This document shows positions 1-64,000 of a stretch of 64,000 nucleotides of DNA, one piece after another; within the stretch, counting starts at the first letter, position 1, and every line of letters begins with the position of its first letter. A program made the position numbers and the translations under genes. Origin of the DNA: Histomonas meleagridis 2922-C6/04-290x (Eukaryota > Protista > Parabasalia); NCBI GenBank assembly GCA_020184695.1, contig JAANOX010000277.1:62001-126000 (forward strand), given 5' to 3'. The notes below the pieces were generated by a model. That model was not told the DNA's origin, did no database searches, and was given only the letters and a program-made list of their open reading frames with translations.

Positions 1-870
1 GATAAATTTCCATATGCTTCAATAAGACAAATAGCTAAGTTAACAGAGATTCCAAACACTACTGTATATAGGCATCTTACTGAAAAGCTTGGCTATGAAA
101 ATAAACTTTTAAAGTGGGTTCCACATTTACTGACGGAAGATATTAAAAAACAAAGAGTCACTAAATCAATTCAACTTTTAAAGTATTAGAGATTGCAAGA
201 CATAACAGTTATAAATATTTTATAACAGGTGACGAGTCCTGGTTTTATTATGATTATTATTATGTTCGACAATGGATACCACGAGGAACACCACGAGGTA
301 CAATAAGCAAAAGGACTATTACGCAAAAAAAAGTAATGTTGACGGTTTTTTGGAATCCTCACGGATTTATTGTTATTGACTTTCTTTCAAAGGGAGAAAC
401 ATTTAATTCACAATATTATGTAAAATATATTTTATCAAAACTTTCCAAAAAGAATGGTACAAATCCTAAAAATGACACAAGAAAAATCACTGTACATGCC
501 GACAATGCAAAACCGCATACGTCGAGATTCACAACTTTATATATGGACTCCAACAAGCTCAAAAGGGCACCTCATCCCCCCTACTCCCCAGATATAGCTC
601 CTTCAGACTTTTTCCTATTTGGGTATGTAAAAGGAAAAATGGAAGGATTTCAATATGAGAGTAGAGAAGAGGTTGAAGAAAAAGTGACTTCAATATTATT
701 AAATATACCGAAAGAAACTTTGCAAAGCGTTTTTGACGAATGGGAAAAAAGACTTAAAAAAGTTATCGAAACAAATGGAGAGTATATTTAATAAACATTT
801 CATTTTTATAAATAAATATAAAAAAACTTAAAAAATGAGTGAGATACTACAGTTGGGGTGGAACACCCTA
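1..870 (+). mobile_element. Tc1/mariner DNA transposon, right part, with frameshifted DD34D-type transposase and right terminus at about 870
   Basis: Seen: GDESW (about nt 230), HADNAKPH and HPPYSPDIAPSDF motifs in one frame ending at 791. The upstream HTH/WVPHLL segment is in another frame, consistent with a 1-nt loss near nt 181. The terminus GGGGTGGAACACCC is followed by TATA. The motifs are established mariner signatures; the TIR boundary is inferred because the left end is outside the window. Confidence 0.9.
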
Positions 871-2705
871 TATATCCAAACACTGGTACTGAGGTTAATT
901 TTATATATAGCACGCAATCACCAAGTAGTACACTTCCACTTTCAGCTATTTTTAAACTTTGGATTGAAGGAGGTTATTATATTGATAATGGTGTAAATTA
1001 TAGTTTCGAAGGATTAGGAAGAAATTTCGATACACAAGAAGAAATTATAAGTGTTACGTCAATCTCAAATAGTGATTTTGAATCAATGAGTTTAGAAACT
1101 ATGATAAATTATGATATTATTGTTTTTGGTTTTATGGATCAGGGTGGCGGACCTTATTCCCAACCGTATAGCGAAACAGTTCAATGTGTTTCGCAATATA
1201 TTGATCTTGGATATGGTGTTTTATTTGGTCATGATGTTGTTGGGTTTTTTTATGGCAACTTATTTGGGTATGGAAAAATTACAGATAAATTTGGAATTAA
1301 GCTTGGAACAGAACCATGTCTCGTTTATGGTTATTGTTCACAAGGTTCAGTAAGTTCAAATTGGAATCATTATTCAAATGAAATCAAAGTTACACAACGT
1401 GGTTTAGTTACTGATTATCCATATCACATTCCATCAGGTGTTTTACCAATAAATTTAACACACACGAATTCAAATGCTGCATTTGGTGATGTTTGGGCTG
1501 AATTAGGTGAATTTGATAGTTTTACTTATGGAAATTTTACAGAAATAGAATCATATTCATGGGAACTTGACGGATATTCAGAATTAAGATATGGGAATCC
1601 GCATTATTATTTAACAACATATATAAACACTGCAATGATTCAAACAGGGCATACATTAGCAAGTGCAACATTATATGAAAGACAACTTCTTGTGAATACT
1701 ATTTGTTATTTATATCAACATGCATCACTTCAATATTCATATGATAATTCTGTTAAACCATTAAAACTCAATCCACCGAATATCAAAAGAATTTCAGGAG
1801 AAAGAACAATTGAAATCAACACTGATAATAAGTATGAAACAGAAATTATTAATTATAAAGTTGTTGGTAAAATATTATATGAAAATGTGTATGAATCGTC
1901 ACCAGTTCAATTCAATCTTACAACATATGTAAAAGAATATTATTACATTATTGATGAAAATGCGAACACGAATATCACAAAAGACAACATAAAAGGAATT
2001 CAAACAACAAATGGAATTATCAGGAATATTAAAGATGGTGATCTTTATATTCATGTAGCATCAATTGATAATTATGGAGTTTTAAGTGAGACATCGCATT
2101 TCTTTTTAGCGAAGGAACCATCAACGTTAACATTTACAGAATCAAATACATTCACTAAATTGAGTTCGTTTCCATTATTTACTTCATTGTCACATTCATT
2201 TATTGTTTCATATTCAAATTCATTTACCGAAACAATATTTTATAAAAGTTTTATTATAAGTTCTTTGACATTAACAAAAATTGATTCGACATATATTTAT
2301 GTTAATATATTTAGTAATTCATATGAATATGCAATTATTTTATATTCGACATATATCAAATTATATTCAGGATTTTATACTGTTTATCAATATAATGAAA
2401 AAGATATCCAAAACATTAATGAAACAAATTATATTATTATTATTTGTATTTGCATTGTAATTGTGATAGTTATTTTAATTATTATAATTTTAGTTATTTA
2501 TATTAAACATAAACATCAGAAGAATACTTCTATAGAAAAAGATAGTGATGATATAAAAGAAGGAGATATTTCATCAATTAACAATTTCTCAGCTGGACTC
2601 ACGCCAACTAATACAGAAGAAGATCCATTTGCTAAAGATTTTGAGGATGATAAAAAATTTTATTCATATTTAATATTAGAAAACAATCACATTTTGTTTA
2701 CATAA
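858..2705 (+). CDS. Type I membrane/surface protein, 5'-truncated by the mariner: DUF5057-like domain, S/T-F-T stalk, TM helix, tail with DPFAKDFEDD
   Basis: Seen: 615-aa ORF whose first codons (GTG at 858) lie inside the mariner terminus, and a hydrophobic run IIIICICIVIVIVILIIIILVIYI. The motifs GVLFGHD, THT..GDVW and YLTTY.NTAMIQTGH resemble a Firmicutes surface-protein domain (from memory; needs an HMM check). Confidence 0.7.
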   Translation: MEHPIYPNTGTEVNFIYSTQSPSSTLPLSAIFKLWIEGGYYIDNGVNYSFEGLGRNFDTQEEIISVTSISNSDFESMSLETMINYDIIVFGFMDQGGGPYSQPYSETVQCVSQYIDLGYGVLFGHDVVGFFYGNLFGYGKITDKFGIKLGTEPCLVYGYCSQGSVSSNWNHYSNEIKVTQRGLVTDYPYHIPSGVLPINLTHTNSNAAFGDVWAELGEFDSFTYGNFTEIESYSWELDGYSELRYGNPHYYLTTYINTAMIQTGHTLASATLYERQLLVNTICYLYQHASLQYSYDNSVKPLKLNPPNIKRISGERTIEINTDNKYETEIINYKVVGKILYENVYESSPVQFNLTTYVKEYYYIIDENANTNITKDNIKGIQTTNGIIRNIKDGDLYIHVASIDNYGVLSETSHFFLAKEPSTLTFTESNTFTKLSSFPLFTSLSHSFIVSYSNSFTETIFYKSFIISSLTLTKIDSTYIYVNIFSNSYEYAIILYSTYIKLYSGFYTVYQYNEKDIQNINETNYIIIICICIVIVIVILIIIILVIYIKHKHQKNTSIEKDSDDIKEGDISSINNFSAGLTPTNTEEDPFAKDFEDDKKFYSYLILENNHILFT

Positions 2706-3375
2706 TGCGAGTATAAAACATTTAATTATATTATTCCGGACCTCATTAAAGAATAATATTAATAATCATGCTTAAACGTATAATATTTATAATTTATTTA
2801 AGTTATAATTAGCAAAATTTCAAGATGTAATTTTTGAGTTCAGCTCGCACATTTCTATTTTTTTGTTAAATCAAATAAAAAAATTTATTCGAAAATTTTA
2901 GCTTTCTATATTCCCTTATAAAAGATTCATTATTATAATTCTGATGGAATTTTAATAAGATAAATTCCCTTAGTATTTTGATTTTATTAAACACGATCTT
3001 CTTGTGATACAATTTTGCGCGTTTTGACTTTTGGCGTTGCTAATTATAATGTTTCAACAGAATAACAAATTTAATAATGCTTTATATATGTAAATTCAGT
3101 ATTTTAAATGGAAACAGCAAATTTCATTGTATTATAAAATTATTTTTAATTATTTTATTGAAACTTTTCATTTCGAATATTTGGAATAAATATCACGAAA
3201 ATATTAATTACTTTTCATGTTATGTTGACTTCGTATAGGAAAACGTGTAAATGATTTATGATAAAATTTTTTGCAATTTATTTGTGACTCTGTTTCACTA
3301 TGATAAAATTTCAACAAAATCACTACACAAAGAATAACTTATTTAGAATAGATAAATATATGATTACATTACAAT

Positions 3376-4197
3376 TTATTCTATACCGATGTCTGATGAA
3401 TCGGCAAATTCGTATTCTTCTGTCGTTTGCTTGAGCTCAAATGGAAGTGAAAGTACAGTATCATCTTCACTTACAGGATCTCTGGTTTCCTTGTTATGTC
3501 TTTCTGGTTTTGCTATATGATTATCTTCACTTTCACTGTAAAGAAAAGAAATTGCTTTTGTAATGCTGGTGATTGCATTTATGATATCATTTTTCATGTT
3601 TGGCCCTTCTTGTATTCTTATTCCAATTGAGCCTAATTTGCGTGATATCGCTCTGGCAAGCTTCAAATCTGGTATTTTTGCGTCTTCTTCTGTTTGATAA
3701 AATGAAAAATAATCAACACCAAATTGTTGGGAAAGTTCATAAAATTCTTCATCTGTGGGAACTTTGCCGGTGAGCTCCCATCCTTTGTTGATAAGTTCTT
3801 TTGCAATTGGTGGGTATTTCGATGCTTCAATTCTTTCAAATGCTTTAATAGTAACATCATTGACAACAGAAAGACCTTGGCCAATTGCTATTAGTAAAGA
3901 AACTCTCATATACTTTTTTGTGGAGAGAGGTGTCTCAAGATATGATATTTCACGTAAATTTTTTTGTTTTGATATCCCAGTTAAAAATTCTAGCTTAGAA
4001 TCATTAGCAATAACTTTTATAAGGTTTGGTTGAGGTTCAAGTTGTTCTAAGGATTTTATTGATGTTCCAGAAATGTCTAAAATTCTTAAATCTGGCTGCT
4101 TTCCTAAGGTTTCAAGTGAATCAATTTGTAGATCTTTCAGACAAATTAATCCATCCTTTGGCTGAATTGCTCTGTTTTCAGTTTTGCAGCCTTCCAT
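3376..4197 (-). CDS. Leucine-rich repeat protein
   Basis: Seen: ATG start; LxxLxLxxT/N-type repeats (LRILDISGTSIKSL, LIKVIANDSKLEFL, LREISYLETPL). Confidence 0.8.
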   Translation of the reverse strand: MEGCKTENRAIQPKDGLICLKDLQIDSLETLGKQPDLRILDISGTSIKSLEQLEPQPNLIKVIANDSKLEFLTGISKQKNLREISYLETPLSTKKYMRVSLLIAIGQGLSVVNDVTIKAFERIEASKYPPIAKELINKGWELTGKVPTDEEFYELSQQFGVDYFSFYQTEEDAKIPDLKLARAISRKLGSIGIRIQEGPNMKNDIINAITSITKAISFLYSESEDNHIAKPERHNKETRDPVSEDDTVLSLPFELKQTTEEYEFADSSDIGIE

Positions 4198-4205
4198 TTA
4201 CACTA

Positions 4206-4219
4206 TTGGGGTGCCCCAA
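4206..4219. promoter_or_regulatory. Inverted repeat TTGGGG-TG-CCCCAA inside a 28-nt bidirectional intergenic region
   Basis: Seen: lies between divergent ATGs at 4197 and 4226; related motifs occur at 6504, 16359 and 63840. Function is inferred. Confidence 0.5.
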
Positions 4220-4225
4220 ACAAAA

Positions 4226-4699
4226 ATGGAAAAAGAAACAACAGAAAATCAATATACTTATTTTTGGTACAAAAGAAAATCTAATTTTTCTGTTTTCAGA
4301 GTCGATCTTAACCCTTACTTTTTTTCAAATATGGAATCAATCATTAGACATATTATGAATCATTTAAAATTAAATCGAACACCTTCATTTTATATTGAAA
4401 AGGATGGAACTGGTTCAACTGTAAAAGCTGATGGTATAACGGAGATTAGAAATAAACAAGTAATAATTGTTGAAAATGGAATGACACCATCAAGATGTTC
4501 TCCAGGGTTTATGAAGGAACACCGAAACATTGAAATTGTTGATAAGCTTTTTGCGTCATGGAATGACCTTATTGCTAAACTGAAAAAAAATAATCCACAA
4601 AATAGCGATACACCAATTCATGTTTTATTTGATTCAAATGGTGATTTTACCCCACGCTTCTTCGATGTTGCAAAAGAATTTGGTATTTCCGAAAGTTAA
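4226..4699 (+). CDS. Hypothetical protein, divergent from the LRR gene
   Basis: Seen: ORF with first ATG at 4226 (MEKETTENQ); no family recognised. Confidence 0.65.
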   Translation: MEKETTENQYTYFWYKRKSNFSVFRVDLNPYFFSNMESIIRHIMNHLKLNRTPSFYIEKDGTGSTVKADGITEIRNKQVIIVENGMTPSRCSPGFMKEHRNIEIVDKLFASWNDLIAKLKKNNPQNSDTPIHVLFDSNGDFTPRFFDVAKEFGISES

Positions 4700-4850
4700 A
4701 ACTTACATTATTAAGAATTCATAAACAAATGTTAACACATACTAAATTTTAATATATATTTTAATGTTAAAAAACAAGATTATAGACAATAAAAAGAAAT
4801 GGGTAATTAAATTTTTAAATACACATATATAGATTGGAATGCATTTTTTT

Positions 4851-5186
4851 CTAACCCCATGTTTTTTTTGGTGATCTCTTTATATAATATTTAGGAGAGC
4901 AACTTGATTTTTGCTGGGGTTTTTCAATTAACATGAAGGAATTATATTCCTCTAAATCATTTTCATTTATCGAAAAAGAGTTATTTGCTGAGTATGCATC
5001 AATAGTTTGAAACAAGTAGCTAATTTCATTTTTTAATTCATCTATTTTATCTTCCGTTGTAATACTATTTTTTGCTTGGCTTTGGAATAAATCAGTACTA
5101 TCGAGTTCGTGAATTGTCATCGTTTTTGACCTGCCATATGATCTTTTTGGGGAGTCTTTTGAATGGCTTGAAAAAAGGGAGCTCAT
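4851..5186 (-). CDS. Small S/K-rich hypothetical protein
   Basis: Seen: ATG-started 111-aa ORF; no family recognised. Confidence 0.6.
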   Translation of the reverse strand: MSSLFSSHSKDSPKRSYGRSKTMTIHELDSTDLFQSQAKNSITTEDKIDELKNEISYLFQTIDAYSANNSFSINENDLEEYNSFMLIEKPQQKSSCSPKYYIKRSPKKTWG

Positions 5187-5384
5187 GTTTTCGCTTTGTT
5201 TTTAAAGTTCTCCAACACCAAAAAAATAAATAAATGACGATAACAACAATTCAATAATTTATATATGATAAAGTATTGAATATTGAACTTTATAAACTTC
5301 AGTTTGCTTATAAAAAATGTTTATAAATAGTTTTTATTTTAAGTAAATTCGTTTTATTTCATTCACTCCGATTCAATACATTTA

Positions 5385-6470
5385 TTATTTTTTTGTTTGC
5401 TGTTTACCTTTTTTTCTTTGTCTTTCTTCATACTGCTGTACTTTACTTGTTTCGTAAACTGTTTTTCTTGCTTTTTCTGGCGTTTGTGTCTTCGTCGTTG
5501 ATGCCCCTGAACTTTTATCCTTTCGAATCGTATTCTGTGTCTTTGCTCTTGATTTTGTAGCACTTTCTTTGCTTCCTCCTTGTTGATACCAAAACGCGCC
5601 TCTTTGGTCCAAATAGACAAGTGCCTCTTTCACAAGCGATGATATCTTTTCATCCTCTTTTTTGCCAAAGTTTTCGGCTCCGCTACTGATTGATGCTTCG
5701 ATTTCATCTTGAAGCTCAAGGAGGTAATCATAATCAAGTTGAAGTTCGCCAAGAAATTGCTTTTTGTCTTCTGTAACAGTAAGAGGAGCAACTTTTTCCG
5801 GTAAAAGTTCTGCTGTTTTCGCAAGTTTTTGTTCATCGATTTCTTGTCGTGGAGCTGATCGATCTCGGGTCCCAATTGTCTTACGTTGATGCGTGACAGT
5901 GAAGTTTGGATTTGCTTGGAAGAGTTCTTGGCCATTAATGGAATCAAGAATGGCTGATCTGCATTTGATGACGCCATCACGAAATGCAGATATGTCTTTG
6001 CGAATAAAAAGACCACGTTGGAAGAAGACAAGTGCAAATTCAAACTCGCCCATTGAGAAATAAGCTTCAGCTTTGGTAAGAATTGCTTTGGGATTTTTTT
6101 CGTTATCTTTTAGAACAGCATCAACATCACGAATGGCATCCTCTGGTTGACCAACTTGAATATAACAGTTAGCACGATCAATTAATATGTTAGGATCTTC
6201 TTTTTGCATTTCCATTGCTTGGGTAAATGCATCAATTGCACGATGATATTCTTTGGCTTTATAAAGTGTACCACCTTCTGAAACAAGAGCTTTATATTTA
6301 AGGTTTTTAACTTCTTCGGATGATATTGGTTTCCCTGTTTTCTTTTTTGTAATTGTTACTACTTCACCTGTTTCTTCGTCGACCTTTTTAATTGTTTGAT
6401 CTTTTCCAAGAAGCTTTGCTGTCATTTGGAGACGAAGGTTGTATGCTGTGTTTGTGTTGAAGGTAGTCAT
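5385..6470 (-). CDS. TPR protein, TTC25/ODAD4-like (outer dynein arm docking complex)
   Basis: Seen: TPR repeats. KAEAYFSMGEFEFALVFFQRG and FLGELQLDYDYL resemble conserved TTC25 segments (from memory). Confidence 0.75.
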   Translation of the reverse strand: MTTFNTNTAYNLRLQMTAKLLGKDQTIKKVDEETGEVVTITKKKTGKPISSEEVKNLKYKALVSEGGTLYKAKEYHRAIDAFTQAMEMQKEDPNILIDRANCYIQVGQPEDAIRDVDAVLKDNEKNPKAILTKAEAYFSMGEFEFALVFFQRGLFIRKDISAFRDGVIKCRSAILDSINGQELFQANPNFTVTHQRKTIGTRDRSAPRQEIDEQKLAKTAELLPEKVAPLTVTEDKKQFLGELQLDYDYLLELQDEIEASISSGAENFGKKEDEKISSLVKEALVYLDQRGAFWYQQGGSKESATKSRAKTQNTIRKDKSSGASTTKTQTPEKARKTVYETSKVQQYEERQRKKGKQQTKK

Positions 6471-6547
6471 TTATTTCCTAAATAACGTATTTAGACCGTT
6501 TATATTGGGGTGGTGCAAAAATAATTTCATATCACATACCACAACCC

Positions 6548-7509
6548 ATGAATGAAAAAAGTTCTGCAATCATTATCAAACATATGAACTTAAACTGGGA
6601 TGAAATGTGGATTCGAAAGAACTTTTCACGTTTTGGTACAATAGTTAATATTGATATACCAATTCATAGAAATGGTAAGAAAAAAGGATTTGGCTTTGTC
6701 GAATATTCGAAAGAAGATGAGGCAAAAGCAGCATTAGAAGAGTTAAGTATTTTTATTTTTTAACTTCAGGTAATGGAACGATTGATAATCAAACCATAGC
6801 GGTTGAACCCTTTAATACAATTGATACATACAGGTATAGCGATGAAGAGTTTTCAGATTATGACGATAATGGTGGTAAAGAAAAGGCAGCCTATATCAAA
6901 ATTCCAAGAAGAGATATTTCGGGTAAATACAACAACATTCCACGTCCTTCTACACCACCAGATCTTCCTCCAATGCCACCGCCTCAAGCGCCTCCAATTG
7001 AGCTTCTTTACTCACAAAATCAAGAGGAAGAAAAACCGCCCAAAGAAGAATCAACAGAAGAAAGCAAAGAAACAAAGCGAAAAAAGGAAGATTCCAAACG
7101 CAAGAAAGGAAGCCGCGATTCCAGGGATGATAAGGGAAGCCGAAGTTCGAGATACGAAAGAGATAAAGAATCACGAAGAGATCGCGAAGACAGAGAGTCA
7201 CGAAGGGATAGAGAGGAAAGGGAATCCCGAAGAGACCGTGAAGACAGAGAATCGCGAAGAGATCGAGATCGCGATGATCGCGATTCAAGGAGAAACAGAC
7301 GCGACCGCGACCGAGAAAGCGACCGATCTAAAGAATCGCGCTCTCATGGCGATAGGCACAAGGAGCGAAAAGATGTCGACTGGAGCGAAAAGAAAGACAA
7401 GGAAAAAGAGCGCGAAAGGAGGCACGAGCGCGAAAGGAGCCGCGAAAGGTCGAGATCTCCACCGAGGCGCGTCAGAGGAGAATTTTCAGGTCGACATCAC
7501 AGAGATTGA
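6548..7509 (+). CDS. RRM + RS/RD-rich SR-like RNA-binding protein; exons 6548-6746 and 6770-7509
   Basis: Seen: RNP1 KGFGFVEY. Removing a 23-nt GT-AG intron joins EEL to SNGTIDNQTIAVEP, completes the RRM, and continues in frame into the RDRE-rich ORF that ends at 7509. Confidence 0.85.
6747..6769 (+). other. Canonical 23-nt spliceosomal intron GTATTTTTATTTTTTAACTTCAG
   Basis: Seen: GT...TAAC...CAG; the length (2 mod 3) is exactly what is needed to join the two ORFs. Confidence 0.85.
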
Positions 7510-7575
7510 ATTTAGTGATTTGCATAATAAATTTGAGAAATTGTGTGAAATGGTATATATAAGTTACAAAATCTT

Positions 7576-10130
7576 TTAAGGTATTATTAAAAAGATGTAA
7601 GAAATTAAAAGAAATTTTAATAACTCAGAGCGTGCATAAAAAAATGCTGTTTTAAATATATTGAATAATTTCCAAATATTAACTCACAACACCATAATAT
7701 AAAAAATTTATAGTGAATAAAGCAGAAAAATATCTTTTACATTAATATCAATTCCTTTTTGTGCAATAAGTAATTTAACTATTTCTATATAATCATACCA
7801 AGATGCTATCATAAGTGCTGTTCTAAATAATTTAAATAATTCCCAGATATTATTATGAAACAAAAAACAATTAAAATAAATTTCAAATAACACAAATAAA
7901 AAATTTGATCATTTATATTAATTCCTTCTTTTTCAAGAAGTAATTTAACGATTGTTATATGACCTTTTGAAGATGCTATCATAAGGGGTGTCCAAAATAT
8001 TTAAAATAATTTCCAAATATAATTTTGAAACATCAAATTATTATTATAAATTACATTTTTATAATTAATATTTATATCTTTTTGTGCAAGAAATAATTTG
8101 ACAATTTCAAGGTGATTACTTCTAATTGCAATTGTAAGTGATGTTTCATAATTTTTTAAATATTTCTATGAAATCCAAAATTTTTAAAACATATATTAAA
8201 TAAACAAAACAAATCATTGGGGCATTGACATTAATATTTTTATGTGCAAGAAGCAATTTAACTACTTCAATGTAACCTAAATCAGATGCAGCCATAATTG
8301 GTGTATAAAATATATTATATAATTTTCGAATATTACATTGAATTACCAAATAAGTTAAAAATAAATAAATACTTACTGTATTAACATCGATATCTTTACG
8401 TTTATAAAGTAACTTAACATAATTTACGAAATTTTTTTTTGTTGCCATCATAAGTGCTGTACGAAATTATTCAAATAATTTCTGAATATTATTTTTAAAT
8501 AAAAAATTCCTAAAAAAAAATATTGAATAAAACAAATAAAAATTCATAATATTGATATTAATTTCTTTTTGCGTAAGGCAGAATTTGACTAATTTTGTGT
8601 TTCTATTATAAATTGCCTTTTTAAGTTCAAGGCCAAAAAAGTATATTAAATTCCATGTTTAAAGAAAAAATATCAAATTATTAAAATAATATTTAAATAA
8701 AAGAAAATATCTTTTATATCAATATCTATTTTTTCACGTTTTGTAATGAATTTATATATTTCAGAACAATTTTTCTTTAGCCATAAAATCATTGATACTT
8801 CATATTCAAATTTAATCATTTTTTGATTGTATAAATATTTGAAAAGTTCTTTATTTCTTGATCTGATAGAAGAATACAAAATATTTTTCACATGCGTTTT
8901 AGTCTATTTTAAAAAATAATCAGCAAGAAAAATATTTCCTGTTATTATAGATTCTTTTATACATTCCTTATCAATTCTCATTCCTTCTTTTATTAAAAAT
9001 GCTAAAATTTCAAAGTTATAATATCTAATACATATTTTTCCTAATTTATATATATTAATAACTTTGTAACTTTTATTTTCATAAAGATAATGAAAAATAT
9101 CATTACGATGAAACATAATTGCTGTTTCATATGAATCTTCAAATGATGAATGATTTTGTTCACATAAATGAATTCCCTCTAATTTCCACTTGCAACTGCA
9201 TATTTACTTGTATCTTCTATTTCAGCGCAATTTATAAGTAAATGACGAAAACATTTAACTGATCCAAAAAATGCTGTATATTCAATTAATGAAACACCTT
9301 TTTTATTAATAAAATCACATCTTTCATTAAGTGATGGTTCAATAATTTGATTGAAATCAAAATTTGTTTGTGATGATATTTCTTGAAGTTTTCCTATTTC
9401 ATCATTTCGAATTATTTTTGCAATATCATTTGGATTATATCCTTCTTTAACATATTGTTTATGAAGTTCCCAATCAATTGCTGATCGTTTTTTATAATTT
9501 TCCAAATATATATATATATAAATATATAAATGAATAAAAATATAGGCCATCATTAAGGTATTCATAGTAATCTTCATCATCAGAGTAGTCATCATCAAAG
9601 TTATTTACATCAAAGTAATCAGAGGAAGTTATTTCTTCAGCTTTTTTATAATGCGCAAAATATAATGATTTCTTATTTTGTATTATTTCTTTTTTAATTA
9701 ATTTATTTTCATACATTTTTTGAAGAAAATAATTTGATTCCTGTGTTCTAAGGGAAAATAAGAAATTTGCAAAAACATCAATGACTTTATATATCTTTGG
9801 TTTCAGGAACTTAAAAATTTTTTTCTTCTTTCGCTTGAAGTAATTCCATGTAATCAAAACAAACGGTGAGATTTTGATTTTTTGACTTAAAATAAAAATA
9901 AATTAATTTACATATTATTATATTATATTATATGAATATAGATATTGATCTACAATAAATTTTAAAGTGGATTCAAATGATTGAATAATATTATTTTCAT
10001 TTAAATTAAATACAGTAGTCTCCAGATTTTGATAAATTTGAAGATTTTTATGGGGATTTCTTTCTTTTAGTGTTTGGATGTTTTTATCTTTTTGTTTTTT
10101 TCCTGTGGTGAGTGATTTCAACTTCCGCAT
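7576..10130 (-). pseudogene. DUF3447-ankyrin gene copy 1, decayed, with 17-nt-insert ankyrin linkers at 7.6-8.7 kb
   Basis: Seen: DWELHK/IIRNDEI/AAFFGSVKCF/AIMFHRNDIF motifs; in-frame stops near 9918 and 8904; a frameshift at a (TA)n tract near 9500-9540; six ankyrin units separated by lattice linkers, some with indels. Confidence 0.8.
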
Positions 10131-10238
10131 TTAAAGTTCACTCGAGTAATTTTGTTTCAATTGAGATTCAATTTTAAAAATAATTTAATCGTTTTCTGAT
10201 TCAAAAATGTATCGTATCAAACACTTTTTTATTACAGT

Positions 10239-11093
10239 ATGAGAACAAAATCAACGGAAGAACTTTCACCTATTCAAAATATTTTGTGTGGTTTTGCAGG
10301 AGTTGTAATTCCTCGAACAATGTTTGCACCATTGGAATCAATTAAAATTATTGCTATCAATAATGACGGCAAACCTTTATTCTCAGCTCTTAAGAAAAAA
10401 ATAGTGACTGAAGGTATCCCGTCTCTATGGAATGGCTTTTTATGTGATTGGATCCGAATTCCACCACAGTTTGTTGTGCGTTATATTTTAGCCAATTCCA
10501 TGAAAAAGATTAATCCAAATGGGCCAAAATGGCTTATAGACCAAGCGTCGGCCTTAGCGTCTGTTACTATGTTTCATCCTCTAGATGTTATTCATACTCT
10601 CATGACATATGATATTCGAAAATATCCATCAATATCTAAAACCATGGCCACCATTCTTAAAGAGGATGGTATTTCTGGGTTATACAGAGGTTTAGTACCT
10701 ACAATTTTAGGTTATATTCCATATCATTCCACACAATATTTTTCCACATTTCTCTTTAATCGACTTCAGCAATTCACGCCACGTAATGCTAGCTATTCTT
10801 TCTCCAACGATGCTCTCCTTAGCATTGCCGTTGTTACTCTGGCACAAGGTATCACATATCCATTCGAAGTTGTCCGAAAGCGAATGATGACAGACGAAAA
10901 ATTCCGCAAAAAATCGTTTGTGGATGTGTTTAAGCATATATATAAAACGCGAGGATTGAGGGGATTTTATGATTCGTTCGGAATTTCGATGTGCAGAGTG
11001 ATTCCAGTGATTTGGATACAACAAGCTGCAACAAGAGAATTCAGAGCGCTTTCGGCGAGATTTAACTATCAAATGAAATATCATAAGTTTTAA
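10239..11093 (+). CDS. Mitochondrial/hydrogenosomal carrier family (SLC25) protein
   Basis: Seen: three Px[DE]xx[KRH] signatures (PLESIK, PLDVIH, PFEVVR) and G..GLYRG / G..GFY motifs. Confidence 0.9.
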   Translation: MRTKSTEELSPIQNILCGFAGVVIPRTMFAPLESIKIIAINNDGKPLFSALKKKIVTEGIPSLWNGFLCDWIRIPPQFVVRYILANSMKKINPNGPKWLIDQASALASVTMFHPLDVIHTLMTYDIRKYPSISKTMATILKEDGISGLYRGLVPTILGYIPYHSTQYFSTFLFNRLQQFTPRNASYSFSNDALLSIAVVTLAQGITYPFEVVRKRMMTDEKFRKKSFVDVFKHIYKTRGLRGFYDSFGISMCRVIPVIWIQQAATREFRALSARFNYQMKYHKF

Positions 11094-11812
11094 ATAATAA
11101 AAATATGTTTATATTGTTTTAATATATATGAACTGAATCATCATTTAAAGATGAAATTTGAGAAATGAATTAATAATGAAACTCATTTATCGAACTAACT
11201 TAAATTTTATTTGTTAAAAAAATGTATATTCATTATTATTTGATCTGATTCAAAATTTATAACAACAGTTTAATAAGGATTTTTTTCACATCATTGGGAA
11301 AAAAATAAATTTCAATAATTGCAAATTAATGTATAAAAGAAAAAATAATCAAAATAATGTGTAACAAAGAAATATATATATTTTGATCAAAATGTTTGCA
11401 GACTGAGATTGCCATGAAAAACCTGTAAAAGGGTGAAAGAACTATGAACTTACAACTAAAAAAATTTACTCCTAACTTTAATCATTTGATGCTTTTTTAA
11501 TATACTATAGCATTAATCATCGATAACATTAAAAAATATATATTTATTTTTTCGATTTAAATTTGTAATTTTCCCAATACTCCTATTTTTCACACACATT
11601 AACATGGATCTTTTTCTCGATTTTCTTTTTATATTTGAAATAACTAATTTTTATGGAAATGTTAAAATATCTATTAGCAAACAAATTGTTTATTAATTTA
11701 TGAAATATTTTCATTTTCTTATTCTATTTATGCACACAAAATATATATAAAACATAAAGAATATTTAATATTAAATTTTTATTTATTTCTTCCACACACA
11801 AACACCAAATGT

Positions 11813-12475
11813 TTACTTTGATATCTTCTTGAAAAGTCTCGATCTTCCCTGCAAAAGTTCATATGGCGAGTCGAGATATTTAAACGGAGTAAAGTTACGT
11901 AATGGCGTTGGAATACAAATCATTGACTTTGGAAAACATTCCATCAACACGTGTTTTGACGGCAATAATTTGTGAACATAATTACAATTTTCTTTGTGAA
12001 TGCAAGCTTCTTCTTTGCAGATGGAAGAAGAAAGCCTATCTGTTGGAACAAAAGACGAGTGAACGATCCTCCCAGCATAAAATCGATTTTCTAAAGCAAT
12101 ATGAGCAGCCATTGCTTCATCACATTCAGCATATCGAACAAAAACATTGCCTTGTAAGTGAGGGCTTAAGTTTGATGCTACAAACATGTCTTCTACTTTC
12201 CCAAATTGCTGTAATTCAAGAAAAATATCCATAAAAAAGGCATCAAATGATTGTTGAAGTAGAGATTCGGGAAAACAGCATTCTCCTTGTGGAAGAAAAG
12301 ATGTGAAAAGAGTTGGGTTTGGGTAAAGATGATGGAATACAAGACAACGACTCATCGGAGATGTCATATGAAGAAATTGGCAAAATTTACCACGAGGGCA
12401 GCATCCAGTTTTTTCGAAAAATGGACAAATTGTTGGGTCTCGCTCTTTTTGTGTGTTTTCCTCTTTTGTTGCCAT
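11813..12475 (-). CDS. U2AF35/ZRSR2-like splicing factor (CCCH - UHM - CCCH)
   Basis: Seen: CPFFEKTGCCPRGKFCQFLH, FGKVEDMFVASNLSPHLQGNVFVRY, RFYAGR and a second CCCH; first ATG at 12475. Confidence 0.85.
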   Translation of the reverse strand: MATKEENTQKERDPTICPFFEKTGCCPRGKFCQFLHMTSPMSRCLVFHHLYPNPTLFTSFLPQGECCFPESLLQQSFDAFFMDIFLELQQFGKVEDMFVASNLSPHLQGNVFVRYAECDEAMAAHIALENRFYAGRIVHSSFVPTDRLSSSICKEEACIHKENCNYVHKLLPSKHVLMECFPKSMICIPTPLRNFTPFKYLDSPYELLQGRSRLFKKISK

Positions 12476-12823
12476 ACACCCAAAATTAAAAGTTCTTGTA
12501 AATAACCGTCGATGCCGTTTAACCGTTATCACATTGAATTTGATTACTCAAAAAGTTGTTCATTTAACGGTCGCTTTCACACAACATTTTTTGATGAATA
12601 AAAATTTCAAAATAGGATTTTAAAATTTTATATGCCATTTCATTAATCTTCTATTTTCTAGAATGTGTTTATGATTATGGAATTAGTTTATCATTGTTTT
12701 CCTCAAATATTTTATCAAACACACAATTCAAAACTCGTTTTATCATTATAATTTTGGAATCTTTATTAATATTTTCTTGTTGTTTTTGTTTAATTAACTC
12801 AATTACTGCTGCGGAAACATAAA

Positions 12824-15183
12824 TTATGCTTTAGTATTAATATAAAATTCTTCTTGTTCAAGAAGTAATTCAACTATTTCTCTATAACCTTTATAAGATG
12901 CTAACATAAGTGCTGTATCAAATAATTTAAATTATTTCCAAATATTATTTTGAAACATTAAATCATTAAAATAAATATTAAATAAAAGAAATAAATATCT
13001 TTAGCATTAATATCAATTCCTTTTTGTTCAAGAAGTAATTTAACTATTTCTAATTTACCATTGTAAGATGCCCAAATAAGTGCTGTTCGAAATATTTTAA
13101 ATAATTTCCAAATATTATTTTGAAATCAAAAATTATTAAAATAAACTTTAAATAAAACAAATAAATATCTTTAGTATTAATATCAATTCCTTCTTGTTCA
13201 AGAAGTAATTTAACTATTTCTATATAACCATATTTAGATGCATGCATAAGTGCTGTCATATATAATTTGAATAATTTCCAAATATTATTTTGAAATTTCA
13301 AATTATTAAAATAAATATCAAATAAAACAAATAAATATCTTGATCATTAATATCAATTCCTTCTTGTTCAAGAAGTAATTTAAATATTTTTGCTTTACCT
13401 ATAAGAGATGCAATTATAAGCGCTGTTCTAAATTATCCAGATAGTTTCCAAATATTATTTTGAAATCCAAAATTATAAAAATAAATATTAAATAAAACAA
13501 ATAAATATTTCTAGCATTAATATCAATTCCTCTTTGTTCAAGAAGTAATTTAACTATATTACTTTTCATTGCATGCATAAGTGCTGTCCAAAATATTTTG
13601 AATAATTTCCAAATATTATTTTGAAAAACCAATTTACTAAAATAAATATCAAATAAAACAAATAAATATTTCTAGCATTAATATCAATTCCTTCTTGTTC
13701 AAGAAGTAATTTAACTATTTCTGTATGATCATATTGAGATGCTTTTATAAGTGCTGTATCATATAACTTAAATAATTTCCAAATATTATTTTGAAATCCA
13801 AAATTATAAAAATAAATTTTAAATAAAACAAATAAATATTTTTAGCATTAATGTCAATTCCTTCTTGTTCAAGAAGTAATTTAACTATTTCTGTATGACC
13901 ATTTGAAGATGCTTTCATAAGTGCTGTCCAAAATAATTTAAATAATTTCCAAATATTATTTTGAAATTTCAAATTGTTAACACAAATTTCGAATAAAACT
14001 AATAAATATCTTTTACATTAATATCAATTCCTTCTTGCTTTAATATATATTGAACATGTTCTATATTTTCTGATCCTGCTGAAAAAACTAAAATATCTTT
14101 TGGGATAGGATTTTCTTTAATTAAATATTTTGTAAGAAATATATTTCCTTTTTTTGCTGATTTATTTATAATAGAATCATTGATTTTCATTCCTTCTTTG
14201 AGTAGAAATGATAAAATTTCATAATTATAAAACGAAATACATTTCTTTCCTAAGTGATTCAAATCGATTTCATTAATTTTATTTTCATAAAGGTATTTAA
14301 AGATATCATTTCGATGAAATTCAATTGCTGCTTCATATGCATCTTTAAATGTTGAATGGTTTTGCTCACATAAATGAATAATTTCTTCATTTCCACCTGC
14401 AATTGCATATTTACCTGTGTTTATTACATTTGCTCCATTCATAAGTAAATATTTAAAACATTTAACTGAAGAAAAAAATGCTGCACAATCAATTAATGTA
14501 ACATTTCTTTGATTAACAAATGAACATCTTTCATACATTAATCGTCCAATTGTTTGATTAAAATCAAAATCACTTTGTGATGATATTTCTTGGAGTTTTT
14601 CTATTTCATCATTTAGAATTATTTTCATAATTTCATTTGGATCATGTCCTTCATTAATTAACTTCTTATGAAGTTCCCAATCATTCTTTTTAAGATTAAT
14701 TATATCTAAGTCAGCAATCAATTTTTTATCATACGAATCAAACAATTTAATTAATTCTTCATCTTTTTTGTAATGCATAAAATAAAGTGATTCATTTTTT
14801 TTAATAATTTTTTGATCAATTATTTTTTGCTCTATCATACAGTCTAAAAAATAATATGATTCACTCAAAAATTTAATATTCTTATTAATCAAATGTATAA
14901 ATACATCCAAAATCTTTGAATTACAATGAATGTTTTTTTCATATTCTTCAATTTTCTTTATAAAATCTAAACATATGTTGACATCACACTTTTTAATAGC
15001 AACCAATAAGAGTATCATTTGGCTAATAATTTGATTAAAAGAGTAAGAGTAATTTGAATCGAATATATCAATGATTGATTGTACTGATTGCGAAACATTA
15101 TCATGACTTAAACCAAAAATTACTTGTTTAATTAATTGAGATTTTTCCCATTCATTTGTATTAACATTTTTAGGAAATTGCAT
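12824..15183 (-). CDS. DUF3447-ankyrin gene copy 2: N-terminal ORF plus 7 ankyrin repeats, open only after deleting 28 x 17-nt inserts
   Basis: Seen: ORF 13999-15210 (ATG 15183) ends GIDINVKD-IY-stop. Seven repeats follow at a 170-nt period (one 161 nt, an in-frame 9-nt loss). Linkers are all 80 nt: 13928-14007, 13758-13837, 13588-13667, 13427-13506, 13257-13336, 13087-13166, 12917-12996. The processed product is inferred. Confidence 0.8.
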
Positions 15184-15555
15184 GACCAACACAATGGGAT
15201 CAACGAACAATTACTGAACGATATCTATCAAAAAGCTGCATTTTGTGAATCTTATATTGACACTTTTTGTCATTTATTGAACAAATAATAATTCAAATAG
15301 CATAAATAAAGCATACAAATGTTAATTGTATGCATAAATGGTTGGATAGAGTTCCACATAATACCGATCAATAAAGTATTTATTACGACTTTTTGAGAAT
15401 TTTACACATAATTGAATACTAAGTAATTTGTGAATTTCAACCTTTAAAACAGCTTTAGTTTTTGGTGTGTTTATAAACAAGTCATGTAGTCAATGTGCTT
15501 AAGCAGTGTTACATGTAAAATAAAAGGTTTTTGAAGAAAAGTTTATTAGAACTTT

Positions 15556-16311
15556 TTACTTGGCTTCTTCTGCCTTAGCTTCTTCCTCGACTGGGCGGGC
15601 GACTTCAGCAGCCTTTGTAATTGCACGACCTTGGTGGAGCTTCTTGAGCTCTTCGCCAGAGAATGTTGGTGCCTTGATAACTTTGATCTTTGTTACATAG
15701 ACATTATCAACTTGCATGATTGTCTTGCATTTTTCAACAATTGCCTTTTCGATTGTCTCGTTGACAATTGTGTTGCAGAGTTCTGGAATTGTGGACTTTT
15801 CAATTGTCTCTTTCATGATGGCAATGCAAGCATCTCTGATTTCACGCTTCTTGGATTGTTGAGCATAGCATGCTTTCTTGTTTGGATTTAATTTCTTAGT
15901 GAAGCCAATGCTGAAGGCACGGAGAATGTAACCATCGGCTGTACGAACATCAACTTGAGCATTGATGAGTGTGCGATACTTACGGAGGAGGGAAGAAAGC
16001 TTGTCGTTTGTAAGTCTCATTCCTGCGAAAACAGTTAAGACATCATTGTTTTGAACATCAACTGATTTCCAGCTGAAGAGACGGTATGCGTGTGATTGTT
16101 CATCAACGAGATCACCGTGTGAAAGTTCGAAAACACGGTTGTTGAGGTAATCTGCTGGTGTTTTACCACGAGCACATTTGTGTGAGACTGTGAAGCCAAT
16201 ATCACGTTTCGAGAAGAAACCTGGAACGAAAACGTGACGCCATTCCTTCTTTAAGAAAGTATCTTGCTTGATTTTCTTTGAGGCCTTGCCCTTTTGCTGA
16301 GCTTTACCCAT
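15556..16311 (-). CDS. RPS3A: 40S ribosomal protein S3a (eS1)
   Basis: Seen: DTFLKKEW, RVFELSHGDL, VDVRTADGYILRAF, IKVIKAP; a CCTTT (M5-like) motif just upstream of the ATG. Confidence 0.97.
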   Translation of the reverse strand: MGKAQQKGKASKKIKQDTFLKKEWRHVFVPGFFSKRDIGFTVSHKCARGKTPADYLNNRVFELSHGDLVDEQSHAYRLFSWKSVDVQNNDVLTVFAGMRLTNDKLSSLLRKYRTLINAQVDVRTADGYILRAFSIGFTKKLNPNKKACYAQQSKKREIRDACIAIMKETIEKSTIPELCNTIVNETIEKAIVEKCKTIMQVDNVYVTKIKVIKAPTFSGEELKKLHQGRAITKAAEVARPVEEEAKAEEAK

Positions 16312-16687
16312 TTCCCAAAAGGAGCGACCACAACCGCTTTTCAGGTATCAAAACCGTTTTGGGGCGCCCTTAAACCAACATTTTTGTATGAAACAAAAAA
16401 ATCATCTTAACATTAATTTTAAAAAATAATTGATATAGAATATATTCATCTGCATGCTATATAACACGTTATGTTATAATATTATTTTTATATTTTTAAA
16501 AATTAATGATTTACATATGCAATGAAATTTTGTTAATTTTTATCTGTTTTAAAAACACACTAGATAAATAGACATTGTTTATATTTTAATTTTTTATTCA
16601 AATGATTTTGATTTGGATGAATATGTGATCTTGACTGTAAATCAATTTGAATGAAATCAACGTTCGTTTAGAATTGTCTGGAATTTA

Positions 16688-17905
16688 ATGTCTGTAAGTG
16701 GATTTAAGTCAATGCCTTTTAAACGTTCTGCCACAGATAGAATGGGAATGAACTATATGCAGAGGGGAACCGAAGAAGATATGGAAGAAACTGATATTGA
16801 TATTTATGAAAATAATTCAAGTTTTTCATCTAAACCAGTTAGAGTCCCAATAACTTCTACACATGCACCACAATTAGAGTCGCCAATTACATTATTTAAG
16901 AGGATTATTAATCGAGAAAAATCGATATATGTTAATAATATCCGTTACAATCGCCTTGAAATGATTGGATCAGGTTCTGAATCCAAAATATACAAAGTGT
17001 TTGACAGCAATGGTAATTTTTATGCTTTAAAAGTAGTTAATTATGAAGACAACCCCTCAATTCTTGAAAACTATCAAAACGAAATTGAACTTTTACAAGA
17101 CCTTCAGGACGACGATCGTATTATCAACATTATCGACAGTGAAATCAATACAGAAGATAATTTGATATTAATTGTTCTCGAGCTTGGTGATGCAGATCTC
17201 CGTAGCATAATTTCTAGTCAAGAGCGGCTTACGCCAAACTATCTCCGGTATACATGGCAACAAATGCTTGAAGCTGTTCAAACTATCCATGAAAATAAGA
17301 TCATCCATGGAAATCTTAAGCCATCAAACTTCCTTATGGTAAAGCGTACGCTCAAGCTTATTGATTTTGGCTTTGCCAAAGTCATTCAAGGGGATGCCAC
17401 AAGTACCGAATTCTATCAACAAAGCAACAGTTTTCAATACAAAGCACCAGAATCATTTTCAGATTGGAAACACCCTGTAAAACTTAGTACATCCGCTGAT
17501 GTATGGAGTATTGGATGTATCCTTTATGAACTTGCATATGGTCGACCACCTTTTTCATCATCTATTAATCTTGGCGACAAAATTGTTATAAAGTTCGATG
17601 TACTTAAAGATTTTCCTGATTTCGAATTATTAAAAAATGTAATGCAAAAGTGCCTTCAGCCTAATCCTAAGCTAAGGCCAACCATTGAAGAGTTGCTTTG
17701 TCATCCATATATACAGCAGCCTTCGACTTCATTTGTTTCAAGATCACTTTCCATAGCGGATAATTTGGGAGGATTGGCAAAACAAATACAACAAAAGTAT
17801 AGCGATCGAGAATTTAATAGCGAAGCAGGACATAAAATTATAAGGAGAATGGCAAGAGAGCTAACTGATGGGCGACAAATGATGATATCAAATCCGAAAA
17901 TATAA
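16688..17905 (+). CDS. Mps1/TTK-like protein kinase, catalytic Asp replaced by Asn
   Basis: Seen: YALK, NEIELL..L, LRYTWQQMLEAVQTIHE, HGNLKPSNFL, KLIDFG, DVWSIGCILYELAYGRPPF. Confidence 0.85.
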   Translation: MSVSGFKSMPFKRSATDRMGMNYMQRGTEEDMEETDIDIYENNSSFSSKPVRVPITSTHAPQLESPITLFKRIINREKSIYVNNIRYNRLEMIGSGSESKIYKVFDSNGNFYALKVVNYEDNPSILENYQNEIELLQDLQDDDRIINIIDSEINTEDNLILIVLELGDADLRSIISSQERLTPNYLRYTWQQMLEAVQTIHENKIIHGNLKPSNFLMVKRTLKLIDFGFAKVIQGDATSTEFYQQSNSFQYKAPESFSDWKHPVKLSTSADVWSIGCILYELAYGRPPFSSSINLGDKIVIKFDVLKDFPDFELLKNVMQKCLQPNPKLRPTIEELLCHPYIQQPSTSFVSRSLSIADNLGGLAKQIQQKYSDREFNSEAGHKIIRRMARELTDGRQMMISNPKI

Positions 17906-18732
17906 TAAATGTTTAGATTATATATTTTAATTCTTTTCTTATATTCATATGAATCTTTCGATTTTTTATTTTCTGTTTTCTGTAATATTTCGATAAAACA
18001 CTTGAAATATTATTGTACTTAAGTGATTCTTATATATTATAAAATAATTTTTTTGAGGATATTTTTTTTTTTAATGAATAACTAAATGTAGACATTTTTT
18101 ATAACTGACTATGAAGGAAAAATTACAATTTATAGAAATATCAAGTTTGCTTATGATTTTATTATTCTTTTGAAAAGAAGTAATCTTGCATGCAAGAGAT
18201 TATAGATATGAATATAAAATAATTTCTTTCTAACATTGTACGAGTACTTTAAGTGATAAGGAAAATTGCTAAAACATATGTTATAGCGGATGAAAATTAA
18301 AAAATGTAATTTAGTTTTACTCAATTTCAATTTTCCAAAGATACTATCTTTGTTTTCCCTTTATGGAAGAGCTTGTAAATAAATATATCATTGATGTAGG
18401 TTTTGTTTTCTCATAATTTGCAAATGATATTTTAAAAGTTTCATATTATTTGTTCACAAATGAATGCGAATTATATGGAAGTCAATTTGATATATTTTTT
18501 ATAAAATACTTGGAAAAATTGAAAAATTATGAATAAAATTTCGTTTACTTATTTACCCAAAATGTTTTAGGCACTTTTCGATGATACTATGTATGGAATT
18601 TTTGCGGACAAAATTTACAAAAATTTACATTTGATCGATATAATTTCTGCTGTTTCAAATGAGTTATTTTTTATAACAAAACGCAACGAAATTACCACAA
18701 AACAAACAAATATTTATTTATTTCAAACACTT

Positions 18733-21660
18733 TCACTTGCCGATGAAGTCGTAATTTTTAATTGGCGCCTGTTGTGCCAACGAATTTTCGACCAAGTCCA
18801 AGTCCAAACTAAACGCGAGGGAAGACTTTAAGTCTGGTTCCAAATGCTTTGCGGAGCTTATCAAGAACGTTCTATACTTATACAGCTTGTTCACCAGGTA
18901 CACGAAGCCAACGATGTCTACGACGATTTCCTGAATGGAAACGGGCGATTTCTCATCGATGCTTTCGAGGAGTCCTCCGAGGAATCGCGATGCGACTTCT
19001 TGCTCATCCTTTAATCGCAAAATGTTTGGGAATGTTATCGATATGTACGCGATTAGTTTCGTTGCGTCATGATCAATTAGGTCCAAACTTGAACAAAACG
19101 CTTGCTTTAATACGTCGATTGAAGCGTATTCCAAAAGTTTTTTTAATGTTTCGAGCGCTAATAAGTTTAAATTGTTTTTCATTGTTTCGACAAAGAATTT
19201 ATATGATATGTTTGGTGGTAATTGTGATATAAATCGTGCAAAATGCGTGCTGACGTTTTTAAGGGATTTAATGGGAGAATGTAAATCAAATAATGGTCGG
19301 ACTAAATCATTAACTATCATATTATTATCTTCTTGTCGAACTAATATTGAAACAACTGAAAATGTTAACGCATGAAGAAATTGTGATTGATATTCTTTAG
19401 TAACAATATTAGGATATTGATATAAAGGCATATCTAACTCAGCTAAAAGTTGAATAATATCATATATTTGCGTTTCATTATAAGGCTTATAATATTCTTC
19501 CGAATCAGGTAACATTTGCGTGATTTGATCAAATTTTTTCCTGATTTGAGAAGGTGTGATTGAGTGATTTCCCTCTAAAAAAGTGACAATCCAATGTAAT
19601 GGTGTTTTATCATCTTTAATTAATGGTTCTATCATTGCATCCAGAAGTCTTAAGCTTAAATCAATATGATTATTGATTATCAAATATTTAAATAAGTGCT
19701 GAGCAGTTGGTAAAGTAATTTTAGAAATGGTTATGCCAAATTTTATTTTTGAGTAGTTTACAAGTGTTTTGTTCTGTAAAAGTTTTATCGTACATGAAGT
19801 GATTGCTTCAGCAAAATTTGTAATTGTTAAAAGATTCGAAGAAGCGAAAACTCTTATATAAATATGTAAATTTTCGGGAGGAACACTTTTTATTAGGTAA
19901 TCGAACGAAACCTTATTTTTATAAAAAGTACTTAACATTTTTAATATGTTTAATGACGTTTCATTATAATCGATATTTAAAGTATAATTTATATTTGTTA
20001 TAGCGAAGTTTGGTTTATTTTGATATATGAAAGGTAACTTATTCATTAACATAACAATTAATTCTTTAGCTTGATTCGATTTATTAGGCTCGAAGAAAGC
20101 GCACGTGTTTTGTAAGTTCTCTATGAATTCTAATATTATAAATATATCTTTACATGTTGTTAACTTTTCGCGAATGTTTTTCGATATAACTCCATTTCGT
20201 GTTTTTAATAACTTCGATATTATAACGCGCGAATAGAACTCAATTTCGCGATTCTTTAAACATTCCAACAAAAAAGGTATTAAATTCTTATGGAATGATA
20301 ATCCGCAAATGATATGTATTCCTTTATCTATCATCCAACTTAAAACAGCTTTTAATACATTTAAGTCATTAATGTTCATATATTTCTTCATAAAGAATTT
20401 ATAATTCGTCGGCATTATTGTGGCTACAATAGAAGTTAATGTGTCAATAACTCGTTCAGGAATTCCTTCTTCGCCAAAGAATCGTTTATAATTACTAAAG
20501 ATTAAAAACACAAATTGTTGGAAAAATGGAAAATCAAACATAGCTAAGTTCACTGGTTGTAATGCGTTTTCTTTTGAAGCTTCAAGGATTAAAGTGAATT
20601 TGGTATTCGTTGGTTGATCTATGAAATGCATTAATCGTAATTTTAATGGTAAGTTATAAATTTCTTTATCTTTTTGTTCGATTTTAAAGTATTTATATAA
20701 ATAAAATGGTACTAACTCAATAAAGTCATCAAGTTCATGATCTAATGTTACATCTATGATTCGATATTGATTATCAATGATTTGTCGTGCTTCTTCTGTG
20801 GATAAATTACTCCCAACTAATGAGTTTGGAATTAATAAACTATATAGATTCGAATTACTTGGAATGTTACTAATAATGGCATAGATTAGAAATGGGGAAT
20901 AATATGGTAAATCTAAAAGATCTAAACAAAGTTTTTGTCCATCGATTTTGTTGTTTAAACTAAAGATAAAAACATACCGAAAAATAACAGAAAAGATAAA
21001 CATAAGTTGAGTATGTTTGGCAACACGATTTTGGTTGTATTTCTTGATTAATTTGAGAATGGCTAATGTGATAAAATTTTGATTTTGAACTGATAGGTCA
21101 ATGATTTTAAACATACGGGTGGAGGCATGATTTAATATAAACTTTTCATATTGTGTTATGATCATTTTGGACATCATTTGATTATCAACTATCTCATATA
21201 AAAACATAGGGCGCTCGGAAATGTCACTAATGATCGGATTAACTGTATGCGATGGACCTAAAAGATATGAGGAATAAAAAGAAGAAGGAAACATGAAATT
21301 GGATAATGTCATAATACGAAAAAAATAATTTCGATAATAATGACCTGAACTAAGTTCGGAGTGGCGTGAATTCCAATTAAGAAAATGTGATCCAAAAAAA
21401 AGAATTAACGGTGGAACTTTCATTTCAATAAGTCTTGATAAATGATAAGCTTTGCTGATTTGTGTAGAATCCGAATTGTCAGCATTAGCATTGTTACTTA
21501 TCCAAAACCCTAAAAAGGCAAATACTGGAACAATTTGAGATGTGGTTGATTCATTAATTAAACTTGCAATAGAATCAAAATCTGTTTCACTTGTGTTAAG
21601 AAATCGTACAACTCGATCAAAAAGAACATTAGATGGCTTTAAATTAAGTGTTGATTTCAT
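18733..21660 (-). CDS. Large hypothetical, probably alpha-helical protein
   Basis: Seen: uninterrupted 975-aa ATG-started ORF; no family recognised with confidence. Confidence 0.8.
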   Translation of the reverse strand: MKSTLNLKPSNVLFDRVVRFLNTSETDFDSIASLINESTTSQIVPVFAFLGFWISNNANADNSDSTQISKAYHLSRLIEMKVPPLILFFGSHFLNWNSRHSELSSGHYYRNYFFRIMTLSNFMFPSSFYSSYLLGPSHTVNPIISDISERPMFLYEIVDNQMMSKMIITQYEKFILNHASTRMFKIIDLSVQNQNFITLAILKLIKKYNQNRVAKHTQLMFIFSVIFRYVFIFSLNNKIDGQKLCLDLLDLPYYSPFLIYAIISNIPSNSNLYSLLIPNSLVGSNLSTEEARQIIDNQYRIIDVTLDHELDDFIELVPFYLYKYFKIEQKDKEIYNLPLKLRLMHFIDQPTNTKFTLILEASKENALQPVNLAMFDFPFFQQFVFLIFSNYKRFFGEEGIPERVIDTLTSIVATIMPTNYKFFMKKYMNINDLNVLKAVLSWMIDKGIHIICGLSFHKNLIPFLLECLKNREIEFYSRVIISKLLKTRNGVISKNIREKLTTCKDIFIILEFIENLQNTCAFFEPNKSNQAKELIVMLMNKLPFIYQNKPNFAITNINYTLNIDYNETSLNILKMLSTFYKNKVSFDYLIKSVPPENLHIYIRVFASSNLLTITNFAEAITSCTIKLLQNKTLVNYSKIKFGITISKITLPTAQHLFKYLIINNHIDLSLRLLDAMIEPLIKDDKTPLHWIVTFLEGNHSITPSQIRKKFDQITQMLPDSEEYYKPYNETQIYDIIQLLAELDMPLYQYPNIVTKEYQSQFLHALTFSVVSILVRQEDNNMIVNDLVRPLFDLHSPIKSLKNVSTHFARFISQLPPNISYKFFVETMKNNLNLLALETLKKLLEYASIDVLKQAFCSSLDLIDHDATKLIAYISITFPNILRLKDEQEVASRFLGGLLESIDEKSPVSIQEIVVDIVGFVYLVNKLYKYRTFLISSAKHLEPDLKSSLAFSLDLDLVENSLAQQAPIKNYDFIGK

Positions 21661-21715
21661 CTAATTTTTTCATATGCCAAAAAAATTGAATAATTATAAA
21701 TTTGTCACTTAACAA

Positions 21716-22501
21716 ATGTTAACTTTAAAGAATTCTTTTATTCGTAAACTTAAACTTCTTTCTTCTCATGCATTAATACCACATCCTCAAAAAAAGAATT
21801 TTGGTGGAGAAGACTATTTTTTTATCTCACCAGATCAAAAAACAATTGGTGTAGCTGACGGAGTTGGTGGATGGAGTGACCAACCAGGGGCAAACTCAGC
21901 AAAATATTCACACGATCTTATGAATTTTTGTAAAAATAATTCTAATTTATCTGATCCTCTATCAATTCTTGAAAAATCATATAATCAACTTGATTTTTCT
22001 ATCAAAGGATCAACCACAGCCTTAGTTGCAAAACTTAAAGATAAAATTTTACATATATGTAATGTTGGTGATTCAGCATTATCAATTTATCGAGATGGAA
22101 AACTCATTTTCTTAACAGAAGATTCCGTTCATGGCTTCAATTTCCCTAAACAACTTGGATATACAAAAACAGATCAACCAAAAGATGGAACATATGATCA
22201 AATTCCTGTTCAAAAAGGCGATTTATTAATTGCAGGGACTGATGGCGTATGGGATAATGTTTGGAATGAAGATATCGAAAAAATAATCCAAAAAGTAATG
22301 AATTTAAAGGACAAAAATGTATCTGAAAAAATTAAAGAAATCGCTGAAGAAATTGCAAAAACAGCAAATGAAAATGGGAAAAACACAGAATACTATTCGC
22401 CATTTGCACAAAGCGCAAGTAATTTGGGATATATTTATAATGGAGGAAAACTTGATGATGTTACTGTGGTATCGTCACTTGTAATAGATGATAACGATTA
22501 A
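21716..22501 (+). CDS. PP2C-family phosphatase, PTC7/PPTC7-like
   Basis: Seen: GGEDYFF, GVADGVGGW, GSTTA, NVGDS, HGFNFPKQLG, GTDGVWDN, GGKLDDVTVV. Confidence 0.93.
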   Translation: MLTLKNSFIRKLKLLSSHALIPHPQKKNFGGEDYFFISPDQKTIGVADGVGGWSDQPGANSAKYSHDLMNFCKNNSNLSDPLSILEKSYNQLDFSIKGSTTALVAKLKDKILHICNVGDSALSIYRDGKLIFLTEDSVHGFNFPKQLGYTKTDQPKDGTYDQIPVQKGDLLIAGTDGVWDNVWNEDIEKIIQKVMNLKDKNVSEKIKEIAEEIAKTANENGKNTEYYSPFAQSASNLGYIYNGGKLDDVTVVSSLVIDDND

Positions 22502-23119
22502 ACTCTTTAATGTTTTTTTTTTTCTTGAAAGTTTTAATTTTTTACCACTCTTCATTTTTTTAAATGAATTATTTTCTATTAAAATATATAATAATTATTC
22601 GGGGTATACCATTCACTATAGGATCGCATGTTTCTTTAAAATTAATAAATAAACATATTTTTATCCACGTTATTTTTCCTTATTTTTCCCCTATCATTAT
22701 TTTTATTGTTGTTTCAAGAATTATTTTTTTCTAGTTGCTTTGTTTTCCCAATATTTTTTATCTTCGTAAACGAACAACAATTGAAACTTTATCATTTTCT
22801 GGTCGTACTAATTTAACATTTTTTTATTTTGGGTTAATCACCAACTGATATAAGTTATAATTCTTTTGATATTGTAAATACAGAATATGTTATGGTCATA
22901 TCTTTATCAAGATACAACATTTGGTTCGCTTAATGTATCAAAATTCATCAGTCGAAGAATGCACTCAATATGTCTGGCCAACACTTACATTTTCTAAATC
23001 AAACAAGTAAAACTATAAATTTCTCATATTTTTGAACTCGTTTCAAATTTAGATAAGTTTATCCAAAATAATAAATCAGATATGTATTTTGATATCAAAG
23101 GGATCTTTTAGTTAATTTT

Positions 23120-23341
23120 TTAAGGTTGGTAAAGATCAATTATGGAAATTGGGCCTGTGCACCCTCCGTTATGATAAATGACGACTCTTTCACCAGAAAT
23201 TTCTCCTACATTGAAAACAGCATCGTATACCCAGCTGTCCCAATTCATGTCTTGGTTATATACTTTTGCGCCTTTTCTCACTCTGACTCTATCACCAACT
23301 TTGATTTCTTTCATTAATGTCTCGTTGTCATTATCCTGCAT
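23120..23341 (-). CDS. Small stand-alone bacterial-type SH3-like (cell-wall-binding) domain protein
   Basis: Seen: IKVGDRVRVRKGAKVY...WVY..VFNV.EISGERVVI; TCATTTT and CCTTT motifs just upstream of the ATG. The similarity to Firmicutes amidase/endolysin modules is from memory. Confidence 0.6.
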   Translation of the reverse strand: MQDNDNETLMKEIKVGDRVRVRKGAKVYNQDMNWDSWVYDAVFNVGEISGERVVIYHNGGCTGPISIIDLYQP

Positions 23342-24144
23342 CACTAAAGGTTTAAAAAATGATGTGAACTATTTTCCGGCAAAATTAAAACTTCTGACAC
23401 AAATACTGTGAAAATAGAGTACGCACAGTGTTGTTTTGTCAATTGAAACTTATAGAAAAAAATGAATTTCCTGTCACTGATGGTTTATAAAATGCCAAGT
23501 CTTTTGACAAAAAATTGATAGAAGTCTCAATTGAAATTTTTCAAAGACTTTTGAAATAAGTCGTCGAATAATCAAACATTAAAACATTCAAGCTTAGATA
23601 TTCACAAAATTAAAATTTTCATGAAAGGAATAACAATAAATTTTGATAATTAAACGCATTTTAATGCTTATCACCAATCGAATACCCATTGAATATTCAT
23701 CACTCATCACATAACATTTCAGTCCTATCGTTCATTATAAAGTTTGTGGTTGGGCAAAATTTTGTGCCCGGGCATGTAAAATTTGTGCCCTTTCCCATGT
23801 CTAGATACAGATACAAAATCACAGGCGTGAAAGGATAAAGCGCCGTGATTAGGCGTTTTTGGTGAGCAACATAGCTTTAGTGTTTGCTTGGATAGTACCG
23901 AGATTCATTAAAAAATCACTCCAATTCTGTATTAAACATTTTCAAAATCATTGGAATTGGAGTGATTTTAGAATTATGCTCAACCATGTTGAGGAGAACA
24001 CCCAAGCCATGTTTTTTGCGAACATTTGGTCTTCGAGTTGATTTTAATATTGTAAACAATATATGCTTTATTTCCATTTCTTATTGAAAATGAAGATTTG
24101 ATGTTTGTAGAAGAGGAATCTGATTTAAAATTTTCGTTTGAACT

Positions 24145-26454
24145 TTATTCACGAAGTACATTTACTATTTCTGTGTAACCTTTTTGGTGTGCAATTTGAG
24201 TTGCAGTAAAATATTGTTAAAACATATTCTAAATTATTAAAACACATATAAAATTATTAAAACATATATAAAATCATTAAAATGAATATTTTTTGCATTA
24301 ACATCAATTCCTTCTTTGTCTAAAAGCAATTTTACTATTTCTATATTATTATTTCTAACTGCGATATGAAGTGCTGTTTCAAATTATTAAAACATATTTC
24401 AAATTATTAAAACATATTAAAAATTATTAAAACATATTTCAAATTATTCAAATGAATATTTCAAATTATTAAAACATATATAAAATCATTAAAATGAATA
24501 TTTTTTGCATTAACATCAATTCCTTCTTTGTCTAAAAGCAATTTTACTATTTCTATATTATTATTTCTAACTGCGATATGAAGTGCTGTTTCAAATTATT
24601 AAAACATATTTCAAATTATTAAAACATATTTTAAATTATTAAAACATATTTTAAATTATTCAAATGAATATTTTTTGCATTAACATCAATTCCTTTATCT
24701 AAAAGTAATTTTACAATTTCTATATTATTATTTCTAACTGCTACATGAAGTGCTGTTTCAAATTATTAAAACATATTCCAAATTATTTAAACATATTCCA
24801 AATTATTAAAATAAATCCAAAATTATTAAAACAAATCCAAAATTATTAAAACATATTATAAATTATGAAAACATATTGCAAATTATTAAAACATATTCTA
24901 AATTATTAAAACATATTATAAATTATTAAAACATATATAAAATTATTAAAATGAATAGTTTTTGCATTAACATCAATTCCTTCTTTATCTAAAAGTAATA
25001 TTACTGTTTCTCTATTATTATTTCTAACTGCTATATGAAGAGCTGTTTCAAATTATTAAAACATATTCCAAATTATTAAAACATATCCAAAATTATTAAA
25101 ACATATTTTAAATTATTCAAATGAATATTTTTTGCATTAACATCAATTCCTTCTTGTTTAAGAAGTATTTTAACAATTTCTGTATGACCTTTTTCAGATG
25201 CTAAAACAAGTGCTTTATCAAAATTTATAATAAAAATTTAAATCGTATTTTAAAATATCAAATAGTTTTAATAAAATTTCAATAAAATTTTCAAACACTT
25301 CTCTTTAAATTAATATATTTATGATTAATAAGGTAGTCAAAAAATTCTTCCTTGATAGAAATCTCTGAAATCTCTAAAAAATTTAATGAAATTTTATTAT
25401 TTTCGAGGAAATATAAAAAAATTAAAATATTTCCTGTTCTAATAGAATTGATGATATGATTCTTATTGATATTCATTCCTTCTTCTTTTAAAAATGAAAG
25501 AAGATCAAAATTATCATGTAAAATACATTTTTTTCCTAATTCTTCTAAATTATTATCAGGATTAATTTTATTTTCATAAATATATTTAAAGATATCATTT
25601 CGGTGAAACATAATTGCTGTTTCATATGTTTTATAAAATGATGAATGATTTTGTTCACATAAATGAATGATTTCTTCATTTCCACCTGCAATTGCATATT
25701 TGCCTGTTTTTATTACATTTGCTCCATTCATAAGCAAATATTTAAAACATTTAACTGAAGAAAAAAATGCTGCATAATCAATTAATGTAACATTTTTCTG
25801 ATTAACAAATGAACATCTTTCATAAAGTGATGGCTCAATTATTTGATTAAAATCAAAATCACTTTGTGATGATATTTCTTGAAATTTTTCGATTTCATCA
25901 TTACGAATTATTGTTGCAATATCATTTGGATTATGTCCTTCTTTAACATATTTCTTATGAAGTTCAAAATTTTCAGAAAGATCTTTGAAATTATATTCAT
26001 TTTTGAATTTAAACCTTTGAGATTGCAATTTTATGAATTCTTCTTCTGAAACATAATGTATATAAAAAGGATTATTTTTATTTTGAATAATTTTTGGTTC
26101 TATTAATTTACTTTCAATCATATTTTCAAGAAGATAATTTGAATCTTCATTATTAATTGTTAATAAAAACTGAGTAACAACATTAATTAAGGTATTATTC
26201 GATTTTATTTCTGCTTTCTGTAAATACTTGATGCATAATTTTTCAAATCCTTTGGAAACAAAATATGAATAAATAATTCTGCTAATAATGTGAAGGAATG
26301 AAATTGGAAATTCTTGAGAAAAGTATTGAAAAGAAGATTCGACTGATTGATCAATATTTTCCTCATTTAAATCGAAAATAATTCTCTCAACAGCTTGCAA
26401 AATTTGAAGGTTTTCGTTATATTTGAGAATCGATTGACTTTGATTTCCCCCCAC
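24145..26454 (-). CDS. DUF3447-ankyrin gene copy 3: GTG-started ORF plus 6 ankyrin units with tandem 17+3-nt linkers
   Basis: Seen: ORF 25291-26454. Linkers: 25217-25296 (80), 25047-25126 (80), 24757-24956 (200), 24590-24669 (80), 24378-24499 (122), 24208-24287 (80). The terminal cap TATQIAHQKGYTEIVNVLRE-stop ends at 24145. One linker carries a 5-nt element that breaks frame. Confidence 0.7.
24757..24956 (-). repeat. Tandem 10 x 20-nt array: near-constant 17-mer ATATGTTTTAATAATTT plus variable triplet
   Basis: Seen directly; the triplets TAT ATA AGA GCA ATA TGG TGG GGA GGA GAA encode YIRAIWWGGE. Confidence 0.95.
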
Positions 26455-26559
26455 TTGAAATAAATTAAATAAATTTTCAGGTTTGGAATAAATTGAATAT
26501 ATTTATTTAGTTTTTGTTTGTTTTTTGATCGACAAAGAGTAATTTTTTGTGATAAATTG

Positions 26560-27040
26560 AATACCAAACAATCGTTCCGAAGTGATCAATTATACAGTAG
26601 TTGAATATAAAGAAAAAAGATATTCTATACAAATGGAAAACATTCATTGGAGTGATAAATATAATAGTTATTGGCTTCCATCTTTTCAAGTAGCAGATGT
26701 TTTTGTATTTTGTTTTTCAATTGTTTCACTTCGATCATTAGAATACATCCAAAACTTTTACGCAGATAAACTTAAAAATCGCTTTATCAGCAAACCTTGC
26801 ATTATAGTTGGTGAGAATTAATTAAACGAATATCTACTACAATCAACACATAATGAAAATGATAAAAAACGATCATTAATTCCAAAACATAAAATAGAAG
26901 AGGTGAAAAATTTAATAGGAGCACGTTCTTATATAGAATGCTCAGTACTAAATAATGAACATGTAGAAGATATCTTTATAGCAGGAATCGAAGCTATTTT
27001 ATCAGATGAAAGTGCTCCACCTCAAAGTGAAGAGTTCTAA
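26560..27040 (+). pseudogene. Degenerate Rho/Ras-like small GTPase
   Basis: Seen: ADVFVFCFSIVS.RSL, PCIIVG and IGARSYIECS in one frame, interrupted by a TAA at 26819-26821; no P-loop or ATG found. Confidence 0.6.
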
Positions 27041-27991
27041 ACCCAAATGTAAAACCCATTCAAAACAACACATAAAGCAAACAATAGGATTTTCAATGAG
27101 CAAAATATCGTTTTTGCCTGAAAGTATTATCGTTGTATTCAAATCAATTTCATATGAAATTGCGGTTAAAAGTGGCTTATAAAGAAAAGTTCAAGAAAAC
27201 TCAAATCATCAAAAAAAAAAATAAACGACGAATATTTAAAATAACTTTCAAACACCATTTTGAAATATTAAAATATTTAATGTACTAAATAATTTAAATA
27301 GTAAACAAATAACATTTTGAAATAAAAATTATTAAAATGAATTTTGACATTAAGAGAAATTCCAACGAAAGAACTCTCAATGTACGATTTATTACTCTAA
27401 TATTATTCTAATACATTAAAACCTGTTTCAAATATAAATAACCTTTCGTACTGATATTTAAGTATTTGTTCACGAAAAATAAATTGTGGATCCAATATCG
27501 ATAACATTGATAAGCAATTAAGGTGCATTTCAGCTTTTTAAGTGAACGCTTTTATATGAACACTTAAATGCTGACCAAAATGATCAGTTAATGCTGATCC
27601 AAATATAATTATTAAATTTTTCAAATAAATATTAAATTAAATAAAAAACATATAATATATTTTTCTTTTTACAAAAAAATTGATGAATAATTAAATCGTT
27701 TGAGCTGAAATCAAATATGGATAAGCTGATATGATACATTAAATAACATATTTATGATTTTGACAATTGAGTAAGAAATACTATTTTTGATTAAATTCTT
27801 TTTTTTAAGAAATTCAAAATTCTGCATTAACCTGGGTATATAAAATGCAAATTTGTTGTTTCGGATCATCATTACTGAAACCATTTCCATCGTGAAAATA
27901 TAAAAATTTCAATCTTACTGTAGTCATCATGATGACGGTTTGAGACGGTTATCACAAACTTTTTAATACACATTTGTGACCAGATCAAAAA

Positions 27992-30805
27992 ATGTTTGTA
28001 CAACGTTCGTTAACAAATGAGCAACCCATTAAACCAGAAATTGAATACTTGCAATCAATTGCAAAAGCTGTTCGTGATCTGAATGCTGAAAATATAGAAT
28101 CAATCACTCAAATAATCATGAAATTATTTGATAAAACTTATCCGATTTCTTTCAACATTGTTATTTATCGATTAATATACACATTTTTCCATTCTAAAAG
28201 ATGTGATGTTCTGATATATTTTAAATTTTTAGAATCCATTGAAAAAAATGAAGAACAAATTCTTCAATGGATCCGATGCTACCGATCGGTACAAATATTT
28301 AAAATGTTCTTTCGTTTTCTTCATTCTGATATCACTCCAGAATCAAATTATATTATATCAAAATTATTTGAGCATAAATTAGTTGATCCTAATTTAATGA
28401 AAATTAAAAATAATATATTTTTCTTAAATTATATGACCACAGATGAATTTCAAAGTTATAAATCACGAAATGTTTTACACTCAGATAATGATTTATTCTC
28501 AAATATTGATGAACTACGAAAAGATAATTGGAAACTTCATCTAAAATACATAGAAGAAGGGAATTCTTCAGAAATAGCAAAAGCGATTCGAAGTGATGAT
28601 ATTGAAACACTTCAAAAAATATCATCACAACAAGACTTCAAAATTAATTCACTTATCAATGATTCTTTATATGAGAGATATAATATTTTTTATGATGATT
28701 TAGTATATGTACAACGTGGTGTAACGTTAATTGAGTATGCTGCGTTTTTTGGTTCAATTCAATGCTTTAAATTTTTGTTATTAAATGGAGCAAATATAAG
28801 TAATGAAGATAATAAACCTTCACTGTCAATAATTAACAATTATACATCAAAATATGTAATGAAATATGCAATTGCAGGAGGAAATCTTGAAATAATTCAG
28901 CTTTGCGAGCAAAATCATTCATCATATAAGGGATGTAGTGAAATAGCAATTGAATATCAAAGAAATGATATTTTTTATTATCTTTATGATAATGGTCATA
29001 TTGAATTAAAGGACGAACATCATATTGGACCTATAAAACCCAAAGCTCCTCAAACAAGAGAAGATATATTGGAAAAATTGATTGTTAAATGTATTCAATC
29101 AAATAACTTTGAAATTCTTTCATTTTTAGAAAAAGAAGTACCATATGGTTCATATAATTGGTATTTAATAAGCCATCACATAATCCAAACAGGAAATTTA
29201 TATCTTGTTAAATGCCTTATTCATGAAAATAAATTTTTAACAAATCCAGTGGTTGCAGCTTATTCTGGAAATGTTGAACTTGTTGAATTTATCCTTAATC
29301 AAAAAGGAGTTAATATTAATGCAGAAGAAGTTTGTTTTATTAGTTTTTAATTTTATTATGATATTTAGTTGAAATTTTGCAAATTATTTGGAACAGCTCT
29401 TATGCAAGCATTTATGGTTATATTGAGATTGTTAAATTACTTCTTAAGCAAGAAGGAATTGATATTAATAGAGAAAGTGAGTATATAAAATTTTTCATAC
29501 TTATTAAATTAATTTGGAAATAATTTTTATTGTTTAAAACAGCACTTATATGTGCATCTGAAAATGGCCAAATAGAAATAGTTAAATTACTTCTGGAACA
29601 AAAAGGAATTGATGTTAATGCTAAAACTATTTATTTGTTTTGTTTAATGTTTATTTTAATAATTTAATATTTCAATATAATATTTGGAAATTATTTGAAA
29701 TATTTTGGTCACCACTTAGGTGTGCATCTGAAAATGGCCAAACAGAAATAGTTAAATTCCTTCTTGAACAAGAAGGAATTGATATTAATGTTAAAGATAT
29801 TTATTTATTTTATTTAATGTTTATTTTAATAATTTGATATTTCTAAGTAATGTTTGTAAAATGTTTAAATAATTTAAAACAGCACTTATTTGGGCATCTG
29901 AAAAAGGTCATACAGAAATAGTTAAATTACTTCTGGAACAAAAAGGAATTGATATTAATGTCAAAGATAAAATAAATTTTAATAATTTTTTGTTTCAAAA
30001 TAATATTTGGAAATTATTTAAATTATTTGAAACAGCACTTATGTTTGCATCTGAAAAAGGTCATACAGAAATAGTTAAGTTACTTCTTGAACAAGAAGGA
30101 ATTGATATGAATGCTAAAGATATTTATTTGTTTTATTTTTTATTTATTTTAATAATTTTATATTTCAAAATAATATTTGGAAATTATTTAAATTATTTCA
30201 AACAGCACTTATATGTGCAAGTGGTCATATAAAAATATTTAAATTACTTCTTGAACAAAAAGGAATTGATGTTAATGCTAGAAATATTTATTTGTTTTGT
30301 TTCGAATTTGTTTTCATAATATGATGTTTAAAAATAATATTTGGAAAATGTTGAAATTATTTAATACAGCGCTTATTTTAGCTCTTCAACGAAATCAAAT
30401 TGAAATTGCTAAATTACTTCTTGAACAAGAAGGAATTGATATTAATACTGAAAATTTTTATTTGCTCGATACAAAAAAATTTTTAATATTTTTTTATTTC
30501 AAACTAATATTTGGAAATATTTTAAATTATTTGATACAGCACTTACGTGGACAAATAGAACGTCAGAAATTGCTAAATTACTTTGCGATAAAGGTGCTAT
30601 CGAAAAGCCTCGATCTAAACCTTCAGTAAATCTAGGATGTTCCAAATTTAACAAAAGCACAAGCGAAGATATAGGATCTGGACCTACATTAGGAAATTTC
30701 ACATTTGATAAAAATTCTAACCGAGGTTTAGGATCTGGACCTACATCAGGAAACTTCACATTTAACAATAACCAAGATGAGAGCTTAGGATTTAGCGGAT
30801 TTTAA
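27992..30805 (+). CDS. DUF3447-ankyrin gene copy 4 with 8 lattice linkers and a GSGPT-GNFTF C-terminal tail (first junction damaged, possibly a pseudogene)
   Basis: Seen: ORF 27992-29350. Linkers: 29330-29392 (63), 29479-29538 (60), 29629-29708, 29799-29878, 29969-30031 (63), 30122-30201, 30286-30365, 30456-30535 (others 80). The last segment 30536-30805 is an open 89-aa frame. The first linker has a TGA triplet and the first repeat is 4 nt short. Confidence 0.7.
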
Positions 30806-30953
30806 TTTCAAAAACATACACAGCATACATTTTTTTTTTTTTGATAATATAATAAAAATTCTAATATTTTTTTATGCACCAAAATGCGCTTTACGTCGTT
30901 TGCGGAGCAATGCGAAGCAAGCAAAATGAAATATTAAAAGAGAAATTGTTTGC

Positions 30954-33679
30954 AGCACCGTGTGCTTGACAGAAACAACCACCCTCTATCAAAATTGAAA
31001 TAAAACATATAATTTGAATATTATCAAAAACCTCAAAACTATGACTGATATTTTCGATTATTTTTTTAGAAATGGAAATTAACCCAATATCTAGCATCAA
31101 GGCATCAAATATTAACACTGAAATCAAAATGCGTGGTGTTATTGTTAGGATTAGCAACGTAACGAAGAATAAATTCAGATTACAAGAATATGATTCCAAT
31201 TCAAATGATTTTCCGAAATGCATCCTCTGTTCGTATGACAAACTAGTTGATATAGAAATTAACATAGAAGACTATGTTGAAGTTGATGGAATTGTTAAAT
31301 TCAATCAACAATTAAAGGAAATTTATGTTGAGGTAAAGAGTGTGAAAATTATTATTAAAAAAGAAGCAGATATTCACCTTATTTCAAAAATAAATTCGTT
31401 TTCTAACCCAAATAATTTACAAATTTTAATTGATGATACAATGTCGGGTATTGTTGAAATATTATCTAAAAAAGCTTGTGAAGAAGGTTTTAAGTTAGTT
31501 CGAAAAAGATCAATTAAAGAAGAACGATTAACATTATTTTGCAATCAGCATACAAATTATGGAAAAAATGATAATTTAAATAGTGGATGCGAGTTTAAAA
31601 TAAGAATCGGCTCATATATTATCGATAATAAAAGAAAATACCATGTTACAAGTTTCAATTTACATCACAATCATTATCTTAATCCATTTATATATATGTT
31701 CATTTAGCATTATATGATAAAATCCAAATCAATATGCAATATGCTAGATATTGGGATTAAACCAAATAAAGTTATACAATTTATATCTATTCAATATGGG
31801 GTTACATTGTCTCGAGAACAAATTAATAGTATTTATTCTAAGAATAAAAAATTAAAATGTCATAATAAATATTTAGAAACTCAGGAATTAATTGATTATT
31901 TGGATTCAATTGAAGGACAAACATTTGTTCTTCAGAATGTAGTTGATGAAAATATTATTCATAGAGAAGCAGTTGCAACTTTCACTAAATATGAACTTCA
32001 AAACTTAAATTTATATTCTAATTTTCTTGCAATTGATCCAACATTTGCCAGTTTGACAACAAATTGGTCTATTATTTATCTAACAGTCATTGGACCTGAG
32101 AGAGAAATTAGAAGTGCAGGTATAATTTTCACATATTCGTTAAAGGCCTAAATTTTTTATTAGATATTAAAATTAATATGCACTGAACTTCCAAGTGCAG
32201 GAATTTTACAAACAATTTGTTCTGATGATGATGTTGGTTCTGATGGAGCATTTACTTTAATACAAAATAGAGATGATAATGAGTTAAAAAAAAAGATCAA
32301 TAAAATACAACGTGTTATTTGTTTTTGGCATAAAATGTCCAACTTTATTCAATATATAAACTTACAAAATCTCCCTGATGACCAAAAGTCTCATTTAATA
32401 AATAAATTTCGATATATGTAAATGGCAAAAGACAAATCCATTGCACTATCAATTTTTGAAGAATTAAAATCAATTTCTCAAATTTCTAAATATTCAGAAG
32501 ATAATGTATCAAAAAAGTTGAATTCAATATGCAAAAATCTCATTAATAGTTTTACTTGCGGCTATAATACTAGTTCAATTGCAGAGTCATCAAATCGTCA
32601 ACTAAAAAACATATTACCAGATAGAAAATTAAGTTTATAAGAAGTTCGTTTATTCATCTGAAAGTCATCAACAATCATATAATTAAAGGAAGTATATTAA
32701 ATAAGTAAAACCACATAAATTAAAAGAACCAAATGTAATTACATATATGGCAAAAATAAATGTTTCTGAAGCAATTGCAGAAGCGATCGCAGGATAATGG
32801 AAAAAGGCCAAAACATTAAAAGGAATGCTTCTTTGTGATGATTATAATATATTTAATGAAGAATACACATTAAAAAATGGAGAAAAATATTCTGAGATAT
32901 TTAAGGTCCATGATTTAATATGTAATTGCAATAAACAATTACAAGTTGGTATCCCATGTTCACATATAATTAATGTTCTAGAAATGAATAATTTAAGCGT
33001 AATAGATGATATCAAAATAGCGAACAGATGGGTACTAAATCAGCAAAACTTTATTTATCATCATGAAAATTCAAAATCTTTTGAAGAAATTACTTATAGA
33101 ATCACACACTTAAGTCCTAGAGAAAGATTTGTTATACTTTGGGCAAAGGGAACACCATTATATGAATTGGCAAGTAGAAGTCAGGATAAATTCAAAAAGG
33201 CTATGGCTTTTTTAGATTCTTCAGAAAAAGAACTAAATAATGAATCAATAGAACAGATTGCTACTGATGAAATAGGAATTAGAGCCGGAATAGGTAGAAT
33301 TTATAGAAATACGAAAAAAGTTAATCCGCGTCAATGTCTCATCTGTTCAAAGCCGCATAATACAAAAAGATGCCCCAGAAGAGGTGAAGTACTTAAATTT
33401 GTTCAAGAAGGTGACTCAATCTTTGGATTAAAGCATTGTTCAATATGTAATCAAACTGGGCATAATTATATAAAATGCAAAGCTAAAGAAGCATGGTTAG
33501 AAGCTATTCGAAAGGGTGAACTCCCTCCAATTGAAAAAATTTGTTTTGCTTAATTTTATTTGTATTGTTTTTATTTTATATGATAATTTTGTTATTTTGT
33601 TAGCTTTACATAAATACGTTTATATCAGTACTGATACTTTTTCAAAGAGGGTGCTATTTGTTTATGAGCACCGTGTGCT
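30954..33679 (+). mobile_element. Mutator-like (MULE) transposon with decayed transposase and imperfect TIRs of about 41 bp
   Basis: Seen: FAR1/WRKY-like C..C..HNH segment, FLAIDPTF, TICSDDD, RVICFWHK, SWIM CNC..GIPCSHI and two CCHC knuckles, with many in-frame stops. TIR halves at 30954-30994 and 33639-33679 share AGCAC..GTGCT and CACCCTCT at identical spacing. No TSD seen. Confidence 0.85.
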
Positions 33680-34062
33680 CTGGAAATGTACCCATATTAA
33701 AATAAACTCACAGATAATATAAAATTATAAAAAAGTTAACAGTAGTAACCAAAAATATTGGGAAATCTGTTTATTTGTTAATTTTAGAGAAAAATTTGTT
33801 TTTATAGAATGTGGTAAATTTTATTTATAATGTTGGTTTTTACAACGACGTTTTTCGATTTTAATCAGAATTCATGCAAAAATGCTCCTGACTTTTGAAA
33901 TTGAGTTTTTGTAATGGAATCGGCATCATTTATATGAAATATTTTATGTTGCTTCTCCATCCCAAAGCAACATTTTGTATGATTTTGATCATGCGCAAGT
34001 TAATTATTAAGAACGAAATAATTATAAAAGACGACATATTCCAAAGTTTTTATTAATAAAAA

Positions 34063-37000
34063 TTATTTCTGATAAAGTCCCAACGTTTCCACAAACAAAT
34101 CCCTATATTGCGTTGGACCGAACGATATTCCATTTTTCAATTTCTTATCATCGAATTCTAATTCTGTTCGATATCCATGTTGAGCTCTTATTTCTATAGC
34201 GTTATTTCTGTTTTCCAAAATTTTCACATTCACAGCAGACATTGGCGCTCTTATGAATATTTTTACTTTATTTTTTATCACAAGTGTCTTTTGTTCGAAC
34301 AAAACGCAAATGTTTTCACCGGTGATAAACTTCGCATCGAAATTTGCCTTTTGCGATCTAAACAAAGAAGAAGCCAAACGAATAATTTCCGGATTTTTAT
34401 TTGTTATCAAAACAGGTTCAGTCACGAATTCATTTGAGAAACAATTTTCATTTAAAACATTCGAAAAAACTTCAACTTTAATAATGGAACGTAACATAAC
34501 ATTTGTATCTAATAAATTTGGAATATAAATTTCGTTGTTAGAAATTGTTTTCCATTCGTTATTTATAAATCGTTGCCAAGTTATATATTTATTAATAATT
34601 TTCGGACCATTATAATTAAAATTAATTTTAAGTTGTTCTCCTTGAGTAAATATTTTATTATTTTTATTGTTTTCGATTACAGCATTATTAAGATTTGGCA
34701 TTATAATACTTTTAGTTTCTTTAGGAGTAATTTGAGGAAATTGTTCATCAACAATTTCATCATTTTCATCTAAAGCAATTACATGACAAAACAAAACGAA
34801 ATCTAAATCATCATCAGTTATCATATGAATGTTTGTAGTGTCTTCGATATATTGTCTTTCATTATCGACAATGTAACCCCAATTATATTCGATGTTACCA
34901 ATTCCTTCGAATTTAACATTACAAATGAAATTAGTTAAATCATTCGAAGGAACAATTTTAGTGTTTATTATATGAATTATTTTTTCTTTCTCTTTTGTAG
35001 GTATTAATATATAATCTGATGATGATTCTTTGCCTCGATGTTTATTCTCAGTATTAAATGGTATATAAGTTACTCCAATTAAATATCCTTCAAATGTTTC
35101 ATCAACTTCAACATATTTTTGAGTTGTTCGTGCAACTTCTATTTCTTCTTCTTCATTTGGCTTCTTAATTTTCCATATAATAATAGATTTGCCTTCAATG
35201 CCACCACTAAATTCTCCGGTAACATCGATTCGATATTTATCACTATTTGGGATTTCTTTAATGTGTAATTTTACATTTCTTATTGTCGGAGGTCCACTTT
35301 TTATTGGTGGAAGTTTACATTCAGTGATAACATTACTTCGAAGTCGATCTATGATTTGGACATTAAATATTTTTCCGATATCATTAACATTTGGTATATA
35401 TTCATATCCTTCGTTAAATGTCTTGTTTTTATGTTTCCATACGATTTTATTTCTTTTGTTTATCGTCGTGGAAACTTCAATAATTGATAAATTTGTTGTT
35501 ATATTTTTTAATTTGGATTTTTCAATGACTTTAATTGGTATATCTTCAATTGCTTCTTTCGGTGGAGTAAGTTTGAGCTTAATTTTGTCCTCGTTTTGTA
35601 TCATTGTGGGCTCAATCATGAAGTTTTCTGATGAAATCGATTTCCCGATTTTACCATCAATAGAAATAGGTGTAACAATTGCTTTAAACATACAGCCTCG
35701 ATCTGTGATATTAATACGAATAGATTTACCAAACCCTATGACTGTTTCCTTTTGGTAATTGTCGATTTTGTTCCATTGGATAATGGATCTCCCTTCAATT
35801 CCTCCATTGTATTGATATGAGACTGTCAAAAAACAACTAACTTGATCAAATGTTATTGATACTTTGGAAGCTATGGGTGTAGATGCAATAACTTCACCAA
35901 CAATTACAAAAAAATCATTACTAAATAATGTGATAATTCCAGATATATATTCGGGCTTTGCATAAAAAACTTTAGATGTCCCAGCAACATGTAATCCATT
36001 GGAATTAACAACAACCCAATCATAAGGTTCGGAGATGATAATGGATTCATTTTCTTTGATTTGAAATAATTTGTTGGATGGCTTTTTTTCAACAAAAGAC
36101 ATTTGAAGTTTCCCACTTTTGGTTTTCTTGTGAAACTTTAAAAAGCGTTCTTGAAGTGGATTTCCATCTTGAATGGTATTTGATGAAGTAACTTCAATTT
36201 GTTTTCCAATCGAACCATCTTCTCTGATTGGAGTTAACACACAACTAATGGTTTTACCTATATCATCATTTGTTGGTACTATATAACGTTGGTGTAAGGA
36301 TTTCCCAATCGACCATTTATAAATTGAATTTCCTTCGTTTCCGCCTTTGTAATTAGCAACAACAAATAATGGCATTCCTACTTGGAATGAACCATAAATT
36401 TTGGCATCACTAAAGCTTGGTAATGATGGTTGTACTCGTTCATTTGATGTAAGCATTAATGGAGTATTATTATCTTCAGTAATACATACTGCACGAATTA
36501 CACAGCCAATATCTTGAATGGTTAATTTGTATGTAAGCTTTTCATTGTTAGTGCCATTGCTTTCAATAAAGTTTACATTTTCCCATTCCCCATGTCTTGC
36601 AGATCGAAGAATTTTAATCCCTTTAAATGCATTTTTGGTTCCTTTGGTTGTTATATCAAACTCTACTTCATCGCCTTCAATAAGTTGTCCTTGAAGTCGA
36701 AGTGATTTAAATCGAAATTCACCAGATTTAATTGGAGGAGTCTTAAGTATGGTTGGTGATATAGAATTATCATAATTAATAGTACAGCAAATGCGTTTCC
36801 CTACATATTTGTCAATAATAGGAAATATTAAAGTATCATTATTTGGTATATCTTCTTCATAATCAGTAACAGACCAATTTATAGTGGAAGCTAAAGATGT
36901 TGAAACAGAAAGAACACAGCCTTCCATAGGTTCTCCTGTTAATTCTGCATATGGATGATAACATTTATCAAATTCTGGAAGATAATAAACTTTAGTTCTG

Positions 37001-37680
37001 TCAACTTCACATTTGATTGGAAAGTTCATAGAATTTGTAATTTTGTTTTTGGAAGATTGTTCAAGTAATTTCCATTTAAAATTTGAATCTAATGTATACC
37101 ATAAATATCGACTGCCTTTGATTTTTATTTTCACACTTTCATCATCTGTTTCAAATGGAAGTTCGTCTGGTTGATTTAAAAATGTTAAAGTTTGCTTTAA
37201 TTGTTGTTCTGGGTCATCATTTAAAATAGGATCCATACCTTGTCTGAGTGCATATGTAACTAAAGCCGAATATTTAAATGATTCTGCATAATCATCAGAA
37301 GAAATTGATTCTCCATTAATATATGAAATCCCCAAATTTCTAAAAGCAACAAGAATTTCTTTTTTGGTAAAGTTATATTCTCCTCCACGTAAATCTATTA
37401 GTTTTAAGTTTGGAAAACTATTTAATCCATCAAACGATGATATTTGATTTTTTGGAAGTTTTAAATAACGAAGATAATTATTTGATTTAATTCCTGAAAA
37501 CGACGTGACTCCTTCACTTTCGATTGAATATTCTGCCTTTTGTGTTGCAATTTGAGACTTTCTTTTCGTCATTAGTTTCGCTTCCAGAAAATTTAAACGG
37601 CCGAAAATAAACGAATTATTATTCAATGAATAAAATTGCTTCTTCCTTAATATTTTGGAAAATTTCATATTTTCCCCCAT
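34063..37680 (-). CDS. AIR9-like protein: N-terminal LRRs plus A9 (Ig-like) repeats
   Basis: Seen: LRRs followed by repeated Y/F-x-GG-x-EG-x-S-x-x-x-W motifs. The start may be the ATG at 37572. Confidence 0.85.
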   Translation of the reverse strand: MGENMKFSKILRKKQFYSLNNNSFIFGRLNFLEAKLMTKRKSQIATQKAEYSIESEGVTSFSGIKSNNYLRYLKLPKNQISSFDGLNSFPNLKLIDLRGGEYNFTKKEILVAFRNLGISYINGESISSDDYAESFKYSALVTYALRQGMDPILNDDPEQQLKQTLTFLNQPDELPFETDDESVKIKIKGSRYLWYTLDSNFKWKLLEQSSKNKITNSMNFPIKCEVDRTKVYYLPEFDKCYHPYAELTGEPMEGCVLSVSTSLASTINWSVTDYEEDIPNNDTLIFPIIDKYVGKRICCTINYDNSISPTILKTPPIKSGEFRFKSLRLQGQLIEGDEVEFDITTKGTKNAFKGIKILRSARHGEWENVNFIESNGTNNEKLTYKLTIQDIGCVIRAVCITEDNNTPLMLTSNERVQPSLPSFSDAKIYGSFQVGMPLFVVANYKGGNEGNSIYKWSIGKSLHQRYIVPTNDDIGKTISCVLTPIREDGSIGKQIEVTSSNTIQDGNPLQERFLKFHKKTKSGKLQMSFVEKKPSNKLFQIKENESIIISEPYDWVVVNSNGLHVAGTSKVFYAKPEYISGIITLFSNDFFVIVGEVIASTPIASKVSITFDQVSCFLTVSYQYNGGIEGRSIIQWNKIDNYQKETVIGFGKSIRINITDRGCMFKAIVTPISIDGKIGKSISSENFMIEPTMIQNEDKIKLKLTPPKEAIEDIPIKVIEKSKLKNITTNLSIIEVSTTINKRNKIVWKHKNKTFNEGYEYIPNVNDIGKIFNVQIIDRLRSNVITECKLPPIKSGPPTIRNVKLHIKEIPNSDKYRIDVTGEFSGGIEGKSIIIWKIKKPNEEEEIEVARTTQKYVEVDETFEGYLIGVTYIPFNTENKHRGKESSSDYILIPTKEKEKIIHIINTKIVPSNDLTNFICNVKFEGIGNIEYNWGYIVDNERQYIEDTTNIHMITDDDLDFVLFCHVIALDENDEIVDEQFPQITPKETKSIIMPNLNNAVIENNKNNKIFTQGEQLKINFNYNGPKIINKYITWQRFINNEWKTISNNEIYIPNLLDTNVMLRSIIKVEVFSNVLNENCFSNEFVTEPVLITNKNPEIIRLASSLFRSQKANFDAKFITGENICVLFEQKTLVIKNKVKIFIRAPMSAVNVKILENRNNAIEIRAQHGYRTELEFDDKKLKNGISFGPTQYRDLFVETLGLYQK

Positions 37681-37942
37681 TCTTTAAAAATTTGGTGAAT
37701 ATATTTATGACTAACTATACAACAAAAGGTTACAATTAGATTATATTATAACCTGATTATCTCTCTCTAATAACACATCGAAACACAAAGTGCATCTATT
37801 TAACTTCAAAATGTGTTCTTTTGCATGTTAATATTACTTTGAAACAAAAAAAAAATTGATAATCCGATGTTTATCAAATTCTTTAATTTAGTAGGTAAAA
37901 CAAAGTTTCTCATTGTTTTTACAAAAGAGTTATATATCTATT

Positions 37943-39583
37943 TCATTCCTCTCGTTGTTTTAGTTCTTCGTAACACTTATTGCAAACCTTTCGTCTTCTA
38001 TTCTCCTTAGAAAACCACAGATTTATTTTATATTTAGAGCAATTCCCACATATGCACTTACCGCAATTTCTGCAGTGATTTCTCCTTTTTATTATTGTGA
38101 ACACTGCACCACATAACATACAATTCGGCGCAAGTTCATCCGGTACCCACACAGGTGAGAACCCATCAGTTTTTGTTTTTTCTTCTTTAAATCCTTTGCA
38201 CATTGCTTTTGATTTATCATACGCCATTAAACATTTGTCTTTTTCTTCAGCATCTTGGAAAAGAATTTTGAAACTATTTTCTATTGTTATTATATCAATT
38301 GCATTTATTATAGGTTCTTCATCTTTAACATCTTTTAGCAAATAAAAACCAAATTCATAAAACTGATTTTTTCTTCCATTTACAATATTAAGTCCATCAC
38401 TTAATATTTCGATTGTATTATATTGACGTGACTTATTATAGTATATTTGGACTTTAGATGTATAAAGTAATTTTCTATCAACTTCGCAATTGTTGACATT
38501 TTCGATATTAATTTCGTTATTTTTTATATTCTTTTTAATATTTTCATTGATTTCTTCATCATCGCTAAGAATTGGTTTCCCATACATCTTCATATGTTCT
38601 TTGGTTAATAAATCACATTTATTTGTTTGGATACGTCGAACCATAGTTATATAATAATTAACTGAATTGTTTTGGATATATATTTTGTTAAAGAGTTTAC
38701 ATTTTATATTTTCGGGATCATGATTTGCATATTTTTCAGCTTTAACTATTTTCGAAAATATAAACATTTTACCACTATCTTGATCTTCATAACGTTTGTC
38801 TTGAATATAAATTATTTTCCCTGGAATCAAATAATTTTCAGGTAATCGAAAGTCTTTAGGAAGTTTAAAATCGGTGCCATTGATTTTATGAAATAAAAAC
38901 TTACCAAAGATAATAGTGTAATTTGCTATGCGTACTGTATATGTTAAACCTTTGGATGCAATGATATCATCTACATTTAAAATAGTCAATATAAAGTCTC
39001 CATGTTTGTATACAATTTCATTAAGTGGACTAATTACACATGGCGGCGTTCCAAAGGTAAATGCTTTTACATGTTGATAAAGCTTTTCATCGGGAAAACG
39101 AAGAGTTATTGCTGAAAGGGCAGCAATAGCTCCACCGACGCCATGTCCAATAAAAATAAGTTCTTCGCAATTGGTAACTTTATTGCCAAGTAACCCTCGA
39201 ATTTGTCCTACAATTGTTGTGGATGCCTTATCAAAACCTGAATGCACAAAGCAATTAAAAATATTGCTTTTCTCACATGAAGCATCATTCATCGCCATTA
39301 TTACATCATTTTTAAAACCAGATAAACTCCATTCTAATCCTTGTATCCAAATAAAAATTGATTTTAATGTTCCATCACTTGATTTATATATAATGTACCT
39401 ATATTTTTGCGTTTTCTCATCATATTCTTTAGATACTTTAAAATGAAGAACTTTGTTATCCATTGTTTTAAATTCAAAATTTTTTACTTTGTTTTTGTCT
39501 GTACAACTAGATATTTTTTCATAAAAGCGCATGAGCTCAAAAGTATTTAATGTTTTTGATATGTTTGGGATCTCTTTCCTCAT
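37943..39583 (-). CDS. Class-3-lipase-like domain (nucleophile Ser replaced by Gly) plus C-terminal FYVE finger
   Basis: Seen: VHSGF, FIGHGVGGAIA, TFGTPP; WVPD..CMLC..F....RRNHCRNCGKCICGNCS..KVCNKCY. The start is uncertain (the ORF extends to 39748). Confidence 0.85.
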   Translation of the reverse strand: MRKEIPNISKTLNTFELMRFYEKISSCTDKNKVKNFEFKTMDNKVLHFKVSKEYDEKTQKYRYIIYKSSDGTLKSIFIWIQGLEWSLSGFKNDVIMAMNDASCEKSNIFNCFVHSGFDKASTTIVGQIRGLLGNKVTNCEELIFIGHGVGGAIAALSAITLRFPDEKLYQHVKAFTFGTPPCVISPLNEIVYKHGDFILTILNVDDIIASKGLTYTVRIANYTIIFGKFLFHKINGTDFKLPKDFRLPENYLIPGKIIYIQDKRYEDQDSGKMFIFSKIVKAEKYANHDPENIKCKLFNKIYIQNNSVNYYITMVRRIQTNKCDLLTKEHMKMYGKPILSDDEEINENIKKNIKNNEINIENVNNCEVDRKLLYTSKVQIYYNKSRQYNTIEILSDGLNIVNGRKNQFYEFGFYLLKDVKDEEPIINAIDIITIENSFKILFQDAEEKDKCLMAYDKSKAMCKGFKEEKTKTDGFSPVWVPDELAPNCMLCGAVFTIIKRRNHCRNCGKCICGNCSKYKINLWFSKENRRRKVCNKCYEELKQREE

Positions 39584-39910
39584 GCAGTATGAAATATGGC
39601 ATTTTTTTAGGTTAACCCTCTGAAAGTTAAAAATAATGCATTGAAAAATTGTGTGATTGATATTGAATTTTTGTGTAAAATATATATATTGAAGGCAATT
39701 TTGGAATAAGTAGGTAAATGGTACTACGAACCGCATCCCCCAAAACACCCATATATTGGAAATTCAATTAAGTGATGATTTGGAAAATATATTTTAAATA
39801 ACATAATGTTTTGCCCATTAAAAATTATATTAACAAAAACAAAATTATATTTAAAAAAAAAACTCTATAATATTTAATAAAACTTAATTATTTCCGATTT
39901 TTGTATCACA

Positions 39911-41089
39911 TTAAATTCCGAAATAGTAATAAAACGCTCTTGCTCCATCTTCATAACTTTCCGAATCCAAAATCCTTGTATTTGCCATGTAGTTCCAATC
40001 CACTGTATCATAAATCATCGAGAATATGCTCATTTGCGATGAAGTAAATCTAAATACATAATCAACATCCAATGATAAATAATACGCATTTGTCATAGCT
40101 CTTGTAGCAGCTATTGTAGAGAAACTTGATCGAAATGTACCAATCAATTTATCGCACATCATTAAACATGCTATATCACGTAAGGCATCAACACGTTTTC
40201 CATTTTGTACTTTTTTCGCAGTTGAAACAAATAAACGATCTGAATATTTTTCTTGGAAATAATTTATGTAATCGTTATTATTCGATGCGAAGAATATATA
40301 GGGCTTTTCTTCAATGATATAATGATCTAAAAATGGTACTAAGACACGTTTTAGAAATTCGATGTTATTGATGAAACATCGATTTTTGCCAAATTTTCGA
40401 ACATGAATTCCTAAAACTTTTGAACTTTTAGGTATCGCTTTGAATTGCTTTTGAGCATACTCAATGATGGACTCATTAAAATATGCAAAATAATTGGATA
40501 AAAAATATACAAAATGAAGACCAAAATGTGTACGAACATATTCATTAATGCCATAGTCCGTGAGAAGAAAATATGGATATGTTGACGTGACTTTAATTGG
40601 AATTTTTAATTCTAATAATTTTTGATAACTAATATTTACCCAATGTTCCAATGTAAAAAGGTTTTTAGATTTGCGCTTATAATTTTTCGGTATTGGTTGA
40701 ACTTTAAAATATTTAGAAAATAATAATCCGTCATTAGTAAAATTAACTCGGCTAAATATGGAACGATTAAGAGCAAGAGCCATGACAGCCCCACTGGCTT
40801 GATGATAAAAAGCATTTCCCATACCATATTGCATAAAAACATCAACAATTTTATTATCCACAAATTGAATATCTTTTACTTCTTTTTCCCAGTTGATGAC
40901 TGTATTATATGCATGAATTAATAGTGAGCAACTAATTTCGCTTTTTGGTGATTTACATTTATGATATCCCCTTTTCCATGTTGGTAAATGGAAAAACTTT
41001 TCTGCTTGAAATATTAATGTATTACATTCTTTATAAAAAAGGCTTGGTTCTGGAACATGAAAGGAAGATAAGAAAGAAAAGAAAACCAT
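39911..41089 (-). CDS. Fucosyltransferase-like GT-B glycosyltransferase, type II membrane
   Basis: Seen: N-terminal hydrophobic anchor, YGMGN, LGIHVR, FFASNN, ALRDIACLMMCDKLIGTFRSSFS. Confidence 0.75.
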   Translation of the reverse strand: MVFFSFLSSFHVPEPSLFYKECNTLIFQAEKFFHLPTWKRGYHKCKSPKSEISCSLLIHAYNTVINWEKEVKDIQFVDNKIVDVFMQYGMGNAFYHQASGAVMALALNRSIFSRVNFTNDGLLFSKYFKVQPIPKNYKRKSKNLFTLEHWVNISYQKLLELKIPIKVTSTYPYFLLTDYGINEYVRTHFGLHFVYFLSNYFAYFNESIIEYAQKQFKAIPKSSKVLGIHVRKFGKNRCFINNIEFLKRVLVPFLDHYIIEEKPYIFFASNNNDYINYFQEKYSDRLFVSTAKKVQNGKRVDALRDIACLMMCDKLIGTFRSSFSTIAATRAMTNAYYLSLDVDYVFRFTSSQMSIFSMIYDTVDWNYMANTRILDSESYEDGARAFYYYFGI

Positions 41090-41664
41090 AATTTTAATCA
41101 AAAGAAAACAAAGCAACAAAAGTGAAGTGATTAACGTCTTCGAATCTTCGTGTTGAGATATTAAATGAAATGAATATAAGCAAAAATCATAATATTAAGT
41201 TAATAAAGTCTTATATTTTAAATTATTACTCATGAAACATATCATGTTAAGGAAGTAAAATAGCATCTTGAAAATGATTCATTTTGAGAAATCAAAAATT
41301 TTAAGTAATTCTTTTTTCGAGCTAATTCTTAAGAACTTTGCAAAATATCGTCTTTGTATCAAACCATATTATATCTGTTAAGACATATAGTTTAAAATTA
41401 TCTTTTACATTTTTTTTAGAATCACTTATAATTTCATCTTTTTTCAGGCCAGATGTGAACATAATTTATATAAATTTAAATCTAAATGGAAATAGGGATT
41501 TCACTTGAAGTTACTCTAAATTTGAAACTTGCTCCCTTCTTTGGGGCAGGTCAAAAATTGTAGATACGATAGGAACTTTGATAAAAAATTATTTTACAAC
41601 CAAACAATTTTGTTATTAAAAAAATGCCTCATTGAAGAAGCAAAAATTGCCATCATTTATTTTC

Positions 41665-41919
41665 ATGTCTCTTCTCAACAAGAAAGTTTACGTTAATGGA
41701 AAAGTTGTTCTTTATCGAGACAGTGCAGGAAGTGGTCCAGGAAAGACTGTTGGTCCTGGCGTTTTTACTGTTAATCATATTAACAATGGAAGCGTAGCTC
41801 CAGTTCACATTTGTAATGAAAATGGTGATCTTGGTTGGATTAAAGTTAAGTCTACCTCTTTGACTATGACTTCAAATCCACCTTTACCTGTCCTTCAACC
41901 AGTTGAAGCATGCATCTGA
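41665..41919 (+). CDS. Small protein with a bacterial-type SH3-like module
   Basis: Seen: Inr-like TCATTT before the ATG; VNGKVVLYRDSAGSGPGKTV...PVHI..GDLGWI. The similarity to Firmicutes/phage cell-wall modules is from memory. Confidence 0.5.
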   Translation: MSLLNKKVYVNGKVVLYRDSAGSGPGKTVGPGVFTVNHINNGSVAPVHICNENGDLGWIKVKSTSLTMTSNPPLPVLQPVEACI

Positions 41920-42070
41920 ATCACAAACATAAAATAAGTAAATTCTTCCAGACTAATTATAAATTTTGTTAGACACAAAAATAAATGATATTAATAAAGG
42001 TATCATGTTAAATTTCGTATTATTTGAGTCAGTATTTTTTGTCAGTTTTTGGAAAAAATGACATTTCAGC

Positions 42071-45000
42071 ATGAATCCAGAAGAAGATTTTGGTACATGG
42101 TCTGCAATATTTATTTCGTCTCTTGAGATTGGTGGTGAATATTCTAAACTCTTACCTGCTTGCAGACGTCTCATGGTTGATGTACTTGAAAATTCCCATT
42201 TAAAAGGAGATTTGGAACAAGAAACGGATAACTTTGTAACTAACACAATACCTTTTACTATTCAAAAATTTCTTGGGTTTGGTTACGTGTACCCAGATAA
42301 TTTAAAAGAAATTCTTAATTTTTTATTAATTGCTTCCAAATTCATACCATGGGCAAACCTAAATGAAAACTATCAACTATCCAATGCATATCTTATAATT
42401 TTCAACAAAGAGGCCACATTTTATCAAAAAAATTCGACATATCCAAGTAATGTGTATTACAAATTAGTTAGAAAAATCGTCGAAAGTGATACCTTTGGTC
42501 CAGTTGTTGAACGTTGCCAAGACGAGGAAAAACGCAAACTTGAAAATTTTGAATTACTATTTTCGATTTATGCCACCATCAAAGAAAACCTCACCTTTTC
42601 AGAGTCCGTCGACATGAGTCAGGTCAGTGAAGTTGCTCCACGATTTCTATCATATTTACGAAATGTCGGAGATAAAGTTCGAGAATTTGATATCACCATT
42701 TTGACCAAAACATTCAATGCTTTTATGAGTTTAATCGTAGCGTCACCTACTAAAGTTGAATCCTCGTTACTTTCTGAGTTAATGTCATATTCGGAATTTC
42801 TATTAACGACATCAGTTTTAAATCTTCAGTTAATTGGTGGCCAAATCCTATCCAAAATCTATGATAAAAAGTTTTATTTTGGCACTGCATTTAATAAATG
42901 GGCCAAAGAAACTAAAGTTGCCGAAAAAATTGTTGAACAATATTTACATCCGAAACTTTTAGAATATTTAAAGCCATTTCTTCATAAGATATTACGACCA
43001 GAACATTTAGAATTATTTTGGGATCGAGCACAAACAGCGCATTCATCTGAAAAGAATTCTTTATTAAGTATTGTAGCAAAAATGTTAGGGAAATCTGATA
43101 AGAAAACGACGTTAGCTTTTATAAATAGAGTCACAAGTAATGAAGTTATAGCGCCAGAAATGTTAATGTTCATTGCGAATATTATCGAATCAATTGCTAA
43201 GAAAGAATTCCAACCAGATTTATCATTTGAAATCTCGAAATGTTTAATAGAAGTTGGTAAAACACAACAAAACAATGAAGGATTAATGCCTGCGATTATA
43301 GCTACTGCAAAAATCACACAAAGTGGATTAAACAAAAAGATCATTGATTATTGTGCGCAGAAATTTGATGATGAAGAAAATCAAGCATATTATTGTGATA
43401 TCATATATTGTATGATTAAGGATTCATATTTTGAAAACGGATCGAATTTAATTGAAATATTAATTGAGAAAATGCCGAAGAATGGAAACACAAATAATTT
43501 AAATAATTTTTATCGACTTTTATCATTAATATATGAAAAGAAATATGATCCAATATCAACTTCAATATTTTTAAAGTTAGCAACATCCGGTGTTAATGAT
43601 TATTTATGGAATTTCTTAAAGATAAGGTTAGAAGAAAAAGGAATTAAAGCATTTGATAAAGAAACAGATGAAGAAATATTTAAAGTAGCCTCGAAAATCG
43701 ATTTTGAAAAAGCAACAAGTACATTTATTGAATTTTTAAAGATTTTTATATTAGTTTCTAATTATCGAGAAGAAAAAGTTGAAAATATTTATAAATATTA
43801 TAATACTGCTTATGTATATTCGACATTACCAAAAGAATTTGTTATTGTTTCATTACCATTAAATTATTCTAATTTATTATTCCAAGTATTATCATATGTT
43901 AAATCACCATTAATAGCATCAGAAGCTGAAGAAGTTATATTATTTTTATTTTCGAAATTAAATGAAAACTTAACAACTAAACGAAATGATATTTTAATAA
44001 ATTATTTCCATGTTACATTAAATATTAATAATTTAGCAATATTACGTTCATTACGTTTATTACAAATGATGATTGATAAAGAATCGCAGTTTGTTGATTT
44101 AGAAGATTTAGGTTATGAAGCACATAAATCAAAGAATTCAGACAATGATTTATATGTACAAGTAAAAATTATATATAAACAAAATGAATATATGATGAAA
44201 GCTAATTTAGGATTAACATCCACTGAATTTAAAAAGAAAGTTGGGATGAAACTTGATATAGATCCTGAATCAATATATCTTTATCATGATAATCATTATA
44301 TATTACAATATAAAACTCAACATTTAAGTGATTATGTTGAAAAACTTAATGAAGTATTTGAAATTAAAGTTTCCACAATGGTTACATACGAAACTAAAGA
44401 ATCAAAGAAAAACAAAAGCGAATATTTAATTGTTCGATTAATTAATACTGATTTCTCAACGATATTATTAAAATTACTTGAAGAAAACAATGATTATTAT
44501 TTTTGTAATCAAATGTATCAATTATTAAATCGATTACCGAATAATAATGAAGTTAAGTTATCATTAACGAATCCAGAAACAATAACAAATAATTTTAAAG
44601 AAACAAAATCATCATTTGTCTTTGTATATAAATTACAAATATTAATATCTGATAATATTACAATACCTAATGAAATGTATGAATTATTAATGCAATATTT
44701 ATTATCTAAGAATCCACCATTTAAAGGTATTACACGAATATTAAATTTAATTATGCGTAATATTAATAATATAATATTAAATGATTATATTAATGAATTA
44801 ATACCATATTTATTAAATCTATTATTAAATAAATTAATACGTAAATCGACAATTAAATCATCTTGTGAATTATTAAATTATATTGTACAAATTGATCCAG
44901 AAACAGTTACAAATATTACACAAAAACATATGGATTTAATTGAAAGAATTATGGAATTAATTGATAATAAAGATAATGAATATATTTCATTTTCTTATTT

Positions 45001-48000
45001 CATCTTAAACTTACAAAACAAAAAAGAAATATTTGAAATATGTTTGAAACATATTAAATCTAATGAAATAGTTAATAATTTCTTTGTAGAAATATTTACA
45101 AATATAATATCAGATGTAAAAGATTTATATAATGTAGAAGAATTAGTTGAAAATTGTTTTTCTTTATTATTCTCTTCAACTAATGAAACATTATCCGGTT
45201 TATGTCAAGTAATAGTATCATTACTTCAAACTAAAACAGAAGTATGTCAACAATTTTCTCATTATACAATTGAATTATTAAAATTAGTCTTTAAAAATGA
45301 AGACCCTAAAATCCAAACAAATTTATTTGATTTAATATATTGTTTAACATTTGGTGATTTAAATCCCGAAAACTTAAATTATTTACGAGAAATTATGAAC
45401 TTTCATACTGATCGATGGAATTATAAACCAATTAACTTCGAGAAGAATAAGAAATTAGGTTATTTAGGTTTAAGGAATTTAGGTTCTACATGTTATATGA
45501 ATTCTGTATTTCAACAACTTTATCATACATTACCATTTCGATTTTTAGTAATTACATTTAAACCTGAAGATGAATCTCAACAACATTTACAACGAATATT
45601 TGCGAATTTATATTTAAGTCAACGTAAATATGTCGATACTGCAGGTTTTTGTTCATGTTGGAAAGGTTGGGGTAAAGTTATAGTTAATACACATGAACAA
45701 CATGATGCAACTGAATTCTTACAATATTTATTAGATCAATTACCAAAGGATTTATATTTCATGTTCCAAGGTGAAATTAAACATACATTTGAAGCTATTA
45801 ATGATCCTTATAAATCATCGAATATTGAACCATTTTATACATTATGTTTAGAAATTAAGAATCGTAAAAATGTATATGAATCATTTAATTCATATATTGA
45901 AAGTGAACAAATATCTGATTTTAATGCTATAGATCATAAAGTTACTGTTAATAGTTATATTAAAATCTCTAAAGCGCCAGAAGTATTAATATTACAATTA
46001 AAACGATTTGAATATAACCTTGAAACATTTCAACGTTATAAAGTTAATGATCGATTTGAATTCCCTTATGATTTAGATATTAGTGATTATATGTGTGAAG
46101 ATACAGATAATGCTAAATATAAATTAACCGGTGTAATATTACATGTAGGTACAGCTAATGGAGGACATTATTATAGTATAATAAAGATTAAAGGTAAATG
46201 GATAACATTTAATGATACTGAAGTTTCCGAAATATCACAAAGTAAATTTGAAGAAGAAGCGTTTGGTAAAGAAGAGAAATATTCATCTGTCTCGAATGCT
46301 TATGATGAATATTCTAATACTAATCCATCAGCAGTTTTATTATTTTATACAAAAATTAATTCTAATATTAATGTAACTGTTGAAGAGAAAGAAGTTAAAT
46401 TAGATTTTAATCAAGAAATTAATAATTTTATTGATTATTTCCCTAAAGAATTAATTAAAGAAATAGAAATAGATAATGAAGAATTCATTAAAATGCAATC
46501 AATATTCTCAGAATCAATGTTTGAATTCATGTTAAATATTAATGATGTTGAAACTATCATTAAATATTTCATTAATATCTTTTGTCATTCAGGTTTATCA
46601 TCGAAACATAATCGTATTCATAATAAATTATGGGATTTAATGAATAGTTCAAAACAAATGATTGACTTCTCAATGAATTATATCATAGAAAATCATCAAA
46701 GTATTGAAGAAATATTAATAAATTCAAGTTCTACTGAAATCACTGAAACATTAAAATGGTATTTATGGAATATCTTAAGGAAATCGAATGCAACAGAATC
46801 ATTTAAATTTGTAAATGAATTCATTAAAATGTTAAATCCAGAACTTATGAAGACTTGGCGACAAATACCAAACTTTGCATCAATTATACAATTATATTTA
46901 TTAAGTGGAGAAGAAAGAGTTATATTAGCGATTAAGAATAATTGGGTTAATATATTAATCGAATTTATAGTAATGGTATATTCTACACAACGTTCAAACT
47001 TAATATTACAAAACATTAATTTATCAAGTATATTTGATTCTTTATGTATTTTTATTCCACATGTTAAAGATTCTAATTTTAGTACTATAGTAAATTATAG
47101 TTCATTTATCATTCAATCACATGTCCAAACTCAATCATATTTAATATTTGCAAAGAAATTATATATGTCGAAGATCATTAACTTAGCAACATTTATTCAT
47201 ACTGCTTCAATACAAACTAAGAGTGAAATTGATACTATATTTACTGTAGCTATACAATCATTAATCCAAAATAATGATGAAAATGAAATGAATGAAGTAT
47301 TAACTACATTACAAAACTCAACAAATTCATTATTATCATTAAGTACATTTGTAGAAAAACTTAATTCATTAGTTGCTATTGATAATGATAAATCATTAAT
47401 TAATTATATATTAAATCAACCAGAATTAATATTAAAGTTATTAACTAATAAAGATAAAGATATACGAATTACATCGGAATATATAATATATGATATCTTT
47501 CATACAATACAAATGCCTAATGATGTACCAGCACGAGTTAAATCATTTAATATTAAACATGAAATTCAACAAGAAATTAATGAAGAAGATCGAAATAATT
47601 TATTAAATTTATATGAAAACATTAATAATTTCTTATTAGAAAATGTTATTGAAGATTGTACAAGTTATGTAACTAATCCTAATCTTAAAAAAGGATTTTT
47701 ATTATTAAATTTATTTAGAATTTATAAATGGATTTTAGTTCGAATTGATTTATTAGAACAAGATAACTTCCCAATGATTACTTTATTATATAATACATTT
47801 AAAGAAATGCAATTAAAATTCGATTATCATTTAATAGAATGTATTAAAATATTTTCATTATTCCCTTCTGAATTAATGAGCAATTTATTTAATGATATGT
47901 TTAATGATGTCTTTATAAATATTCAAAAATTAACTAATTCACAAATCTTTGAAGCATTAAATTCATTTTTACCTTATTTAGAGAAGACAAATCTTGAAGA

Positions 48001-49147
48001 TATCCAATTCATTATTAATAATAATGAAATATTCCCAAAGATTTTTAATACATTAATGAAAATTAAAGACAAAAAATATTCTGTGATATTTGACAAGTTT
48101 ATGACGATCTTAACCAAATATCTTAATGAAGATCAAACCATTTATAATATTATTAAATCATTATTTAATGAAAAAATGATCGATTTATTTGGTTATTGTG
48201 GTGATACATATTATAAATTATTTGGATTATTATATGATCATTTAGATAATGAATTTAAGTTATATATTAATGAACTTTGTATTAAAACAATTTCAAACAT
48301 AATAATTGAAAATGAAAGTGAAATTATTGAAACTTGTTTAAAGTTTATCTTAAAGTTATTAAATGATACTTCATTAAATTCAATTCAATCATTCGAAAAA
48401 ATTAATATATCCAAATTTATTGATGAGATTTGTCATATCTATGATTATAGTAATTTGTTTTTAATTGTTGATATATTATGTGAACACTTTGACAAAAATT
48501 TCCGTAAGCAATTATCCGAAAATATTACTGAAAAATGTAAATATTATTCATATTATTCAAATAGTAGAACCCCAACAATGTTAAACCTTTTGAATTTCAG
48601 AGTTGAAAAGTTTATTAAAAACCCGATTAAACGTGCGCACAAGTTTGCTTATCTGTTATTAAATTCAGATAGTAACGTTGAAACTGTTCCAGTCTTTGTT
48701 TACATGTGTGAATTAATCGAAAAGAATCATAATGAAGCGGAATGGTTAATTGATGTTATACCAGAGATATATAAACAAGTTCTGATGAGTCATAAAGAAG
48801 TAGTTAAATACTTTAAGTTAACATCTGCATACGCAAGCTTTGATAAGGTCTTAAATATATTTATTACAATTAGTAAATTCATTAATGAAATTGCTCCAAC
48901 TACAGATTATACAAACTTAAAATGTTATTATATGCAAATTGGTATAATGGCAAAGTTACACCAAGATAAATATGAAGAATTTGCTTTGTACTTACCAGAG
49001 CTTGTAAGACCTTTGCCTCAAGAATATGGTAAATACTTACAGAGAATTGAACGAACTAAATCAGAAATAATGGAAGAACAAAGGAGAATTAGTATGAATA
49101 GGGTCTTTATTGGTGAATTTGATGATGATGATGATGATGATGATTAA
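42071..49147 (+). CDS. Ubiquitin C-terminal hydrolase, USP9X/24/34-like (peptidase C19)
   Basis: Seen: Cys box GLRNLGSTCYMNSVFQQL, QHDATEF, LQLKRFEY, His box HVGTANGGHYYS, FNDTEV; (GAT)9 poly-Asp tail. Confidence 0.95.
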   Translation: MNPEEDFGTWSAIFISSLEIGGEYSKLLPACRRLMVDVLENSHLKGDLEQETDNFVTNTIPFTIQKFLGFGYVYPDNLKEILNFLLIASKFIPWANLNENYQLSNAYLIIFNKEATFYQKNSTYPSNVYYKLVRKIVESDTFGPVVERCQDEEKRKLENFELLFSIYATIKENLTFSESVDMSQVSEVAPRFLSYLRNVGDKVREFDITILTKTFNAFMSLIVASPTKVESSLLSELMSYSEFLLTTSVLNLQLIGGQILSKIYDKKFYFGTAFNKWAKETKVAEKIVEQYLHPKLLEYLKPFLHKILRPEHLELFWDRAQTAHSSEKNSLLSIVAKMLGKSDKKTTLAFINRVTSNEVIAPEMLMFIANIIESIAKKEFQPDLSFEISKCLIEVGKTQQNNEGLMPAIIATAKITQSGLNKKIIDYCAQKFDDEENQAYYCDIIYCMIKDSYFENGSNLIEILIEKMPKNGNTNNLNNFYRLLSLIYEKKYDPISTSIFLKLATSGVNDYLWNFLKIRLEEKGIKAFDKETDEEIFKVASKIDFEKATSTFIEFLKIFILVSNYREEKVENIYKYYNTAYVYSTLPKEFVIVSLPLNYSNLLFQVLSYVKSPLIASEAEEVILFLFSKLNENLTTKRNDILINYFHVTLNINNLAILRSLRLLQMMIDKESQFVDLEDLGYEAHKSKNSDNDLYVQVKIIYKQNEYMMKANLGLTSTEFKKKVGMKLDIDPESIYLYHDNHYILQYKTQHLSDYVEKLNEVFEIKVSTMVTYETKESKKNKSEYLIVRLINTDFSTILLKLLEENNDYYFCNQMYQLLNRLPNNNEVKLSLTNPETITNNFKETKSSFVFVYKLQILISDNITIPNEMYELLMQYLLSKNPPFKGITRILNLIMRNINNIILNDYINELIPYLLNLLLNKLIRKSTIKSSCELLNYIVQIDPETVTNITQKHMDLIERIMELIDNKDNEYISFSYFILNLQNKKEIFEICLKHIKSNEIVNNFFVEIFTNIISDVKDLYNVEELVENCFSLLFSSTNETLSGLCQVIVSLLQTKTEVCQQFSHYTIELLKLVFKNEDPKIQTNLFDLIYCLTFGDLNPENLNYLREIMNFHTDRWNYKPINFEKNKKLGYLGLRNLGSTCYMNSVFQQLYHTLPFRFLVITFKPEDESQQHLQRIFANLYLSQRKYVDTAGFCSCWKGWGKVIVNTHEQHDATEFLQYLLDQLPKDLYFMFQGEIKHTFEAINDPYKSSNIEPFYTLCLEIKNRKNVYESFNSYIESEQISDFNAIDHKVTVNSYIKISKAPEVLILQLKRFEYNLETFQRYKVNDRFEFPYDLDISDYMCEDTDNAKYKLTGVILHVGTANGGHYYSIIKIKGKWITFNDTEVSEISQSKFEEEAFGKEEKYSSVSNAYDEYSNTNPSAVLLFYTKINSNINVTVEEKEVKLDFNQEINNFIDYFPKELIKEIEIDNEEFIKMQSIFSESMFEFMLNINDVETIIKYFINIFCHSGLSSKHNRIHNKLWDLMNSSKQMIDFSMNYIIENHQSIEEILINSSSTEITETLKWYLWNILRKSNATESFKFVNEFIKMLNPELMKTWRQIPNFASIIQLYLLSGEERVILAIKNNWVNILIEFIVMVYSTQRSNLILQNINLSSIFDSLCIFIPHVKDSNFSTIVNYSSFIIQSHVQTQSYLIFAKKLYMSKIINLATFIHTASIQTKSEIDTIFTVAIQSLIQNNDENEMNEVLTTLQNSTNSLLSLSTFVEKLNSLVAIDNDKSLINYILNQPELILKLLTNKDKDIRITSEYIIYDIFHTIQMPNDVPARVKSFNIKHEIQQEINEEDRNNLLNLYENINNFLLENVIEDCTSYVTNPNLKKGFLLLNLFRIYKWILVRIDLLEQDNFPMITLLYNTFKEMQLKFDYHLIECIKIFSLFPSELMSNLFNDMFNDVFINIQKLTNSQIFEALNSFLPYLEKTNLEDIQFIINNNEIFPKIFNTLMKIKDKKYSVIFDKFMTILTKYLNEDQTIYNIIKSLFNEKMIDLFGYCGDTYYKLFGLLYDHLDNEFKLYINELCIKTISNIIIENESEIIETCLKFILKLLNDTSLNSIQSFEKINISKFIDEICHIYDYSNLFLIVDILCEHFDKNFRKQLSENITEKCKYYSYYSNSRTPTMLNLLNFRVEKFIKNPIKRAHKFAYLLLNSDSNVETVPVFVYMCELIEKNHNEAEWLIDVIPEIYKQVLMSHKEVVKYFKLTSAYASFDKVLNIFITISKFINEIAPTTDYTNLKCYYMQIGIMAKLHQDKYEEFALYLPELVRPLPQEYGKYLQRIERTKSEIMEEQRRISMNRVFIGEFDDDDDDDD

Positions 49148-49258
49148 ATGAATTCTTTTATAAAAGAAAAAATTGGCTTCGATTTTTTTGTTTGGTTTAC
49201 TTGTGTAAAGACTTCAAAATGTGGTGGTTTGGCCCCTCCTTTCGAGAAAGAAAAGAAA

Positions 49259-49858
49259 ATGGGAATAACGCGTATGGGAGACCTGAAGCGGGCGAAATCT
49301 GGCGCTCGATCAGTCGCGTGGCGTAATAAGCGTAACCATGCTGTCGGTCGTCCGGCAGCAAATACACGTATTGGTGAAAAGAGAATTCATCTAGTAAGGA
49401 CACGTGGCGGTAACTATAAGCGTAGAGCACTCCGTCTTGACCATGGAACTTTCTCTTGGGCTTCAGAAAACGTTTCTAGAAAAACGCGTATCCTTTCAAC
49501 AGTTTATCACCCATCAGATAACGAATTCGTACGTACAAATACGCTTACAAAGGGCTCAATCGTTTCAATCGATTCTGCTCCTTTCAAACAATGGTATGAA
49601 CGTCATTACGGTAAAGGTCTTGGGAGATCTCAATACGAAAAGCCTGCAAATGTAAGCGAAAGAGTGAAACAAAGATGGGAAAAACTAGCTAACGAAGCTC
49701 CACTTGCTAATAACTTAGTTTCACAATTCGACCAAGGTCGTGTTCTTGCTGCTATCGCATCTCGACCAGGTCAATGCGGTCGCGCTGATGGATATATCCT
49801 CGAAGGCGAAGAACTTGACTTCTACATGGCTCGCGTTTCAAAGAAGGGTAAGAAATAA
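49259..49858 (+). CDS. RPS8: 40S ribosomal protein S8 (eS8)
   Basis: Seen: MGITR, RTRGGNYKRRALRLD, NEFVRTNTLTKG, SRPGQCGRADGYILEG; CCTTT upstream of the ATG. Confidence 0.97.
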   Translation: MGITRMGDLKRAKSGARSVAWRNKRNHAVGRPAANTRIGEKRIHLVRTRGGNYKRRALRLDHGTFSWASENVSRKTRILSTVYHPSDNEFVRTNTLTKGSIVSIDSAPFKQWYERHYGKGLGRSQYEKPANVSERVKQRWEKLANEAPLANNLVSQFDQGRVLAAIASRPGQCGRADGYILEGEELDFYMARVSKKGKK

Positions 49859-50040
49859 ATACATTTAATTTCTTGTTTTAAAACTTTCATAAGTTATGTT
49901 TTGTTTTGCAACAAATTTAAAAGCTTCAAATTAAATTATCTGATTAAATGGGATCGTAGTAAATGTTTATAATGCAGAAAATCAAAAAATAAAACAAAAA
50001 TTTTGGATAATTATTCTTTATTAAAATCATGTGATTTTAA

Positions 50041-51387
50041 TTACTTATCACTGATTTCCTCGGGGTTTAAATCGTTATCTTGGTTTACAATTGCATCTTC
50101 TTGGAACTGTACATATTCTTCTGCTGACAAATTTTCCGATGGTTGATGGAAATATATTGTAAAAGCCATACAAGTCAAATGTACGAACTCAAAGGTCAAA
50201 ATTCTTTTATTTGATGCGATGAAGTCGGTATTAAATAAACAATATGTATTTGAGAACAATGTTGAAATATCTGTAATAATGAGCATAACCAAACAAAATA
50301 TGACTTGGCGTGGCCGCTTTGAGTAGTTATTTATGAGTAAAATAATCAGATAAATTACCGTTAAAACAACATAAACGGCATCAAAAAGTGAATTCACTTT
50401 TTCACTGTAAAACGGTTCGAGAAATGGCGTTGGTGAAAAGTTACTGTTGAAGCGCTCATGTAAGGCTAGTGCCATGATGAAAAAGTTAGAGCCAAAGGCA
50501 ATGATAAATAATACTATGAATATCATGTTGACGGAATTATTATGACGTATACGTTCGATGATGGCAAATATTGAGAACCGGAAGAAGGAAATAGCAAGTG
50601 CAATACAAATTGGTGCTAACATGAGATAAAATTTGGAATCATTAAGGAATATTGAAATTGGATTTGAAGCAGAAATACCAAGAATGGCAAGGACAATACA
50701 CATAAAGCGAATAAACTTGCTTTCGCTCTTGAAAGAACTCATTGTGAAGACAATAAGCATATATACAAAAAGGATTGAATTCAAAAATCCTAAGGAATCA
50801 ACAAACCTTTGGGAGTTTGGATTATAATATGTTGTAGTAAATTTGATAGAGTTGATCTTTTTATAGTTTGCTTTGATAGATATTTTGAGAAGTGCTGAAT
50901 CAAAATCATCAATAGGAGTAGAAAGAATTGACACCATTTCACTACTTTCTTGGTTGGCTTCAAACATAACATTTTTGGTTTGACCATTTAAACTAGCATT
51001 TTTAACCATAGCTTGTTTTTTATAAAAAATTATTTGATGATTAATTGTAATATCCATGCCTTCTTGAATTGATGCTTCATTACGTATTAAAGTAAGATCA
51101 ACATCAATAAAAGAATGCCTTGTTGATAAACTTGAAAATGATACTTCAAAATCAATTGGTGAAATTTCATTGTAATCGACTGTAGAATAAATGTTTTGTC
51201 TTAAGCTAATGTTAGAAGGTGCTATCAACCCAGAATAAATCTGCATCAAAACAAAACATATAAATACAATATATGTAGACTTAAGAGACTTTGTTGGCGC
51301 ATTTTCAAGAAGGGTAGATGAAGTCAAATCATTATCTTGAATTTCGACGCTCTGTAGATCTTGTGTTGATTGGGGCCCAATCGACAT
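50041..51387 (-). CDS. Multi-pass membrane protein, TMEM181/Wntless-like topology
   Basis: Seen: one N-terminal TM, a large lumenal domain and about 7 C-terminal hydrophobic segments. The family assignment is inferred. Confidence 0.6.
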   Translation of the reverse strand: MSIGPQSTQDLQSVEIQDNDLTSSTLLENAPTKSLKSTYIVFICFVLMQIYSGLIAPSNISLRQNIYSTVDYNEISPIDFEVSFSSLSTRHSFIDVDLTLIRNEASIQEGMDITINHQIIFYKKQAMVKNASLNGQTKNVMFEANQESSEMVSILSTPIDDFDSALLKISIKANYKKINSIKFTTTYYNPNSQRFVDSLGFLNSILFVYMLIVFTMSSFKSESKFIRFMCIVLAILGISASNPISIFLNDSKFYLMLAPICIALAISFFRFSIFAIIERIRHNNSVNMIFIVLFIIAFGSNFFIMALALHERFNSNFSPTPFLEPFYSEKVNSLFDAVYVVLTVIYLIILLINNYSKRPRQVIFCLVMLIITDISTLFSNTYCLFNTDFIASNKRILTFEFVHLTCMAFTIYFHQPSENLSAEEYVQFQEDAIVNQDNDLNPEEISDK

Positions 51388-51580
51388 ATTGAATGTAATG
51401 TATTCAAAAAGTTGACTTCGGCTCAAACATTTTCCGCCAATGGCATTCTGAAGTTTGGCCACTTCTGTAACGAATTCGTTGAAGCTTCACTTGAAGTGCG
51501 TAACATTTTTTTAGGCATTCGGTAACTATTAAGTCCCAAAATATATTCAGCAGAAGAATATTTTTCATTATTTTTTTATT

Positions 51581-53701
51581 TTAATTTGAAATACGAAGTA
51601 ACCTCTTAATCTTAATGACCAATTGCCAATCATTCTTAGTCAGTTCATCTCTAAAGTGTTCCTTCAAAATGTCAATTAACTCACGATTTAATCTGCTAAC
51701 AATTTCATCTCCTGGCTTAAAATCTTTTCCTGCAACTAATGAACCATCTGCTTGTGATCTAATTGATATTGATACTTCTGCTCCTGTTTGTGCCACATTT
51801 GTATCAACGTTATCTTTCTTAATTGTATCTACTGTTCCAAGGTAAATCGGTTTTTTATCGACAATAACCGAAATTGGGGTACCCTTAATCAGTTTGCCGG
51901 CGGTTACTCTGACGCCCATAATGATCGGTTTGGAGCGGTTAAATATCATATCAGGTAAAACTTCTAATGAAACAGGAAAAACAGCCTTTTGACGTGCGTT
52001 TTCTCTCTTTTCTCGAGCTAAGTTATCTAAATATTCCTCGTACATATCTGTTAAATGATAAATAATCTTTGCGGGGAATATTTTCACCTTAACTTCATCA
52101 GCAAATTGTTGTGCTTCTGGTGTAATTGAAACATCGAATGCTAAAATGACAGCATAGTTTGGATTCTTTTCAACCATTGATGATATTTGGATGACATCTT
52201 TCCGATGAACAGGTCCAATGCCAACATGTGAAACTTTGACATTTTTGTCTTTCAAATATGACAAAAGTGCTTCAAGTGATCCGAGTGTTGATGCTTGCAC
52301 AAGTACGCCTTCTCCTGTTTTGTCGACTTGATTAAACACTGATTGGACATCCATGTTAACTTTCTCCATCAAATCATCAATCTCATCTTGGCTACCAGTC
52401 TTGGAAACAAATAGCTCGGAGCCTGCAATAGCTCCTTCGAGTCCTGGAGCGGCGATCTTACAGCCCATAGCTGCGTAGATGACATCGTGATGTAACCATT
52501 CACCTTTAACTCGAAGTTCTTTTAATGGTTGTGGGGTTAATAATGCACGAATATGAGTTACAATTGGACCGTCAATGCCTGCGATAACAATCGTGTCATC
52601 AACATGTAATTCACCATTAACTAATATGACATCTAATGTGGTTCCAATTCCTTCTTCGACTTTGACTTCTAAGACAGTGCATTGAAGTTGGTCACTTGTG
52701 GTAAGCTTTCGTGTCATTTTGTTTTGGGTGAGTAATTGAACAAGCATCAAAAGATCTGGAATACCTTCGCCTGTAATGGCTGAAGTGGGTACAATTGGAT
52801 ATGATGTGATTTTATCTTTGACGCCAAAGCGCATTCGGAAATATGGCTCTGCATTTAGACCTTGTTCTTGGAATTCAACTTGAACTTTCTCAATACGTTT
52901 CTTAAAGATATCTTTGCAATGTTGGGATTGACGTTTGAAGGTTTCTGGGAATGGTTGGTTTGGATGTGGACGCCAATCTGAGATTCTATCGATCTTATTA
53001 AGTGCAATAATAAAGGCACTGCGCTTCTCTTTGAGAAGATTGATGGATTCGATGGTTTGGGGTTCAATTCCATGCATTATATCGACAACAAGAATGGCAA
53101 TATCACATAATGATGAACCACGTGAACGAAGATTGGTAAAGGATTCGTGTCCAGGGGTATCGATGATAAGAAGACCAGGTAATTTGTATTCAAGTTGGTT
53201 CTTGTTATGGAAATATTCGGTCATCTTTTGAAGAGTAGTGGATGGGAAGTAAGTAGCGCCAATTTGTTGAGTGATACCACCTTCTTCACGATCTTGGACG
53301 TTTGTTTTACGGATTTTATCAAGAAGTTTTGTTTTACCTGTATCAACATGTCCCATAATAACACAAATTGGTGAACGAAGTTTGGGATCAACATTACTTG
53401 GTTGTTCTGGCGGTTCTTCTTTTTTCTTATTTGCATCTTTTTGTGCATTTTGTTTTCCTTTTGATTTAGGTTCTTCTTTCTTTTGAGGTTTTGGCTCTTC
53501 TTTCTTTCGAGGTTTTGGTTCTTCCTTCTTTTCGGGTTTTGGTTGTTCCACTTTTGGCTTTTCTGGTTCTATTTCTGCTGGTTTTTCATCAACAGCATCT
53601 TCCCAAGACTCAGCTGGAGCTTCATCATCAGCACCCCATAGGGTTTCTTCATTTGTTTCGCCATTGTCATCTGATGAAAAATCTATATCGTCTATGTTCA
53701 T
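51581..53701 (-). CDS. EIF5B: Translation initiation factor eIF5B
   Basis: Seen: LRSPICVIMGHVDTGKTKLLD, GGITQQIGAT, DTPGHESFTNLRSRG, STLGSLEAL, LKEHFRDEL. Confidence 0.97.
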   Translation of the reverse strand: MNIDDIDFSSDDNGETNEETLWGADDEAPAESWEDAVDEKPAEIEPEKPKVEQPKPEKKEEPKPRKKEEPKPQKKEEPKSKGKQNAQKDANKKKEEPPEQPSNVDPKLRSPICVIMGHVDTGKTKLLDKIRKTNVQDREEGGITQQIGATYFPSTTLQKMTEYFHNKNQLEYKLPGLLIIDTPGHESFTNLRSRGSSLCDIAILVVDIMHGIEPQTIESINLLKEKRSAFIIALNKIDRISDWRPHPNQPFPETFKRQSQHCKDIFKKRIEKVQVEFQEQGLNAEPYFRMRFGVKDKITSYPIVPTSAITGEGIPDLLMLVQLLTQNKMTRKLTTSDQLQCTVLEVKVEEGIGTTLDVILVNGELHVDDTIVIAGIDGPIVTHIRALLTPQPLKELRVKGEWLHHDVIYAAMGCKIAAPGLEGAIAGSELFVSKTGSQDEIDDLMEKVNMDVQSVFNQVDKTGEGVLVQASTLGSLEALLSYLKDKNVKVSHVGIGPVHRKDVIQISSMVEKNPNYAVILAFDVSITPEAQQFADEVKVKIFPAKIIYHLTDMYEEYLDNLAREKRENARQKAVFPVSLEVLPDMIFNRSKPIIMGVRVTAGKLIKGTPISVIVDKKPIYLGTVDTIKKDNVDTNVAQTGAEVSISIRSQADGSLVAGKDFKPGDEIVSRLNRELIDILKEHFRDELTKNDWQLVIKIKRLLRISN

Positions 53702-54559
53702 TACGATTTATCTTACCGGCCAAGAGAAATGTGAAAAACTGTTTTAAGTAAAGCGTTCAATTTTTATCTGAATGATCGACCAAAGGTCAACGATAGAAAC
53801 AAGGCAAAAATTAGTGAAATTTTCCAATACCAACAGACCAAGTTAAAATTGTCTTCGAGAGTGATCAAAGAAAAGTTCGGAAAAACTGTTTGTATCGTAC
53901 CATCGGGATAATTTCTTCTGCTGAATTTCGAGAAAAATTATTTCTTATTCAAACAAAATTTTTTATCAATGGAGATTCTATTGATACAATGCATTAAACT
54001 CGGCTTGCGATTTTTACCCATCTTATATAGCGATCATCCTACGATCTTGATATCATAAATATATAATATATATACATGGTTGCATCTATGATTAATATAA
54101 ATCTAAGAATTATATTATGATTAGCACGAGATAAATTTATTCTTTCATTCCAAAAAGTGACAAAAATCGACTTTTGCATGATTTATATCAAACAATATCA
54201 ACAACGATAAATGACGATAGGAGCGAATTTGAATGATGGTAAATATTATCAAAATTTTACCCTTTATTCGATCAGATACGTTGTTTGTTTGTTTCTATCA
54301 TTTTAATTTGTAAACAGCCAAATTAAAAGATTCTTGGTTTGTTAAAAAATGAAAATATTGATATTTTATCATAGAATCGTGATTTGTTATTTATTCCAAA
54401 TAATTATATGAAATCTTGATTTTCTTGAATTTATGAATTTATTGAAAAAATGAATGATGTGATAATTTTTGTAACACCTTAATGATGTACTTATTTAACC
54501 TGATTAATAATTTATTATGTCATTTTGTTATTGTACAATTATTTAAACCCAATAATGAT

Positions 54560-56200
54560 AATGATAATGTTATATTAATAGTTCGCTAAACACAACTGAA
54601 TTAATAATTGAATGTGATTTCGAAAATGTATTTGATTTAGAAAACTTATTCGATTTACTAAATAAATATGATTGTGTTAATGTATGTGTTGAGTAAATAT
54701 ATTGAGAACTTCCTTCATTTATAATCACCTGCGCTTTCCATTCATTCATCTCGGATATCATCTAATAAATTAACATTTATAAGTTTTTTAAGTGCAAGAT
54801 AAATTATTTGCACATTATTACTGTAATAACCCACATGAAAGATTCTCGAAAAATCCTGAATTAAGATCATATGGGAAAACTTCATTTCGAATCAATTTAT
54901 TATCAGATCCTATTAGTGAAACAATCGCAGATTGTAATAATGGAAATTTGATATTTAAAGATAATTCTTTATTATATAATACATATAATGCCATTATAAC
55001 GCTAATCAATTGATTAGTCATATCTTTTTCAAAATTAATTTGCATGTTAAGAAATGATTCATTGTTAATATATTATAATCTTTTGTTTCATCAAGTTGAA
55101 AAGAATCAACGTTTTCACATAAAACGTGTGTCTTTTGTGTTTCTCTTTCATGTTGTGTTAAATGATTAACATTTAATTCTTGATTATCATCGAAACGAAT
55201 GTTATTATGATATGAAATAAATGAATCGCCATAAATATTTGGAATACAATCACATTAGAAATCAGAAACAATAATGTTACTTTTATAAGTAATAAATTTT
55301 GTTATTGTATCACTACCTGCATAAAAAATATTACCATTAAAATTAATATTTTTTATTCTATTTCAAATGTGACATTAATATTATTTTCAATATCATTAAT
55401 TATTTTTTGAGTTCCAAACATTTTCCCAGACGGTATTTTTATATTAATATTATTTTTATAGAAATGTATTTAATTTTTATTGTACTATATATAATAATAA
55501 AATGATTCCAATCACCTTGTTGAATTATATATAAAATTTGGTTCTCTTTGATTAAATACTTTATCTTTAAATTTATTATTATTAAAATAATTTATATAAT
55601 AATTAGTGAAAGGTCTTGCTGTTTTTACTATTTCATCTATTGGGATATCAACAGTTTGTTCAGAAATATAACGAATTAAGGTTTGAATATATAACTTGAC
55701 TAAAAATATATTATCAGATTCTAAACAAACAATTTTTAATTTGATGACATCTTCGAATTTTATCGATTCCTTAAAATTAAGTTCTACTTCCTGAATTGTT
55801 TGATAAATTCTTGGTTTATGGAAACGATAAAGTTTACAATGTTGAGTGAATAATGCTTTAACATATTTATTGTAAATGAATTCATTAAAACTTAATATTT
55901 TCCTTCTTCATTTTGAAATGAAAGTATATCAATAAAATCAGATCCATCTGAAACAATTATTGCAAAAATAGAAATAAGATGATACTCAAAAAAATCATTA
56001 GAAATTGTTAATATAATTTCTTTAGTTAATTTTTTAATTAACAAATTAGAATTCTGATTTGATATGTATCTAAATCCATAAATAATTTGTGGGAATGTTA
56101 GAATTATTGAATGCATTTGATACTGTGCAATAAACATAAAATACTATGTAATAAGCATGGAATACTTTGGAGATCTTCATTTGTGATATATAAGCATTTA
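54560..56200 (-). pseudogene. Decayed ORF remnants, probably a surface protein with S-x-T-F-S stalk
   Basis: Seen: long start-less frames broken by stops, and FSKSNKFSKSNTFSKSHS near 54600-54680. Confidence 0.4.
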
Positions 56201-56355
56201 TAAAAATTTATTTACTTACTAATGCTACTAAATCATAAATATTAACATTAAGCAAACTTTTGCAAAATATAAATTTCTAGAAACATAACAAAATACAAGA
56301 ATTATACTCAAAATTTAAAGTTTAGAAAATTAATGATTATATAATTTTATTTATA

Positions 56356-57282
56356 TTAATTAATATGTTGAAACCTAATTAAATTCCAAAGATCATCAAA
56401 ATAATTAACCAAATTTTTTCGAAAACACCACTCATGAATGTGTAATTGATATGAATCTCGATTTGTGATATTCTTTGATCGAAGCCATTGTTTAAGATGG
56501 TGCCAAACGCACTCAATCATTTGTGTATGAACATGAGTATCTGGATGAACAAAATTGTATTTATGATTTACTGTATAATGAAAAAAGCCTTGCTCATTGA
56601 GGTTTCTATAAGCTGCCCATTGATCTGTGTGTATATGTGTATTAATTTCTACATATTTTTCAATAATCGGAAATAATGTATTCGCATTGCTTTTCTCAAC
56701 TAAATCGATAGATACTCGACCTGTTACAGAATCTATTCCTCCAAAGAACCACATCTGTGATAAACTTAAATTTCTTCCCACATTATATTTGGCCTTGGTA
56801 ATCATTGTTTCATCTATCTGAACATTGCCCCAAAGGCCACCTAGTGGGTTATGAGTTAAATCATTATAATATGCAATTTCAGATAAATTTCGAAATCTTT
56901 TAAAATAATAATGAATAGTATCAATTTCAGGCAAAGATGGTCTATCCATCTTTGCCATTGATGGCGTCATATCGAGCGCCCAAGAAGCATATAATGAAAT
57001 AGCTGTTCTTAAATCAAATTTGGAATTTTCAAGAATTGTTTTTGATCTTATCGATGATTTGTGCCAATGGATACCTTTACACATGAATATGGCACCATCT
57101 GGATAAGATTTGCCGTAACGACGATTAGTTTCAGATCCACAAATTGAGCTAATATAATGTTCATTAATATTAAGTATAAATCGATTGTTTGAAAGCCATT
57201 GAATAAACTCTTCATTTGATAGTGTAAATATTTTATAAATATCTTCCATAGTGTTAATTTTGTTGGGAGAATTTCTCATCAT
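56356..57282 (-). mobile_element. Merlin / IS1595 (ISXO2-like) DDE transposase gene
   Basis: Seen: VQIDET, KYNVGR, WFFGGID, HIHTDQWAAY, VNHKYNFV, HTQMIECVW; uninterrupted 308-aa ORF; TIRs not found. Confidence 0.9.
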
Positions 57283-58234
57283 GTTGAGATTGCAATTTGA
57301 ATCAAAATATTTTCACTGAAAAAGTTGTCACACTTTGAATAATCATTCAATAATTTCTACTTTTTCAAGATTATTAGAAAATTTGTGTTGATCTGAAAAC
57401 GATTGTTTTTTTTTTTGATCTCAAATATTGAATAATATCTCAAAAAGCATTTTTTATGACATATTCAATCCATTATAACCCAGTTCGACCGAAATATCTT
57501 GGGACAAACGATACATTTTTTTCTGAAAAAACGATTATTGATCATTGAATTTATTTGTTGATTTTTTTTTAATTTTTGTATATAAGCAAAATGTTTTATT
57601 TTATCGAATAAATATCGATACGAATGCAATTTGCACATTATCTTGAAATACTGATTTGAAATACGTATCGATTTTGTTTATCTCATATTCCTCATTTCGA
57701 ATTTTGTATTTTTGATTCATGTCTTTAATTCAGATTTCAAATATTTTATAATCGGCAACAGAAATTATTTGTAGTCCATATAGAATGATCAATTTTACAT
57801 ATTCTTTCAGAATAAATCAATATCCCCTCATTGACGATATCGTTTTCGGAAACGATGTAAGATAATTGTGTGATTTTTATTCGTCCTACTATTCAAATTT
57901 GACTATAACCCCTCGGTTCTTGAACTATATATGAATTAATTGAAGATGAACACACTTATTTTAACCTGGGATTTGCTTATAATCTTTTTTAATTATATAT
58001 TTATTCAATTATACCAAGTTTTTTATAAATAGCTTTCATATATGTATTTTTTATTATCTTTTTATTTCTCCTTGAATTATTATAAACACCTCAGAGATAC
58101 TTGTTTTGTTTAAGCAATAAAATGTTGGTTTCACAAACTAAATTTTTTGGTGCATCAATAATATTCAATTTTACCAGGTAAATCAGTGCACTTATTGTTT
58201 AAGTCATTGATAATTCTTTAAAGAATTTATAAAA

Positions 58235-58485
58235 TTAAATTTTATATTCTTGAAATAATTTGTAAATATCATTTTTTCTCTTTGAAGAAGCAAGCATAAG
58301 CGCTGTTTCAAATAAATCAAATAATTTCCAAATATTATTTTAAAATATCACATTATTTAAATTTATTTTATCTTTAGCATTAATATCAATTCCTTCTTGT
58401 TCAAGAAGTAATTTAACTATTTCTGTATGACCTTTTTCAGATGCCCAAATAAGAAGTGCTGTTTCAAATATTTTATATAATTTCC
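58235..58485 (-). pseudogene. Orphan 3' fragment of an ankyrin array with lattice linkers
   Basis: Seen: GGA-[17]-GAA, repeat TALLIWASEKGHTEIVKLLLEQEGIDINAKD, a 63-nt linker (58307-58369) giving KDGE, and cap TALMLASSKRKNDIYKLFQEYKI-stop. Confidence 0.8.
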
Positions 58486-58855
58486 TTAGCATGGCCAACA
58501 TAATATAGTTGATCAGAAATAAAGGATTTTTTTATTTTGGTTACTAAGGAAATATTTGGAAAAACTGACAAGAAAAATTTCATTTGAAGATTTATTCAAA
58601 AGAAAGCAAAATCAAAAGCTTAACGAAAATAATATAAATTATAAATTGATTTTGACTTCCTTTGATAGAAGTTGTATTGAAGTTTATGTTTTTAAATATT
58701 TTATTATATAAGTGACATGATTAACTTTTTCACAACAGTTCGACCAATTCATATTTTTGTAAACAAAAAGTGCAGCTCCTTTAAACGTATTTTTCCGAAA
58801 GAAAAATAAACCATTGAAACATATCCGAGTAAAGCCATTCAATTTTAAAAACTAA

Positions 58856-60232
58856 ATGTCCATCTCCAGCGATGAAATCAACTTTTTAATCCAACGATAT
58901 TTCTATGAATGTGGCTTCGAACATTCTCTTTACACCTTTAATGCAGAATCTACAACAGACTTATCAAATATGAACGGATCTCAAATCCCGCCAGGTGCAC
59001 TTATTACACTACTTCAAAAAGGGCTTCTTTACATTCAACTTGAGAAAGAAATCCAATCACAGCACAAAGGTGGAGCAGCTTATAATGCTCAATTAACTTT
59101 ACTTGATGCAGCACTTCGTGAAGGATCTGTTCTCCCAAGGAAACCAGAAGCACCTTCACACGATTCACATGATTCTGTTTCCATTCATCTTGATCATTCA
59201 AACTCAATTCTTCTTGCTGAACATACCAAAGATGCCTTATGTTGTTCTTGGTCTTTCGACAGCAAATTCTTAGCCACCGGATCTTCAGATAACACTGCAA
59301 TCATTTGGGATGTTTCCAATCCAGATTCCATCACCAGTTGTATTCTCCAACATAATTCTTCATCTCCAAGCCAAGTATCCTCATTGGACTGGTCTCCTAA
59401 GGCTCTTTTCCTTGCTACTGGGTGCTCTGATGGCACTCTTCACATTTGGAATAGCAGTGGCGAAGAACTTAATTCCGTCAAAAGTAATACTGATCAAGAA
59501 CTTCAATCTATCCATGTTGTTAAATTTGACCCAAGTGGAGAACGTATTTTGTATGGCAATGATACCTCCATAGGAATTGTCTCAACTGAATCAGGTGATA
59601 TCTTATCCACAATTACATGTAAACATAATGCAATTTTAGATGCATCATGGAAGAACGAATCCGTTTATGCTGTTGGTTGTGATGATGGATTTGTTCTCAT
59701 CTTCGACCCTGAGGTAAACAACGGGAAAATCCTCGAAATGGCGGGTCATAACGAGACAGTAAACGGTGTCTCGTGGAGTTTAAACGGCGAATTTTTAGCT
59801 TCATGCAGCGACGATAAGACGATACGTCTTTGGAAGGATGGAAACTCTATCGTTCTAAAGGGGCACACCAATCCCGTTTATGCTGTCAGATGGAATGAAA
59901 AAGGAATTCTTGCTTCTGCTTCATTTGATAACACATTGAGAATATGGGACCCACAAAATGGAACTTGTCTGCATACTTTACAAAGTCATACAATGCAAAT
60001 TTACGCAATATGTTTTTCACCAGATGGTGAACTTATAGCTTCTGGTAGCGCTGATCAGAGTATTAAGGTATGGAGAGTGTCAGATGGAAAGCTGTTGTGC
60101 ACATGTATGGGTACACAAGGAATATTTGATGTGCAAATGGACAAATTAGGAAATTACATTTCTGTTTGTTTTGTTGGAGGCAATGTAGCTTTAATTCCAA
60201 CAGCAAACTTGCACCTGGGTGCTAATGAATAA
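58856..60232 (+). CDS. TBL1/SIF2-like LisH + WD40 protein
   Basis: Seen: MSISSDEINFLIQRYFYECGFEHS, PPGALITLLQKGL and multiple GH..WD repeats. Confidence 0.9.
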   Translation: MSISSDEINFLIQRYFYECGFEHSLYTFNAESTTDLSNMNGSQIPPGALITLLQKGLLYIQLEKEIQSQHKGGAAYNAQLTLLDAALREGSVLPRKPEAPSHDSHDSVSIHLDHSNSILLAEHTKDALCCSWSFDSKFLATGSSDNTAIIWDVSNPDSITSCILQHNSSSPSQVSSLDWSPKALFLATGCSDGTLHIWNSSGEELNSVKSNTDQELQSIHVVKFDPSGERILYGNDTSIGIVSTESGDILSTITCKHNAILDASWKNESVYAVGCDDGFVLIFDPEVNNGKILEMAGHNETVNGVSWSLNGEFLASCSDDKTIRLWKDGNSIVLKGHTNPVYAVRWNEKGILASASFDNTLRIWDPQNGTCLHTLQSHTMQIYAICFSPDGELIASGSADQSIKVWRVSDGKLLCTCMGTQGIFDVQMDKLGNYISVCFVGGNVALIPTANLHLGANE

Positions 60233-60468
60233 GTATTGTAAAACATACAACAATTTTAAATTTTACATTCACTTTGAAAATCCATAATTTCATGATATGT
60301 AATAACATTTGTTATCCTTTTGAGCGACATTTTTTGTTTTTTAGTTTTTTATCCGAAATTATTTTCCAATTAATTAATTAAAATTTTGATGAAAAACACC
60401 AAATTAAATGGACCCAAAACAATGACTAATTTTTATGTATAATGAAATTATCGAAAACAATAGTTTAT

Positions 60469-61887
60469 TCATTCGATATTGAAGCAATTTCTATACCTCC
60501 TCAGCCTATTAGCATGTACTTGTAGTGTTGTATTTAACTTTAACCTTTGTAATCTTAAGTCGCATTGACCAAGAGTTGATTGCATGAAAGAAAGTTTTTT
60601 GGCAAGTAAATCCGATTCATCAGCCTTTCTTTGTGCCATTATCTGAAGTTCATTTTGGAGTGCTTCGAGTTCCATTTGGCTACCACCATCTGCAATTTTT
60701 GTAATTTCACTCTTCAACTTTTCGATGACTCTTTTCAATTTCAAGATTTTACGCTTTGTCTCACCTAAAGGCATCTTATCTAATTCAGCATTCAATTGTG
60801 CTATTCTTTTTCTCATTGCTAGTGATGCTTTTTGGTTTTGAAGCTCATAAGTTGATTTAAGTGCATTCGATTCGGCGGTTTTGATCGTTTTAATCTTTTG
60901 ATGTTCAGAAATTTCGTCTCGAAGCGTTTGGAGAGCCTCACGTTTCTTTACAAGATCAAGAAGATCAACAATGTTTTCGGGACTTTCATCTGATGATATT
61001 TTAGAATCAGTAATATTGATGATTTTTTGCTTGAGAATTGTAAGCTTGGCTTCTAACTGTTGAACTGAAAGTTCAGCGTTTGCATCCTTCTGCATTTCAT
61101 TGACAAGTTCGCTTTGGCGTTGTTTAAGAGATTGAATTGATTCTTGAAGTTGCTTTATGGAATTTTGCGAGCTGAGAAGTTCGGCATCGAGTGATTTACG
61201 CTTGTTAACTTCGTTCTGGTATTGAGCCTTAATTTCTGATTGACGATCTTCAATTTTGAAATTTGTGCGAGAATTAAGTTCTTCAATCTCTTTTGTTTTA
61301 GATTCAATTGTTTGCCGAAGATTCGAAGCTTGAGATTTCAGTTTTTCTAGTTCTTCTTGGAGTGATTTTTCTTTGGATAATAATTGAGCCATATTGTCAG
61401 AAGGTTGCTGGGCTTGCGGTTGTGCTGGAGCTGGCTTCTTTGCTGGGCTCACAATTTCTTCCAATACTGATTGTATTTGGTTCTGATAGGATTTATCAAG
61501 AGAACGAATTGCAGATATGGTGTTTTTCTTGTTAGGTGCCTTAATTGCATAGTACAATAAAAACTTAAGGAACTTGTAAAGCTCTCCTTGATCCTTTTTC
61601 CGTGCAATTTTAGACATATCAACTGTCATCTCAATTCCATTTTCTTTTAATAAAGGTGATATGCGAGATGCAATTAACCTGAGATTCATCAGCATGTTAA
61701 CCCAGCTATTATCTGCTATTTTTTTTAGTAATTTAGGATCAATTGTGTCATTTGAAACAGAATTATATACCTGGGAAATTGCAACTCCATCGAGAAGAAC
61801 AAATGGATCTTGTAAAAATTCTTTGTTTTCTGGATTAAAAGTTGATATCCAATGGAGAATTGCTTCGATTCTCTCCCACTCTGTCAT
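60469..61887 (-). CDS. Hook-domain-like coiled-coil protein
   Basis: Seen: N-terminal LLDGVAI..W..NL..IA..ELYKFL..A..Q..I pattern followed by a long coiled coil. The family is inferred. Confidence 0.65.
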   Translation of the reverse strand: MTEWERIEAILHWISTFNPENKEFLQDPFVLLDGVAISQVYNSVSNDTIDPKLLKKIADNSWVNMLMNLRLIASRISPLLKENGIEMTVDMSKIARKKDQGELYKFLKFLLYYAIKAPNKKNTISAIRSLDKSYQNQIQSVLEEIVSPAKKPAPAQPQAQQPSDNMAQLLSKEKSLQEELEKLKSQASNLRQTIESKTKEIEELNSRTNFKIEDRQSEIKAQYQNEVNKRKSLDAELLSSQNSIKQLQESIQSLKQRQSELVNEMQKDANAELSVQQLEAKLTILKQKIINITDSKISSDESPENIVDLLDLVKKREALQTLRDEISEHQKIKTIKTAESNALKSTYELQNQKASLAMRKRIAQLNAELDKMPLGETKRKILKLKRVIEKLKSEITKIADGGSQMELEALQNELQIMAQRKADESDLLAKKLSFMQSTLGQCDLRLQRLKLNTTLQVHANRLRRYRNCFNIE

Positions 61888-62214
61888 TATGAAATGTTAT
61901 GTGAAAAGTTTTTATTTTTATCAAAAAACTAATTAAATGACAATTTAATGAAATTATGAAGTTTGGTATTATAACTTACGTGACAATGAAGTATGTTGGA
62001 TAAAATTTGACTGTGAATACCTAAAACAAATGATGGTATAGATTGTCATACAATGCTTCAGTAATAAAAAAATTCTAAAAGGTGAATAAATAGTGATAAA
62101 AATACTATGTCAAATTTTAAAAGATGTGAAGATGAAAGGGATAATATAATGAAGCTTTTGGATCAATCATACATGCATCACTTTTGTGTTAATGAACAAT
62201 TAGTCGAAAAAATC

Positions 62215-62420
62215 AAGAATAAATAAAGAATGAACAAATAAATGCATTAATGACTGAATAAAGAATGAACAAATGAATAAGGAATAAATGAACAATTGAA
62301 TGAATTAATGAATGAATAAAGAACTAATGAATGACTTAATTAATGAATAAATGAATAAAGAATAAATGAACTAATTAAAATGAATCAATAAAAAAAGAAT
62401 AAACTAATAAATTAATGAAT
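62215..62420. repeat. Degenerate AATGAAT/GAATAAA low-complexity tract
   Basis: Seen directly. Confidence 0.6.
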
Positions 62421-62488
62421 TATAATTATAAATCTACAAATTTGTTGAAAATGTATTTTAATTTTATATAACATTTTATTTACAGCAA

Positions 62489-63146
62489 TCAGGTTCCAAT
62501 CTCGTTATTAAGCATTTGATCAAGCAAAGCTTTATATGCTTCAGCTTTCTTTACAGCCGCATCCTTCCGTGCCTTCTTCTCCTTCAGGAACTTGGCTTTG
62601 CGTGCGAGGCGGCGCGGTGTGATTAAGCGTTGGATTATTTGTTGCGTGAATTTGCCTGGCTTAACTTCTCTGCGAAGAACAAGTTTAGTGACGTCAGCCT
62701 TTTTATCAGCGTAAAAGATTGCTCTGATCCTTGTTGCACGCTTTGGACCTTAACGAAGCGGAACTATTTTATGTAAGTCCTTCGATTTCAGCATCTCCTT
62801 TCTTGAGAACAATAAGATGAAGAGCTGATATTTCAGATGAAATAACGCAGCCACCAACTGCCTTTTTCTTGCGTTCGCCATCCTTTCGTGGACGATAGCA
62901 TGATGTGCCAGCACGAAGAAGAAGACGAACACGACGTGGAGTAAGAACGCCTTGCTTCATTGGGAAACCTTGTTTATCAAATCCGCCGCCAAGACGGAAA
63001 AGATAACCTGCAAATTGTTGACTAAGGATAGAACCATCAATATCTTGACCTAGACGATGATCATAAAGACAATTAAGATTTACTGGATCTTCGAAATCAA
63101 TGCAAATTTGCGTTCCATGATCTGGATAAGCTAAAGTAAGTCTCAT
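62489..63146 (-). pseudogene. RPS6: 40S ribosomal protein S6 (eS6) pseudogene
   Basis: Seen: GGFDKQGFPMKQGVL, RPRKDGERKKK, GPKRA, IQRLITP; apparent deletions near 62770 and 62640 and a TAA before GPKR. Confidence 0.85.
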
Positions 63147-63431
63147 CTGATCAGCAAAACCAAGGATCAATTTGTAAATATATTTATTTTATGTGAAACT
63201 TGCATCATGACTACAATACCTTTTTATTCATTATTGTAATACACTAATAAATTATTTTTTTAATACAAATAAAAATCTTTTAAGGTATTAATGATTATTT
63301 AATATTTGTTTATTGAATTTTTGCAAAATGTTGATTTTTTAATTTTCATTTGAGCCTTATTTTTGATGAAACAAAAAAATGCGTTGTGTATTAGGCATTT
63401 TATTCTTGGGTAATAATATGTTTATTAAAAT

Positions 63432-63809
63432 TTATTGAAGATTTTTTGCGAGTTGAGGTAATACAGACTTAGGTTCTTTTCCCTGAAAGCGTGCTTCTAG
63501 CGCTTCCTCTCCTTGTTGGAGTATGTCTGAATTAACTTCTTCATTCAGAACAGAAATAACATTTTTTAATCCAAGTGATTCTAAGTAACTTGCCGCAGCT
63601 GCAAGTGCCATTGGAATGTTTGGGTTGTCTGGAAGTGTTCTATGAAATTTTTCGAATGCAGAATTTGTTTCATCATTCATAAGTTCCTGTGTGCACAAAA
63701 GAACAGCTGCTCTCATTTTGTCTCTTACTTTTTGATATTCAGGATCTTTTTCCAATTCTTTAGAAAGTATAGCTAAATCTTCTTGTGATAATCCTAGTTC
63801 GAGCGACAT
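63432..63809 (-). CDS. Small LisH-like protein, FOP/FOR20-like
   Basis: Seen: KMRAAVLL and AASYLESLGLKNVISVLNEE. The family is inferred from memory. Confidence 0.55.
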   Translation of the reverse strand: MSLELGLSQEDLAILSKELEKDPEYQKVRDKMRAAVLLCTQELMNDETNSAFEKFHRTLPDNPNIPMALAAAASYLESLGLKNVISVLNEEVNSDILQQGEEALEARFQGKEPKSVLPQLAKNLQ

Positions 63810-64000
63810 TTTGTAAACGATTTGTTGTATCGTTTTTTCGGGCACCCCAATCAAAAAAATTTTTGGGGACAAGAATATTGTATATACAAGTGCATTTATT
63901 GTTGCTCTTGTTATGTTTATCAGAACTAATAATTCTTTTTTAACCTGATTTTAATTTAATCATGAAATTTCTAAAATTTCATTGAATACGTGTATCTTCG

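Follow-up and report, generated by a model that had tools for sequence, protein, structure and literature searches.

At positions 12824–14010 of the window, the 64,000-nucleotide (nt) stretch of DNA from the poultry parasite Histomonas meleagridis analysed here, the minus strand carries an ordered array in which seven ankyrin helix pieces of 90 nt (one of 81 nt) alternate with seven linkers of exactly 80 nt. The array follows a 403-amino-acid (aa) open reading frame (ORF) with DUF3447 and ankyrin domains that, read without processing, closes three codons into the first linker. An HMM parse resolves each linker into four 17-nt spacers, each followed by a single triplet at linker positions 18–20, 38–40, 58–60 and 78–80, and Tandem Repeats Finder reports a 170-nt period across 12819–14037. 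The original prediction, which read these triplets as ankyrin hairpin codons stored one at a time, described this architecture correctly: the linkers translate into the seven four-residue strings listed in Table 1, the third triplet is GGA in 7 of 7 linkers, none of the array's 28 triplets is a stop, and the sole change in piece length is an in-frame loss of 9 nt. The pieces match the ankyrin core (PF00023/PF12796), and the D-x-x-G-x-T hairpin that recurs every 33–34 residues in ankyrin repeats appears only once the spacers are left out. Because the seven units are tandem duplicates, the seven GGA triplets are not seven independent events, and independent support for the triplet pattern comes from other loci. 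A degenerate half-linker pattern has six matches in the window, against 0.00 expected.

Table 1. Features of the array at 12824–14010 and of the related arrays in the window. In any linker given as start..end, the triplets occupy end-19..end-17, end-39..end-37, end-59..end-57 and start..start+2.
Feature	Position	Strand	Details
N-terminal ORF	14008..15210	-	DUF3447 and divergent ankyrin repeats; last ankyrin piece 14008-14097; TAG three codons into linker A
Linker A	13928..14007	-	80 nt; EEGW: GAA 13988-13990, GAA 13968-13970, GGA 13948-13950, TGG 13928-13930; four 17-nt spacers
Ankyrin helix piece 1	13838..13927	-	30 codons, open
Linker B	13758..13837	-	80 nt; KWGD
Ankyrin helix piece 2	13668..13757	-	
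Linker C	13588..13667	-	80 nt; DGGW
Ankyrin helix piece 3	13507..13587	-	81 nt; in-frame 9-nt loss
Linker D	13427..13506	-	80 nt; NWGR
Ankyrin helix piece 4	13337..13426	-	
Linker E	13257..13336	-	80 nt; DEGM
Ankyrin helix piece 5	13167..13256	-	
Linker F	13087..13166	-	80 nt; KLGR
Ankyrin helix piece 6	12997..13086	-	
Linker G	12917..12996	-	80 nt; NNGD
Ankyrin helix piece 7	12824..12916	-	includes closing TAA stop 12824-12826; 3′ UTR to ~12740
Second gene's array	24118..25300	-	nearly invariant 17-mer and variable triplet; 4, 10, 4, ~6, ~6 and 4 units per linker
Third gene's array	29239..30805	+	one linker of 63 nt, the others 80 nt; last piece's frame runs on into an 89-aa C-terminal tail
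Decayed paralogue	7640..9860	-	stops in N-terminal domain; linkers 81, 66, 70, 63 and 80 nt
Orphan fragment	58240..58480	-	two pieces and a 63-nt linker without first spacer

The spaced-triplet design recurs at three further places in the window, and it is also found in L003, an assembly of H. meleagridis, and in relatives from gut metagenomes that share only ~50% identity across the N-terminal domain. Every N-terminal ORF ends inside its first linker, and the public L003 assembly has no gene models across 8 kb of arrays. Several arrays carry what would be lesions if spacers are skipped: a 19-nt spacer in both 122-nt linkers of the second array, a 4-nt deletion in the first unit of the third, a linker of 81 nt in L003 and, in L081, TAA as the first triplet. 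The decayed paralogue at 7640–9860 shows what relaxed constraint looks like. The window's other genes contain no 17-nt element whose removal joins a reading frame, and scanning JGI metagenomes for the pattern yielded 72 matches, all simple repeats or chance and none in an ankyrin context. A region-level protein search found no uninterrupted paralogues or full-length products, a profile search of representative proteins was dominated by generic giant ankyrin proteins, and a search with a 75-aa ORF returned metagenome ORFs only.

Drawn from the window, L003 and the metagenome relatives (L001, L005–L008), 47 diverged 80-nt linkers were compared across loci; aligning them requires no gaps. Their 188 spacers share the consensus R-TTT-N9-A-TTT, with conserved ends (R1 in 180/188, T2–4, A14 in 143/188 and T15–17) and diverging interiors. 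Starts are AT in 96, GT in 53 and AA in 21, and 159 end in TT; in the 80-nt linkers of the window, the 60 spacers start with AT (40), AA (12), GT (6) or TT (2), and 54 end in TT. As had been proposed, these are not GT-AG or AT-AC introns, AG ending none of the 188. The other junction classes, of 63, 83, 60, 26, 9 and 200 nt, are all made of whole spacers and whole codons, and comparison of homologous junctions shows one 17-mer precisely included or missing: K-V/I-[17 nt]-R-N and K-V-R-N are exactly one spacer apart. On sequence evidence, the spacers behave as discrete, fixed-length units. The loose end motif cannot define sites alone in a genome of 28% GC.

The triplets show the constraint expected of codons. 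The expectation that stops would be rarer than under neutrality was borne out: the 188 triplets contain 0, whereas column shuffles of the 47 linkers give an expectation of 12.5 and reach 0 in none of 20,000 trials. A register one base upstream contains 86 stops, and avoidance is confined to the skipping register, which is stop-free in 47/47 linkers and continues into open pieces. It extends to triplets 1 and 2, which have spacers on both sides (0 stops against 5.4 expected). In the array at 12824–14010, triplets accumulate a minimum of 1.67 changes per column against 0.34 for spacers (Mann–Whitney, 8e-6), about five times faster; spacer divergence (0.107 per site) equals that at synonymous sites (0.099), and triplets 1, 2 and 4 show a non-synonymous divergence of 0.60. 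The pieces of this array have an omega of 2.0 (bootstrap 1.08–5.2), with changes at codons 5, 8, 9, 11, 12 and 28–30. Designed ankyrin binders have six randomised consensus positions (2, 3, 5, 13, 14 and 33), and half of these, namely 13, 14 and 33, correspond to piece codons 8, 9 and 28. Variability is greatest at the triplets, together with known ankyrin surface positions. In older arrays, omega for the pieces that follow linkers is 0.68 (0.50–0.91) and 0.43 (0.28–0.65), and these pieces contain no stops. Neither a neutral tandem repeat nor a pseudogene fits the contrasts in change rate and stop content, or the absence of indels from the 47 linkers. Judged by these substitution patterns, both the triplets and the pieces downstream of them change as translated codons do, in exactly the register that omits the spacers.

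A rival reading lets the protein stop within the first linker and makes the arrays untranslated 3′ tails, decaying repeats whose coding appearance is inherited from intact ancestors or refreshed by gene conversion with such intact genes as the source. The stop in the first linker of every N-terminal ORF, the many arrays that are lesioned or clearly dead, the unprocessed RNA described below and the missing gene models are all as such tails would have them. However, units that already shared homologous spacers went on to diverge, with omega under 1 in the old arrays and, in this one, over 1 at surface positions, stops are avoided in the spacer-isolated triplets 1 and 2, and exact spacer length is kept while spacer sequence drifts. 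Conversion tracts cannot skip spacers, and indels and stops do appear in the dead copies of the same window. We therefore consider untranslated tails unlikely.

Two further readings keep the array coding and treat the linker differently. In the first, the whole linker is one non-canonical intron between 30-residue repeats, and the 20-nt sub-period and TTTGGAA, the best conserved linker motif, are internal signals or relics. Its removal would always be in frame, most linkers of a GC-richer relative start with GT, and the longer linkers of T. foetus have within them a TTTGGA resembling that motif and a stretch that resembles the third spacer. Yet such an intron would have no AG at its 3′ end, would strip the ankyrin repeats of their hairpin turn, and leaves unexplained both the stop avoidance and hypervariability of the triplets and the modular 17-nt length classes, which makes it distinctly improbable. 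Candidate GT…AG introns across the linker span 76 nt, are out of frame and were rejected. In the second reading the linker is translated, either with the first spacer removed or absent and the remaining 63 nt forming a 21-residue aromatic loop (x-VYFNNF-x-FQNNIW-xxFKLF-x), or through one -1/+2 frameshift. The 63-nt linkers are indeed in frame and in metagenome relatives give ORFs through two or three repeats (P0019–P0025), an in-frame 9-nt deletion in L081 crosses a spacer/triplet border, and the fourth spacer holds a slippery-type heptamer, U-UUA-AAU. But removing only the first spacer leaves the frame open in just ~23/54 linkers (4/7 in this array and 2/5 in L001), and a single frameshift finds a path in 26/47 linkers, against 47/47 for the skipping register; translation of the linker is accordingly very improbable.

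Since the triplets behave as codons, the spacers would have to be skipped, and we conclude from the comparisons above that the cell probably skips them by an undescribed process. The RNA and DNA runs bear on the level at which this could occur. The whole gene is transcribed, with RNA-run depth at the 3′ UTR similar to that of the N-terminal ORF. Linker G is present unprocessed in an 83-nt RNA-run contig (12934–13016, 0 mismatches) at a depth of 59 (run X3), against ~21 for the unique ORF region. Array 31-mers reach a share of 0.43–0.48 in the RNA runs, above the 0.35 attainable from pieces alone, and array words reach 0.73–0.76 in the DNA runs, where the interrupted form is present; the RNA-run and DNA-run shares of array words overlap and so favour neither form. 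None of the predicted junctions is among the 15 of 428 joints listed from RNA-run contigs, of which the family has thousands; the hairpins in the listed joints and loose ends all belong to other members of the family, and rare forms drop out of RNA contigs. An apparent 25–100-fold depletion of linkers (depth at 12988 against bins of pieces) was dropped, as contigs with uninterrupted hairpins at that border sum to a similarly low depth. The earlier proposal of a precise removal mechanism thus stands in part: stop avoidance, strict length and coding-type pieces uphold the triplets as hairpin codons and the 17-mers as skipped units, whereas removal itself and its level find no such backing in the unprocessed linker RNA and the joints listed.

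The arrays might be decoded without RNA excision, either by ribosomes that skip the spacers or by cutting the spacers from the DNA of an expressed copy, and codon-level evidence suits any skipping route. Abundant unprocessed linker RNA is what translation-level skipping predicts, and the same conserved nascent peptide (...LLLEQEGIDINAKD) precedes every spacer series; T4 gene 60 bypass requires a nascent-peptide signal. Programmed bypassing in T4 gene 60 and in the byps of Magnusiomyces capitatus mitochondria likewise leaves short inserts in the mRNA to be skipped, many per gene being possible. Bypassing nevertheless requires matched take-off and landing codons, a stall codon and gaps of 27–55 nt, none of which the spacers have. 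Only 3/188 take-off codons are repeated in the final three bases of the spacer, which contradicts ribosomal bypass in its known form, one of the routes originally suggested; the spacers open with the sense codons ATT or GTT and not with a stop, hungry or otherwise unreadable codon, no conserved stem-loop was found, and 28 serial hops per protein would demand near-perfect efficiency. DNA excision, another of those routes, gains no support from DNA runs that hold the interrupted form, and we know of no germline/soma split or nuclear dualism in parabasalids. Decoding by either of these means is rather improbable. RNA-level excision is the most likely skipping route, which we hold with slightly less than even confidence.

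Known systems share some of these properties. Ultra-short spliceosomal introns, of 15–16 nt in Stentor, 18–21 nt in the Bigelowiella nucleomorph and 23–25 nt for type B introns of Trichomonas (PMC12316389), are like the spacers tiny, AT-rich and near-fixed in length, with interiors free to vary between conserved ends; excising them brings back the frame, and both gain and loss are precise. They differ in having GT-AG borders and a branch motif, and lie scattered in genes of all kinds between normal exons, whereas the spacers start R-TTT, end A-TTT and occur only in ankyrin hairpins, lined up in fours around 3-nt exons. Trichomonad introns carry an extended 5′ motif, GYAYGY/GTWYWD, and a fused branch/3′ motif, RCTAACACAYAG (PMC12316389). 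The 5′ motif is absent from the R-TTT-N9-A-TTT profile, the fused motif is not found anywhere in the window, even when one mismatch is allowed, and 17 nt falls below the 23-nt trichomonad minimum. Micro-exons of 1–3 nt in fungi, plants and animals (e.g. PMC12940212) show, as the triplets would, that exons of at most one codon can be joined correctly, but they occur singly between long canonical introns and not in tandem series repeated hundreds of times. Internal eliminated sequences of ciliates are also short AT-rich inserts in coding sequence and are removed precisely; they are cut from the DNA of the somatic nucleus, have TA-type boundaries and measure at least ~26 bp in Paramecium. Non-canonical introns and introners (Fritillaria, Amoebophrya, euglenids) likewise have non-GT-AG boundaries and spread as repeated elements, but their length is far greater, and their recognition relies on terminal repeats or secondary structure; for the spacers, no consensus RNA structure was found across 33 linkers and no Rfam match. 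We found no description of a spaced-codon design in the literature.

Taken as RNA-level excision, the design would work as follows. The encoded protein would comprise the DUF3447 domain and seven ordinary 34-residue ankyrin repeats, whose β-hairpin codons, four per repeat with the consensus x-x-G-x between ...N-x-K-D and T-A-L..., would be stored singly, each behind a 17-nt T-rich spacer. Every spacer would be skipped during expression, through precise excision by a non-canonical, length-measuring activity of the splicing type that leaves 3-nt micro-exons; because unprocessed RNA is abundant, excision may be slow or incomplete. New loop codons would arise by duplication of the 20-nt unit of spacer and codon, and spacers would be lost precisely, as introns are.

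On balance we lean towards a previously undescribed step in Histomonas and its relatives that takes out or skips the fixed 17-nt spacers lying between single codons. Hundreds of ankyrin genes would then store their target-binding loops one codon per 20 nt and resize them by unit duplication, and the machinery would amount to a new kind of intron, one that lacks GT-AG, is measured by length and separates 3-nt exons, or to recoding of a new form. If spacers are skipped, single codons interleaved with fixed-length non-coding units would be an unprecedented gene architecture. The spacers would either be the shortest and least canonical introns known, in a lineage credited with only some dozens of introns of rigid definition, or mark a new recoding route. 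A very large set of ankyrin proteins would be missing from current annotations of Histomonas and the Tritrichomonas lineage, and the isolated codons would specify the fastest-evolving residues of the largest repeat family of a host-associated parasite. Skipping predicts the junction peptides DEEGWTALMK, WGDTALIK, NDGGWTALMHAMK and DNNGDTALMLASYK.

The window is AT-rich (approximately 28% GC), with long, tightly spaced ORFs that lack introns and use the standard code. In array 1, an HMM built from the repeats identified seven ankyrin helix pieces, all open, each 90 nt long but for one reduced to 81 nt by an in-frame 9-nt loss, and, between pieces, seven linkers of exactly 80 nt. Each linker is built of four 17-nt spacers, each followed by a triplet; the triplets, at linker positions 18–20, 38–40, 58–60 and 78–80, read EEGW, KWGD, DGGW, NWGR, DEGM, KLGR and NNGD, with GGA as the third in every linker and no stops. 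The 80-nt linkers, triplet readings, constant GGA and stop-free triplets of the original prediction were correct in every detail. Read unprocessed, the upstream 403-aa ORF ends three codons inside the first linker. Elsewhere in the window are three more copies, namely arrays 2 and 3 and a decayed one, and an orphan fragment. Directly downstream of array 1 lies a U2AF small-subunit-like gene comprising a CCCH zinc finger, an RRM-like middle and a second CCCH; a single 1109-nt contig from run X2 spans this gene and the last array-1 piece.

Features of the window that relate to the ankyrin arrays
Feature	Positions	Strand	Content or basis
403-aa ORF	13999-15210	-	DUF3447 and ankyrin matches
170-nt tandem array, continuation of 403-aa ORF	12819-14037	-	tandem repeat detection
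U2AF small-subunit-like gene	11813-12475	-	
Array 2	24118-25300	-	linkers of 4 to 10 copies of a nearly invariant 17-mer plus variable triplet
Duplication in array 2	24281-24673	-	212 nt, 98% identity
Array 3	29239-30805	+	80-nt linkers, one 63-nt linker, 89-aa C-terminal tail
Array-3 tail	30536-30805	+	
Decayed copy	7640-9860		
Orphan fragment	58240-58480		

The triplets behave as codons. Stops number 0 in 188 triplets against 12.5 expected when columns are shuffled independently (0 of 20,000 shuffles gave none), a comparison that preserves column composition and not relatedness. Counts from one array are not independent, its repeats being related. One base upstream, the register contains 86 stops. 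A is the commonest base at triplet positions two and three, yet among T-initial triplets TGG, TGT, TGC and TAT are present and TAA, TAG and TGA never occur.

Substitution patterns point the same way. In array 1, the difference per site is 0.107 in spacers and 0.099 at the synonymous sites of the pieces; at the pieces' non-synonymous sites it is 0.187 (omega 2.0, bootstrap 1.08–5.2), and in triplets 1, 2 and 4 it is 0.60. Counted as minimum changes per column, these triplets score 1.67 and spacers 0.34 (Mann–Whitney 8e-6); in array 2, the ten-unit linker gives 2.0 and 0.24. The variable piece codons of array 1 are 5, 8, 9, 11, 12 and 28–30; the three variable triplets and codons 8, 9 and 28 fall on consensus ankyrin positions 2, 3, 5, 13, 14 and 33, the surface that is varied at random when ankyrin binders are designed. 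Pieces behind linkers in older arrays have omega values of 0.68 (0.50–0.91) and 0.43 (0.28–0.65) and no stops. Units already sharing homologous spacers therefore went on evolving as protein, in the register without the spacers.

Linker lengths are modular. The approximately 90 linkers parsed measure 80 nt (47), 63 (7), 83 (5), 81 (3) and 26 (3), plus single cases. The other length classes are made of whole spacers and whole codons: three spacers in 63 nt, one in 26, ten in 200, and four with five codons in 83 (RLNGD, NHNGQ, IKTGR, FRTGD). Alignment of 80-nt linkers from all sources (33 of 47) required no gaps, although spacer interiors differ by 35–39%. The pooled spacer profile (n = 188) has R1 in 180, T at 2–4, A14 in 143 and T at 15–17. 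Removal of the whole linker as one intron would preserve the frame, but it leaves stop avoidance, modular lengths and triplet hypervariability without explanation, and we regard it as very unlikely; GT...AG pairs across the linker enclose 76 nt, out of frame. Translation of the linker may apply to some metagenome relatives (contigs L081 and L082, ORFs P0019–P0025), whose in-frame 63-nt linkers read through as a predicted 21-residue aromatic loop between ankyrin cores (x-VYFNNF-x-FQNNIWNFFKLF-x). In general it is highly improbable: a single -1/+2 frameshift finds a stop-free path in only 26 of 47 linkers, and with the first spacer alone removed the other 63 nt are open in about 23 of 54 (4 of 7 in array 1).

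RNA evidence came from Logan contigs of four runs presumed, from a guess, to be RNA. The array-1 gene is transcribed from the ORF through a 3′ end near 12740, and DNA carry-over is low because intergenic bins are empty in these runs. Unprocessed linker G is matched by an 83-nt contig at depth 59, compared with approximately 21 over the ORF's unique region in that run, and the runs contain 0.43–0.48 of array words, above the 0.35 possible with pieces alone; unprocessed RNA is therefore a major species. The junctions predicted for array 1 were absent among the matches listed from these runs. Family contigs with uninterrupted hairpins (KNGK, NYGE, RNGK and others) number in the thousands and derive from processed products or uninterrupted genes. 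One RNA contig joins 13086 to 12991 (...AAA GAT ATT TAT GGA GAC ACA GCA...), the six bases that open its hairpin being the same as those that open the first spacer. An ordinary paralogue could account for this contig, as could a different cut.

The spacers fit no known system. As originally stated, they are neither GT–AG nor AT–AC introns: of 188, 96 start with AT, 53 with GT and 21 with AA, and 159 end in TT. Trichomonad introns have strict 5′ and branch/3′ motifs and a minimum of 23 nt (PMC12316389), whereas the spacers lack such motifs and are shorter. No consensus RNA structure was found in the 80-nt linkers (33 of 47 aligned), no Rfam family matched the spacers, and none were found in the window's other genes. 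Skipping during translation or at the DNA level is quite unlikely; in contrast to known bypassing, take-off codon and landing triplet are identical for only 3 of 188 spacers, and spacers open with sense codons. We favour, tentatively and at somewhat less than even confidence, excision from RNA, which fits the conserved ends, fixed length and intron-like precise loss; spacers would be cut out precisely, perhaps slowly. A full-text literature search found no published account, and the design appears undescribed.

A protein search with the N-terminal ORF returned relatives at 35–55% identity only: one protein each from Histomonas meleagridis and Tritrichomonas foetus, together with ORFs from gut metagenomes. 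In both Histomonas-type ORFs whose ends were read, P0002 and P0014, the frame closes at the first linker. The same design recurs on relatives' contigs, namely L003 of the H. meleagridis assembly and the metagenomic L001 and L005–L008, where spacers (L001, L005–L008) are strongly diverged and GC-richer; the design is an old trait of the family. Of the array's words, DNA runs ('organism A') contain 0.73–0.76 and chicken-gut metagenomes 0.05–0.06; H. meleagridis GC is 28% (PMC8529796). With these word shares, the GC content marks the source as H. meleagridis or a species very near it. L003 carries approximately 45 pieces across 8 kb without a listed gene model. Its stretch 16222–20833, likewise without a listed model in the public assembly, has an intact N-terminal ORF of 475 aa with 19 or more spacer-bearing pieces behind it. 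A K-V-R-N junction on L003 is exactly 17 nt shorter than its homologues, K-V/I-[17]-R-N. In T. foetus, intervening sequences of 49–137 nt occupy the same place without the 17-nt module and could represent the design in an older or otherwise different form. On its contig L004 (7734–8800), pieces continue past the annotated stop of protein P0017; between them lie sequences of 49, 94 and 137 nt, which open with GT, lack a terminal AG and contain a third-spacer-like segment (TTCAAAATGATATT) and TTTGGA.

Many copies in the family are clearly dying, and non-parsing linkers are concentrated in copies whose decay is evident independently; that the arrays in general are untranslated decaying tails is nevertheless unlikely. 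If every spacer is skipped, lesions are present in several arrays: array 2 has a 19-nt spacer in both of its 122-nt linkers, array 3 has lost 4 nt from its first unit, the long array of L003 includes an 81-nt linker, and on L081 a first triplet reads TAA. The 19-nt spacer, AT plus the usual 17-mer, lies in a linker copied by the array-2 duplication, and is either a recent lesion or a hint that the length of spacers is not strictly constant. Within an H. meleagridis paralogue on L003, a mariner-like transposon (11200–12500) that has terminal inverted repeats contains the end of annotated protein P0015; in the array behind the transposon there are stops, and linker lengths are irregular. The array-3 tail, in the last piece's frame and without a start of its own, is rich in G, S and P, with 19-residue repeats (GSGPTxGNFTF).
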